Shown here piece by piece: positions 1 to 64,000 of a stretch of DNA of 64,000 bases; the stretch's first letter is position 1; each line of letters opens with the position of its first letter. Origin of the DNA: Eledone cirrhosa (Eukaryota). Both the position numbers and the translations under genes were made by a program. Location of the stretch: NCBI GenBank assembly GCA_964016885.1, contig OZ024748.1, forward strand, positions 29,264,001-29,328,000, given 5' to 3'. The notes under the pieces were generated by a model. It did not search any database, had not been told where the DNA came from, and saw nothing but the letters and a program-made list of their open reading frames with translations.

Positions 1-61
1 TTACCATCTCATATTCCATTCCCTTCTAGTTCTCAACATTTATTTAGACAGCTGTCATTCT

Positions 62-1937
62 CCATCTTGTTATTAATGATATTAATCAGCGACAAAATCA
101 AGTTATATGAGATGCAGTTTGGATTTATGCCAGGTAGGGGTAATACGGAAGCCCTCTTTTTGGTGAGACAACTATAGGAGAGGTATTTAGCAAAAAGTAA
201 ATCACTGTATCTAGCATTTTTAGATCTAGAGAAAGCCTTTGATAGGGTCCCACACTCTATAATCTGGTGGGGATTTAGGAAGCTAGGTGTAGATGAATAG
301 TTTGTGAGGGCTAAGCAGGCCATGTATAGAGAAGCCACCAGCAGAGTGAGATTTGAAAATGAGTACTGTGAGAAATTTGAAGTGCAGGTGGAGGTCCTCC
401 AGGGATTGATCCTCAGTCCACTCCTGTTTATTGTATTTCAGGTGGAGGTCCTCCAGGGATTGATCCTCAGTCCACTCCTGTTTATTGTATTTCAGGTGGA
501 GGTCCTCCAGGGATTGATCCTCAGTCCACTCCTATTTATCCTTGTATTTCAGGTGGAGGTCCTCCAGGGATTGATCCTCAGTCCACTCCTATTTATTGTA
601 TTTCAGGCGGCCATCACTGAGGAGTGTAAAATTGGCGGGAGCTGATATATTCTGAATCCGTAGGACAGTTAGAAGCAAAATTTCAAGAATGGAAGAACCT
701 AGAACTGAATGGCCTAAAAGTAAATTTAGCAAAGACCAATGTCTTAATAAGTCGGAAAGTTAGACAGGAAGGTTGCCTTGTTCAATATGTCAGGAATGGG
801 TCAGAAGAAATTCCATAAGGTGCACACAATATAAATTATGGATGCACAAGAGATGTAGTGGGATTACAGGTAGGCTAATAATAAAGATAGACTTTATATG
901 CGGCAGATACACAAAGGAAGTGAGTACAAAGAACACACGTGAAATAGATTACCTCAGTTGCCATAGGAGCTCTCTATAAGTTGTCAACTGCTTTTGCTAC
1001 CTAGGCAATGAAATTAGTAGAGGTGTATGATGCACTGACAGTGTGATAGCTAGGATAAGAACAGACTAGAAGACGTTTAGAGATCTATTACCATTGCTAA
1101 CAACAAAATGCTTTTCTTACTGAATGAAGGGTAGACTGTATGATGCCTCTGTGTGAACTGCAATGCTACATAGCAGTGAAACATGGGCCTTGATTGCAGA
1201 AGACCTGCAGAGGCTAGAAAGTAATGAATAGAGTATGCTCCAATGGATGTATTACGTTAGTGTGCATGAGTGACATAACAAGCAAACTGATGGGAAAACT
1301 TGGCATTGGAGGAATTGGATGTAATGTGCAAGAGAGAAGATTGCATTGGTATGAATGTGTGATGCACATGGAAGATAGCTGTATAAAGAAATGCAGTGAA
1401 ACCCCAGGGGCTGGGACCTGTAGAAGAGGCAGACCCAGGAAGACATGGGATGATGTTGTGAAGCCTGACTTTGAAAAAAACTAAACCTCACAACAGAAAT
1501 GACTAAAGACCATGAGCGCTGGTGCTATGTAGTGCTAAAGAAGACACGACCTGCAGCATACAATGTGACCTGTTCCACCCTCATAACCCCCTTCCTAACA
1601 GTTATTCTCAACATTACTACTTCAACCCCGCCCGACATGTCCCACCCCACATTCGTAGCAGCTGATGCCCTGCTCCCTCTATAAAGTGGTTGGTGATAGG
1701 ATGGGCATTCAGTTGTGGAGGGCTTGCCAAACAAAGGGTTGGGAGGACCCTCAGTTGTTTCAAAGACATGACAACCCCTCCTGTGCACTCAGTGAAATGT
1801 GAGATCATACTTAAGCGCTACTCAGATCCCTGGCCTGCCTGGGAGATCAGTGGCTCCGTTTCAGTACTGACTTGATATGTGTGGACCCTTCCAACCCTTG
1901 CTAGCATGGAAAGCAGATGTTAAAATGATGATGATGA
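62..1937 (+). mobile_element. Decayed RTE-clade LINE, RT and 3' end with (ATG)n tail
   Basis: Broken RT motifs MQFGF, YLAFLDLEKAFDRVP, QG.ILSPLLF, CSICQ..HKRCSG, RRLHWY, RGRPRKTW in several frames; tail gatgttaaaatgatgatgatg; homologous to the RTEs at 26k/57k/62k. Confidence 0.9.
385..607 (+). repeat. 54-bp tandem repeat x4 derived from the RT QG..LSPLLF motif
   Basis: Unit caggtggaggtcctccagggattgatcctcagtccactcctgtttattgtattt; third copy 3 nt longer. Confidence 0.95.
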
Positions 1938-2667
1938 ATTATTAGTCATATTCCCAACACAAACAGCTGTCTAGTGTGTGTGTGTATTTATTTATTCCAC
2001 ACATGGTTAACATCTCCTTCTGAGGAGTTTTACTTAATTTTTTTTTATATATATTTTATATCACACATTTTGTGAACAATGTTGTTGGTGGTAGGCTTCC
2101 AAAGAGCCAATTATTGGTTCACTGAATTCCGAATGGCAAGGGTTGAGTATCAGTGAAGAAGTTTTATCATTGACATACATCAGCAAAAGATATACACATA
2201 TACCTGTATGAAGGGCTTCTACTCAGTTTCTGTCTGCCAAATTTCATTCACATGGTATTGATCAATACAAGGCCCATATTAAAGGACATTAGTCCAAAGT
2301 GCCAGGCATTCATTCACATGGCATTGATGAACACAAGCCTCATAGTAGATAGAAGACACTTGCCCAAGATGCCATACAACTGATTCAAACATGCAACCCC
2401 TCAGTTAAAAAGGAAACTTAACCATACAGTCATACCAGTACCTGTGTTTAAGATATATATAGTGCTTTAACCTACAATATCCTTTTAATGATATTTAGAC
2501 TTACTGTGTTGTTATTTTAATTCAAAATATATTTTTAATTTGTTAAAGAAAACAAACTTAAAACCATTAGTGTTGTTGGTGTTTATGATGATGTTCACTG
2601 TTTGACTGTATAATACCAAAGTAATATTTCATTCATAAAATTTAGTTTCTATTTTTTTCTCCATCAG

Positions 2668-2817
2668 GTTATTTGTGCCAAAGTAGTGACAAATACCCGA
2701 AATCCCGGTGCCCAACGTTATGGTTTTGTAACTATGTCTAGTGTACATGAAGCTTCTAAATGTATTCAACATTTGAATAAAACTGATTTCCATGGTCGTA
2801 TGATATCAATTGAAAAG
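2668..2817 (+). CDS. SAFB: SAFB/SLTM-like gene, RRM exon (upstream exons outside window)
   Basis: cag|GTT..AAG|gtgagt, 150 nt; [50 protein letters not shown] resembles the SAFB RRM (KVVTNARSPGARCYGFVTM..HGKMISVEK). Confidence 0.9.
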
Positions 2818-3266
2818 GTGAGTTATTTTTATGTTTATTGTTTTGTCTACAAAGTTATCATCATCATCATTTAATGTTCATTTTCTTTGCTAGCAAGGGT
2901 TACTGAATTTGATGTGTGTGGTTAGCTATAGTGATAGATATGTGATTTTGATATAGGTGGTCAGCTATAGAGACAGATACATGGTGAACTATTAAATTTG
3001 ATATATGTGGTTAATTTTGAACAATTATTATTCTACACCTACCTCTCTAAATGTTCATTTTGTTTCAGTCATAATGTGCATTTTCTTATACATCCATTCT
3101 TATTTATTTGTGGATAGGACAGATTCATGTGAGAAAAAGAAGAAAGTAATCTCTAATGAATGGTAAAGCAAAATAGCTGCTGTATATGAAAGAGATAGGG
3201 CTGGTGTAGGGATGATGTGTGGCAAATAATTTTAAAATTGAAAAATATTTTCGTTTTATTTTACAG

Positions 3267-3342
3267 ACTAAAAGGGAACCTGGAGCTCAGATTATTAAAA
3301 TGCCAGAAAAGAAAGTAGAAAAATCTGAAGTGAAGAAAGATG
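3267..3342 (+). CDS. SAFB: SAFB-like exon
   Basis: ttacag|ACT..GATG|gtaag, phase 0 to 1; TKREPGAQIIKMPEKKVEKSEVKKD. Confidence 0.85.
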
Positions 3343-4203
3343 GTAAGATTTCATCCTGACATTGATATTTCTTCTGTTAATAAGAATCTACTGATATAAT
3401 TATAATGTAGATAATTTATAAGTAGTTTCTATTGACATTAGATGAGCTTGGTGATAAGTGTTACTAACCAATAATTTGTTTAGTCTTTTTCATAATATAA
3501 TCAGTGACTTGGTCTTTTATTTTCAAAGTTATTTGGAAATCACAGGTTTTCACTTTCATTAGAAATATGGTTTTTATTGTACTGCATAAATATTACTCAT
3601 TATATTCAAATAAGTATGAATACCAAACTATTTTGTTGTCATATGTATTTCTGTATCATCTGTGGATCTATGAACTGATAATGTTTCATCATCATCATCA
3701 CTGTTTAACATCTGTATTTCCAAGCTTGCATGGATTAGATGAGTCGTCCATGTTATGAAACAAGTCTTGCTAGTTGGCCATGCAGTACCTTGTTCAAATG
3801 GAACTGTATTTTGGCTGGGTTTTTTACAGCTGGATGCCCTTCCTAACACAAACTGTGTTGACTGTGGAACTGGATAGTCCCATTATGAGGAGGGTCTGGC
3901 TAGTTGACCACACCACACCCTGCTCATATTGGAACTGTATTTTGGGAGCTGAATGGTCGTATACCTTGCTCCTAATGGAACCGTTTGTTGGCTGTGTTTT
4001 TACAGTTGCTGGATGCCTCTCCTAGCACCAACAACCTTTACAGGGTTTACAGTGTGTGACTGGGTGGTCCTTATATGAGACATGTCTGGTCATGATAAAA
4101 TGTTTCCAGTACACACTGTAAACAGGTTGGCATTAGGAAGGACAGCCAGTTGTAGAAAACCAAGTCCAAAATAGAGCATATGAGTATGACTTGGTGACCT
4201 TAA

Positions 4204-6747
4204 CCCTTTAGCATTCAAAGCGACAAAAACCGACAAGATTATGTCCCCTTTCATTTATTCAAACCGACAAAAACCGACATTTAATACCACACGGAGATCT
4301 CCTAAAAATAAACATTGACATCATCAAAATCTCGTCAATTCGAGATTACTGCGAGATAAAGCCCTTACGCGCGAAAATTAACTCTTAGTATAGTTAAAGA
4401 ACTTGCGATAACACGTGTTTTTAACTTTGAAAGTGTAACATGGCTTCCGAAAGTAGCGACAACGAATTTGAAGGTTTTACATCCTACGACATTCAAGATA
4501 AAAAAGAAACAGAAGATAATATCAGTGATTTATCTTCAAACGAATCAGATATATTTATTTCTGATATATCTGATGATGATGATAGTCACTTTGAAAGTGA
4601 AAGCGAAGATATAACTGACACCATTGAAAAAACACCAACGTGGTTGAAAGAAACAACACCGATACATGTTTCAGATTTTACTGAAAATACTGGACCACAA
4701 CACACATTACCACTCGATGCTAAAGCACTGGATTATTTTTTTTTATTTTTACCACAAACTTTCTTCGACGTTGTGGCAGAAGAGACAAATTGCTATGCAC
4801 AACAACAAATTTCTAACCGAGGAAAACCTGATCTGTTATGGCGTCCAACAGATTCTGCCGAAATGAAAGCGTTTTTTACCATAAACATTATGTTTGGTAT
4901 TAAACAATTTCCACGACTGTGGAATTATTGGAGTACTGATATAAGGTTTGGTGACCCTTATATATCTAGTATTATGGCAAAAACGAGATTTATAAAATTA
5001 AACCAGTATTTGCATCAGGTTGATACTACAAATGCCCCTGGTAGAAATGAATCAAAGTACGACCATTAATTGAAATGTCAGAAAAATTTAAAAGTGTGTA
5101 TATACCTGGAAAAAATCTTAGTGTTGATGAAGCTATGATTGGGTATAAGGGTAGGGTTCATTTCAGACAGTATATGCCAGCTAAGCCCACCAAATGGGGC
5201 ATCAAAGTGTGGGAACTGTGTGAATTGGACACAGGATACTGTGTAAACTTTGATGTTTACACAGGAAAAAAACTTAACGGAGAGAGAAAACACGGGTTGG
5301 GTTACGATGTTGTGTGGTCGCTGACTCAACCCTTCCACTTTCAACACAGACATATTTATTTTGACCGTTTTTTTTCTTCGGTGCTTTTAGCAGAGGATCT
5401 TGCCCTTGTAAATACATACACCTGCGGCACAATAATGAGCAATCGGAAAGGGCTACCCCAAGAAATAAAAGTTGCGAAACTGAAAAACAGAGGGGACATT
5501 CTCCAAATGCAAAAAGAAAACATGTTAGCCACAGTGTTCAAAGACAAACGGCAAATTTTGTTCCTGAGTTCTAACCAACAACCAGGTGTTGGGGCGGAGG
5601 GTAGACCTTTAGTTAACCTCTCCTACAATAAATATATGGGTGGGGTTGACAAATCTGACCAGTACTGTGCATATTATCCAGTTGGACGCCCTGGAAAGAA
5701 ATGGTGGAGATACATCTTGTGGTTTTTAGTGAATTTAACCATTGTGAATTCTTTTATTGTATTTACTAAAAGCCACAAGGATTCGCCACCACCAAAGGAC
5801 TACTGTCATATGAAGTTTCGCGTGGACATTGCATCCCAGCTACGTGGAGGATATACTTCTCGCAAACACAAAGCTGGGAAAAAATCAAAATTAGCAGTGG
5901 TCCACAAAGAAAATATTGATTTTCATAAAGTGGAGAGAATTGATGGTAGGAGGAAGGTTTGCTGATTGTGCTCTTTGCAAAAGAGAAAAACTGTTAAAGG
6001 TTATGCAATCCAAACCCTATTTATGTGTTCCTTTTGCAAAGTGCCATTATGTAAAGGGTGCTTTGGGCAGTATCACGATAGAAATATTGTCTGACAATAT
6101 TGAAAACAATATTTTAAAAATATATTAGCACACATACAAAAACACCTGCATTCACCTGTGTCACACCTGCATCACACCTGTTAATGAACTTATATATTGG
6201 GAACATTCTGTTACGTAATTTTACACCGTACATTGTGTAAGAGTACATTGCCAATATTATTTTGACTGGTGAAAAGGTTTTATACATTTTTTTCAATGAA
6301 TATATTTGCCTGGAATGTAGAGAAAGACTAAAACCTTGTACTGATTACACCTGCATTTTTAATTAATTCACCTGTTCGGAAAACTGCTAGAATTGATGGA
6401 AATCAGCATCTAGATCATTATTTGATTTTTTTGCAACAAATCTAACAGGTAAGGCAGATAAAGTTTAAATTTTTGTGTTTATCCATAAAGTTATTAATTA
6501 CTTTTACACCTGTTAATTAATTTCACCTGCCCATAAAAGTCAAATTTAACAAAAAAAAATCAGGTAAAAATATATAATTGTAAATTATAATTCTTTAAAC
6601 AGCTACTGACAAAATTTCAAGTCTGCACATAGAAAATTAAAGTAATTACAAACAAATAAAATTGATAACCCTCTTGAGTATAATTAAGTGAAAATAATGC
6701 AAATAGATGAACATGACATTTGACAATTCAATGTGAATGCTAAAGGG
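4204..6747 (+). mobile_element. Full-length piggyBac DNA transposon in SAFB intron
   Basis: TTAA at 4200-4203 and 6748-6751; 14-bp TIRs CCCTTTAGCATTCA / TGAATGCTAAAGGG; 5' subterminal direct repeat ttcaaa(g/c)cgacaaaaaccgaca. Confidence 0.95.
4440..6094 (+). pseudogene. piggyBac transposase, disrupted
   Basis: ORFs 4440-5069 and 5075-5965 (SVDEAM, YFDRFF, YNKYMGGVDKSD catalytic motifs); Cys-rich C-terminus C*LC..CSFCKVPLCKGCFGQYH continues in frame past TGA 5963-5965 to 6094. Confidence 0.9.
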
Positions 6748-6842
6748 TTAAGTTATGGCTTATCTAACCCATGCAAGCATGGAAAATAGACATTAATTGA
6801 AGATTATGATGATATATTTGTGTGTGTGTGTGCTATTTGCAG

Positions 6843-6986
6843 AGAGAAAAGATGGTGATAAAGAAGGGGTGAAAAAATTTGGCAGGAAGGACCCAAAGAG
6901 AGATGACAGAAGCAGGAGAATATCCAGCAGGAGAGATGACAGAAGACATAACAGCAGCAGCAGAAGTAGTTACCATAGAACATCAG
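6843..6986 (+). CDS. SAFB: SAFB-like exon (R/D/S-rich)
   Basis: tgcag|AG..TCAG|gtcagt, 144 nt, phase 1-1; ERKDGDKEGVKKFGRKDPKRDDRSRR. Confidence 0.8.
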
Positions 6987-7148
6987 GTCAGTCTCCCTTA
7001 ACACTTCTCTGTCAGTGTGTCTGTTGTCCTTATACAAGACACTTAACTTTACTTTATCTAAAGACAATATGGTGATAGATATATATGTCTGGACTTCACT
7101 TCAAACATTCAACTATTATTTGTAAGTTGTTTTATGTAAATATTTCAG

Positions 7149-7552
7149 ATAAATCTCATGTGTCTACATCAAGTAGGGGTACAAGTAAACCAGGTACAAG
7201 TAAACCAGATGCAAGTAAACCAGGTACAAGTAAACCAGATACAAGTAAACCAAGTACAAATAAACCAAGTACAAGTAAACCAAGTACAAGTAAACCAAGT
7301 ACAAGTAAACCAGCTACAAGTAAACCAGCTACAAGTAAACCAGCTACAAGTAAACCAGGTACAAGTTCAAGATCTGTTACAAAAGAGGGCTCTGAGAAAG
7401 GTGTAAAACCTTTATCACCATCAAACACTAAAGAGAAGGTTGCCAACCCAGAAAAGCCTGAACCAGGTGAACCAACTGCCACAACTGAAACTACAAAAGA
7501 TAAAAGTGGCAAAGATACCAAGAAGGATATTTTATCATTTGATAGAATAAAA
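7149..7552 (+). CDS. SAFB: SAFB-like exon with pentapeptide repeat, ends ILSFDRIK
   Basis: ttcag|AT..AAA|gtaagt, phase 1 to 0; ILSFDRIK resembles the SAFB SFDKVK motif before the coiled coil. Confidence 0.85.
7178..7366 (+). repeat. Coding 15-bp tandem repeat, 12 copies of xTSKP
   Basis: Unit acaagtaaacca(g/a)(g/a/c)t in the exon reading frame. Confidence 0.95.
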
Positions 7553-7689
7553 GTAAGTACTATTTTGTGTATGTCTTGTAGTGTGTCTAGTCAGGTGTGA
7601 CTTGTATCGTTTGGTGTATTACTTGAGGAATATGTTTTAGTGTGACTAAGTGAGTGGTTTCCTGTAATTAAGGGGTGTGAGTTGTGGGT

Positions 7690-8075
7690 GTAGTTAGTAT
7701 CACTAATTCCACCCTCAAACTAGAGCAGTTAGCATCACTAATTCTACCTCTCAAAGTACAGTAGTTAGTATCACTAACTCCACCCTGAAACTATTGTAGT
7801 TAGTATCACTAACTCCACCCTGAAACTATTGTAGTTAGTATCACTAACTCCACCCTGAAACTATTGTAGTTAGTATCACTAACTCCACCCTGAAACTAAA
7901 GTAGCTAGCATTACTAATTCAACTCTGAAACTATTGTAGTTAGTATCACTAACTCCCCCTTGAAACTATTGTAGTTAGTATTACTAACTCCACCCTAAAA
8001 CTACAGTAGTTAGTATCACCAACTCCACTTTGAAACTAGAATTGTTAGTATCACTAAAATAGTTAGTATTACTGA
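7690..8075. repeat. 35-bp intronic minisatellite, ~11 copies
   Basis: Unit tagttagtatcactaactccaccctgaaactattg (e.g. recurs at 7801, 7836). Confidence 0.95.
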
Positions 8076-8442
8076 TGTCATCATAATATTAAATTTACTC
8101 TACCTTAAAAATAATCACTAGACAGTTTGTTCATTTTGAATTGCTATATCTTCCAACAAAGGATGTAACATTAGCTGGAAATTTAAATAATGTTAGTTTT
8201 ATACAGAACAGGTTTAATCTATGATATGTCTGCTGTATTATTATATTAGTCTCCCAACTCTTGTAAGATATATTATAGTCATGTTTTATATAATTAATTG
8301 ATTTTTGTATTGTTGACTGTTGTACATTTTGTGCTATTGCTTGTTGTCTTATTTTAGTTTGCTATTTAAAAATTATTCTCATTTCATATTGCATTTAAAA
8401 AAAAAAATAAAACAAAAACTCCACCAAATTATTTGACTAAAG

Positions 8443-8585
8443 AAAAGGAATATGGAGCGTTTACGTCAAAGGCATAAGAACATTCATCGGTTGAACAAAT
8501 TTGTTTTAGCTCGTAAGGTTCAGAGAGATGTGAGAAAACAAGAGGAGGATGCTATGCAATTGGACAAAGCTAGAGAAAGATTAAG
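8443..8585 (+). CDS. SAFB: SAFB-like coiled-coil exon (weak acceptor)
   Basis: ctaaag|AAA..TTAAG|gtttg, phase 0 to 2; KRNMERLRQRHK..RKQEEDAMQLDKARERLR; acceptor lacks a pyrimidine tract so the 5' edge is uncertain. Confidence 0.7.
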
Positions 8586-10077
8586 GTTTGTTGAAAATTC
8601 TTTGAAACTTTAATTTTTTAGTGTAAGGTTGCATGGTTGTATGCTTCAGAAGTTCACTTTACAACTATGTAGTTTTTGATTCAGTTCATTGGGTTAACTA
8701 ACCTCAGGTGGGCCAATGCTTTGTAAGTGAAATGTAGTAGAGGAATACTATGTTAAAGCTTATCTAAAGGATTGTTGTTGATTTTTGGTGATAGGTTTAA
8801 CTCCTTATCAGTTGATGGTGTTAAATGACAGGAAAATCAGAATCTGTAAAATATATATTCTGAGTAAAATCCCATTGAAGTCATCTCAGGTGGATAAAAT
8901 AAAAGTACCAATAGAGTACTGGTGTCGATATAATCAACTTTCTCCTCCCTACAAATTGCTAGCCTTGCATCTAAATTAGAAATCCTATTTACTATGCATA
9001 TTGTTTGTTTAAATTGTTTTAACTACCTCATGGTGTATTTATTTTTAATCGAGTGGGTGGTTTAAACACCATTAAAAACGTTTGACAAAAAAATGATATG
9101 TTGGAATAGCTTTCCTTAATGTCTTTTCAAGATCCAAGGAAGAGCTCATCTCTTCCTTGCAAGTTAAAAAAATACCTATCAAGCATACACTTCTTCCACT
9201 CTTGCTGCACTGAACTGTTATTAGTGTTGGTGTTAATGGTTAACTTCAGGTTAACTTTAACAAACAGGCTTATGAACAAAGGCATTCCAGTTGTGACCAT
9301 CCTAGCTTTTTAGGGTTATCTAGAACTACATTATCTAATATGTCTGTTCTTTATGCTGATGGCATGTTATTTAATAGAGATTTCTTGGAGGTTGAGTGAT
9401 CACAGAGAGGATTTATAAATTGTATCTCTACATGGTGTGTATTTCTATCAGGCTGAGTGATCACAGAGACACCGATAATTCTACCTCTTCAGGATATGTA
9501 TTTAGTGTTATGTGAATGTTAATTTGTGACTTAAATGTCTAACTGTCACTTGATTCTCTTTCCCTGGGAATAAAATAAGTAGTTTATATATTAACCCTGT
9601 ATCAATAGGCTTTTCTTTATACTCCTTACCATTAAACATTTTATTACTATATTTCTAATGAAATACACTTTATTTTAATTAATTAATAAAGAAATTTAAG
9701 GGATTTACTAAAATTCTTACTATTACTAAAAGCAGTAATTTAACATATGATTATTATATAAAGTTATGTTGGAAGATTATAATTTAGGTAGGAACACTTT
9801 AAAACTGCGGTTTTTTGTTTCACAGAACCTGAGCCCAAAAGGGTTAAATAAATAATGTTAAGATATCAACAACCTCATCTGAAATTTCTAATATTGGCAT
9901 ATAAAAAAATACATATTTTTTCCTAAATTCCAAAGAAAGTATGTTTGATATTTTTCAGAGTAATATGATGTATAGATCCAGTTCAGTGCGTGGTAGGGAA
10001 TGGAAAAATTTTCATTCTATTTTGATTTTTTCCAAGTATTTTTTTGTGATGTCTTTATATTGTTTTATACTTCTCAG

Positions 10078-10173
10078 GCTGGAGAGAAGAAAGCTGGAGA
10101 AAGAAAAAGTATTAAGATATAGAATGGAAAAAGAACTTCTTCAAAAGGAAAGACTGAAAGCTGAGATGATGAG
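10078..10173 (+). CDS. SAFB: SAFB-like coiled-coil exon, copy A
   Basis: ctcag|G..GAG|gtgagt, 96 nt, phase 2-2; RLERRKLEKEKVLRYRMEKELLQKERLKAEMM. Confidence 0.85.
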
Positions 10174-10522
10174 GTGAGTAAATCAGAAAATATTCTTACT
10201 ATACCATTATGAACTTTATGGTATCTTTTTAATTATTTTTGACATTATTTAGTCAATTGAGTTAATTTACTTATTCCTCTCCCGCCTCTTGGCTACCTTT
10301 TCTATTTGTTTTGTTTATTGGTTGGTTTTGGTTGTTGGCAATAGGATCTTTTAAATAGATTTTACTTTGTGGAAAGTAGTCTGAAATGTAATTCATATGT
10401 GTGACATGATAACAACACTCAACAACTTGTGATCAAATGTATAAAAAGATATTGTAATGTAAATCTGTTGAAAAAAATATATAATTCTTCCTAAATTCCA
10501 AACAAAGTATGTTGTTCTTCAG

Positions 10523-10618
10523 GTTAAAGACAATAAATCTGGAGAAAGAAAAACTATTGAGATATAGATTGGAAAGTGAACTTCTTCAAAAGGAAAGACT
10601 TAAAGCTGAGATGATGAT
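10523..10618 (+). CDS. SAFB: Duplicated coiled-coil exon, copy B
   Basis: ttcag|G..GAT|gtgagt, 96 nt, phase 2-2, open; LKTINLEKEKLLRYRLESELLQKERLKAEMM; flanking intron also duplicated. Confidence 0.65.
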
Positions 10619-11348
10619 GTGAGTAATTCAGATTATTTTCTTACTATATCATTATCAACATTTTAATTGTTTTTGACATCATTTAGTCAATTGAGTTAAT
10701 TACTTATTCCTCTCCCTCCTCTTGGTAACCCTTTCTATTTGTTTTGTTTATTGGTGGTTTTGGTTGTTGGCAATAGGATCTTCTGAATAGATTTTACTGA
10801 GTGGAAAGTAGTCTGAAATATGATTCATATGTGTGACATGATAACAGCATGTGGTTTAAGGTAATTTTCTCTGTTAAAGCAGAGATTAGCCTTGCTGAGC
10901 TCCACAACAAGCTTCATATTCATGATGGGCTCCTTCTTCTGGCAATATTTTATGGCTGGATGTCCTTCTTGGTGCCAACCATTTTAGTCACCCCTTTACA
11001 ACATGTATGGATACAGACTTCCTTTTTTAAACTAGATACACACAGTTTGACATGATAACTTATGTATGAAAAAATATTGTAATGAAGATGTGTAGCAGCC
11101 ATAATAAACCAGTGGTGGTGGGGATCTTTGATTCAGCAGTCATCTTGCATCTTAAACACAACCACTAGCTATATGTAAACTACACTGAGGAAGTATTTAT
11201 GTAGTCACTCAGCCTGCTCGTAATAACAGCTAAATCTCACCATGCCATCTTAAAAAGATGAAGGATACATCTTCTGGCTGCTTATCCACTATTGCAGTTG
11301 TTTACTACTATTAACTTTATTTTGTTGTTTACTGTTCATTGTTTTTAG

Positions 11349-11492
11349 GCTGGAAATGAGACATTCCATGAAAAGACCTTTTGATCGAAGCAACGTACGT
11401 GAGGAAGATCTCTGGGAGGAACCTAAACGTTCCAGGATAAGCAATTCCAACAACTCCTTGAGGTTTGAACTTCCATTCCAGAATGAATCTCA
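11349..11492 (+). CDS. SAFB: SAFB-like exon
   Basis: tttag|G..TCA|gtaagt, 144 nt; KRPFDRSNVREEDLWEEPKR resembles SAFB RRPYD..DAYWPEAKR. Confidence 0.85.
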
Positions 11493-11539
11493 GTAAGTTA
11501 TGTGTGATGAATGATAATATTTCTGTCATTGCTTTATTA

Positions 11540-12025
11540 TTGTTGTTGTTATTATGGCTGTTATTGATTTATTGTTACTGTTGTTGTTATGTCTGTTATT
11601 GATTTATTGTTACTGATGTGTTGTGTTGTTTCCTTGAGCAAGACACTTTATTTCACATTGCTCCAGTTTACTCAGCTGTAGAAATGAAATGATAGGGACT
11701 GGGGTCCATATCACTCCACTGCAAAGTGGTCGTGGAGGTGCCACGGCAAAAAAGCACCCAGCCCACACTGTAAATGTGGTTGGTGTTAGGAAGGGCATCC
11801 AGCTGTAGAAATCAAGCCAGAATCAGTTCCCCTCCCACCCTTGCAAGCAGGGAAAAGGCGGACGTAAAATGAAATGATAATGATGATGATCTCTGTTATT
11901 GATTTATTGTTACTGTTGTTGTTATGTCTGTTATTGATTTATTATTACTGTTGTTGTTATGTCTGTTATTGATTTATTATTACTGTTGTTGTTATGTCTG
12001 TTATTGATTTATTATTATTGTTATG
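11540..12025. repeat. 35-bp minisatellite interrupted by a SINE
   Basis: Unit ctgttgttgttatgtctgttattgatttattgtta on both sides of the SINE at 11614-11890. Confidence 0.85.
11614..11890 (+). mobile_element. 5'-truncated SINE with RTE-type tail
   Basis: Reverse complement of the copies at 25596 and 32532; CORE-like ccttgagcaagacactt; tail cccttgcaagcagggaaaaggcggacgtaaaatga. Confidence 0.85.
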
Positions 12026-12101
12026 ACATTATAAACACTCTTTTACCTTTCTTACCTTTGTGTATGTTTTTTCATTTCATCTCCCTTTCTCTCCCTCTCA
12101 G

Positions 12102-12254
12102 TTACTATGAATATGATCATATTGGTGGTGAAAGACATGTGGAACTTTATGATAGAGAAATGAAGAGAAGGGAGATGGGTCCTGTCCGAGATATTCGAGA
12201 CAGAGAGGACAGACAATCTGATGACCGGTCTCGAACAGATGAAAAACTTGGAAG
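12102..12254 (+). CDS. SAFB: SAFB-like exon
   Basis: Pyrimidine tract, ctcag|T..GAAG|gtaatt, 153 nt, phase 2-2; YDREMKRREMGPVRDIRDREDR. Confidence 0.8.
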
Positions 12255-12334
12255 GTAATTTTTGTTTTTCCTTTTTTTATCTTATATTAGTTTTTATTCA
12301 TTTTTATATTAATGTATGAAAGATCACATATCAA

Positions 12335-13383
12335 TATCACCGTTTAACTTCCATTTTTCCATGCTAGCATGGGTTAGACGAGTTGTCCTGCTGTAAGACA
12401 AGCCAGAGCAGATGACAGTGTCTTGCTCATACAGAACTGTTTCTGTCTTTGTTTCTATGGCTGGATGACCTTCCTAATTCTAACCAGATTTACAGTGTGG
12501 ACTGTGTGCTTTTTGTTCTGACACACCTACACAACCACGTTACAGAGGTGGGGCTTCAGAAAGCTCAGTAGCCGAAGTGAGAATGGGATGGAAGAAGTTC
12601 AGGAAATAACTACTGCTGCTAGCTACGAAAGTTTTTCCCATCAAAATGAAGGGCAGATTGTATGATGTGTGCATACAAGCAGCAATGTTGCATGGTGGTA
12701 AAATCTGGGCGTTGTGTGCAGAGGACCTGCGATGATTGGGAAGAAATGAAGCTGGCATGCTTCATTGCATGTGTAATAGTAATATTGATGAATGGCAAAG
12801 CATAAATGAACTGAGAGAGGAACTGGGCATAAGAGGGATCAGATGCTGTGTGCAGGAGAGGAGATTGCATTGGTATGAACATATAATGTGTTTAAGGATG
12901 ACAGCTGTATAAAACGGTGCAGGGCTTTCAAAGTTGATGGAAGCTAAGGAGGGGTAAGACTTGAGATGCAAGGCTGACCTTGCACAATTGTACCTCCCAA
13001 AGACAATTATACTGGATTGAGATCTCCGGCATTATGCAGTAATAGAGAAAACTCGGCTTCCCATATGCACAGGTTGAAGCATACATTCAGTATGCACCAC
13101 TTTCCTCTGCCTAACACTCCACCCGTCATCCATTTACCTACATCCACCTCTCACCTGATAAGTTCCCCACCCCTTGATCTACTTTTCTCATCCCCATGCA
13201 CCTTCTCTACCCAGCCCCCTGGCCACACTGTAAAGTGATTGTTGGTGACACGACAAAAAGTGCCCAGTCCACAATGTAAATGTGGTTGGCGTTAGGAAGA
13301 GCATCCAGCCATAAAAACTAGGCCAACTTGTCTAACCCACGCTAGCATAGAAAAAGGGACATTAAATGGTGATAATGATAATG
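12335..13383. mobile_element. RTE 3' tail (minus, ~12335-12540) abutting decayed RTE 3' fragment (plus, ~12541-13383)
   Basis: GWKKFR..LLL, MKGRLYD, RRLHWY remnants; shared 3' UTR module aaagtgcccagtccacaatgtaaatgtggttggcgttaggaag. Confidence 0.8.
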
Positions 13384-13416
13384 CATACACCAATGTTTGA
13401 ACGACCATACTAGTGC

Positions 13417-13674
13417 ATACACCAATCTCTCTAAGTTTATCAAAATGTCTCTTGTAGAATATACACCATCCTCTGTATATGATAGTTTTGGGACATATAC
13501 CAACCTCTATTTATAACAATGTTGGTGAATACACTAACCTATATATGTTAGTGTTGATGTATGTACATCAACCTCTATACATGACAGTGTTGATGTATCT
13601 GCCATCTTCTATATATGACTGTTGATATATACACCAACCTCTCTAAGTGTATCAAAATATCTCTTGTAGAATAT
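13417..13674. repeat. Degenerate ~34-bp minisatellite bounded by 46-bp direct repeats
   Basis: Recurrent atacaccaacctctat..gacagtgttgatg; atacaccaa.ctctctaagt.tatcaaaat.tctcttgtagaatat at both ends. Confidence 0.7.
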
Positions 13675-13737
13675 GCTTCTAAACACTTTCTTGAAGTAAA
13701 TTGCTAGCTTTGCATCTGATTTAACCCTTATCTTTAG

Positions 13738-13871
13738 GATGTCCTATAAATTCAGAAGAGATATGGGAGTAAACCAGGAAAGATATATTGGCCCTGAATC
13801 AAGACAAGGAGACCCTGACAGACAAAATATATCAGCTCATGATAGGCTGGGCCGAATGAGAAATCCTCTTG
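13738..13871 (+). CDS. SAFB: SAFB-like exon
   Basis: tttag|G..CTTG|gtaagt, phase 2 to 1; MSYKFRRDMGVNQERYIGPESRQGDPDR. Confidence 0.8.
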
Positions 13872-14071
13872 GTAAGTTTTTATTGTATTCTCACTATCAA
13901 CATCATTTAATGTCTGCTTTCCCTGTTAATAAGGGTTGGTGGGTTTAAATAGAAATGTATGTTTGTATGTATGTGTGTGTGTGTGCACAATGTAAATGGA
14001 AACAGCAAAGAAAATAACACAGTACAATGAAGATATATATTAGTTTAATGCTTGGTATAGTAAGAAAAGTG

Positions 14072-14108
14072 TTCTTACGTTTCGGACACTAGTCTTTCAT
14101 CAGAAGAT
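14072..14108 (-). ncRNA. Minimal hammerhead-like motif (degenerate)
   Basis: Minus strand tctt CTGATGA aaGAC tagt GTCc GAAA CGT AAGA; stem I imperfect. Confidence 0.5.
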
Positions 14109-14806
14109 AGAATGAGAAATAAAAGATGAAATAGAAAGAGAGAGAGTGAGAAGAGAAAGGAATGAAAAAAAAAATCTGATTCCTTTTAGAAAAAGCATGT
14201 GTATTCCGTCACCCATTTTGGGGAATGTTGGTCAGTGGGTATTAGAGAGGGTTAGCAAGGGAGATAATCATTGTGTATTTTGAATATGTGTGAGTGTGTG
14301 TGGAGGGGGTTTGTTTGTGCAAAGCTGTGATGGATAGGCATTGGACTATAACCAAGTTGGCTGCTATAAGAGTGTGTATGTATATATATTAGACTGAACA
14401 ATGCACTGAACCAGTAGTAGTAAATCTATCAGCAATAACATTAACAAACTTTTCTCAGAGCCTACAAATTCCATCAATCAAAAGGCAGATTCATCTGCAA
14501 CTAGACATTAGGAAAAAATGAGATTCAGTATCTCATGTTTGTTAGCATCATACCGGTGGCACATCTGCTTGCTTGCATAATGACACCTCGTGGAAACTGT
14601 TAATGATATGACCATTGAAATATATATAATGCAATAAGATAATTATGTAAAACATTTCACATATATATATATATATGTGAATATATATGATATAGAATAA
14701 GGCAATACAAAGTTTAAATGATATAGTCCTTTATTGATAAGGCCGTGATATATATTTCGATGACGACAGTGGCCACACGATTCGGTGTAGTACCCAGTGC
14801 TATGAT

Positions 14807-15292
14807 CTCATGTTAAATAATTGTTTCTAATTTTGGCACAAGGCCAGCAATAACCCAGTACATTACTGGTACTTTATTTTATCGACCCCCGTAAGGATGA
14901 AAGGCAAAGTTAACTTCGACGGGATTTGAACTCAGACTGTAAAGGGACGTAACTATGCTAGAAAGCATGGCGTCCAACCCTCTACCAATACTGCCAATTC
15001 ACCTCATGTTAAATAATTGTTTCTACTTTAGGCACAAGGCCAGCAATTACCCAGTACATTACTGGTACTTTATTTTATCGACCCTGTAAGGATGAAAGAC
15101 AAAGTTAACCTCAGCGGGATTTGAACTCAGACTGTAAAGGGACGTAACTATGCTAGAAAACATGGCGTCCAACCCTCTACCGATACTGCCAATTCACCAC
15201 CCTCATGTTAAATAATTGTTTCTACTTTAGGCACAAGGCCAGCAATAACCCAGTGCATTACTGGTACTTTATCGACCCCTCATGTTAAATAA
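14807..15292 (-). mobile_element. tRNA-derived SINE (second family), tandem array of two full and one internally deleted ~197-bp copies
   Basis: Unit starts ctcatgttaaataattgtttcta at ~14807, 15003, 15202; minus strand has B-box-like gagttcaaatc and ctttgcctttcatcctt..ggggtcgataaaataaagtaccag. Confidence 0.8.
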
Positions 15293-15319
15293 TGATGATA
15301 TATATATATATATTAGTTG

Positions 15320-16745
15320 TTACAAAGGTAATGGGGATACTCTGGAGAGGAGCAATTATAGGGGCATAAAGCTGATGGATCAGGTTATGAAAGAGTACTA
15401 GCACATCTGGTTAGAGAAAGAGTCAAATTAGATGAGATGCAGTTTGGTTTTGTGCCTAGGAAAAGTACAACAGATGCCCTCTTCTTAGTGAGACAACTAC
15501 AAGAGAGGTTCTTAGAGAAGAACAAGCCACTATATTTAGCTTTTGTTGACCTAGAGTAGGCCTGATCTGTCTTCTGGTGGTCCTAAGAAAATTAGGTGTA
15601 GAGGAATGGCTTGTGAGGACAGAGCTGTCAATAAAGTGAGAGTAGAAATGGAGTTTAGTGAGGAATTCCAGATACATGTAGGACTTCATCAGGATTTGGT
15701 CCTCAGCCCACTTTTATTCATTATAGTTCTCCAGGACATTAAGACTGGCTGCCCATGAGAACTTCTCTATGCTGACGATCTGGTACTTATAGCAGAATCA
15801 GTAGAGGAGCTAGAGAATAAATTCCTGCTGTGGAAACAGCAGTTGGAATCAAGGGGACTGAGAGTGAACCTAGTAAAGACTAAAGTATTGATAAGTAGGA
15901 AAGAGGACAAAATTCTGATTTCATCAGGGAAATGACCATGCTCGATATGTAGAAAAGGAGTTGGCATAAGCTCTATAGATTGTACACAATGCAGATCTTG
16001 GGTACACAAGAGGTGTAGTGGGATAGCAGGCAAACTAACAGGAAAGGAAAACTTCATATGTAGATGTTCAGGGAAAATTGGTAGTAGCAGTGTCAGTGAT
16101 AGGCACATTTTTCAAATGCAGGTAGGATCTATAGAGGTGGTTGATATCTAGGTGATCAAAATAGCAAAGGAGGAAGATACTCCGAGGCCATGGTATCTAG
16201 AATAAGGACAGGATGGAAGAAGTTTAGGGAGCTACTTCCTCTGTTGACAACAAAGGGTTTCTCTCTGCGAACGAAAGGCTGGTTGTATGATGCCTGTCTG
16301 AGATGAGATGTACAATGCTGCATGGTAGTGAGACATGGGCAGCAACTGCGGAGGATATGCGAAGGCTGGAGAGAAATGAAGCAAGTATGCTCCAATAGAT
16401 GTACAATGTCAATGTGCGTGAACAACCAAGCATGGACGAGTTGAGAGTGAAACTGTGTATAAGAGGAATAAACTGTTGTGTGCGGGAGAGAAGACTGCGT
16501 TGGTATAGCCATGTGATGTGCATGGATGATGGCCAGTGGGTGAAGAAGTGCCAAATAATCCCAGTGGAAGGAAGACTATGGTAAACATGGATGGAAATTG
16601 TGAGAACTGACCTCAGATGGCTGAAGCTCACGGAGGAGATGATGAAGGACCGTGACAAATGGAGAGATGCTGTGCTAATAGGACCCTTCCCACCCTTGCA
16701 AGCAGGGAAAAGCGAATGTAAAATGGGGGTGATGATGATGCGGAT
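15320..16745 (+). mobile_element. Decayed RTE LINE 3' portion
   Basis: Close to 58770-60266 with many indels and stops; tail cccacccttgcaagcagggaaaagcgaatgtaaaatg..gatgatg. Confidence 0.9.
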
Positions 16746-17173
16746 GAGGATATAGTTTATAATGATAATAGATATTTGTTTAGATTACCTGCTGGTTTCA
16801 AGCATAGAGTATGTTACCACCGTTTAAAATCCAATTTCCACATGAAAAAGGCAAGCAGCCTAAAGAAATGTTGTATAATATCGTTATAAATACTATATAA
16901 CATTTTAATAGATATAGTGATCACTTACATCTTGTTGAATATTTTGCTACACTCACTCACATCTACATACACACATCTTCTATTCAGCTGTCTTTTATAT
17001 GATTCTCTCACTCCTGTTTCTTCCCTCACCCTTATTTCTCTTCTTATTGCCCTCTCTCTACTGTTTTCAACACTTTCCTCTTTAAATAATTATTGTTGTT
17101 CTGTACTGAAAAGTTGATATTTTTCATATTTGTGATTTATTTGAAAATATGTTTTTTTTTGTGTTCCTGTTAG

Positions 17174-17541
17174 TTGGTGAACCTGACCAAAGACCTCCAT
17201 GGAGTTCTGGCAGCATGGGAAGGAAAGTCGACAGCTGGTCTCACATGCATGGAGACATGGACAACAGTAGCATGAACCGATCAAATGACCAGTGGCATGG
17301 GAACAACATAAACCCAACAGGTCGTGATGCCAGTGGGGCATTTGTTGACCATGGTAATAGAGCTGGTAATAGTGGAGGGATGGTGCAAAACATGGGACCT
17401 GATAACATGTATGGCAACTCTCAGTCACAGGGTGGGCTTACAATGGTTTCACACGGTGATGGTGGTGGTGGTGGTAATAACATGAGTGGACGTATACAAG
17501 AACCTCGCTTTGATGCTTATAATGTTATGGGATCAATGTGA
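17174..17541 (+). CDS. SAFB: SAFB-like terminal coding exon (G/M/N-rich)
   Basis: tgttag|TT phase 1; ends IQEPRFDAYNVMGSM*; frame consistent across all preceding exons. Confidence 0.85.
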
Positions 17542-17959
17542 AAATTAAACAGGGTGGATGGAATCTGAGGCATAGTTTATAAAACTCTACCCTACAGCTA
17601 TATATCACCTACATCCTCCATTTCTGAATTAATGCTTGGTTCCAGAATATCCAATCATTTTTCTGACCTTCCATATGTTAACACACACATACATATATAA
17701 ACAAACACAGCCTTCTCTCTATCTCCACATTCTCCATTTCCCAATTATACTGACTTAATATATTTCGTGTGTTGCTATAGTTTATTTCTATAACCTCATT
17801 CAACACACGCATATCACACAGTTGAATGTATTAATCAAAGAGAAGGAGGAGGAGAAATCAGATAGATTGTATTTATGAAAGAGGGGGAGAAGAGGAAAAA
17901 GAGCAACTATAGAATGTAATAATGAATTGGAAGAGACCAGAGAATGTAATATATGGAGA

Positions 17960-17965
17960 AATAAA
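17960..17965 (+). promoter_or_regulatory. Likely polyadenylation signal of the SAFB-like gene
   Basis: AATAAA followed by a GT/T-rich tract from 18001; second AATAAA at 18191. Confidence 0.6.
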
Positions 17966-19399
17966 ATTTATTCATTGTAAAATACACAAATGGTGTTAAT
18001 GTTGTCTGTTGTTCTTTCTTTTTTACCTTTTACCTTTGTTTTTCTCTCTTCTGTTCTCCATTACTTAGTTGCCAACTTCATTTCATGTTGCTTTTCATGA
18101 TAAGACTGGGACTCCTATCTTTAAAACGCCCAAGAAATCTCCTACAAGATTCAACTTTGTAGGCAATTTCTGTACATAATCAGCCAAAGAAATAAAAATG
18201 AATGGTATCAAATTGATGTATATATGTAAATTCAGAATGATCTATTTAATACAAGAAAATGATTGTAAATTGATGTAATTTAATGTAAAATTAAATTGGT
18301 AGTTAATGTCTAATGCATGTCATTGTGTACAGCAATTGTTGAATTTCTGCGAAACTTAATAGAAACTGAATACAAAAGAAAGCCAGGTTTGCAAATGAAT
18401 TTAGTGAATTTATAACGCTGAACAATGAAATCTGCATATGTTGAGTAGAAAGACAAATATGTTTCTTTTAATTCGAGGTCAGCATTGATTAAATAGATTT
18501 ATGATCAAATTAATTCAAGCCATGACCATCTTTTTTTGCAGGTATGTAGAAATAGGGTGCGATTTGAGTGGTATTGAGCTGTTGTTTCTAGTGGTTCAGG
18601 CGACCATGTAGAAATTCTCTAGTTTAGACCAAGGGTGTTTTCATGAGCTGTGAGTATATATTGGAAAGAAATTCAGACATATTAAACTGATATGGATGAT
18701 GTATGAAAGCATGCATACCAGATTTTTCTATTAGAAATGAAAGTAATTTGGAGGGTTTTTACACCAAGTTAGAATGGAAGGTATAATTTAAATAACAAAC
18801 TAGAAGAGAGAAAATGATGACTGTCAAATGAAGAAAAAAACATTCTGGGGAGTGAAGACCCTCATACACCACAACAAAAGATGTTAGAGATTCCCTCCAA
18901 CAATTTTTGAGGAAACCTAACACACTTGCAGCATTGCTTTATATGGCTTTAAGTTGTACAAGAAGGAAGGAAAACTTAAAATTTCTTTTGAAGGAAACAA
19001 GCAATCATGGCTTGTTAGTTGTGGATACATTTTTCACAAAAAAATTTATAATAAAAGAATTATTAAACTAAAAACTTGTTTTTGTACCCTTTTTATATAT
19101 AAAATATTACAATTAACTGCCGTCATTTTTACAGCGCAGGGCCAGTTAGTAATATATAATGTTATTAAAATACTCCTAAGTATATAACTGTGACTACCAG
19201 AATGTAACTATTTCAGTTTTAGCACACACCCTCACATTGTATTTATAAAACTCAACAAATGGCACTGAGGTGGGATGTAAAATGCATGGATTTCACCAAA
19301 TATTTGTGGGGAGGGGACCACTTTTTGTTACCATACTACTAGCGAAATATAATGTCATTAAATATTGATAAGTAATCCCTTAGTATAATCCTTGATAGG

Positions 19400-20040
19400 G
19401 CTTGATTGCCTCAAGGTTTTCCTGTAGTTGTTCGAGGTTTGCCATCTTGGATAGAAAAGTGGGCTGGAAAGCTAGATCTGTAACAGGGTTTCTTAGGAAA
19501 TACCATGCCAATAGGGGAGGGGAAGGACTCAGTGAACAGGTCTACTGTCGGCTGATATCATGTAGCTGTATGATTGAGAATTCAAAGCTGTTGGCAAGGA
19601 GGACCATATGACCAAGTTTCTCAATGACGGTCATCGTAGTATTAAAAACCTTATCTGGAGGTTTCTTTCAAACAAGTATCATCAAGATACCAGACATTCA
19701 AATCCAGGTCACCAAAGGTAGGTAGGAGGACTCTCTATAATCCTGCCAAACAAAGTAGTAGATCTGTGGGACCCTCTCCTTTATTAAGCCGATAGAGTTG
19801 AATGCATTCTTAAAATTAAGTTTGAGGACAATGCCCAAATGGTAAGTTGGTGAAAGCTCTTGTGATGGCTCACAACCCAGCTGAATAGCAGAAAATGCTA
19901 TTTTTGCTGTGAGACGCCGCAGTGTAGCCAATTGCAATGGGCATGAGTTTGTCATTCGACTTTGCGACGCCAAAAAATAAATGTAGGGGAGGAAACTCTC
20001 AGATGACAACGTTGTCAAACTGATAGGCACAAACAATTGT
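19400..20040 (-). mobile_element. Highly decayed CRE-like non-LTR RT fragment
   Basis: TLRRLTAK, QLG, LKLNFKNAFNSI (LKLDF.NAFN motif) in ORF 19698-20048. Confidence 0.6.
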
Positions 20041-20204
20041 ATTTGCACATTTATAGTTATACAAATAAAATAAAATTATTAAGTTCCATAATATAAAATA
20101 TTATGACACCCACACAATCAATGGACAATGTTATTTTTCTTAAATTTAAATGAAATACAAATAATTAAATAATGGAGTGGCGACTATTATTGTAAGTTCA
20201 TACT

Positions 20205-20221
20205 TGTGCCATCTAGTGGCA
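20205..20221. promoter_or_regulatory. CTCF-like binding motif
   Basis: TGTGCCATCTAGTGGCA matches the CTCF core GCC(A/C)(T/C)CT(A/G)GTGG; ~180 bp upstream of the SAP exon ATG. Confidence 0.6.
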
Positions 20222-20401
20222 ACAGTAGAGGAAGTAGGCTCTACGTTATCATAAGTAAAAGGGGGTTAACTCATTTTGCGTGTAACTATTAAAAAGTGTA
20301 TTAACTGTAAATACATTTTTAAAGCTTTCTCTTTATATGATGTTATCCACCGTAGTGAGCACTTAAATCTTTCAAAATTCATTTACATATATCTAAACTA
20401 T

Positions 20402-20530
20402 ATGATGGCCAAGGCTAGTGGTGAGATCACCAGCGACAAGTTAAAAGATTTAAAAGTTGTGGATCTCCGCAGCGAACTGGAAAAACGAGGACTAGACAAG
20501 ACTGGAGTGTTGTTGGAACGATTAGGAAAG
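20402..20530 (+). CDS. First coding exon of a second SAFB-like gene (SAP domain)
   Basis: MMAKASGEITSDKLKDLKVVDLRSELEKRGLDKTGVLLERLGK|gtaag; SAP pattern L..LKV.DLR.EL.KRGL..G..L.ERL. Confidence 0.8.
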
Positions 20531-20899
20531 GTAAGATATATGTATATAATTATAATAGACTTTGACTATGTCCACGTATTGTTTATATATGTAGTATTAT
20601 AATATATAATGTTATTGATTTGTGGAAATTTCAAAGCACAAAAAAAGACACCCTAAGATCAAAATAAACATACAAAGACTCAAAGAAAATTATGCGATTT
20701 TACCGTGGAAGAATCACGGTAGCCATTTTAAACACAAACCGTTATGCCTTTGTCATTTGTTTTATTTTATGAATATGTAGTATTTTACAACATTTCAAAA
20801 TCCTTTGTTGCACATTCACCGATACCTGGTTATTATCTCTTATTTCACTGCGTGCAGCAATTTAATGGAAAATAATTCTATTAGTTTGGGGTTCTTCAC

Positions 20900-21820
20900 T
20901 CTTCAAAGAGGTGCAGAGAATACTTTGCTGATCTCCTAAACCCGATCACAACAGCATCTTCTGATGTACATGATGTGCATCTGGGAGCAGTGACTAATCT
21001 CTTGGAGGCTGAGGTCACAAGAGCTGTTAAAGAGCTTAAATATGGCAAGGCCGCTGGGGAAGATGAAATCCTGCCCGAGATGTTAAAAGCCTTAAATAGA
21101 GAAGGTATTCTCTGGCTGACTCGTGTGTGTCAGGTAGACTGGGTCTCTAGAAAGGCACCTAAATAATGGCAATCGGAAATGATAATCCCAATTTTCAAAA
21201 AGCTAGACAAGAGATTGTATCAATCACAGGGGGATCTCCTTGTTAAGCCTCCCCTGTAAAGTCTATGCTAAGTGTCAGGCAAAAAAATGCAGGGACATTG
21301 TCTAGTCCAAGCTAGCTGAGGAACAGTGCGGTTTACACCCCGGACGTAGCAGGTCTTCGAGAAATCGGTTGAGTATTGCTAAGATTTATATTCTTGTTTT
21401 GTTGATCTTGAAAAGGCATATGAGCGCGTTCCTCAGGACCTGCTGTGGAAGGTCGTGCAGGAATATGGAATTCATGGTCAGCTTCTTGCTGCCTTGATGT
21501 CTGTATACGAATGCCCAAGTATTTTTGTTTAGATAAATGGTGCTAAATCGAAATTATTCAATGTAGGAGTCGGACTCTGCCAAAGGGGTGCATTGTTTCC
21601 TCTGCTATTCATTAATTTAATGAACAAAATTGACATGCACAGTTGACTGGAATTTGCAGATGACAAGGTGTTACTTGACTCGACAGAAGGTGATTTCCAA
21701 CTTGCACTTGATAGGTTTGATGCCAAGTGCTGCATGGCTGGAATGAAAATCAGTGCTACAAGTAAGCCTGTGCAGTGCACTCTACATGTGAATGGAGTTC
21801 CATGAAGCAGGTAGAGAAGT
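20900..21820 (+). mobile_element. Decayed RTE-like LINE (different subfamily)
   Basis: AEVTRAVKELKYGKAAGEDEILPEML, FVDLEKAY, VGLCQ..LFPLLF, FADD remnants. Confidence 0.8.
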
Positions 21821-21947
21821 TAAATGTCTATATAAAAACATTAGTTAATATTTTGTTATTACTGTTGTCTTATTTAGGATTTATCTACAGAATTTCATAT
21901 GCATGTAAACTTTTCTGTGAATTTACTTCAAATGTTGACATTTTTAG

Positions 21948-21990
21948 GAACTCTGTGAAGAGAAACTTATGGAGGAAAGCCAACCCGTTC
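21948..21990 (+). CDS. Candidate exon 2 of the SAP-domain gene
   Basis: ttttag|GAA..C|gtaagt; ELCEEKLMEESQPV, phase 0 to 1. Confidence 0.55.
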
Positions 21991-22369
21991 GTAAGTATCA
22001 CAATTATATAAATCAAGTGATGTGTGTGTGTATATGTGTATGTGTGTGTGTTTGAGTATGTGTAGCTTCCTTTAATTTGGACAAGTGATATGTATGTAAC
22101 AGTATAATGTTGTCATATAGTGGTATGTTCAAGTCTGTGTAACTTTGTTTAGATGTGGGTAACACAATATTATGTCATGCATTGGCATGTTTGTAAATGT
22201 ATTTTAGATTGTGTAAATGTTTAGATTGTGTAACACTGTATGTAACGGTATTATATTTAGATGTGGGATGTGTGTAATTGTATTTTAGACTATGTTTAGA
22301 TATGTGTAACTCAGTATTATATTATATGGTAGTGTATGTCTTGGTCTAATGTATTATTCTAATTTCCAG

Positions 22370-22401
22370 AAAATGAACTTACTACAGACAATATGGATGA
22401 G
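22370..22401 (+). CDS. Candidate exon 3 of the SAP-domain gene
   Basis: ttccag|AA..GAG|gttggt; QNELTTDNMDE, phase 1 to 0. Confidence 0.45.
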
Positions 22402-22494
22402 GTTGGTGAACTTTATCAATATATTTTTTAAATTGATGTCTTCCTCTATAGACACATACAATAGGTGCAGGCATGGCTGTATGAATAATCCTGA

Positions 22495-22655
22495 TTGTCT
22501 CTGGTTCTGTGAAACCAACCCATCTAAGACTGGCTCTGGTTCTATGATACCAACCCAACTATGACTGGCTCTAGTTTTACGATACCAACCCAGCTAAGAC
22601 TGACTCTGGTTCTATGATACCAGCTTAACCAAGACTGACTCGGATTCTATGATAC
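22495..22655. repeat. 35-bp minisatellite, resumes at 23365-23412
   Basis: ctggttctatgataccaacccaactatgactggct at 22501, 22536, 22571, 22606. Confidence 0.85.
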
Positions 22656-23200
22656 CAATACAAATGTCGCTGCGGATCCACCGTGGACTCTTTCGACCTC
22701 CACCCGCTTTCCTGTCGCTACAGTGCCGGCCCCCTTCCACACCATACCGCCCTCAACGGGGTCATAAAGCATGGCTCCGATGCTGCAGGCTTCCCTCCCG
22801 GCTCGAGCCGGTGGGGCTGGACCATCTTCCCATTCCACGGTGGCAAACCTCGCGTCTGGGATGCCACTTGCAGCGACACTTTCTCCAGCTGCAACCTGGT
22901 GCAGTCTGCAACTAACCCAGGTTCTGCTGCACTTTGAGCTGAGGAGGGCAAACTCTCCAAGTATCAGTTGCTCTCTGACAGGTTTGCGGTTGAACCCCTA
23001 GCAGTAGAGACTTCTGGTGTCCTTGGCCATAGGGCTACCTCCCTATTTACCACCAGTGGTGCTAAGTTGGCTAGCCGCAGGTGTGAACCTCATGAGATGG
23101 AATGGCTCTACTAGCGCACCTCCTTTACCATCCACTAGGAAAATGCCTTCTCCATTCTGTCCGCTGAGGCCATGGGGCGACCAGCATGTGGGACCCCATT
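22656..23200 (+). mobile_element. 3' fragment of a CRE-like retrotransposon (Zn knuckle + restriction-like endonuclease)
   Basis: CRCG..DSFDLHPLSC, HTALN, WDATCSDT, K.SKY, PLAVETSG.LG with frameshifts. Confidence 0.8.
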
Positions 23201-23759
23201 TGCTTATAATACAGAGAGATGGAGGGGATGACAGTGGGAGTTTGGCTCTTCCGTGTTTGGACCTAGTGTGCAGCGTCAGTTGTCCTTAGGGAGGTAGAGG
23301 TTTGTACTTAACGAAGGTTTTTAGAATGTTTGCGATTCCTGTATGAGCTAGACAAGTAAACATTGGCTACCAACCCAACTATGACTGACTCTGCTTTTAT
23401 GATACCAACCCAAAAATCATTTAGAAAATAATCAAGAATCTGGAGATATTTAGTAACAAAACTTATTATGAATCTGGTGTTCAGAACATAACTAAATTTC
23501 TTACACAAAATTATTATGGAATGTTATTAAATAAATACTTTAAAATAAATTGATTTGTATCATAGAATTAGATACATTTCCAAGTGTTTTTGTTTTAAAA
23601 TTGTTAAAATATATTTGTAAAATTTGTGTAACTATGATAAGCTGTTAAAATTACTAGCCACTAATTAATAAATTACCAAACCAAACAATTTAATTCTACT
23701 ATGTCTATGTATTGTATATCATCAATTGTTGTTATCAAATATTTTCTTCTCCTTTTTAG

Positions 23760-23793
23760 GAAGAAGCTGATGATACATTAAAGGATACCACAG
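23760..23793 (+). CDS. Candidate exon 4 of the SAP-domain gene
   Basis: Long pyrimidine tract, tttag|GAA..CAG|gtagga; EEADDTLKDTT, phase 0 to 1. Confidence 0.55.
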
Positions 23794-24085
23794 GTAGGAA
23801 ATTTCAGTTTCAGTAAATTTTCTAAAATAATTGATTAGGTTGAAACTCTGTTGGAGGCTGAGGTAGTTATCACTGTTAAAGCTAGGTAGAGACCGTATAT
23901 ACTCAAATATCTGCGAAATGGGCAAAAATCCAAACCCCATTTATAAGCTGAGGCAGCTAATATACAAATTTAGATAGCATTGTTTTGAAGTTCTCATGAG
24001 TATAAATTATATTTATGAAGTTTTAATATTTTGATGTTTTAAGTGTCATTTAGAATATTTTTGTTTCACAAAAGTTGTCATGTCT

Positions 24086-25410
24086 ATGGAGCAACTGAAA
24101 AGTTCTCTTGACCTTTTGTTTGGCAAGTTTTCTTGGCTGGATGACATTCCTATCACTTTACAGAGTATAAAAACAGGGGCTAAAAAATTCATAGGCTTAC
24201 TATGAAGGAGTGATGTTTGGGCTGTGTAATCTTGCATGCATGAATTTCAACTCCTATTAATAAGTGCACTGTTTCTTTCCAGCTAAACAAACATCTGACA
24301 GTTCAAAGAAGAAAATGGACAAAATTTGGCATCGTGGTGTTATCAAGTACCTGCAGAAAAAGGGTTTAACCTCCAAGGACATTCGTGCTGAGATGGTTGC
24401 TACATTAGGGGATGACGCTCCAGCTTTATCAACAGTGCAAAAGTGGGTAGCTGAATTTAGGAAGGGAAGAGAAAATCTTGAAGATGGCCCAAGATCTGGA
24501 CGTCCTGCAACTGCCACCACCGAGGGAAACATTGATCGTGTTCACCACATGGTGATGGATGACAGGCGATTGACTATAAATCAAATAGCCAATGCTATTT
24601 GCATATCCCGTGAGAGAGTTGAGAATATTCTGCACAATGAACTTGGCATGACAAAGGTTTCTGCTCGGTGGGTGCCACACCTTCTGACACCTGATCAAAA
24701 GCACACTAGGCTGATCATATCACAGAAAAATCTGACATTGTTTGAGGCAGATCCAGCTGGTTTCCTTGAACGTTTTTTAACCCAGGATGAGTATTGGGTT
24801 CATCACTTTGAGCCAGAAACAAAAATACACCCCTCCTCACCTGCTCCAAAGAAGGCCAAGGTCGTTTCATCTGCAGGGAAGGTGATGGCTTCAGTTTTTT
24901 GGGATGCAAAAGGCATTGTATTTATTGACTATCTTCAAAAGGGCCGCACCATCAATGGAGAGTACTACGCCAACTTGTTGAGGCAGTTACAAAAGGCTAT
25001 CAAGACCAAACGCCCAGGAAAACTGACAAAAGGGGTTTTGTTTCACCAGGACATTGCACCAGCACACCAGTCCTTGGTTTCAATGGCTGTTGTGCATGAC
25101 TGTGGTTTTGAATTGGTTCATCACCCTCCCTATTCTCCTGATTTGGCCCCATCTGACTACCATCTATTCCCCAACATGAAAAAACTCTTGGCTGGAAACC
25201 AGTATCACAGTGATGATGACGTCATAACTGCTGTTGATGACTTTTTTGACCAACAGGATGAAAGCTTCTTCACCAATGGGATCCAAGCATTGCACCACCG
25301 GTGGAAGAAGTGTGTGGACTGCAAGGGTGATTATGTTGAAAAATAAAGCTCATTTGGTCACATTCTATAAGAGTATCTAGGTCAGCCTTAGAACTTTTCA
25401 GCTTACCCCC
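24086..25410 (+). mobile_element. mariner (DD34D) transposon, open transposase frame 24264-25346
   Basis: WVPHLL, TQDEYW, FHQDIAPAH, YSPDLAPSDYHLF; TIR core ctgaaaagttct at 24095 and inverted at ~25390. Confidence 0.9.
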
Positions 25411-25595
25411 CCCTTACCCCAGATATATATATATATATCTGAGGTAGATGGACATAAAGTTACGTTGTCCTCATCCATAGAGGGGGAGCGCCAAGCAAAG
25501 GAGATGTAAATAAATAGAGAGGAAAGGAAAGTCATTTGTTTAGAGAGAGAGTGTGTGTGACAGAAAGAGGGAAAATAACAACAAAAAAATGTATT

Positions 25596-25959
25596 CATCA
25601 TCATCATCATACGTCTGCTTTTCTCTGCTTGCAAGGGTGGGACAGGAACTGATTCTGGTTTGATTTCTACAGCTGGATGCCCTTCCTAACACCAATCTCA
25701 TTTACAGTGAGTGCTGGGGTTTTTTTTCCGTGGCGCCTACATGTCCACTTTTACAGTGTGGGCTGGGTGCTTTTTGCCGTGGCACTTCCACGACCACTTT
25801 GCAGTGGAATGATAGGGACCCCAGTCCCTATCATCTCATTTCTACAGCTGAGTAAACTGTGTCTTGCTCAAGGAAACAACACATCACCCTGTCTGAGAAT
25901 TGAACTCACAACCTTTCGATTGCAAGGCCAATGCTCTAACCACTAAGCCATGTGCCTCC
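25596..25959 (-). mobile_element. tRNA-derived SINE with CORE-like domain and RTE tail
   Basis: Minus: A box tggcttagtgg, B box gagttcaattc, ccttgagcaagacac, (ATG)n tail. Confidence 0.9.
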
Positions 25960-26244
25960 GTATTGTAGTAGATAAATAATTTTTATGTTTTTCAGGAAAT
26001 ATCAATGAACTCAGAAATGTTGAAACTTATCAATGTTTAGAATGATATAATTTTGTTTATATATATAATCACTTTCCTTATACATTTCTGTGAAAAACAC
26101 TTTCAATTTCTTTACTTTATTGACCATGACTTCTTGTATTTCTTTGGGACTAGCATCCTACATTGATGTCCTGAGGATACATTAGTGTTACCTGTTTACA
26201 TTAAAATTTAAACGTGTGTAGATGTTAATAAAATGATTTGAAAT

Positions 26245-29200
26245 CATCATCATCATCATCATCACCGTTTTTACGTCCGTTGTTCCATGTTAGCATGGGT
26301 TAGACGGGTTGTCCTGTTGTAGGCAGTGTCTGGTCAGCTGACCATGCCTTGCTCATACAGGAAATGATTTGGCTTGATTTCTACAGCTGGATGCCCTTCC
26401 TAACACCAACCTCATTTACAGTGAGTGCTGGGTGCTTTTTCGTGGTGCCTACACGTCCACTTTACAGTGTGGGCTGGGTGCTTTTTTGCCGTGGCACCTC
26501 CACGACCAACTTGCGGTTGGGGGTGTGGGGGCATATTGTCTATATGCTTCAGCTTGTACCCATGGGAGGTCGGGTACTCTGTATTACTGCGTGACGCCAG
26601 AGGTCATGGTCAGGTATCATCGCCTTTGAGAGGTGTAATTGGGTAAGGTCGGCTTTTATCACCTCATCCCAGGTCATCTTGGGTCTCCCCACTCCGTGGT
26701 TTCCATCGACTTCTAGTGCTCTGCACCATTTTATGCAGCTGTCATCCTTCATACGCATCACATGTCCATACCAGCGCAACCGCCTCTCCTGCACACAACA
26801 TTTGATTCCTCTTATGCTCAGTCTCTCTCTCAATTCATTTATGCTTTGTTGTTCACGTATATTACTATTACACATCCATCGGAGCATGCAGGCTTCATTT
26901 CTCTCTAATCTACGTAAGTCTTCCACCTTCAGCGCCCAGGTCTCACTACCATGCAACATCGCTGTTTGGATACACGCATCATACAGTTTGCCTTTCATTT
27001 TGAGGGAGAAGCCTTTTGCAGCTAGCAGTGGTAGTAGTTCCCTAAACTTCTTCCATCCCGTTCTTACCCTAGTTATTGTACTTTCCGAACACCCACCTCC
27101 GCTGCTAATTCGGTCACCTAGGTAGCAGAAGCTGTCTACTGTTTCTACAGAGCCCTCCCAGAGATTGGTGGTACTTGTTTCCTGTGGTTGTTTGCTGCTT
27201 GCTGTCCCAGCACAGCTGCTGCATGTGAAGCCTATATTCTTAATTAAGCTTCCTGAGATCCCGCTACATCTCTTGTGTACCCATTGTTTGCATTTGGGGC
27301 AGAGAATGGAGTTTCTACCTACACCTTTCCTACATACTGAGCAAGGCCATTTCCCTGAGGGGATCTGGGTTCTGTTTTCTCGTCTACTTACATGGACCTT
27401 AGTCTTTGTCATGGTGACTTTGAGACCCTTTCTTTCTAGTCCCTGCTTCCAAGTTTGGAATTTCTTCTCTAGTTCTACCATAGATTCAGCTATAAGTGCG
27501 AGGTCATCAGCATACAGGAGTTCCCATGGGCATCCGGTCTTAAACTCCTCCGTTATTGCCTGCAGGACTATGATGAACAGGAGGGGGCTAAGAACAGAGC
27601 CCTGGTGGACCCCAACCTGTACGCTAAATTCCTTGCTATACTCATTGCTAATCCTAACTTTGCTGACTGCTCCCCTATACATGGCTTGTACCGCTTTCAC
27701 AAGCCATTCATCTACTCCTAGTTTTCTAAGAGCCCACCAGATTACAGCACGTGGAACTCTGTCAAAGGCTTTCTCAAGGTCGACAAATGCCAGGTAGAGT
27801 GGCTTACTTTTAGCTAGGTACTTTTCCTGTAACTGCCTCACAAGGAAGAGGGCATCAGTGGTGCCTCTTCCTGGTACAAACCCAAATTGCATCCCGTCTA
27901 GTTTCACCCGGTCCCTAATCAACTGTGCTATAACTCTTTCTGTTACTTTCATGACCTGGTCCATCAGCTTTATACCTCTATAGTTTCCTCTATCTAGTGC
28001 ATCACCTTTACCTTTGTAGCAGTTGACAATGATGCTACTGCACCAATCTTTTGGTATGACACCTAGTATTACCTGGTTAACAATACGTGTGGTTATAGTG
28101 TGACCTACAGACCCAGATGCTTTCAGCATCTCGGCAGCTATACCCGATGGACCGGTTGCCTTCCTCATCTTCATATCTTTGATTGCCTTACTACGTTGCT
28201 GCTGACTTGTACTGCTGGCCCCTCTATAGGGTCTACTTGGGGTAGGGTCTCTTCTTCCCATGCATTCTCCTCATTTAGTAATCTATCATAATGACTCTTC
28301 CATGCATCTTTCTTCTCAGCACTTGTGAGGGCAAGCTCACCTTTATCATTCCGGATACACTTCTCTCCAATGACATCACAACTCTCTCTGATACACTGCC
28401 TCACAATCTTGAACACCTCCTGTTTCTGGTCCTCACGTTGCAAAACATGCTTGAATTTTCTATCCTCTGCTTCCCTCCTAGCTAAGTATACTTGTCGCCT
28501 AGCTTCCCTCTTGGTCTCTATGTAATGTACCCTGCTCCCTCCATTCTTCCATTCTTTCCATGCCTGTCTCTTGGCCTTAACTGCCTCATCTACCTTATTG
28601 TTCCACCACCAAGTCACTTTCCTCTTGCTTGAGGTCTTACTCCAGCCACAGACCTCATCCGTCGCCTCTAGTACGTTATTTTTTAGGAACTCCCAGTTCT
28701 CTTCTATATTGAATGTCTCTATCTGTTCTTCTTTACTGTCGTAGGCGTTGAGTAAAATATCTTTAAATCTGTTACTGGTTGAGGGGTCTTTCAGCTTCCA
28801 GATCTTTCTTCTCCAGGTTCGTCTAGTTCTGACTGAGGTCGCTGACAACTAAGCTATGTTGGGATGTACATTCCTCACTAGGGAAGGCTTTTGTGTTTAC
28901 GACCGTCCATCTGTCACGTCCTCTGATGAGGATAAAATCTATCTGTCTAGAGTGCTCCCCTGATCTATAGGTGATCAGGTGGTTGTCGGGTTTTTTAAAG
29001 TTTGTGTTACATATCGACATGTCATTGGCGTCGCAGAATTCTAGAAGTCTTCCTCATTTCTTGTGCCAACCCCATGTACTCTATTGAAGCCTTCGCGGTG
29101 TTTACCTACGTGTCCGTTAAAATCTCCTGCGATGATTAGGAAGTCCTTGTCGTCTGTTAGAGCAGTAGTGTGCATTAGGGACTCGTAAAACCTATCCTTA

Positions 29201-29620
29201 AGTTTGTCTGGCAGCCCCGATTGGGGTGCGTAAGCTGATATTATTGTGGTAATTGTTTTATTCAGGACTAGTCTGAGTTTAATGATTCTTGCATTTACCC
29301 TGTACACTGAGATTACTTTATCTACCCACTTGTCAGCTAGTAGTATACCTACACCACCCATCCCATCGTCATTTCCCACCCAGAAAAATTTGTAGCACCG
29401 ACTTTTTCCTACAAGGACTCTAGCAGACTCTCCTCTCCATCTAGTCTCTTGCACACAGCATACATCAATTTCCTTTCGCTCTCGCATTTCTACGATTTCT
29501 CCTGCTCTTCCTTTCATTGAGCCTACATTTATGGTACCAACTCGGCGTTTTGGGCATTTGTTGAGACTCGTAGGGAAGGGTCTCTGGATTGGTGCTTCAC
29601 ATGGGTGCTTGGTAGCTCAT
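26245..29620 (-). mobile_element. Near full-length RTE LINE (APE + RT), frameshifted
   Basis: ORFs 29041-29517 (CVQETRW, AGDFNGH), 28823-29020, 28171-28848, 26549-28261 (YADD); 3' UTR and (ATG)n tail. Confidence 0.95.
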
Positions 29621-29899
29621 CTTTGATTTAGATATATAGGGTTTTACACTCTATACATTTTGTATATATGTGCATGTATGTATGCATGCATATATATACA
29701 CACCTTACGTGTAAACCCGCATACACACACAAAGACAAAATACACATATACCAGTATATATAATATAATATATACACCTATAACAAATACAAGCAAATAT
29801 ACGTACGAGAAAGTATACGTACCTTCAGAAAACATACAGGTAATGTATACTTATCTATACAAATAAGTAATGGTATAAACATAAAATATACTACCACAT

Positions 29900-30870
29900 C
29901 AAGACGTAAATTATCCACGTATTGTTCGTACTATCCGTTAGGGTATAATGTGGGGCTGTAATACAGGAAAGTTTTATGCAATTTATGTTTACAAGCTGAA
30001 ATTGCCTCAGATTTTTTGTTTAAGATGTGTCATTGGCGTAGAGTATTTCCAGGGCTTCAGCAGCGCAAAGATCGCATGGTCTTTTATTTCCATTATACGA
30101 TCCAGCCTTAGCTAGGATCTCCCAGTGTAACTTATATTGGGTGTGGTTGTCTTTTAGACTCCAGATATAAGCTGAAAGTGACGTCATATTCTTTCTTAAA
30201 GGGTTAAGAAAAGAATGGGTGTGCATGTAAAGACGCTGCTTGAATCTATTGGCAGTTAACCCTATGTAGGGACGTGGGTGTTTCGACCTTACATTTGTAG
30301 ACAATGTTACTGGAGAGGCATTTCCCGGATAAGGGGCAGTCAACCCAATTCCTACAATTACAGTTAGTACTAGCTATAGGGTTGCACGTGTTCCTATGGC
30401 TAGGTAATTTGGCTAAATTTGAAGCAGTGATGTTATGTGCAAGGTTAGGAGTCGTAGAGTAAGAAATTTTAATGGTATTTCTATTAAAAATGTTATATTT
30501 ATGTGCTGAGGGGAAATTCTTAATATGGGAGAGAAAGATCTAAGCTAATGGTGTGGCCACCTCCATATTATATGGTGGGTTATACCATATAATGCGTTGG
30601 GATCTATTTTTCCTTGGTCTATGCTCATAAATAGTATATGCTACCTTATCGACAAATCCACTCCGAGCAAGAGCTTCATTATAATATGTGGAAGGGTTGG
30701 TGAAAATATGCTTGTTTGTAGATAGACGAGAAAGCCTCAAAGAAATGTTTCTTACCAGATTCTTGGTTATGCTGGCAGGATGGTTAGAATACTTATTTAT
30801 GTAATTAAGCGTATCATTCGGCTTTCTATACGGGTAGTGCAAGCCATTCGAAAAATTGAGGGTAACGACC
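29900..30870 (-). mobile_element. Penelope-like element fragment (RT thumb + GIY-YIG), decayed
   Basis: YRKPNDTLNYINKYSNHP, IIWYNPPY, YIGLTANRFKQR..H..SF, CDLC..E. Confidence 0.85.
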
Positions 30871-31448
30871 GAGAGGTTGGCCTCAACCTATATGGAGAGG
30901 TTGGCCTCAAACTGTATGGAGAGGTTGAAGCCTATATACATATATATATATGCTCAGGTGCAATAAATAGTTTTGTCTTTGTGTGTAATTGTTCTCATCG
31001 CTCCACATAACGATGTATCATCTTTGCTTTTTTTCCATTCATTGCCAGGGAACGTCTCCACGAACCAAAGTATCGTCTGCCTGTTTTCCTTCCGTTGCAA
31101 CGTTTTTCAAAATATTTCTGCGTTCACAGATTGATTTTTTTTAGTTTCAGAAGATCCCGTTAAAGGTGAAAGCAGCGATTCTTTGCTTAAACTTTAATCT
31201 GTCATTTTAATAATAAATATTTGCTCTAGGGTTCTTATATATTTGATATATATTTAGCCTTATTGAGCCCTCTTTGGATTTTAGTCTTCAAATTTATTAT
31301 TATTACTATATACATATATATATATATATATATACATATATATGTATATACATACATATATATGTATATATACATACATATATATGTATATAAAAATGTA
31401 TGTATATACATACATATATATGTATATACATACATATATATGTATATA

Positions 31449-31885
31449 CATCATCATCACCGTTTTACGTCCGTTCTTCCATGCTAGCATGGGTTAGACG
31501 GGTTGTCCTGCTGTGGGTAGTGTCCGGTCGGCTGACCTTGATTTGCTCATACGGGAACTGATTCTAGCTTGATTTCTACAGCTGGATGCCCTTCCTAACA
31601 CCAACCTCATTTACAGTGAGTGCTGGGTGCTTTTTTTGTCGTGGCACCTTCACGTCCACTTTACAATGTGGGCTGGGTGCTTTTTTGCCATGGCACCTCC
31701 ATGACCACTTTGCAGTGGAATGATAGGGACGCCAGTTCTATCATCTCATTTCTACAGCTAAGCAAACTGGAGCAATGTCAAATAAAGTGTCTTGCTCAAG
31801 GAAACAGCACATCACCCGGTCGGAGAATTGAACTCACAATCTTTCGATTGCATGCCCAATGCTCTAACCAGTAAGCCATGTGCCT

Positions 31886-31888
<3 letters not shown>
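31449..31888 (-). mobile_element. tRNA-derived SINE copy
   Basis: Same head/CORE-like body as 25596-25959 but with the tail type of the 26245 RTE. Confidence 0.85.
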
Positions 31889-31959
<71 letters not shown>

Positions 31960-31970
31960 TATATATATAT

Positions 31971-32002
<32 letters not shown>

Positions 32003-32055
32003 ATATATATTATATATATATATATATTATATATATATATATATATATATTATAT

Positions 32056-34550
32056 CATCATCATCATCATCATCAACGTTTAACGTCCGTGTTCCACGCT
32101 TGCATGGGTTTGGACGGGGGTAGTCCCACTTGAGGCAAGAGTGATTGTCTTGCTCGCATAGGACTGTCTGGCAGGTTTTCTACAGTTGGATGCCCTTCCT
32201 AACACCAACCACATTTACAGTGTGGGTCTGGGAGGTTTTTACCGTGTTGCCTACACGGCCACATTACAGCGTGGACTGTGTGTTTTTTTTGTCATGACAC
32301 CTACACGATCTCATTTGTTTCGGCCTCGATGGCGCGGCACCAACATAACTTTACATAGAACGGGGTGGGGTGGGGGTGGGACGGGGTGTATTTTGTTAGA
32401 GATGCCTACTGGCTGGAGTAGGTTTTATTATATATATATATATATTATATATATACTCTTTTACCTGTTTCAGCCATCCGGCTGAGGCCATGCTGGGGCA
32501 CCGCCCTTGGATATATATATATATATATATTCATCATTTCATTTTACGTCCGCTTTTCCCTGCTTGCAAAGGTGGGACGGGAACTGATTCTGGCTTGATT
32601 TCTACAGCTGGATGCCCTTCCTAACACCAACCTCATTTACAGTGAGTGCTGGGTGCTTTTTTACCGTGGCACCTACACGTCCACTTTACAGTGTGGGCTG
32701 GGTGCTTTTTTTCCATGGCACCTCCACGACCACTTTACAGTGGAATGATAGGGACCTCAGTCCCTATAATCTCATTTCTACAGCTGAGTAAACTGGAGCA
32801 ATGTGAAATAAAGTGTCTTGCTCAAGGAAACAACACATCACCCGGTCTGAGAATTGAACTCACAACCTTTCGATTGTAAGGCCAATGCTCTAACCACTAA
32901 GCCATGTGCCTTCATATATACATATATATAAATACATACATACATGGAATAGAATGAAACGAAATTTCATTTCTCACTCTTAGTTCGGCACTTACTTAAA
33001 TGTAAGTATGTAAGTTTACAAACAAACAAACCGAGCATTATAATAAATGTTCGGTGAACCGATACGTGCATATATATATGTGTGTACATATATACATACT
33101 ACTGTACGTCTGTCTACATATATGTATGTACGTATACATACATACATACTTATATAAATACATATATATATAAATACATATATATAAATACATACATATA
33201 TACATACATAAATACATATATATATAAATACATATATATATAAATACATACGTATCATCATCATCATCATCATCAACGTTTAACGTCCGTGTTCCACGCT
33301 TGCATGGGTTTGGACGGGGGTAGTCCCACTTGAGGCAAGAGTGATTGTCTTGCTCGCATAGGACTGTCTGGCAGGTTTTCTACAGTTGGATGCCCTTCCT
33401 AACACCAACCACATTTACAGTGTGGGTCTGGGAGGTTTTTACCGTGTTGCCTACACGGCCACATTACAGCGTGGACTGTGTGTTTTTTTTGTCATGACAC
33501 CTACACGATCTCATTTGTTTCGGCCTCGATGGCGCGGCACCAACATAACTTTACATAGAACGGGGTGGGGTGGGGGTGGGACGGGGTGTATTTTGTTAGA
33601 GATGCCTACTGGCTGGAGTAGGTTTTATTATATATATATATATATTATATATATATATATATATATTCATCATTTCATTTTACGTCCGCTTTTCCCTGCT
33701 TGCAAAGGTGGGACGGGAACTGATTCTGGCTTGATTTCTACAGCTGGATGCCCTTCCTAACACCAACCTCATTTACAGTGAGTGCTGGGTGCTTTTTTAC
33801 CGTGGCACCTACACGTCCACTTTACAGTGTGGGCTGGGTGCTTTTTTTCCATGGCACCTCCACGACCACTTTACAGTGGAATGATAGGGACCTCAGTCCC
33901 TATAATCTCATTTCTACAGCTGAGTAAACTGGAGCAATGTGAAATAAAGTGTCTTGCTCAAGGAAACAACACATCACCCGGTCTGAGAATTGAACTCACA
34001 ACCTTTCGATTGTAAGGCCAATGCTCTAACCACTAAGCCATGTGCCTTCATATATACATATATATAAATACATACATACATGGAATAGAATGAAACGAAA
34101 TTTCATTTCTCACTCTTAGTTCGGCACTTACTTAAATGTAAGTATGTAAGTTTACAAACAAACAAACCGAGCATTATAATAAATGTTCGGTGAACCGATA
34201 CGTGCATATATATATGTGTGTACATATATACATACTACTGTACGTCTGTCTACATATATGTATGTACGTATACATACATACATACTTATATAAATACATA
34301 TATATATAAATACATATATATAAATACATACATATATACATACATAAATACATATATATATAAATACATATATATATAAATACATACGTATCATCATCAT
34401 CATCATCATCAACGTTTAACGTCCGTGTTCCACGCTTGCATGGGTTTGGACGGGGGTAGTCCCACTTGAGGCAAGAGTGATTGTCTTGCTCGCATAGGAC
34501 TGTCTGGCAGGTTTTCTACAGTTGGATGCCCTTCCTAACACCAACCACAT
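32056..34550. repeat. Tandem segmental duplication (~1.14-1.2 kb unit: RTE tail + SINE + spacer + microsatellite)
   Basis: Identical ORF translations at offset 1136 (32646/33782, 33016/34152) and a shared ORF start at offset 1200 (32186/33386). Confidence 0.95.
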
Positions 34551-35197
34551 TTACAGTGTGGGTCTGGGAGGTTTTTACCGTGTTGCCTACACGACCACAT
34601 TACAGCGTGGACTGTGTGTTTTTTTGTCGTGACACCTACACGATCTCATTTGTTTCGGCCTGGATGGCGCGGCACCAACATAACTTTACATAGGATGGGG
34701 TGGGGGTGCTGGTGGTGGGACGGGGTGTATTTTGTTAGAGATGCCTACTGGCTGGAGTAGGTTTTACTGTATATTTAGGTAAGGCGGGTCTTCTCTGTTA
34801 CTGAGTACCGCCAAAGGTCTCGGTCCAGTGACATTGTCTTGGAGAGGTGTAAATGTGTGATGTCGGAGTTTATCAGCTCGTCCCAGGTTTTTCTAGGTCT
34901 GCCTATTCCGTGACTACCGTCTATCTTTATTGCCCTGCACTTTGTTATACAGCTATCGACTTTCATGCGCATCACGTGTCCATACCAACGTAGCCTTCTC
35001 TCGAGTAAACAACATCTGATCCCTCTTATCTCTAATTTTTTCCTTAGTTCGTTTATGCTTTGCCGTTCACGTATATTACTGTTACACATCCAGCGGAGCA
35101 TGCAAGCTTCGTTCCTCTCTAGTCTGCGTATATCCTCTGCACACAATGCCCAGGTCTCACTGCCATGCAGCATTGCTGTTCGTATGCAGGCATCGTA
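34391..35197 (-). mobile_element. 5'-truncated RTE LINE
   Basis: [29 protein letters not shown], nearly identical to 61648-62468. Confidence 0.9.
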
Positions 35198-37161
35198 TAT
35201 ATACATATATATAAATACATACATATATATACATATATATAAATACATACATATATATACATATATATAAATACATACATATATATACATATATATATAC
35301 ATACATACATATATATACATATATATAAATACATACATATACGTATATATAAATACATACATATATATACATACATACATATATATACATATATATAAAT
35401 ATATACATATATATATATATATATATAAATACATACATATATATATGTACATTTATATATAAATACATACATCTATATATACATACATATAAATACATAC
35501 ATATATATATAAATACATATACATATAAATACATATACATATATATATATAAATAAACACAAATACATATATACATATAAATACATATACATATATATAT
35601 AAATAAATACAAATACATATATATATATAAATACAGATACATATATATATATATAAATACATATACATATATATATATAAATAAATAAATACAAATACAT
35701 ATAAATATAAATACATATACATATATATATATATATAAATACAAATACATATACATATAAATATATATAAATATATATATATATATAAATACAAATACAT
35801 ATACATATAAATATATATAAATATAAATACATATACATATAAATATAAATACATATAAATACATATACATAAATACATATACATATATACATATATATTT
35901 ATATATGTATATATACATATATACATATACATATATGTAAAGAAAGAAACCCAGGCCTAAGATATATTTATAAATGATGCTAATCTAAAACACATGAAAA
36001 TGTCACAGGTGTGTTTGTCAGATCATCTTCACCAACAAAAGAATTTTTCAAATTCAATATATTTTTTGTGGTTATTGTCGTTATTTGTAGATGATAGTTT
36101 TATTTTCATTTTAATATATCTTCCTCTCAATTTTCAGAATTAAATCAGTTTTACTTTCTGTCTTTTTCTTTTTCTCATTTATAATTGATGCAAGTGGTTT
36201 CTATTTTCATTGATATATGTGGTCTTTAATTGTTCATGAACATAAGTGGGTTTTAATAATTTATAATGTCAGCATCATCATTTATCTAATTAAATAAATG
36301 GCCATATTTGCTTTGTTTCATTTGATTTTTTTAAATGATATAAGTGACTTCAAATGTATAATTTTTTAATGATATAAAATTATTCCTTATTTTATATTCT
36401 TGCTTAGATAATTGGCATTAATTGAGATTTAGATAAATTAATTAAAATATAATCTAAATTTAGGAAAAATAAATCATTTTTAAAAATCCATTTTTTACCA
36501 TCCATGTAAATATCTCCTTATATAACCAATACTAGATTTTCCTATTACATATTTCACCTTATTCTCCTCTCCTCTATTTATCTCTTTCTCATTCGCCCTG
36601 TTCCTTTTATATCTTATTAACAAGTTCTATTCTGATGTACATCCACTTCCCTTCACAATACCATCAATCCCAACTAAAAAAGTTCTTGATTTATGAATAA
36701 AATTTAAAAACATTATAACATAGCTTACTTTCCAATTTTATGTATATATTTACCTTATCATAATGAAAATCTGACGAGTAACTTTGAGAGTATTTTAATA
36801 AAATATTTTATATATATATATATATAAATATATATGTGTGTGTGATTCTGTATATATATATATATATATATATAATACGAAAAAAATGCTGAAGCACCTA
36901 CGCTATATATATTTATATAGATATATCAAATTGGGTATGTTTTGGAAGCCATTACAATGCAGAGAGATTTTAAATATTAAGGTAACAAAATTGAATGAGG
37001 AAGTAGACAGGTGAAAGTATAAAGAAGGGAAGATAAACAAGAAACCAGAGATTATGTTACCTTGGAAATATATATTAATCCTAATATACACTATTCATTT
37101 TTAAAGATGTGTCGGGAAACTTGGGGAGCATCAGAGATGAATTATATGTATATATATATAT

Positions 37162-37556
37162 ATTCTGTATGAAGAACTCAATGTAATCCATATGTTGAAA
37201 ATGTTGTAGGTTAAGCTAAATCTCAGACAATAAAACATTAAAAGGAAAACAGAGTCATGAAATAAAAAATCAAGTCATTAGAGATACACTTCACTGCTTT
37301 ACGATCGTTTCCAGATGGTGACAATACATTGCATCTACACTCAGTCACTGATCTATATAAGTTTACAAACTATCAGATAGAGAGAATATTTACTTACATG
37401 CATATCACCAGCTGTTTTCAAAAGCAATAATAATTTTATTCTGATAGTTTGTAAACTTACACAGATCAACAACTGAGCACAGATACAATGTATTATCACC
37501 ATCCAGAAACGATCAGAAAGCAGTGAAGCACATCTCCAATGACTTGATTCTCTATT
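37162..37556 (-). mobile_element. Non-autonomous Penelope-derived foldback with decayed long-stem-II hammerhead
   Basis: 110-bp inverted arms 37268-37377 / 37440-37549; GAAACGATCG, tgatagtttgta and ggattacattgagttcttcatac shared with the element end at 55729-56040. Confidence 0.8.
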
Positions 37557-37572
37557 TTATTGTTTTAACTTA

Positions 37573-37604
<32 letters not shown>

Positions 37605-38195
37605 CAGTATTTACGTATCGAGAAAGAGAAAAAAAGGGGAGGATAGGTGATAGATATAGTTATTTGCCAAGTAGCGTATGCCAAAGGTGCTTGATACTAG
37701 TGTCGGCAGTATTAAATATTCGATATACATATATATATACATATATATAGTAATAAATATACATATATATATACATATATATAGCAATAAATATACATAT
37801 ATATAGTAATAAATATACATATATATATATACATATATATATATACATATAGTAATAAATATAGATATATATATATACATATATATATATACATACATAT
37901 AGTAATAAATATACATATATATATATACATATATATATATATACATATATATATATACAAACATATATATATATATATACATATATATATGTATACATAC
38001 ATATATATATATACATACATATATATATACATACATATATATATATACATACATATATATATATACATATATATATATACATATATATATATACATATAT
38101 ATATATACATACATATATATATATACATATATATATATACATATATATATATACATATATATATATACATATATATATACATATATATACATATA

Positions 38196-38250
<55 letters not shown>

Positions 38251-38263
38251 ACATATATACATA

Positions 38264-38301
<38 letters not shown>

Positions 38302-38419
38302 CATATATATACATACATATATATATATACATACATATATATACATATATACATACATATATATATACATATATATATATACATATATATATACATATAT
38401 ATCAAAAAAAATCAACAAG

Positions 38420-40460
38420 CTGAAATACTGTCAGCAGCAACACATCAACTTGACTGCCATTTCATCACTAGAGATTAAAAAACATAACCTCCAAAACAAC
38501 ATAATGTCCCTCATCAACAATCAGAGAAGAGCTGAAGAGGCCTGGGCCATTGAGAAGATCAAACTCAATCCCAAAGTGTTCTTTTCATTTGCAAAAAAAC
38601 ACAAAATCACTGGCTCTACTGTTGGCCCTCTAATTGATGAAAATGGCACTCTTCAAGACAATGCTAAAACCATGGGTGAGATACTGCAGAAACAATACTG
38701 CTCTGTTTTCAGCAATCCTGATATGGCCGATCTGGGCTGTATCGGCGATGTTACTCCCCATTACACCTTATCGGACATAACGTTTGGCGCCCCTGATGTC
38801 TTGGCGGCAATAAAGGAAATCAAGCATAATTCAGCAGTAGGTCCCGATAGGTTCCCTGCTTGTGTCTTGAAGGCGTGTCAACACCAACTTGCTTCTCCTC
38901 TTGCCAATCTGTGGCGGAACTCACTGGATGCTGGATATGTGCCAGAAAACCTTCTATCCCAGTCTGTTGTCCCAGTTTTCAAAAAGGGAAACAAATCCCT
39001 TGCCGTGAATTACCGTCCAATCTCACTCACCTCTCATATCATTAAGGTATTTGAGCGAGTGGTGAGATCGCGAATGACCCACTTCCTTGAGAGTAACAAT
39101 ATGCTGAACTCCAACCAGCATGGATTCCGTAATGGAAGGGATTGCCTGACGCAACTACTGCATCACTTTGATGACATTTTGAGAGCCTTGGGAGAGGGTT
39201 CCAACACTGATGTTATCTACCTTGATTTCAGCAAGGCCTTTGACAGGGTTGATCATAACATTCTACTGAGAAAGCTGTCCAATATTGGTGTCACTGGAAA
39301 GCTGCTGCAGTGGATCAAGAGCTTCCTGTCAAACAGAACCCAACATGTTGTAGTTGAGGGAGTCAAATCAAGCCCAGCCAAAGTCAGTAGTGGAGTCCCA
39401 CAAGGCACTGTGTTGGGCCCACTTCTCTTCATCATCTATATTAATGACATCACTGACATCATCAAACACAGCAACATTAAAATTTTCGCTGATGATTCCA
39501 AGCTCCAAAAGGTCATCAATGGCGTGGATGACCGGATAAGCCTTCAGTCAGACCTACTGGCTGTTACCCAATGGGCAGAAAAGAACAACATGTTACTGAA
39601 CGAAGACAAATTCGAACTGATCCACTTTGGAAAAGAGGATGCTCTGAAACTCCCGTACTCCCTTCCCTCCGGGGAAACTCTCGTGGCATCTAACAACATC
39701 AGAGACTTGGGAGTAACCGTGGACAGCAACATAAGCTGGACCACGCATATAAGCAGCAAAGTTGACATGGCCCGCAGAATGTGTTCCTGGATCCTCAGAA
39801 CCTTCCAGTCGAGAGATTCCCGCACCATTATCCTTCTCTTCTCTACTTTCGCCCGACCACACCTTGAATACTGTTGTCCACTGTGGTCTCCCCACACGAA
39901 ACAAAGTATCATGAAACTTGAAGCTCCTCAAAGGGCAATCACGAAAAAGATAGATGGCATGTCAGACCTTGACTACTGGGGTCGATTGGAAAACCTGAAA
40001 CTTTACTCACTCCAACGTCGCCGTGAGCGTTATATTATCTGCATGATGTGGAAAATGTTCCATCATCACTGCCCAAATGATGTTGGCATCGCCTTCAAGA
40101 TACACCCAAGGCTTGGGCCCCGTGCTATCCGTCCCATTCAAAAATCTAAATCGCAACTCATAACAACAATACGGCACAATTATTTCACCTCAATCGGCCC
40201 TGCTCTCTTCAACATCACACCAGGACACGTCAAAACAGAAACTGACCACACAAAATTCAAGAAGTCTTTGGACAAATTCCTCCAAGTAATCCCGGACAAA
40301 CCACCCACACCCGGATATGTCTCCGCAAACAGTAATTCTCTTCTCGAATGGGCCATGGTGCCCAAATCCTGAATTGAAAGACTTCGCCAGGTGGTGCTAT
40401 TAAGTTAGACATGGCCTGGGCCAATACTGGCCAAAACATTTCAAAGTTATTCAAAGTTAT
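38420..40460 (+). mobile_element. 5'-truncated CR1-group LINE with uninterrupted RT frame (38450-40372)
   Basis: [50 protein letters not shown]; (TTCAAAGTTA)2 tail; no endonuclease domain present. Confidence 0.9.
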
Positions 40461-40601
40461 ATATCATCATCATATATATATTATATATATATATATATAT
40501 ATTATATATATTTTATATATATATATATTTTATATATATATATATTTTATATATATATATATTATATATATATATATAATATATATTATATATATATATA
40601 T

Positions 40602-40940
40602 GTCGGTGAGCATGTCCAGCTAACCTCAGTCTCCTCTGTGTCACTTTTGAGCTGACTTTTGGGATGCTCCCATACAGCTCTGAATTTTTCATCCTCAGTG
40701 TATACTGATTAATGTTCAGAGCCATCCTCAGCAATCTTGTTGTCATTGCACTCAGTGCTCCTTTGGGAGCCCCTACATGGACACGCTAGAAGAGGAAGAC
40801 CAAGGTTAACGTATGTTGATGCCCTAAGGACAGACACTGGTCTGTTGGAGACGCAGGACATGGCAGCGATAATGAGGGACAGAGACCGCTGGAGAGAACT
40901 CGTCCATGGATCTCGGGAATTTTACCCGCCTTAGATAGAT
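40602..40940. mobile_element. Short RTE/RTEX-like LINE 3' end with 5' inversion
   Basis: Minus 40602-40740 encodes LRMALNI..RRLRLAGHAHRH; plus 40741-40934 encodes LHSVLLWEP.HG.RRGRP..RDRWR; (TAGA)n tail. Confidence 0.8.
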
Positions 40941-41005
40941 ATATATATATATTATATATATAATATATTATATATATATATATTATATATATATATTTAT
41001 ATATA

Positions 41006-41044
<39 letters not shown>

Positions 41045-41138
41045 ATATATATTATATATATATATATATTATATATACATATATTATATATATATATATA
41101 TTATATATATAGTTATGTAATAAACAACATAAGGCAAT

Positions 41139-41201
41139 TATTCCATTTACCAGTGGTTTCTTAAAAGCAAAAAATTTTGCTTTCAATCATCAGAATGAAT
41201 A
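41139..41201 (-). ncRNA. Type I hammerhead ribozyme (3' pLTR)
   Basis: TATTCATT CTGATGA ttgaaagcaaaa-tt-ttttgcttttaa GAAA CC act GG TA AATGGAATA; GUA cleavage triplet. Confidence 0.85.
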
Positions 41202-41835
41202 AATCCTGGTGTATTTATTGATATTGGATTCTAAAAACAAAAATGCAATCTATATGAAAGTGAGGCTGGAGAAGGAAGAAGGAAAGGAAAAATAAAATAA
41301 AAACACACACGCACACACAATTATATACATACACATATATATATATATATACATACACACATACATACACACATACATATACACATACATACATACACAC
41401 ATAAATATCAACATATCCATACATACACATACATATATACAATCACACATATATATATATATATGCATACACATACATAGTTATACACACATACATACAC
41501 ACAATCATACGTAGATACACACATACATACATATACATACACACATATATACATGCATACATATGCATGCACAAAAATAGAAAAATATACACACCTCTAC
41601 ATATTCACACGCAAATAAATATAAGAAAAAATATATATAAAAATAAAAGACAAAAAAGAAAATAAAGATTATTATAAAGTTGACAGCGATACAGGCAACA
41701 AATAAATGAACAAACACACAAATGCACATACACATACATACGTAAAAATAAATACATACACACTCTCACACATAAATATACATATACAAATACATAAACA
41801 CATACATACGCATACACAAATACATACACACACAC

Positions 41836-41876
<41 letters not shown>

Positions 41877-42723
41877 TATATAAATACACACACATACATA
41901 CATAGCTATACAATTATACACATACAAATACGTACATATCACAAACACGCACAACCAAATACAAACACACACACATATATATATATGTGTAAAACTCATT
42001 CTTAGATAATTCATATGAACCTTATTTAACTCTAAAATATACATATATATATATATATAGACATACACATATATACCTACACACACATATATACATACAC
42101 ATACGTATGCAGACGTACACACACATATACATATATAACTCAATATATATATATATATGAGAAAGAACATAAATATAAAATAAATATTTTATATATAAAA
42201 AATTTGGAATACGACAAATAATAAATAAAAAAATATATATATATTTAGAAAAGGGTATAAATGCCCATAGCAGACCTAGAGCACTCAACAAGTTCATGGA
42301 GCAAAAGATCAATAAAAATAATCATCAAATCACTATATGTAATGATGCACATACATACATATATACATATACACACACACTCATAAATATATATACATAC
42401 ACACAAACACACATACAAATACATATATATACATATATATATATTTACACACACACATAGGAAGAAGCCTGACCCTACGGCAGAGCTCAAGCCTTTTCTG
42501 AGGCTATTATGTAAGAACACACAAAACCATTATATAAAAATTAATATCTAAAAATAAAAAAAATTTTTGGTATGTGAAAGGTAAGGCAAAAAAATAGGGG
42601 GGAAAAATTACATAGAAAAAGGTTTAAATATAAGGGGAGATAAGGGAGAAAGAGAATACAAGAGTACAGAACGGATTCAGCAGGTAAAAAAACCGTAGTA
42701 GGAGTAAAGAGCAGAGAAGGAGT

Positions 42724-44819
42724 TCAAGGTGGTTGAGTTATCATAGGAATGTCAATCCAGTTACAGATCAGATGTGATTTCAGATGAGGACAACATCTGA
42801 AGATCTCGGTCTTTGAGTTCAGGCAAGCAGATGTGGCTTTCAAGTTTAGCAAAATCCTATATTTTTCTGTGGTACACAAAGAACAATTCTTTGTGCCCCT
42901 TTGGTACTCCCTCGAATGGTCTAAAATAGACCAATCAATAGAGTACGGGATGTTTTTATCCTTGAATTCCCACACCTTACTTGCGAGGGCCATTGTTGTT
43001 CGTTTATCGGAGTGCTTAAAAGAAGCGACATGTGCATAAAACCTGGTTTTAAACCTGTCCTGGGTCATGCCGACATATCGCTCACTCCTGGCTGGCTGGT
43101 TGTTGATTAAAGGTGTTACTTTAGCCTCATAAACAACAGATTTGGTGTTACATTTGCCCTGCAATGGGCATTCATCCGGCTTCCTGCAACTGCATCCTGG
43201 ATTTGTTCTTGTATGATTTGAATTAGTGATCTTGGACTTCATAGGTGGGCAACAAGAGTAACTGATCTTAACTACATTCCTATTAAATATCTTATAATAT
43301 CTATGATTAGGAGGAAAATGTTTATCTAAGAGTTCAAGGAATTTCCTTCCTACATTAGTTTTGACAGAGAGAAGGGGGTGTAAACCAAATAATTTTCCTT
43401 TTCCTGTTATTGTGGTTAGTTTTAGGGGGGGGAGTAGGTAAATAATAAATTTGTTCTGTGAACCGCTGTTCTTAAGGGCTTTATTATAATAAGGGGCGGC
43501 TTTATTAAAAATATCTATAGACGAAGATAAGGTAGAAATCCTACGGCTAATGTTGGGAATAAGATTATTAAAAACTATAGGGGGATGGCAAGACTGTATA
43601 TACCTAAGATTTTCGTTAGGTTTATGATAAGGTTTAAAAGAGGCAGTAAGTAGATCAAAATTAATATCAAGAAAGTTAGCATTGGTAAGGTTCGTATCTA
43701 TAGTGATTTTAAGGTTAAGATTAGCAAAAGTGTTGATTAAATCTTTACGGAATTTATCAAGGTTATGGCCATTGGTGGTATGAGAAACTGCCAATCCGTC
43801 ATCACGGTATAAACCGATATTATGGGAAGGAAATTTCTCTTTGAGGGTGTGGAGAAGGAATAATCCTACTAAGTCACACACATCCACACTGTCATATGAA
43901 CCCATTGCAACATCAAAAGAGTTTTCAGGGTTTGACTTTTTAACCCAAATATTTTCATTAGTAAAGAGTAAAGTTTTTCTAGCATGAAAGATAATGTCTT
44001 CTTCTAATTTAGAAATATTAATGAAGGGTCTTGCAAACTCTAAGGCATTAGTTAATAAGGAAACAGTAATAGAGTGGTAAAAATCAACAATATCAAATTG
44101 GGTAAATCTACACTTATTTTTACCTTGTATATTATTAAACCAAGAAATAACAGAGGAAGTATTTAGCCACTGTGATAGATCAGTCTTAGTTCTAATTTGG
44201 AGAATTATTTTTCTTAAGATTTTTTTATTTGCAAGGCCAACTTCGGATTAGGTCGATTAGTAAAGTCTAATTTATGGTTTTTAAGGGTAATATATGCTTT
44301 ACGCTTAGCTAGGCTTTCAATCCGGTTGTCTATTTTTAAAGAACTAGTTAGTTCTTTAGCTTCTTTATTAATAGTATTGTAGGTATTATTATTAGTTAAT
44401 TGATATTTGTTGGTGATACTATTAGTTAAAAGTTGGTTATACAAAGTACTATTAACTTCAAAGAGATTTTTAGTTTTATCAGAAAGAACAAAGGTGTTTG
44501 TAGAATTTTTAAAATTAGAAATATCGTTAGACAGTTTAGTTTGAAAGTTATTATTGTACTTACGAAATTTGATATCACTAATTAAATTAACAAGGTCTAA
44601 TTCGAAGTTGGCCATGTCTTTAATTCTAGGTGGATATTTATGGGATTTTATGTCAAAACAATCATTAGTATCACCACTGAATAGTCCATCATAAACCATT
44701 GCCTTCTATCTCATTCTTTTAACGACTTGTTCGATTTTATCTATAAGCATTTTGGTATAAGTAGTGTTGGAAGGAGTAGGTATATTTTTGATTGAATAAT
44801 CCAATTCATAAAGCTCCAT
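42724..44819 (-). pseudogene. Penelope-like RT + GIY-YIG ORF, full length but with a stop and frameshifts
   Basis: MELYELDYSIKNIP..KRMR*KA, QFDIVDFY, MGSYD, GLYRDDGL, CSC..CPL.GKC, YVGMT, CSLC..EK, CPH. Confidence 0.9.
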
Positions 44820-45031
44820 GGTGTATGTTGGTTAAATTCCTGAAAACTGTAGAGTGCTCAACTAATCGGGCTGGAAAGTGCCAATCGTATATGTAATATA
44901 GAATATGCTTCAATCAATCCCGGTTGGAGCTGTATAAATGAAGTAATTCCGTCGGAAAAGTCCAGGAAAAAAAAAGTGCTCTATGTAGGTAACAGAGCTT
45001 AATAGTTATGTAATAAACAACATAAGGCAAT

Positions 45032-45092
45032 TATTCCATTTACCAGTGGTTTCTTAAAAGCAAAAAATTTTGCTTTCAATCATCAGAATGAA
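45032..45092 (-). ncRNA. Type I hammerhead ribozyme (5' pLTR copy)
   Basis: Same core and stems as 41139-41201. Confidence 0.85.
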
Positions 45093-45845
45093 AAAACCCT
45101 GGTGTATTTATTGATATTGGATTCTAAAAACAAAAATGCAATCTATATGAAAGTGAGGCTGGAGAAAGAAGAAGGAAAGGAAAAATAAAATAAAAACACA
45201 CACGCACACACAGACAATTATATACATACACACATATATATATATACATACACACACACATATACACATATATATGTGTACATATATACACATACATATA
45301 CACATACATACATACACACATAAATATCAACATATCCATACATACACATACATATATACAACCACACACATATATATACATATATATATAGAAATAGAAA
45401 TATATATATATGTGCATACACATACACATACATAGCCATACACACATACATATACATACATACATACATACACACAATCATACGTATATACACACGTACA
45501 TACATACACATACATACACACATATACATATGCATGCACAAAAATAGAAAAATATACACACACCTCTACATATTCACACACGCAAATAAATATAAGAAAA
45601 AATATATATAAAAATAAAAGACATAAAAAGAAAATAAAGATTATTATAAAGTTGACAGCGATACAGGCAACAAATAAATGAACAAACACACGTGGTAAGC
45701 AATACACACAAATGCATGTACACATACATACGTAAAAATAAATACATACACACACTCTCACACATAAATATACATATACAAATACATAAACACATACATA
45801 CGCATACACAAATACATACACACACATATACATATATACACACAC

Positions 45846-45896
<51 letters not shown>

Positions 45897-46141
45897 CACA
45901 CACATACATACATAGCCATACAATTATACACATACAAATACGTACATATCACAAACACGCACAACCAAATACAAACACACATATATATATATATGTGTGT
46001 AAAACTCATTCTTAGATAATTCATATGAACCTTATTTAACTCTAAAATATACATATATATATATATATGCAAAAGTTCTATTTAAATTGTTGGGATACAA
46101 CAAGTAAATATTTTTATAACTGATATAAAGCACTCAACAAG

Positions 46142-46456
46142 TATTTATAAAACCATATCTATTTCATTATACATATTTCAAGGATACCAAGTTAAATTAT
46201 GGTATGCCTTCATCAGACAAAATACAATATATATCAGTTTTACAAATAAGCATTGACGTACCCTTTCAAAATGCGACCATTACTTTTGGAGGACTATCCT
46301 GATGTCCTCCAAAAGTAATGGTCGCATTTTGAAAGGGTACGTCAATGCTTATTTGTAAAACTGATATATATTGTATTTTGTCTGATGAAGGCATACCATA
46401 ATTTAACTTGGTATCCTTGAAATATGTATAATGAAATAGATATGGTTTTATAAATA
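46142..46456. repeat. Perfect palindrome, 153-bp arms, 9-nt loop
   Basis: 46142-46294 is the reverse complement of 46304-46456; loop tatcctgat. Confidence 0.95.
46374..46438 (+). ncRNA. Hammerhead ribozyme in palindrome arm (mirror copy on minus at 46160-46224)
   Basis: TATTTTGT CTGATGA aggcatacca..tggtatcctt GAAA TATGTA TA ATGAAATA. Confidence 0.7.
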
Positions 46457-46549
46457 TAGTTTCCATTTGTTAATATCGTATATATATATATATATGTAGG
46501 AGGTGAGTTTAATAAAATACATGGAACTCATTTAACCATCTTTTGATCT

Positions 46550-46591
<42 letters not shown>

Positions 46592-47035
46592 TCATACACA
46601 TACATACACACACATACTTACTAACATCCACATATATACCTACACACACACATATACATACACATACATATGCATACGTACACACACACACACACATATA
46701 CATATATAACTCATATATATATATATATGAGAAAGAACAAATATTATAAAATAAATATTTTATATATAAAAAATTTGGAATTCGACAAATAATAAATAAA
46801 AAAATATATATATTTAGAAAAGGGTATAAATGCCCATAGCAGACCTAGAGCACTCAACAAGTTCATGGAGCAAAAGATCAATAAAAATAATCATCAAATC
46901 ACTATATGTAATGTTGCACATACATACACCCTTATACATATATACATATACACACACACACACACACATAAATATATATACATACACACACAAAAAAAAA
47001 CCAACCACAGAAATACAAACACACATACAAATACG

Positions 47036-47083
<48 letters not shown>

Positions 47084-47540
47084 TAGGAAGAAGCCTGACC
47101 CTACGCCAGAGCTGAAGCCTTTTCTCAGGTACCAGTAATGCACTGGGTAATTGCTGGCCTTGTGCCTAAAGTAGAAACAATTATATAAGAACACACAAGA
47201 CCATTATATAAAAATTAATATCTAAAAATAAAAAAAATTTTGGTATGTGAATAGTAAGGCAAACAAATAGGGGGGGGGGGGGGGGGGGCGAGGAAAAATG
47301 ACATAGAAAAAGGTTTAAATATAAGGGGAGATAAGGGAGAAAGAGAATACAAGTGTTCAGAACGTGGATTCAGCAGGTAAAAAAACCGTAGTAGAAGTAA
47401 AGAGCAGGAAAGGAGTTCATAAACCACTGGTAAATGTAATAATTGCCTTATGTTGTTTATTACATAACTATTAAGCTCTGTTACCTACATAGAGCACTCT
47501 TTTTTTTCTGAACTTTTCCGACGGAATTACTTCACATATA

Positions 47541-47585
<45 letters not shown>

Positions 47586-47587
47586 AT

Positions 47588-47653
<66 letters not shown>

Positions 47654-47719
47654 TATATAAAATATTAAAAAAATAATGAATAAAACAATGAAACAGTTCC
47701 TTATATTAAACAAAAAAAG

Positions 47720-47873
47720 TTCATTATTTAACGATCGTTTCTAGGATATATATGTGTTAGAATTGGCATGCATATTCAACAGATCTATGTACAAAATTAT
47801 ACAAAATTATACAAACTATCAAGATTAAATATACATACCAACACATATATATGCCGTCTTCAGAAATAATGAA
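47720..47873 (-). ncRNA. Hammerhead ribozyme with 115-nt stem II
   Basis: Mirror copy of 55729-55882. Confidence 0.8.
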
Positions 47874-48568
47874 ATATATTTATTGATAATAACAACAATT
47901 CAAAATTACAGGTCTGTTTGGGAACAGAGTTCAAATTGACCAATGAAAATACAAAAAGTTTATACAGTTAGGTGTGTGTATATATGTAATTAACTTCGTT
48001 CACTGATATGCATAAAGATATATGTTCACATGCATACGCATGCCAAAAAGATGTATGTAAATACAAAAATTCAAGGCTAATGTCTCTGTATGTCCATAAT
48101 CTACAGATAAAACACGCATACACATATAAATATAAAAACAAATATACACACACATTCATATACTCACACATATACGTACATTCACACACACACGCGCGTA
48201 TACGCATAAACATACACACAACCACGAACATACATACACACACACACCCCCACATACATATATATGTGTATATAGTATTATCATAAGCATATGGACATTA
48301 ATGCGCGCACATAAACACTGCCACACATATTTAGATCCAGATACAGAAATTAGGTGGGGGGGGGGGGAAGAGGTCAGTATTCACCGGTGTCAACAGACTG
48401 CCTATTTATAAATGTATCTATAAATTTAGAAATAAAAAGAAAAGAAAAAGAAAAAAGAAATATATCAAGAAAATATATATATATATATATACATACACAC
48501 ACATACATATACACATACATATACATATATAAACAAGTAAAATATAAAATATATATCGATATACATAC

Positions 48569-48607
<39 letters not shown>

Positions 48608-48776
48608 TATATATATACATATATATACATACACATACATACACATATACATAAACACATACATACACATACATATACATACACACACCATATAAATACG
48701 CATACACATACACACATATATATATATATATATACACACATACACGCATACATATATATATATATATACATTCACA

Positions 48777-48875
<99 letters not shown>

Positions 48876-48948
48876 CATACACATTTCTACACACATATAT
48901 ACACACACTCATGTATATACACACATACACATACATACCCACATATAA

Positions 48949-48981
<33 letters not shown>

Positions 48982-49438
48982 TATATATACACACACATAC
49001 ATACACACACGTACACATACACATATATAAGGATATATATACACACACACACACATATAATAAATATATATATATACATATATATATACACATATATATA
49101 TATATATATACATATATATACACACACACATATATATACCCACATATATACTCACGCACACATACACACATACAAATACGCATATATACACACATACATA
49201 CACATCCATGTATGCGTATATACATACAAACACCACCACACGCTCACACAACTCAGACATACATAAACAAAGGGATATACATACACATATATACATATAT
49301 AAATAGAGATACATATACACATATAAATATATACACACGTACACACGCAAACACACATACATACATATACATACACACATACATATATATACACACACAT
49401 ACACACATACACATACATACATATATATATATATATAT

Positions 49439-49489
<51 letters not shown>

Positions 49490-49711
49490 CATACATACAT
49501 ATACACACATACATACATATATATAAAAAATAAAGAAATAAAATAAATAAATAAATAAATAAATTAATACACACAGTCAGACAAATATGCACACACATAC
49601 ACATACATATACATATACATACACATACACACACATATATATACACATATATATATATATATATATATACACATACATACATATATATATACACACATAC
49701 ACACATCAACT

Positions 49712-49764
<53 letters not shown>

Positions 49765-50107
49765 CATACACATATACATATACATATATATATATATATA
49801 CACACACTCACATATACATGCGCACATACATATATATATATACATACACACATATATATATATATATACATACATACATATACATAGACATATACATATA
49901 CATATATATATAAAAAAATAAATAAATAAAATAAATAAATAAATAAATTAATTAATACACACAGTCAGACAAATATGCACACACATACACATACATATAT
50001 ATATACATACACATACACATACATATATACACACATATATATATATATATATACACATACATACATATATATATACACATACACACATCAACTACAAATA
50101 TATATAT

Positions 50108-50184
<77 letters not shown>

Positions 50185-51058
50185 TACATACATATATATA
50201 TATATACACACACTCACATATACATGCGCACATACGTACATATATACACATACACACATATACACATAGACATATACATGTGCATACATATACATACACA
50301 CATATACCCACATAAATACATAGATACATATATATATACACATATATATACACACACACACATATACACACACATAAATATATATATATATATATACACA
50401 CGATCATACACCCTTATTTACATGCACACATATGTATTTTTATACTCACATACAAACACCCAAACATACATACCTACCTACATATACATACATACATCCA
50501 CGCTTACAAATACAAATAATAATAGTAGGGGGGGGGGGATTATAGTAAATATAGGTTTCAAGAAACATAGAATATTAATCTGCATTTAGATCATAATATG
50601 CGTTTACATAGTAGTTTCAGTATTAGGAAATGTAAGAAAGAAGGCAAAATTATGCATTTCAATATAAGTATACCATTAATTATAGGTTAACTAAATTAAA
50701 GATAGTTAATATATTGATTTCTAAGGTGTATACTACTTAGGTTTATAATATTTGAAGCGGAATTTTGAAGTTAAATAGTAGTAGAGTATTAATTATAGTA
50801 TAACTAAATTAAAATTATTAACATTATGGTATCAATATTAGGAAATGAATTTAGTAATAGGGAAAAAAACAAATAAAGTATTACATCGGTAGTAGAATAT
50901 AAATTATAGGTTAACTAATTTAAAATTTATATATTAATTTCTATAGTATATGTTAATTAGGTTTATAATAATTAAAACAGATATTGTATTTTATCCATAG
51001 TAGAATATAATTATAGGTAAACAGAAATTAAAATTAATACATACACATATACATATAC

Positions 51059-51155
<97 letters not shown>

Positions 51156-51637
51156 CATACACATACATATACATATTTTTTCAAAAATTGCAAAGAATAT
51201 ATTAACTAGGTATACATCCAAAACCTATCTCAGTCTATGATTACATGACACTCTGCAATCCATCTGTATTAGGATATTAATTTTAAGCCAATTAAATTAA
51301 ATGTTTAGGTTAACCAAATTTAAAACCAAATTATAAATATATTTCTAAAATGTACATTAATTAGGTCTATAATACTAAAAATTATTTCTCTGTCATTAAA
51401 TACACGATATTTTGTTATATTTTATCTGTAAAGGAATTTTAATAAAAGGTTAAATAAATTAAAATTAATTTATAAATTAATTTACGAAGTATATATTAGT
51501 AATATTTAAAAGTTATTCGCAATTTATGATTACACAATATTTTATAATCTCATCTGTAGCAGAATTTTAATTAAATTAAATTTATAGGTTAACTAACATT
51601 TAAATTAAAATATATATTAATTTCTAAAATAATGTTA

Positions 51638-53707
51638 TTAATTAGGTTTATAATATTTAAATGTTTTTCTTAGTTTATGATTACACGATATAATTAATTC
51701 CTGTCGTTTATTTAATAGGATATCCTTAGATTTCATTATTTCAAATAGTTCTTGGGAACATAATCTACATTCATTTCTATTATTTTGATAAGGGGTGGCT
51801 CTTTTGAGCACACTCCAGGTCATATCATATTCTATATTCTTATTTTTATAACTATTGATTTTTTCTGCTAGAGATGTTGTATTAGCCAGTGCGGCATTTA
51901 AAAAACTATGTTTGTGGGTATTAAACCTTGCCTTAAAATTGTTAGAAGTAGCTCCTATATATGAACAAATAGAATCTTTAGTTTTAACATTACATTTATA
52001 AACTATGTTGTTAACAAGACAATTTCCTTTTAATGGGCAGTTTGCTTTGTTTCTACAGTTACAACCTTTCGTTAATTCTGTATTTGATGAGATATTATGG
52101 TTAGTTTGATGTATTGGTGGTATACTTATGGTATTCTTACATTTATATGCATTATAGGCACTTATATTTTGTTTTATGTTATTTGTTGTTGAGTATGAGA
52201 ATTTAACTGTAGACCTATTTAAGATTTGATGGTATTTGTGGTTTGGCGGGAAGTTTTTCTCTAGGATATAAAAAATTTTTTTAGCAATATTATCCTTAAT
52301 TTGTAAATTAAATGGAGCATTATACCAAGTAACCCGTCTATTACGGTTTCTATGTTGTTTATTATTTTTATAGGTTGTATCGTGATGTTTACTAGGAGGA
52401 TTAATGTTAATGATCTCACCACGCACATTTTTAGTTAGATTTGTAGATTTAGGTGTTTTATCTTGTTTATTAGGAGTTTTATTATTAACATTTATTAGAG
52501 TTGTATGATGAGTAGTTTTTTGAGAGTTACTATACTTTATATTAGAAGAGTTGTTGGTATTTTGGGGTATAGTGTGGGTGGCATTTAGGTGTGTACTTTT
52601 CATTTGGTGTTTGTTGGTAATATTAGGTTGTATGTTTATAGTATTTTTAGTAGAAGGTATATATTCTAATCTATTTTTGTGGCCACTTCTATCTAGAGCT
52701 TCGTTATAGAAGGTCGCATTTTTATCAAATACATCTTGGTTAGAAGAAAGGTTAGAAATTCTAAGTGATATATTATATGCAAGGTTTTTAAGGATAGATT
52801 TAGGGTGATTAGATTGTGAGTGTATGTAGTGTAAGTTTTGGTTGGGTTTATGATAAGGTTGGTAGATACCCGTAGCTAAGTCTAAAGTTATATCTAGGAA
52901 ATTTACTACTTTACTTGTTTTTTCAAAAGTAATATGAAGACTATAATAGTCTTTAAGGAAAGTTCTAATATGCTTTTTGTTTTTTTCTATTTCTGAAATG
53001 CTAAGGTTGTTGGAAAGAAGAAGACAGTCATCACGATATAAACCACCTTTAAGGTGGGGAAAGGAGGCATTTATGTTGAAAAGGAGAAAGAGGCCCACAA
53101 GATCAGTAATTTGGGCGGAATCGCTTGAACCCATAGTAATATCAAATAGATTACTATATGTGTTTCTGGTCCAGTATTCATTCTGAAATTCAATAAGTGT
53201 TAGTCTAGTATGTGTAATAATATTAATGTCATCCAAAGTTAAGTTAGATCTATTTTTAGCAAATATCAATGCTTTGTTCAGGAGTATAGGTGATATAGAA
53301 GAATAGTAATTATCTATATCAAATTGTAGAAATGAAGCAGAAGATTTACATCTAATATTTTTAAACCAGTTAATTACCTGGGAAGTGTTTTCCCAGAGTG
53401 GTAAAATAACGTGTTTTCTTATTTGTGGGATGACTCTATCCAAAATTTTTTTGCTAATTATTCCAATATCAGATTTGGAGGGACATATAAGTCTTATAGA
53501 AGGATTTGAGTTAAAGTTTGATTTATGATCCTTCAGGTTGAAGTGTGGTCTTTTCAATGCCAAAGGTTCAGTTCTATCTTCAATGTTTAGTTTTTTTACT
53601 ATGTTGTGTGTTTTGTTGTTGATGTTGGTGAGTGACGCATTATTAGATTTTTTATAATTTTTCCTGAGTTCTTTATATATGAACTCATTATAATCTTCAA
53701 TATACAT
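51638..53707 (-). CDS. Penelope-like RT + GIY-YIG, 689 uninterrupted codons, N-terminus truncated by the inversion
   Basis: [54 protein letters not shown]. Confidence 0.9.
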
Positions 53708-53848
53708 GTGATACTTTTTTTATATATATATGTATATGTATATGTATATGTATGTATGTATATATATATATATATATGTGTATGTATATATATATATGTA
53801 TGTGACTGTGTGTATATATATATATATATGTATATGTATATGTGTATG

Positions 53849-53903
<55 letters not shown>

Positions 53904-53939
53904 AGTTGATGTGTGTATGTGTGTATATATATATGTATG

Positions 53940-53976
<37 letters not shown>

Positions 53977-54119
53977 ATATATATGTGTGTGTATGTGTAT
54001 GTATATGTATATGTATGTGTGTGCATATTTGTCTGACTGTGTGTATTAATTTATTTATTTATTTATTTATTTTATTTATTTATTTTTTATATATATGTAT
54101 GTATGTGTGTATATGTATG

Positions 54120-54188
<69 letters not shown>

Positions 54189-54474
54189 GTATGTGTGTAT
54201 GTGTGTGTATATATATGTATGTGTGTATGTATATGTATGTATGTGTGTTTGCGTGTGTACGTGTGTATATATTTATATGTGTATATGTATCTCTATTTAT
54301 ATATGTATATATGTGTATGTATATCTCTTTGTTTATGTATGTCTGAGTTGTGTGAGCGTGTGGTGGTGTTTGTATGTATATACGCATACATGGATGTGTA
54401 TGTATGTGTGTATATATATCTTTATATATGTGTATGTGTACGTGTGTGTATGTATGTGTGTGTATATATATATA

Positions 54475-54507
<33 letters not shown>

Positions 54508-54543
54508 GTGTATGTGTGTATATATGTATATATATGTATGTGT

Positions 54544-54597
<54 letters not shown>

Positions 54598-54664
54598 GTG
54601 GGTATGTATGTGTATGTGTGTATATACATGAGTGTGTGTATATATGTGTGTAGATATGTGTATG

Positions 54665-54767
<103 letters not shown>

Positions 54768-55728
54768 TGTGAATGTATATATATATATATATGTATGCGT
54801 GTATGTGTGTATATATATATATATATATGTGTGTATGTGTGTATATGTCTATGTATTTATATGTGTATACGTATGTGTCTCTATATGTATGCGTGTGTGT
54901 ATGTGTATGCGTATTTATATGGTGTGTGTATGTATATGTATGTGTATGTATGTGTTTATGTATATGTGTATGTATGTGTATGTATATATATGTATATATA
55001 TATATATGTGTATATATATATATATATATATGTATATGTATGTATATCGATGTATATTTTATATTTTACTTGTTTATATATGTATATGTATGTGTATATG
55101 TATGTGTGTGTATGTATATATATATATATTTTCTTGATATATTTCTTTTTTCTTTTTATTTTCTTTTTATTTCTAAATTTATAGATACATTTATAAATAG
55201 GCAGTCTGTTGACACCGGTGAATACTGACCTCTTCCCCCCCCCCCCACCTAATTTCTGTATCTGGATCTAAATATGTGTGGCAGTGTTTATGTGCGCGCA
55301 TTAATGTCCATATGCTTATGATAATACTATATACACATATATATGTATGTGGGGGTGTGTGTGTGTATGTATGTTCGTGGTTGTGTGTATGTTTATGCGT
55401 ATACGCGCGTGTGTGTGTGAATGTACGTATATGTGTGAGTATATGAATGTGTGTGTATATTTGTTTTTATATTTATATGTGTATGCGTGTTTTATCTGTA
55501 GATTATAGACATACAGAGACATTAGCCTTGAATTTTTGTATTTACATACATCTTTTTGGCATGCGTATGCATGTGAACATATATCTTTATGCATATCAGT
55601 GAACGAAGTTAATTACATATATACACACACCTAACTGTATAAACTTTTTGTATTTTCATTGGTCAATTTGAACTCTGTTCCCAAACAGACCTGTAATTTT
55701 GAATTGTTGTTATTATCAATAAATATAT

Positions 55729-55882
55729 TTCATTATTTCTGAAGACGGCATATATATGTGTTGGTATGTATATTTAATCTTGATAGTTTGTATAATTTTG
55801 TATAATTTTGTACATAGATCTGTTGAATATGCATGCCAATTCTAACACATATATATCCTAGAAACGATCGTTAAATAATGAA
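55729..55882 (+). ncRNA. Hammerhead ribozyme with 115-nt stem II
   Basis: TTCATTATTT CTGAAGA [115 nt self-complementary] GAAA CGATCG TT AAATAATGAA; 10-bp perfect stem I, palindromic stem III. Confidence 0.8.
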
Positions 55883-56080
55883 CTTTTTTTGTTTAATATA
55901 AGGAACTGTTTCATTGTTTTATTCATTATTTTTTTAATATTTTATCTTGACTCTGTATTCCGTTTATCTTTCACCGAAAGTGATATTTCATTGCATCTCT
56001 TCTTTCCATGATATCCGGATTACATTGAGTTCTTCATACGGATTGGACACTACCGTAAACTCTTGGTAGATTTATCTACA

Positions 56081-56373
56081 TATATATATATATAATATAT
56101 ATATATTTTATATATATATATATATTATATATATATATATGTATTATATATATATTATATATATATATATATATTATATATTATATATATATATTATATA
56201 TATATATATTATATATATTATATATATATATATTATTTATATATATATATAAATAATATATATATATATAATATATATATATATATAATATATATATATA
56301 TATAATATATATATATAATATATATATATAATATATATATATAATATATATATATAATACATATATATATATA

Positions 56374-56405
<32 letters not shown>

Positions 56406-56594
56406 ATATATTATATATATATATATTATATATATATATATATATTATATATATATATATTATATATATATATATTATTTATATATATATATATTATATA
56501 TATATATATATATTATATATATATATATTATATATATATATTATATATATATATATTATTTATATATATATATTATATATATATTATATATATA

Positions 56595-56645
<51 letters not shown>

Positions 56646-56674
56646 ATATAATATATATTATATATATATATATA

Positions 56675-56715
<41 letters not shown>

Positions 56716-56735
56716 TATATATATATATATATTAT
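56081..56735. repeat. (TA)n-rich microsatellite; similar tracts at 31890-32055, 35197-35935, 37725-38402, 40470-40600, 40940-41110
   Basis: Direct reading. Confidence 0.95.
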
Positions 56736-56989
56736 AAGGTCAACAGTTGACATGATATTGATTTTGATTTTGATTTTGTATTTGTATCAGTACTGTCGGT
56801 AATATATATATATGTGTGTGTGTGTTTGTGAGTGGTGTGTGTGATTGTATGCATGAATGAGTGTTGGTATGTGAGTGGCGTGTGTGTGGTTGTGGTTTGT
56901 ATGCATGAGTGTTGGTGTGTGAGTGTGTGTGTGTGCGTCATGTCAATAAGTTTTTTTTTTTTATTTTTTTTTTTTTTATGACCATGCTG

Positions 56990-59900
56990 TAAAATGGAGG
57001 GGTAGAGAGGGCCCTTGAGTCTAGTAAGACATCCTCTCTAGTGCTGGTGGCATAAATAAAAGCACCCAGTCCATGCTGTAAAGTGGCGCTGGTGTTAGGA
57101 AGGGCATCCAACCAGTGTATCAATGCCAAAACGCTTATCAGCACAGCAACAAATAGGAACAACAAAATATGAAGACGTCGCATCTCAGAGTTGCAACACT
57201 TAATGTTGGCACTCTCAGAGGTAGATCTGCTGAAATAGCGGAGATGCTGGAGAGAAGGCAGGTGGATGTGTGCTGCGTGCAAGAGGTGAGATGGAGAGAT
57301 GCCTCTGCGAGACTAGTCGTAGGCAAACGTCTTAGCTATAAGCTATTCTGGGTAGGTAAGGATGATGGGTTAGGGGGAGTAGGCATTTTCCTGGCTGAGA
57401 AATGGATCAATAAGACAATAGATGTAGTTCGAGTTAGTAATCGAATAATTAAGCTTAGATTAGTTGTAGGTAGGAGACTACTGACAATCATCTCGGCCTA
57501 TGCTCCCCAAGCAGGCCTAGGCAAAGATGAGAAAGACTGCTTTTATGAGCAACTTTTGCAAACAACCGCAATGACAGAGGACGGAGACATCGTTATGCTA
57601 GCAGGAGACTTCAATGGTCATGTTGGACAGCTCCAGGATGGTTACACTAGGGTACATGGTGGGCACGGTTATGGTTCAAGAAATGAAGAAGGAGTGAGAC
57701 TTCTTGAATTTTGTGATGCAGGTACATTGACTATTTGCAACACAAACTTCCAGAAACCTGCCAATCACCTAATAACCTACAAATCTGGTGAGCACATAAG
57801 CCAGATTGACTTCCTACTAGTTAGGCAGCGGGACAGGCAGATAGTGTCTAATACCAAGGCATACCCTGGGGAAGAATGTACCCCACAGCATAGGTTAGTT
57901 GTTAGTGATATCTCAGTAAGCAAGAGATGGAATGAGACATATAGGAAGGTGTGGAGAAGAAAGGTCTGGAAGCTAAAAGACCTTTCACTAAAATACAAAT
58001 TTAGGAAAGCCCTTCAAGATGTATATGACGAAAAAGAAGACGATTTAGAGACGTATGACATAGATAATAACTGGAATTTCTTACGTGACAACTTGCTGCA
58101 GGCTACTGATGAAACTTGTGGCTGGAGCAGAGCTCCAACCAGACAGAGAATGACCTGGTGGTGGAACAGCACAGTAGATAAGGCTATTAGAGACAAAAGA
58201 CTAGCATGGAAGGCTTGGAAAAAGGGTGGGAGTAGGGAAGAATATACAGCCACTAAGAGAGAAGCTAGACGTCAGGTGTACTTAGCACGCAGGGAGGCAG
58301 AGAGTAGGAGGTTTGCCAATGTTCTGCGACGGGAAGATCAGAGGCGTGCGGTGTTCCAGATTGCAAGGTAGTGTGTCAAAGCAAATCAGGATGTTGTTGG
58401 AGATAAATGTGTCCGGGATGATGCCGGTGTACTTAGTGTCACGAATGATCAGAAAAAGGAGGCCTGGAAATGTCATTATGAGAGACTGATGAATGTGGAG
58501 AACAAATGGGAGAGAGAGAAATTACCCTTGGTAGATCCGACAGAGGGACCAGCTATTGAGATTGATGAATATAGGGTCCAAGAGGCGATTAGGGAAATGA
58601 AAAATGGTAAGGCTGCCGGACCATCGGGAATAGTTGCTGAGATGCTGAAGGCATCAGGGGACGTAGGCACTAAACTGGTTGCACGCATCATCAATCAGGC
58701 TATATTTGGTGGTGTCATACCCAAAGACTGGTGCAGCAGTATTCTCATAAATTGCTACAAAGGTAAAGGGGATGCTTTGGAGAGGAGCAATTATAGGAGT
58801 ATAAAACTGATAAATCAGGTTATGAAAGTGGCAGAAAGGATTTTAGCACAACTAATTAGAGAAAGGGTCAAACTAGATGAGATGCAGTTTGGTTTTTGTG
58901 CCTGGGAAGAGTACAACAGATGCCCTCTTCTTGGTGGGACAATTGCAAGAGAGGTTCTTAGAAAAGAATAAGCCACTATACTTAGCCTTTGTTGACCTAG
59001 AGAAGGCCTTTGATAGGGTACCCCGATCTGTCATCTGGTGGTCCCTAAGGAAGCTAGGTGTTGAGGAATGGCTTGTGAGGATAGTGCAAACTTTGTACAG
59101 AGGCACTCTCAGTAAAGTCAGGGTAGGAATGGAGTTTAGTGAGGAATTCCAGATACAAGTAGGAGTACATCAGGGTTCGGTCCTCAGCCCGCTCTTGTTC
59201 ATTATAGTCCTCCAAGCCATAACAAAGGAGTTTAAGACTGGCTGTCCATGGGAACTTCTCTATGCTGACGATCTGGTTCTTATAGCAGAATCAGTAGAAG
59301 AGCTAGAGAATAAATTCTGGCTATGGAAACAGCAGTTGGAAGCAAGAGGACTGAGAGTGAATCTAGCTAAGACAAAAGTGTTGATGAGTAGAAAAGAGGA
59401 CAAAACCCTGATTCCATCAGGGAAATGGCCATGTTCGATATGCAGAAAAGGAACTGGCATAAATTCAATAAAATGCACACAATGCAGATCCTGGGTACAC
59501 AAGAGATGTACCGGGATAGCAAGCAAACTAACAGGTAGGGAGAAATATGTATGCAGTAGATGTACAGGGAAATTAGACAGTAGAAGTCGCATTGATAGAC
59601 ACATTTTTCAAATGCAGGAGGGCGCTATAGAAGTGGTGGATAGCTTCCGGTACCTAGGAGATCAGTTTAGCATGGAAGGAGGGTGTTCCGAGGCCATAGT
59701 ATCTAGAATAAGGACGGGTTGGAAGAAGTTTAGGGAGCTGCTTCCTCTGTTGACGAAGAAGGGTTTCTCCCTGCGTACGAAAGGCCGGTTGTATGATGCC
59801 TGTGTGAGGAGCGCGATGCTGCATGGTAGTGAGACATGGGCAGCAACTGCAGAGGATATGCGACGGCTGGAGAGAAATGAGGCAAGCATGCTCCGTTGGA

Positions 59901-60266
59901 TGTGCAGTGTAAATGTGTGTGAACGACCCAGCATAAATGTGTTGAGAGAGAAACTGTGTCTGAGAGGGATAGAATGTAGTGTACGGGAGAGGAGACTGAG
60001 GTGGTATGGACATGTGATGCGCATGGAGGATGACCGATGGGTGAAGAAGTGCCAGGAATTGCCAGTTGAAGGAAGACGTGGTAGAGGTAGACCACGAAAA
60101 ACATAGGTGGAGGTGGTGAGAACAGACCCCAGATCATTGAAGCTCACGGTGGAGATGACGAGGGACCGTGACGAGTGGAGAGATGCTGTGCTGAATAAGA
60201 CCCGTCCCACCCTTGCAAGCAGGGAAAAGCGGACGTAAAATGATGATGATGATGATGATGATGATG
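56990..60266 (+). mobile_element. Full-length RTE LINE with few lesions
   Basis: APE ORF 57169-58371 ends at an internal TAG, frameshift ~58895, RT to TAG 60106; (ATG)n tail at 60240-60266. Confidence 0.95.
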
Positions 60267-61640
60267 ACAACAATAAAATACTAAATACTAAATCTCTTCC
60301 TTCCAACACTGAATATCATAATAATAGTAATAGTACTCCCGACATCATTGTTAACTCTAGGCTAATTTCTGCAAACCCAAATACGTCAAATGCAACTTCG
60401 TTAAATGTTCTTAATCCCATTCTAAATCAAGAAACTATTATTCCTATCGTAAATAACTTCTCCAATCCAATTCCTTCTATAGATAACACTAGGTCACTTG
60501 TTAATAACTCTGTTAATTTCTCTAATCGCAATTGTAATTGCCCTGTTAAAAATAAATGTCCTCTCATCAACCATTGTCTTGAAAAAAACTTAATCTACGA
60601 ATGTAAAGTTATAACTGACACCAATTCCTTTACCTATTTTGGCTCCACTTCCACCTCCTTTAAAGCTCGTTTTTATAATCATCATTCGTCTTTTAAATAC
60701 CAACTTAAAAGAACCAACACGGCACTCTCAGAACTCATATGGTCCTTGAAAGACAAAAATATTAACTATAACATCTCTTGGAAGAAGGTTTGTTCTGCTT
60801 CTCCATACTTGAATAGTTCTCTATCCAAGACATGCAATCTCTGTTTATGTGAAAAATTTACCATTATATCTAATTTAGATTCTATAATAAATAGACTCAC
60901 TGACTTGTTTTCTCTCTGCTTGCATAAATTCCACAGAACATTCCATAAAGTATACAGCTAATATCTAATACTTTACCAATTTAAAATCCTTTTCTCAAAG
61001 GCACATATATATATATACATATATATTTCTTTAAAAATATACCCATCTTTTTACCTTATTTCAATGTTATTTATTATACATTATATAATACTAGTTACTC
61101 ATTCTATATCACTCCTATTTATCACTTCCCTTTCTTTCTTTTTTCCTTTTTTCTTTTCTTTTTTCTTTTAATTTCTAACCTCTAATCTGTACCTTTTCTT
61201 CCTAGATACTTCTCAATTCTCATTATATATCCTTACTTTATATGACCTTGAAAAATCCTTCGTAAACATAAACATTTTTTTTACATTAGATTATTCATCC
61301 TCAATTCATTATTTTTTTCTCCCTTTCATGCTCATCTAACTTATACATATTACACTTATTCATCCACTCTTCTACTTCTTTTCACAATAAATCCTTAATT
61401 ACATTACTATTGTTATATTTTTATATTTTTTAATAATACATATCAACAATTTCTTTCCATCGCACATATTATTAAACCCTTAAATATTATTCTTAATACA
61501 TATTAACAATTTCTTTTCATCACACATATTATTAAACCCTTCAATATACAAACCTTAATTTAACATTATTCTAAAATTTTTCTCTTCATTAATTTTCAAA
61601 TTCTTTTAATATATATATTATCTTCCAACGGTTTTTTAAC
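60267..61640 (+). mobile_element. 3' fragment of a Penelope-like element (GIY-YIG + UTR)
   Basis: Open frame NCNCPVKNKCPLINHC..LIYEC..YFGSTSTSFKARFYNHHSSF..CNLCLCEK..CLH ending 60961. Confidence 0.85.
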
Positions 61641-61647
61641 CTCTCTA

Positions 61648-64000
61648 TCATCATCATCATCATCATCATCATTGTTTAACGTCCATGTTCCACGCTTGCA
61701 TGGGTTTGGACGGGAGTTTTCCCACTTGAGTCAAGAGTGGTTGTCATTGCTCGCATAGGACTGTCTGGCGGGTTTTCTACAGCTGGATGCCCTTCCTAAC
61801 ACCAACCACAAATACAGTGTGGGGCTGGGAGGTTTTTACCGTGTTGCCTACACAGCCACATTACAGCGTGGACTGTGTGTTTTTTTGTCGTGACACCTAC
61901 ACGATCTCATTTGTTTCGGCCTGGATGTTGTGGCACCAACATAACTTTACATTGAAAGGGGTGGTGTGGATGGGGTTGGGGTGGTGGGACGGGGGTGTAT
62001 TTTGTTAGAGATGCCTACTGAGTGTAGTAGGTTTTACTTTGTATTTAGGTAAGGCGGGTCTTCTCTATTACTGAGTACCGCCAAAGGTCTCGGTCCAGTG
62101 ACATTGTCTTGGAGAGGTGTAAGTGTGTGAGGTCGGAATTTATCAGCTTGTCCCAGGTTTTTCTGAGTCTGCCTACTCCGTGGCTACCGTCTATCTTTAT
62201 TGCCCTGCACTTTGTTATACAGCTGTCGTCTTTCATGCGCACCACGTGACCATACCAACGTAGCCTTCTCTCGAGTAAACAACATCTGATCCCTCTTATT
62301 TCTAATTTTTTCCTTAGTTCGTTTATGCTTTGCCGTTCACGTATATTACTATTGCACATCCAGCGGAGCATGCAAGCTTCGTCCCTCTCTAGTCTGCGTA
62401 TATCCTCTGCACACAATGCCCAGGTCTCACTGCCATGCAACATTGCTGTTCGTATGCAGGCATCATACAACCTGCCTTTCATTTTTAGGGAGAACTCTTT
62501 AGTGGCTAATAGTGGTATAAGCTCTCTGAACTTTTTCCATCCAGTTCTGACTCTAGCTACTGTACTTTCAGAGCACCCTCCCCCACTGCTGATTTTGTCA
62601 CCCAGGTAATGGAAGCTGTCCACTAGTTCTATAGAACCCTCTCCACAATTGAAAGAGCTAGTATTTTGTGGGCATTTGCTGCTACTTATTGCACCAGAGC
62701 ACTGGCCACATGTAAAATCTATGTTCTTAGTTAGCTTACCTGTGATCCCACTACATCTTTTATGCGCCCATACTTTGCATTTGGGACATAAAATGGAGTT
62801 TCTACCTACGCCTTTCCTACACACCAAGCATGGCCATTTCCCGGAAGGGACCGGCACCTTATTTTCTTTCCTACAAACTAGAACTTTAGTCTTAGCCAGG
62901 TTAATTTTAAGGCCTTTTGATTCTAGGCCGTGCTTCCATGTTTGGAATTTCTTCTCTAGCTCGGCCATTGATTCAGCTATGAGCGTTAGGAGTTCCCATG
63001 GGCAGCCGGTCTTGAACTCCTCTGTTATAGCCTGAAGGGCAATAATAAATAGTAGGGGACTAAGAACAGAGCCTTGATGGACACCAACTTTTACGCTAAA
63101 CTCTTCACTATATTCGTTGTTATTTCTAACCTTGCTGACTGTTTCTTTATACATGGCTTGTATAGCTCTCACAAGCCATTCGTTAACACCTAGTTTTCTA
63201 AGAGCCCACCAGATAATGGAACGGGGGACTCTGTCGAAGGCTTTCTCCAAGTCGACAAAAGCTAAATATAGGGGTTTACTTTTAGCTAGGTACTTCTCCT
63301 GTAGTTGTCGTACAATGAAAAGAGCGTCTGTGGTACTTTTGCCTGACACAAACCCGAACTGCATTTCATCTAGATCAATTCTCTCTCTATTACTTTTTCC
63401 GTGACCTTCATGACCTGGTCAATTAATTTAATGCCTCTATAGTTACTCCTATCTAGGGCGTCTCCTTTACCCTTGTAACAGTTAACGATGATGCTGCTAC
63501 GCCAGTCCTTCGGAACAACCCCATTCTGTATGACTTGGTTTACTATCCGGGTGACCATGGTGTGTCCCACCGTTCCAGAGGCTTTCAGCATCTCAGCAAC
63601 TATTTCCGAAGGCCCAGCCGCCTTACCCGTCTTCATATCTTTGATTGCCTTACTTATTATACTACCTTCGACTAACACTGCTGGTCCCTCTATTGGGTCG
63701 ATGTGGGGGAGACTGTCTTTCTCCCATTTATTCTCCTCATTTAGTAGCCTTTCGTAGTGACACCTCCAAGCTACCTTCTTATCAGCGTCAGTGATGGCAA
63801 GTACGCCATCATCGTTAAGTACACACTTCTCCCCGACAATATCACGGTTTTCCTTGACACATTGCCTAGCAATCCTGAACACCTCACATTTTTGGTCCTC
63901 GCGTTGTAGAACATGCTTGAACTTTCTTTCCTCTGCTTCCCTTCTTGCGAAGTACACTTGTCTCCTAGCTTCCCTCCTGGCCACTTGATAGTCTTCTCTA
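61648..64000 (-). mobile_element. RTE LINE running off the window end
   Basis: ORFs 63370-63984 and 62045-63364; YADD segment deleted (WELLTLIAES); 3' UTR + (ATG)n tail. Confidence 0.95.

Follow-up and report, generated by a model that had tools for sequence, protein, structure and literature searches.

Can an edit made in an RNA molecule pass into the inherited DNA of an animal? The question is raised by a hairpin in the genome of Eledone cirrhosa, within a 64,000-nucleotide stretch analysed here as the window (GenBank assembly GCA_964016885.1, contig OZ024748.1, positions 29,264,001 to 29,328,000 of the forward strand; C8 below). The two arms of this hairpin (37268-37377 and 37440-37549) pair in a single ungapped register with 92 matches over 110 positions, and 17 of the 18 mismatches are A.C on the plus strand, that is, G.U on the minus strand, the remaining one being A.G. 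Predicted fold energies are -167.0 kcal/mol for the minus strand and -125.1 kcal/mol for the plus strand. A preliminary description of this DNA had counted 16 of 16 transitions of one polarity once a dinucleotide mismatch at 37301-37302 was set aside; this count is correct, and the dinucleotide mismatch is inherited, as it is also present in the parental copy on C14 described below. Its statement that 15 of the 16 were TA>CA changes is right in that 15 are derived T>C on the plus strand, but UA context applies to 14 of those 15. The 16th site (37357/37460) is instead an older G>A change at 37357, common to the C14 parent and the window, where 45 of 48 aligned letters from other family copies are G. 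Derived A>G changes at 37550 and 37552, just beyond the arm ends as first drawn, bring the total to 17 arm changes.

One copy of the family, at C14:12820935, has the loop and both flanks in common with the window hairpin, and its own hairpin is unedited. The match extends over a block of about 4.8 kb (33667-38400, minus strand), putatively a retrocopy of read-through RNA, which is nearly identical to G000:C14:12817266-12822131; internal probes of the block found full-identity matches at only two places in the assembly, the window and C14. Over 2,903 non-microsatellite columns, the two copies differ by 29 substitutions: 17 T>C changes on the plus strand of the arms (A>G on the minus strand), one in the tail of the element and 11 background differences. 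Microsatellite columns were excluded from all counts, alignment being unreliable there, and three candidate T>C sites within them (35486, 35522 and 37785) were left out. Other copies assign at least 7 of the 11 background differences to the C14 side, including 37510 and 34745, which appear as T>C against C14 yet are C14's own changes and were dropped before counting. At all 17 arm sites, both the family and the C14 parent carry A/T, which is thus the ancestral state; the G/C ancestry that the preliminary description had considered as a counter-case does not apply.

Read on the minus strand, the changes follow the structure of the hairpin. Comparison with the C14 parent places 10 derived A>G changes in the 5' arm of the minus-strand RNA, which is the inverted copy of the element (37440-37570; sites 37462, 37470, 37478, 37480, 37504, 37529, 37531, 37537, 37550 and 37552), and seven in the 3' arm (37262-37377; sites 37287, 37312, 37322, 37332, 37338, 37346 and 37348). 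Adenosines were changed at 17 of 91 positions in the arms, at none of 22 in the loop (37378-37439) and at one of 28 (37216) in the unpaired tail of the foldback element (37163-37261). The copy also lacks 18 nt of the parent near 37261, at the base of the stem, and 3 nt near 37226. With the parent as reference, chance is no explanation for the pattern: 17 of 91 arm adenosines changed, but in the remainder of the block only 1 of 919 did (Fisher p=7e-18); none of the 88 plus-strand arm adenosines changed in the opposite polarity.

The changed adenosines stand out in both neighbouring base and pairing state. Rates in the arms depended on the 5' neighbour (UA 14/33, AA 3/28, CA 0/13, GA 0/17; p=2e-5), and when only adenosines after U or A are considered, 17 of 61 changed in the arms versus 1 of 32 in loop and tail together (p=0.005). 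Within the 22 bp beside the loop, none of seven UA sites changed, compared with 14 of 26 farther out (p=0.013), leaving a spared zone roughly symmetric about the loop. The two arms were changed on the same strand but at different sites, which implies that both were present in one molecule; a fold-back made during insertion would instead have given identical changes in both arms. Another large hairpin does not have the same bias, a point on which the original proposal could have failed: a 1,023-nt inverted repeat elsewhere in the window (47657-48679 and 54923-55945, 94% complementary), which serves as a control for hairpin-linked artefacts, contains 22 A.C and 24 G.T mismatches. Its arms are flanked inward by long TA/CA arrays. 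Non-repetitive DNA within the copied block (35940-36805) is identical between the window and C14 over 866 nt, with 0 of 369 minus-strand adenosines changed, and its first 361 nt match nowhere else in the assembly. The (UA)n arrays of the same RNA were almost unchanged (C share 0.213 versus 0.204 and 0.183 versus 0.170).

The pattern is private to the window copy among the family members compared, so that it is not a structure conserved in all copies. A search of the genome with the element returned 1,342 candidates, of which 40 were scored, and a 28-nt degenerate arm motif matches 666 places in the assembly. All 23 loci fetched were foldbacks, mostly in TA microsatellites, with arms mostly near-perfect and a fold centre that differs between copies; most of the 23 combine an inverted copy, truncated at its 5' end, with a short 3' tail that measures some 130 nt and lies on one side only. 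With a natural copy (L006) as the reference, 28 A>G and 22 T>C were scored in the 8,930 core-arm columns of 49 further copies, which include 33 foldbacks and no duplicate fetches; no single copy exceeded three A>G. Seven of the copies were fetched with patterns that force one G, which biases the sample toward A>G. The window copy has 15 A>G and no T>C in 221 core-arm columns (p=3e-14 versus the 49 others). Six targeted motif searches yielded no second hyperedited copy in the foldback family, 666 arms of which match the family motif: two of them found the window only, the other four found 5, 2, 3 and 3 places, and no place other than the window had more than three A>G in the core arms. Two motif searches in a second repeat family likewise found no hyperedited copy. 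In their core arms, two foldbacks on C1, L010 (G000:C1:289738454) and L075 (G000:C1:263971000), carry three A>G each but lack T>C; they are possibly lightly edited, and neither is significant alone.

The foldback family looks Penelope-like in layout, yet we do not assign it to Penelope-like elements, since neither a hammerhead nor a coding frame was found: Rfam hammerhead models had no match in the window copy or in four other foldback copies (minimal variants could escape them), and no coding frame lay within 1.5 kb upstream in the five copies examined. The only Rfam matches in these scans, of microRNA type and below threshold, fell on hairpins and TA repeats. In three copies (L013, L018 and L019), private changes are common to both arms of a copy, which shows that a single molecule was the template of each fold-back or that its arms were homogenised afterwards. 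The loop of L003, compared with those of L001 and L002, nearly matches the window loop in reverse complement, which could reflect either an inversion between the arms or the same fold-back junction formed in mirror image. Elsewhere in the window, broken frames on the minus strand at 42724-44705 and 30020-30887 had no Pfam match in the three pieces scanned, and by their motifs we take them to resemble a Penelope-type reverse transcriptase and GIY-YIG. A 360-aa open frame on the plus strand (24264-25346) presumably resembles a mariner-type transposase. Positions 37600-37723 belong to another young repeat family of 124 nt, with many copies 97-98% identical and some in close inverted pairs.

How the block reached C8 can be approached from its ends. 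It starts with a minus-strand SINE (33667-34046) whose head is tRNA-like (33983-34040) and whose 3' part also occurs in a LINE; the SINE's (GAT)n tail marks the start of the block, which further includes a 3' fragment of a related LINE (34400-35190, minus strand). The SINE head scored 28.8 bits with the Rfam tRNA model (E=1.3e-4), just below the gathering score of 29, and ARAGORN called no tRNA gene there. A LINE at 26240-29616 (minus strand), which carries a reverse transcriptase frame (RVT_1 E=8.5e-31), matches the SINE at the 3' end with 93.6% identity over 156 nt, and both end in (GAT)n; this LINE belongs to the family that probably supplied the enzyme. The Atlas assigns the partner LINE to RVT_1 plus PHD clusters only, and its tail type suggests that it may be of the RTE clade. 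At the left junction, the window copy starts inside the SINE tail, immediately next to pure TA repeat; C14 has an array ahead of the tail, and the window copy lacks it. The block ends within a TA/CA array (37723-38400). Arrays of this kind adjoin a 450-nt repeat core on C14 and in other copies (the anchor was found in five other copies of seven fetched), but the window has no such core. To its right lies a 5'-truncated LINE of another kind (38401-40460, plus strand; RVT_1 E=9.6e-32).

A third copy (C1:143186910-143187672), also starting in this SINE tail, spans the SINE, continues past its head into the DNA upstream and breaks off at 0.76 kb. The copies on C8 and C1 therefore have a fixed 3' start in one tail and different 5' ends (4.8 and 0.76 kb), as is expected from target-primed reverse transcription when such copies lie on different chromosomes. 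The C1 copy (L045, L048) shares two states with C14 that the window lacks, and, being a second 5'-transduced copy, it suggests that C14 may be a repeatedly active source locus. The route of copying thus appears to be SINE-tail 5' transduction of a read-through RNA. In SVA elements, upstream read-through that ends at the element's 3' tail carries upstream DNA along and is subject to 5' truncation; here, too, the read-through would end at an element's 3' tail, carry upstream DNA and be 5'-truncated, but a SINE with a tRNA-like head and microsatellite tail takes the place of SVA, and its cargo would record RNA editing. Because the block starts at a SINE 3' tail, the minus strand is identified as the RNA strand independently of the mismatches; the earlier choice of minus as the sense strand, made from shared motif order, agrees with this SINE head-to-tail polarity. 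We rejected the idea that the hairpin element moved alone, both flanks being common to C14 and the window. The earlier proposal of hyperediting, reverse transcription and write-back to DNA is supported in substance, but the carrier would be a 4.8-kb read-through from another chromosome and not the element's own jump.

We hold with moderate confidence that C14 was the donor. This direction rests on indirect signs, among them the truncation of the window copy in an array that on C14 meets the repeat core, such arrays being common; against it, C14 accounts for the majority of the 11 background differences. Target-site duplications are unreadable because both ends of the block lie in TA repeats or microsatellite. 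The copy has no intron-sized deletion, and the C14 donor shows no intron to lose, so neither feature marks the copy as derived from RNA; a crude open-frame listing recognised no host gene in 150 kb around the donor. Next to the block, its SINE end is duplicated in tandem (32511-33666, minus strand), probably because two LINE 3' fragments later underwent unequal crossover. Over 359 nt, truncation point included, the LINE fragment at 32071 is identical to that at 33272 (both within 32066-33666), and the pair differ at six sites from the fragment at 34411, which fits such a crossover, although the tandem duplicate at 32066-33666 may also be an assembly duplication.

Taken together, these features make it likely that a read-through RNA from C14 was hyperedited by an ADAR within its hairpin and then retrocopied into C8 through a LINE enzyme primed at the SINE tail. 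That an ADAR was the source of the changes, by whatever route, we regard as very likely. A minus-strand read-through RNA from C14 would form a duplex of about 130 bp, as predicted by folding, in which ADAR would turn approximately 40% of the UA adenosines into inosine. At the SINE tail ending this RNA, a LINE reverse transcriptase would then have primed on a TA repeat on C8, read inosine as G, slipped twice near the base of the stem to leave the 18-nt and 3-nt deletions, and halted after 4.8 kb, presumably in the germline or early embryo. From the sequence differences observed we infer that C14 is transcribed on the minus strand and edited by ADAR, as well as the enzyme involved and the timing. 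The observations include the features expected of ADAR hyperediting (derived A>G on one strand, confinement to a duplex, depletion of 5' G and ADAR-family genes in the genome) and of non-LTR retrocopying (a fixed 3' start with variable 5' truncation). PF02137 (A_deamin) scored above its cut-off at four loci of the genome, identifying an ADAR-family deaminase (ADAR or ADAT). One of these loci has an open catalytic frame, whose catalytic motifs presumably match those known. At G000:C6:13644405-13646174, A_deamin matched in two long pieces only, versus many-exon matches on C1 and C25. Observations that count against the ADAR reading include the sparing of the 22 bp beside the loop and the near-unchanged (UA)n arrays, which could have paired with themselves in the same RNA.

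Alternative histories were weighed against the same evidence. The block could have been duplicated as DNA between TA repeats, with cDNA of an edited hairpin RNA later overwriting the hairpin by gene conversion. Such a course would suit block ends that both lie in microsatellite, the lack of intron loss, the clustering of the two small deletions at the hairpin base and a background divergence mostly on the C14 side, but it leaves unaccounted for a left junction that falls inside the SINE tail, with C14's own array there dropped, and a C1 copy that begins at the same tail and is 5'-truncated; we consider it quite unlikely. Very unlikely in our view is error-prone DNA synthesis through the hairpin, whether by a polymerase of the eta type or by a nucleotide-starved reverse transcriptase. 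A 5' context of U or A is also typical of polymerase eta, and since all 17 sites follow U or A, context alone cannot single out ADAR; the deletions at the stem base could likewise mark stalling. The argument for ADAR rests instead on confinement: an error-prone patch would have had to skip the loop (0 of 18 such sites changed) and resume on the other arm, while leaving the 866 nt of AT-rich neighbouring DNA identical. It would also have had to change 42% of UA sites with no other type of substitution, a rate far above polymerase error rates.

Could the assembly itself have produced the pattern, either through mis-polishing at the hairpin or because the window holds a misplaced second haplotype of C14? 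A background divergence from C14 of only 11 substitutions in 2,903 columns, about the level of alleles, would be compatible with this, as would the finding that aligned contigs of run X1 never show the window letter at 37287, 37322 or 37348, although contigs drop rare variants, and on the same terms the edited letters of the left arm are absent among them. In the right arm, however, a public contig of this run (depth 12.5), which may come from the assembly's own sample, aligns to 37412-37528 with two differences from the window, whereas in the same interval the C14 parent differs from the window at seven positions and the next-best of 50 alignments at 10. Thus, at least three of the five edited letters there exist outside the assembly, even though the contig is not identical to the window and its alignment ends at 37528, four letters before the contig does. 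No RNA run is among the sequencing runs listed with words of the window, and the best share of such words (0.41) is no evidence, since 38% of 31-mers also occur in the parent or other copies. No such signature is present in the 33 other foldback copies of the same assembly, the block meets the SINE tail at a junction exact to the base, like that of the C1 copy, and even if a second haplotype were involved, the 17 changes would have to be explained; we hold an artefact to be highly improbable. CpG decay, cytidine deamination or a conserved G.U structure have next to no probability: G.U pairs do leave the minus-strand fold nearly intact, as conservation of structure would require, but all three are refuted by the polarisation of the changes, the ancestral A/T and the restriction of the pattern to the window copy. 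ADAR hyperediting followed by retrocopying accordingly remains our preferred reading, although the evidence is limited to one event in this genome.

The return of edited RNA to DNA has counterparts in other systems. In plant mitochondria, work by Sloan in 2010 reportedly described retroprocessing, in which edits are written back to DNA through cDNA. The locus on C8 is similar in that edited RNA would have returned to DNA by way of cDNA, but the mitochondrial edits are C-to-U, site-specific and organellar and restore conserved sequence, whereas those proposed here are promiscuous nuclear A-to-I edits that created a new locus. In its workings the locus resembles avian retroviruses (Rous-associated virus as well as avian leukosis virus), in which an RNA inverted repeat underwent ADAR-type A-to-G hypermutation of about half of its adenosines at most (Felder 1994 and Hajjar and Linial 1995, as summarised in PMC12925331). 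There, as apparently here, A-to-G changes in inverted-repeat RNA were carried through reverse transcription; the viral cases are exogenous, while the present one would be a non-LTR retrocopy belonging to the host, found in an assembled animal genome alongside the parent, which is still there unedited. APOBEC G>A fossils in retroelements of vertebrate genomes are established (PMC4866542, PMC2873906), and they, too, are clustered, strand-biased changes of one type, frozen in a retroposed copy and polarised against relatives. The APOBEC changes are nevertheless G>A and arise by cytidine deamination of single-stranded cDNA, in contrast to A>G confined to an RNA duplex. In the text of PMC4866542, the term ADAR is absent and A-to-G serves only as a filter.

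Coleoid cephalopods edit RNA heavily. Exceptionally high RNA hyper-editing with depletion of 5' G, the latter a metazoan ADAR signature, is described for octopus (PMC5625713), and squid ADARs are broadly transcribed (PMC9068888). Coleoid hyper-editing resembles the window hairpin in its dense A-to-I changes within near-perfect repeat duplexes and its depletion of 5' G, but it compares RNA with the genome, while our comparison is of DNA with DNA between paralogues. In cells, ADAR1 editing of L1 RNA went undetected over more than 2.5 kb (PMC5224506), and for one mouse provirus with an A>G excess the changes were considered not to fit ADAR context (PMC12548423). A search of the full-text literature, with subscription papers largely and supplements outside its scope, found no report of a natural ADAR-hyperedited retrocopy in an animal germline or genome. 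The unedited parent makes the claim from these sequences unusually clean, and the single locus limits it.

If the proposed reading is true, RNA editing is a source of heritable DNA mutation. A-to-I editing has usually been treated as non-heritable, and genomic scans of retroelement editing have centred on APOBEC G>A. This locus, itself probably neutral repeat DNA, offers a copy together with its parent, and the comparison suggests that RNA edits made their way into inherited animal DNA. It makes testable whether ADAR acts on repeat RNA in the germline, whether inosine-rich RNA passes through LINE reverse transcription in nature and what share of A>G repeat divergence in heavily editing animals is RNA-derived. 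More tentatively, and with somewhat less than even confidence, we suggest that ADAR editing could be a recurring germline mutator in this lineage, with SINE-tail read-through RNAs retrocopied after hyperediting to leave scattered edit fossils. Were this so, each fossil would preserve, next to the unedited parent, the editing of one molecule in the germline or embryo, and such fossils would date and measure past ADAR activity and constitute a route by which edits become genomic G.
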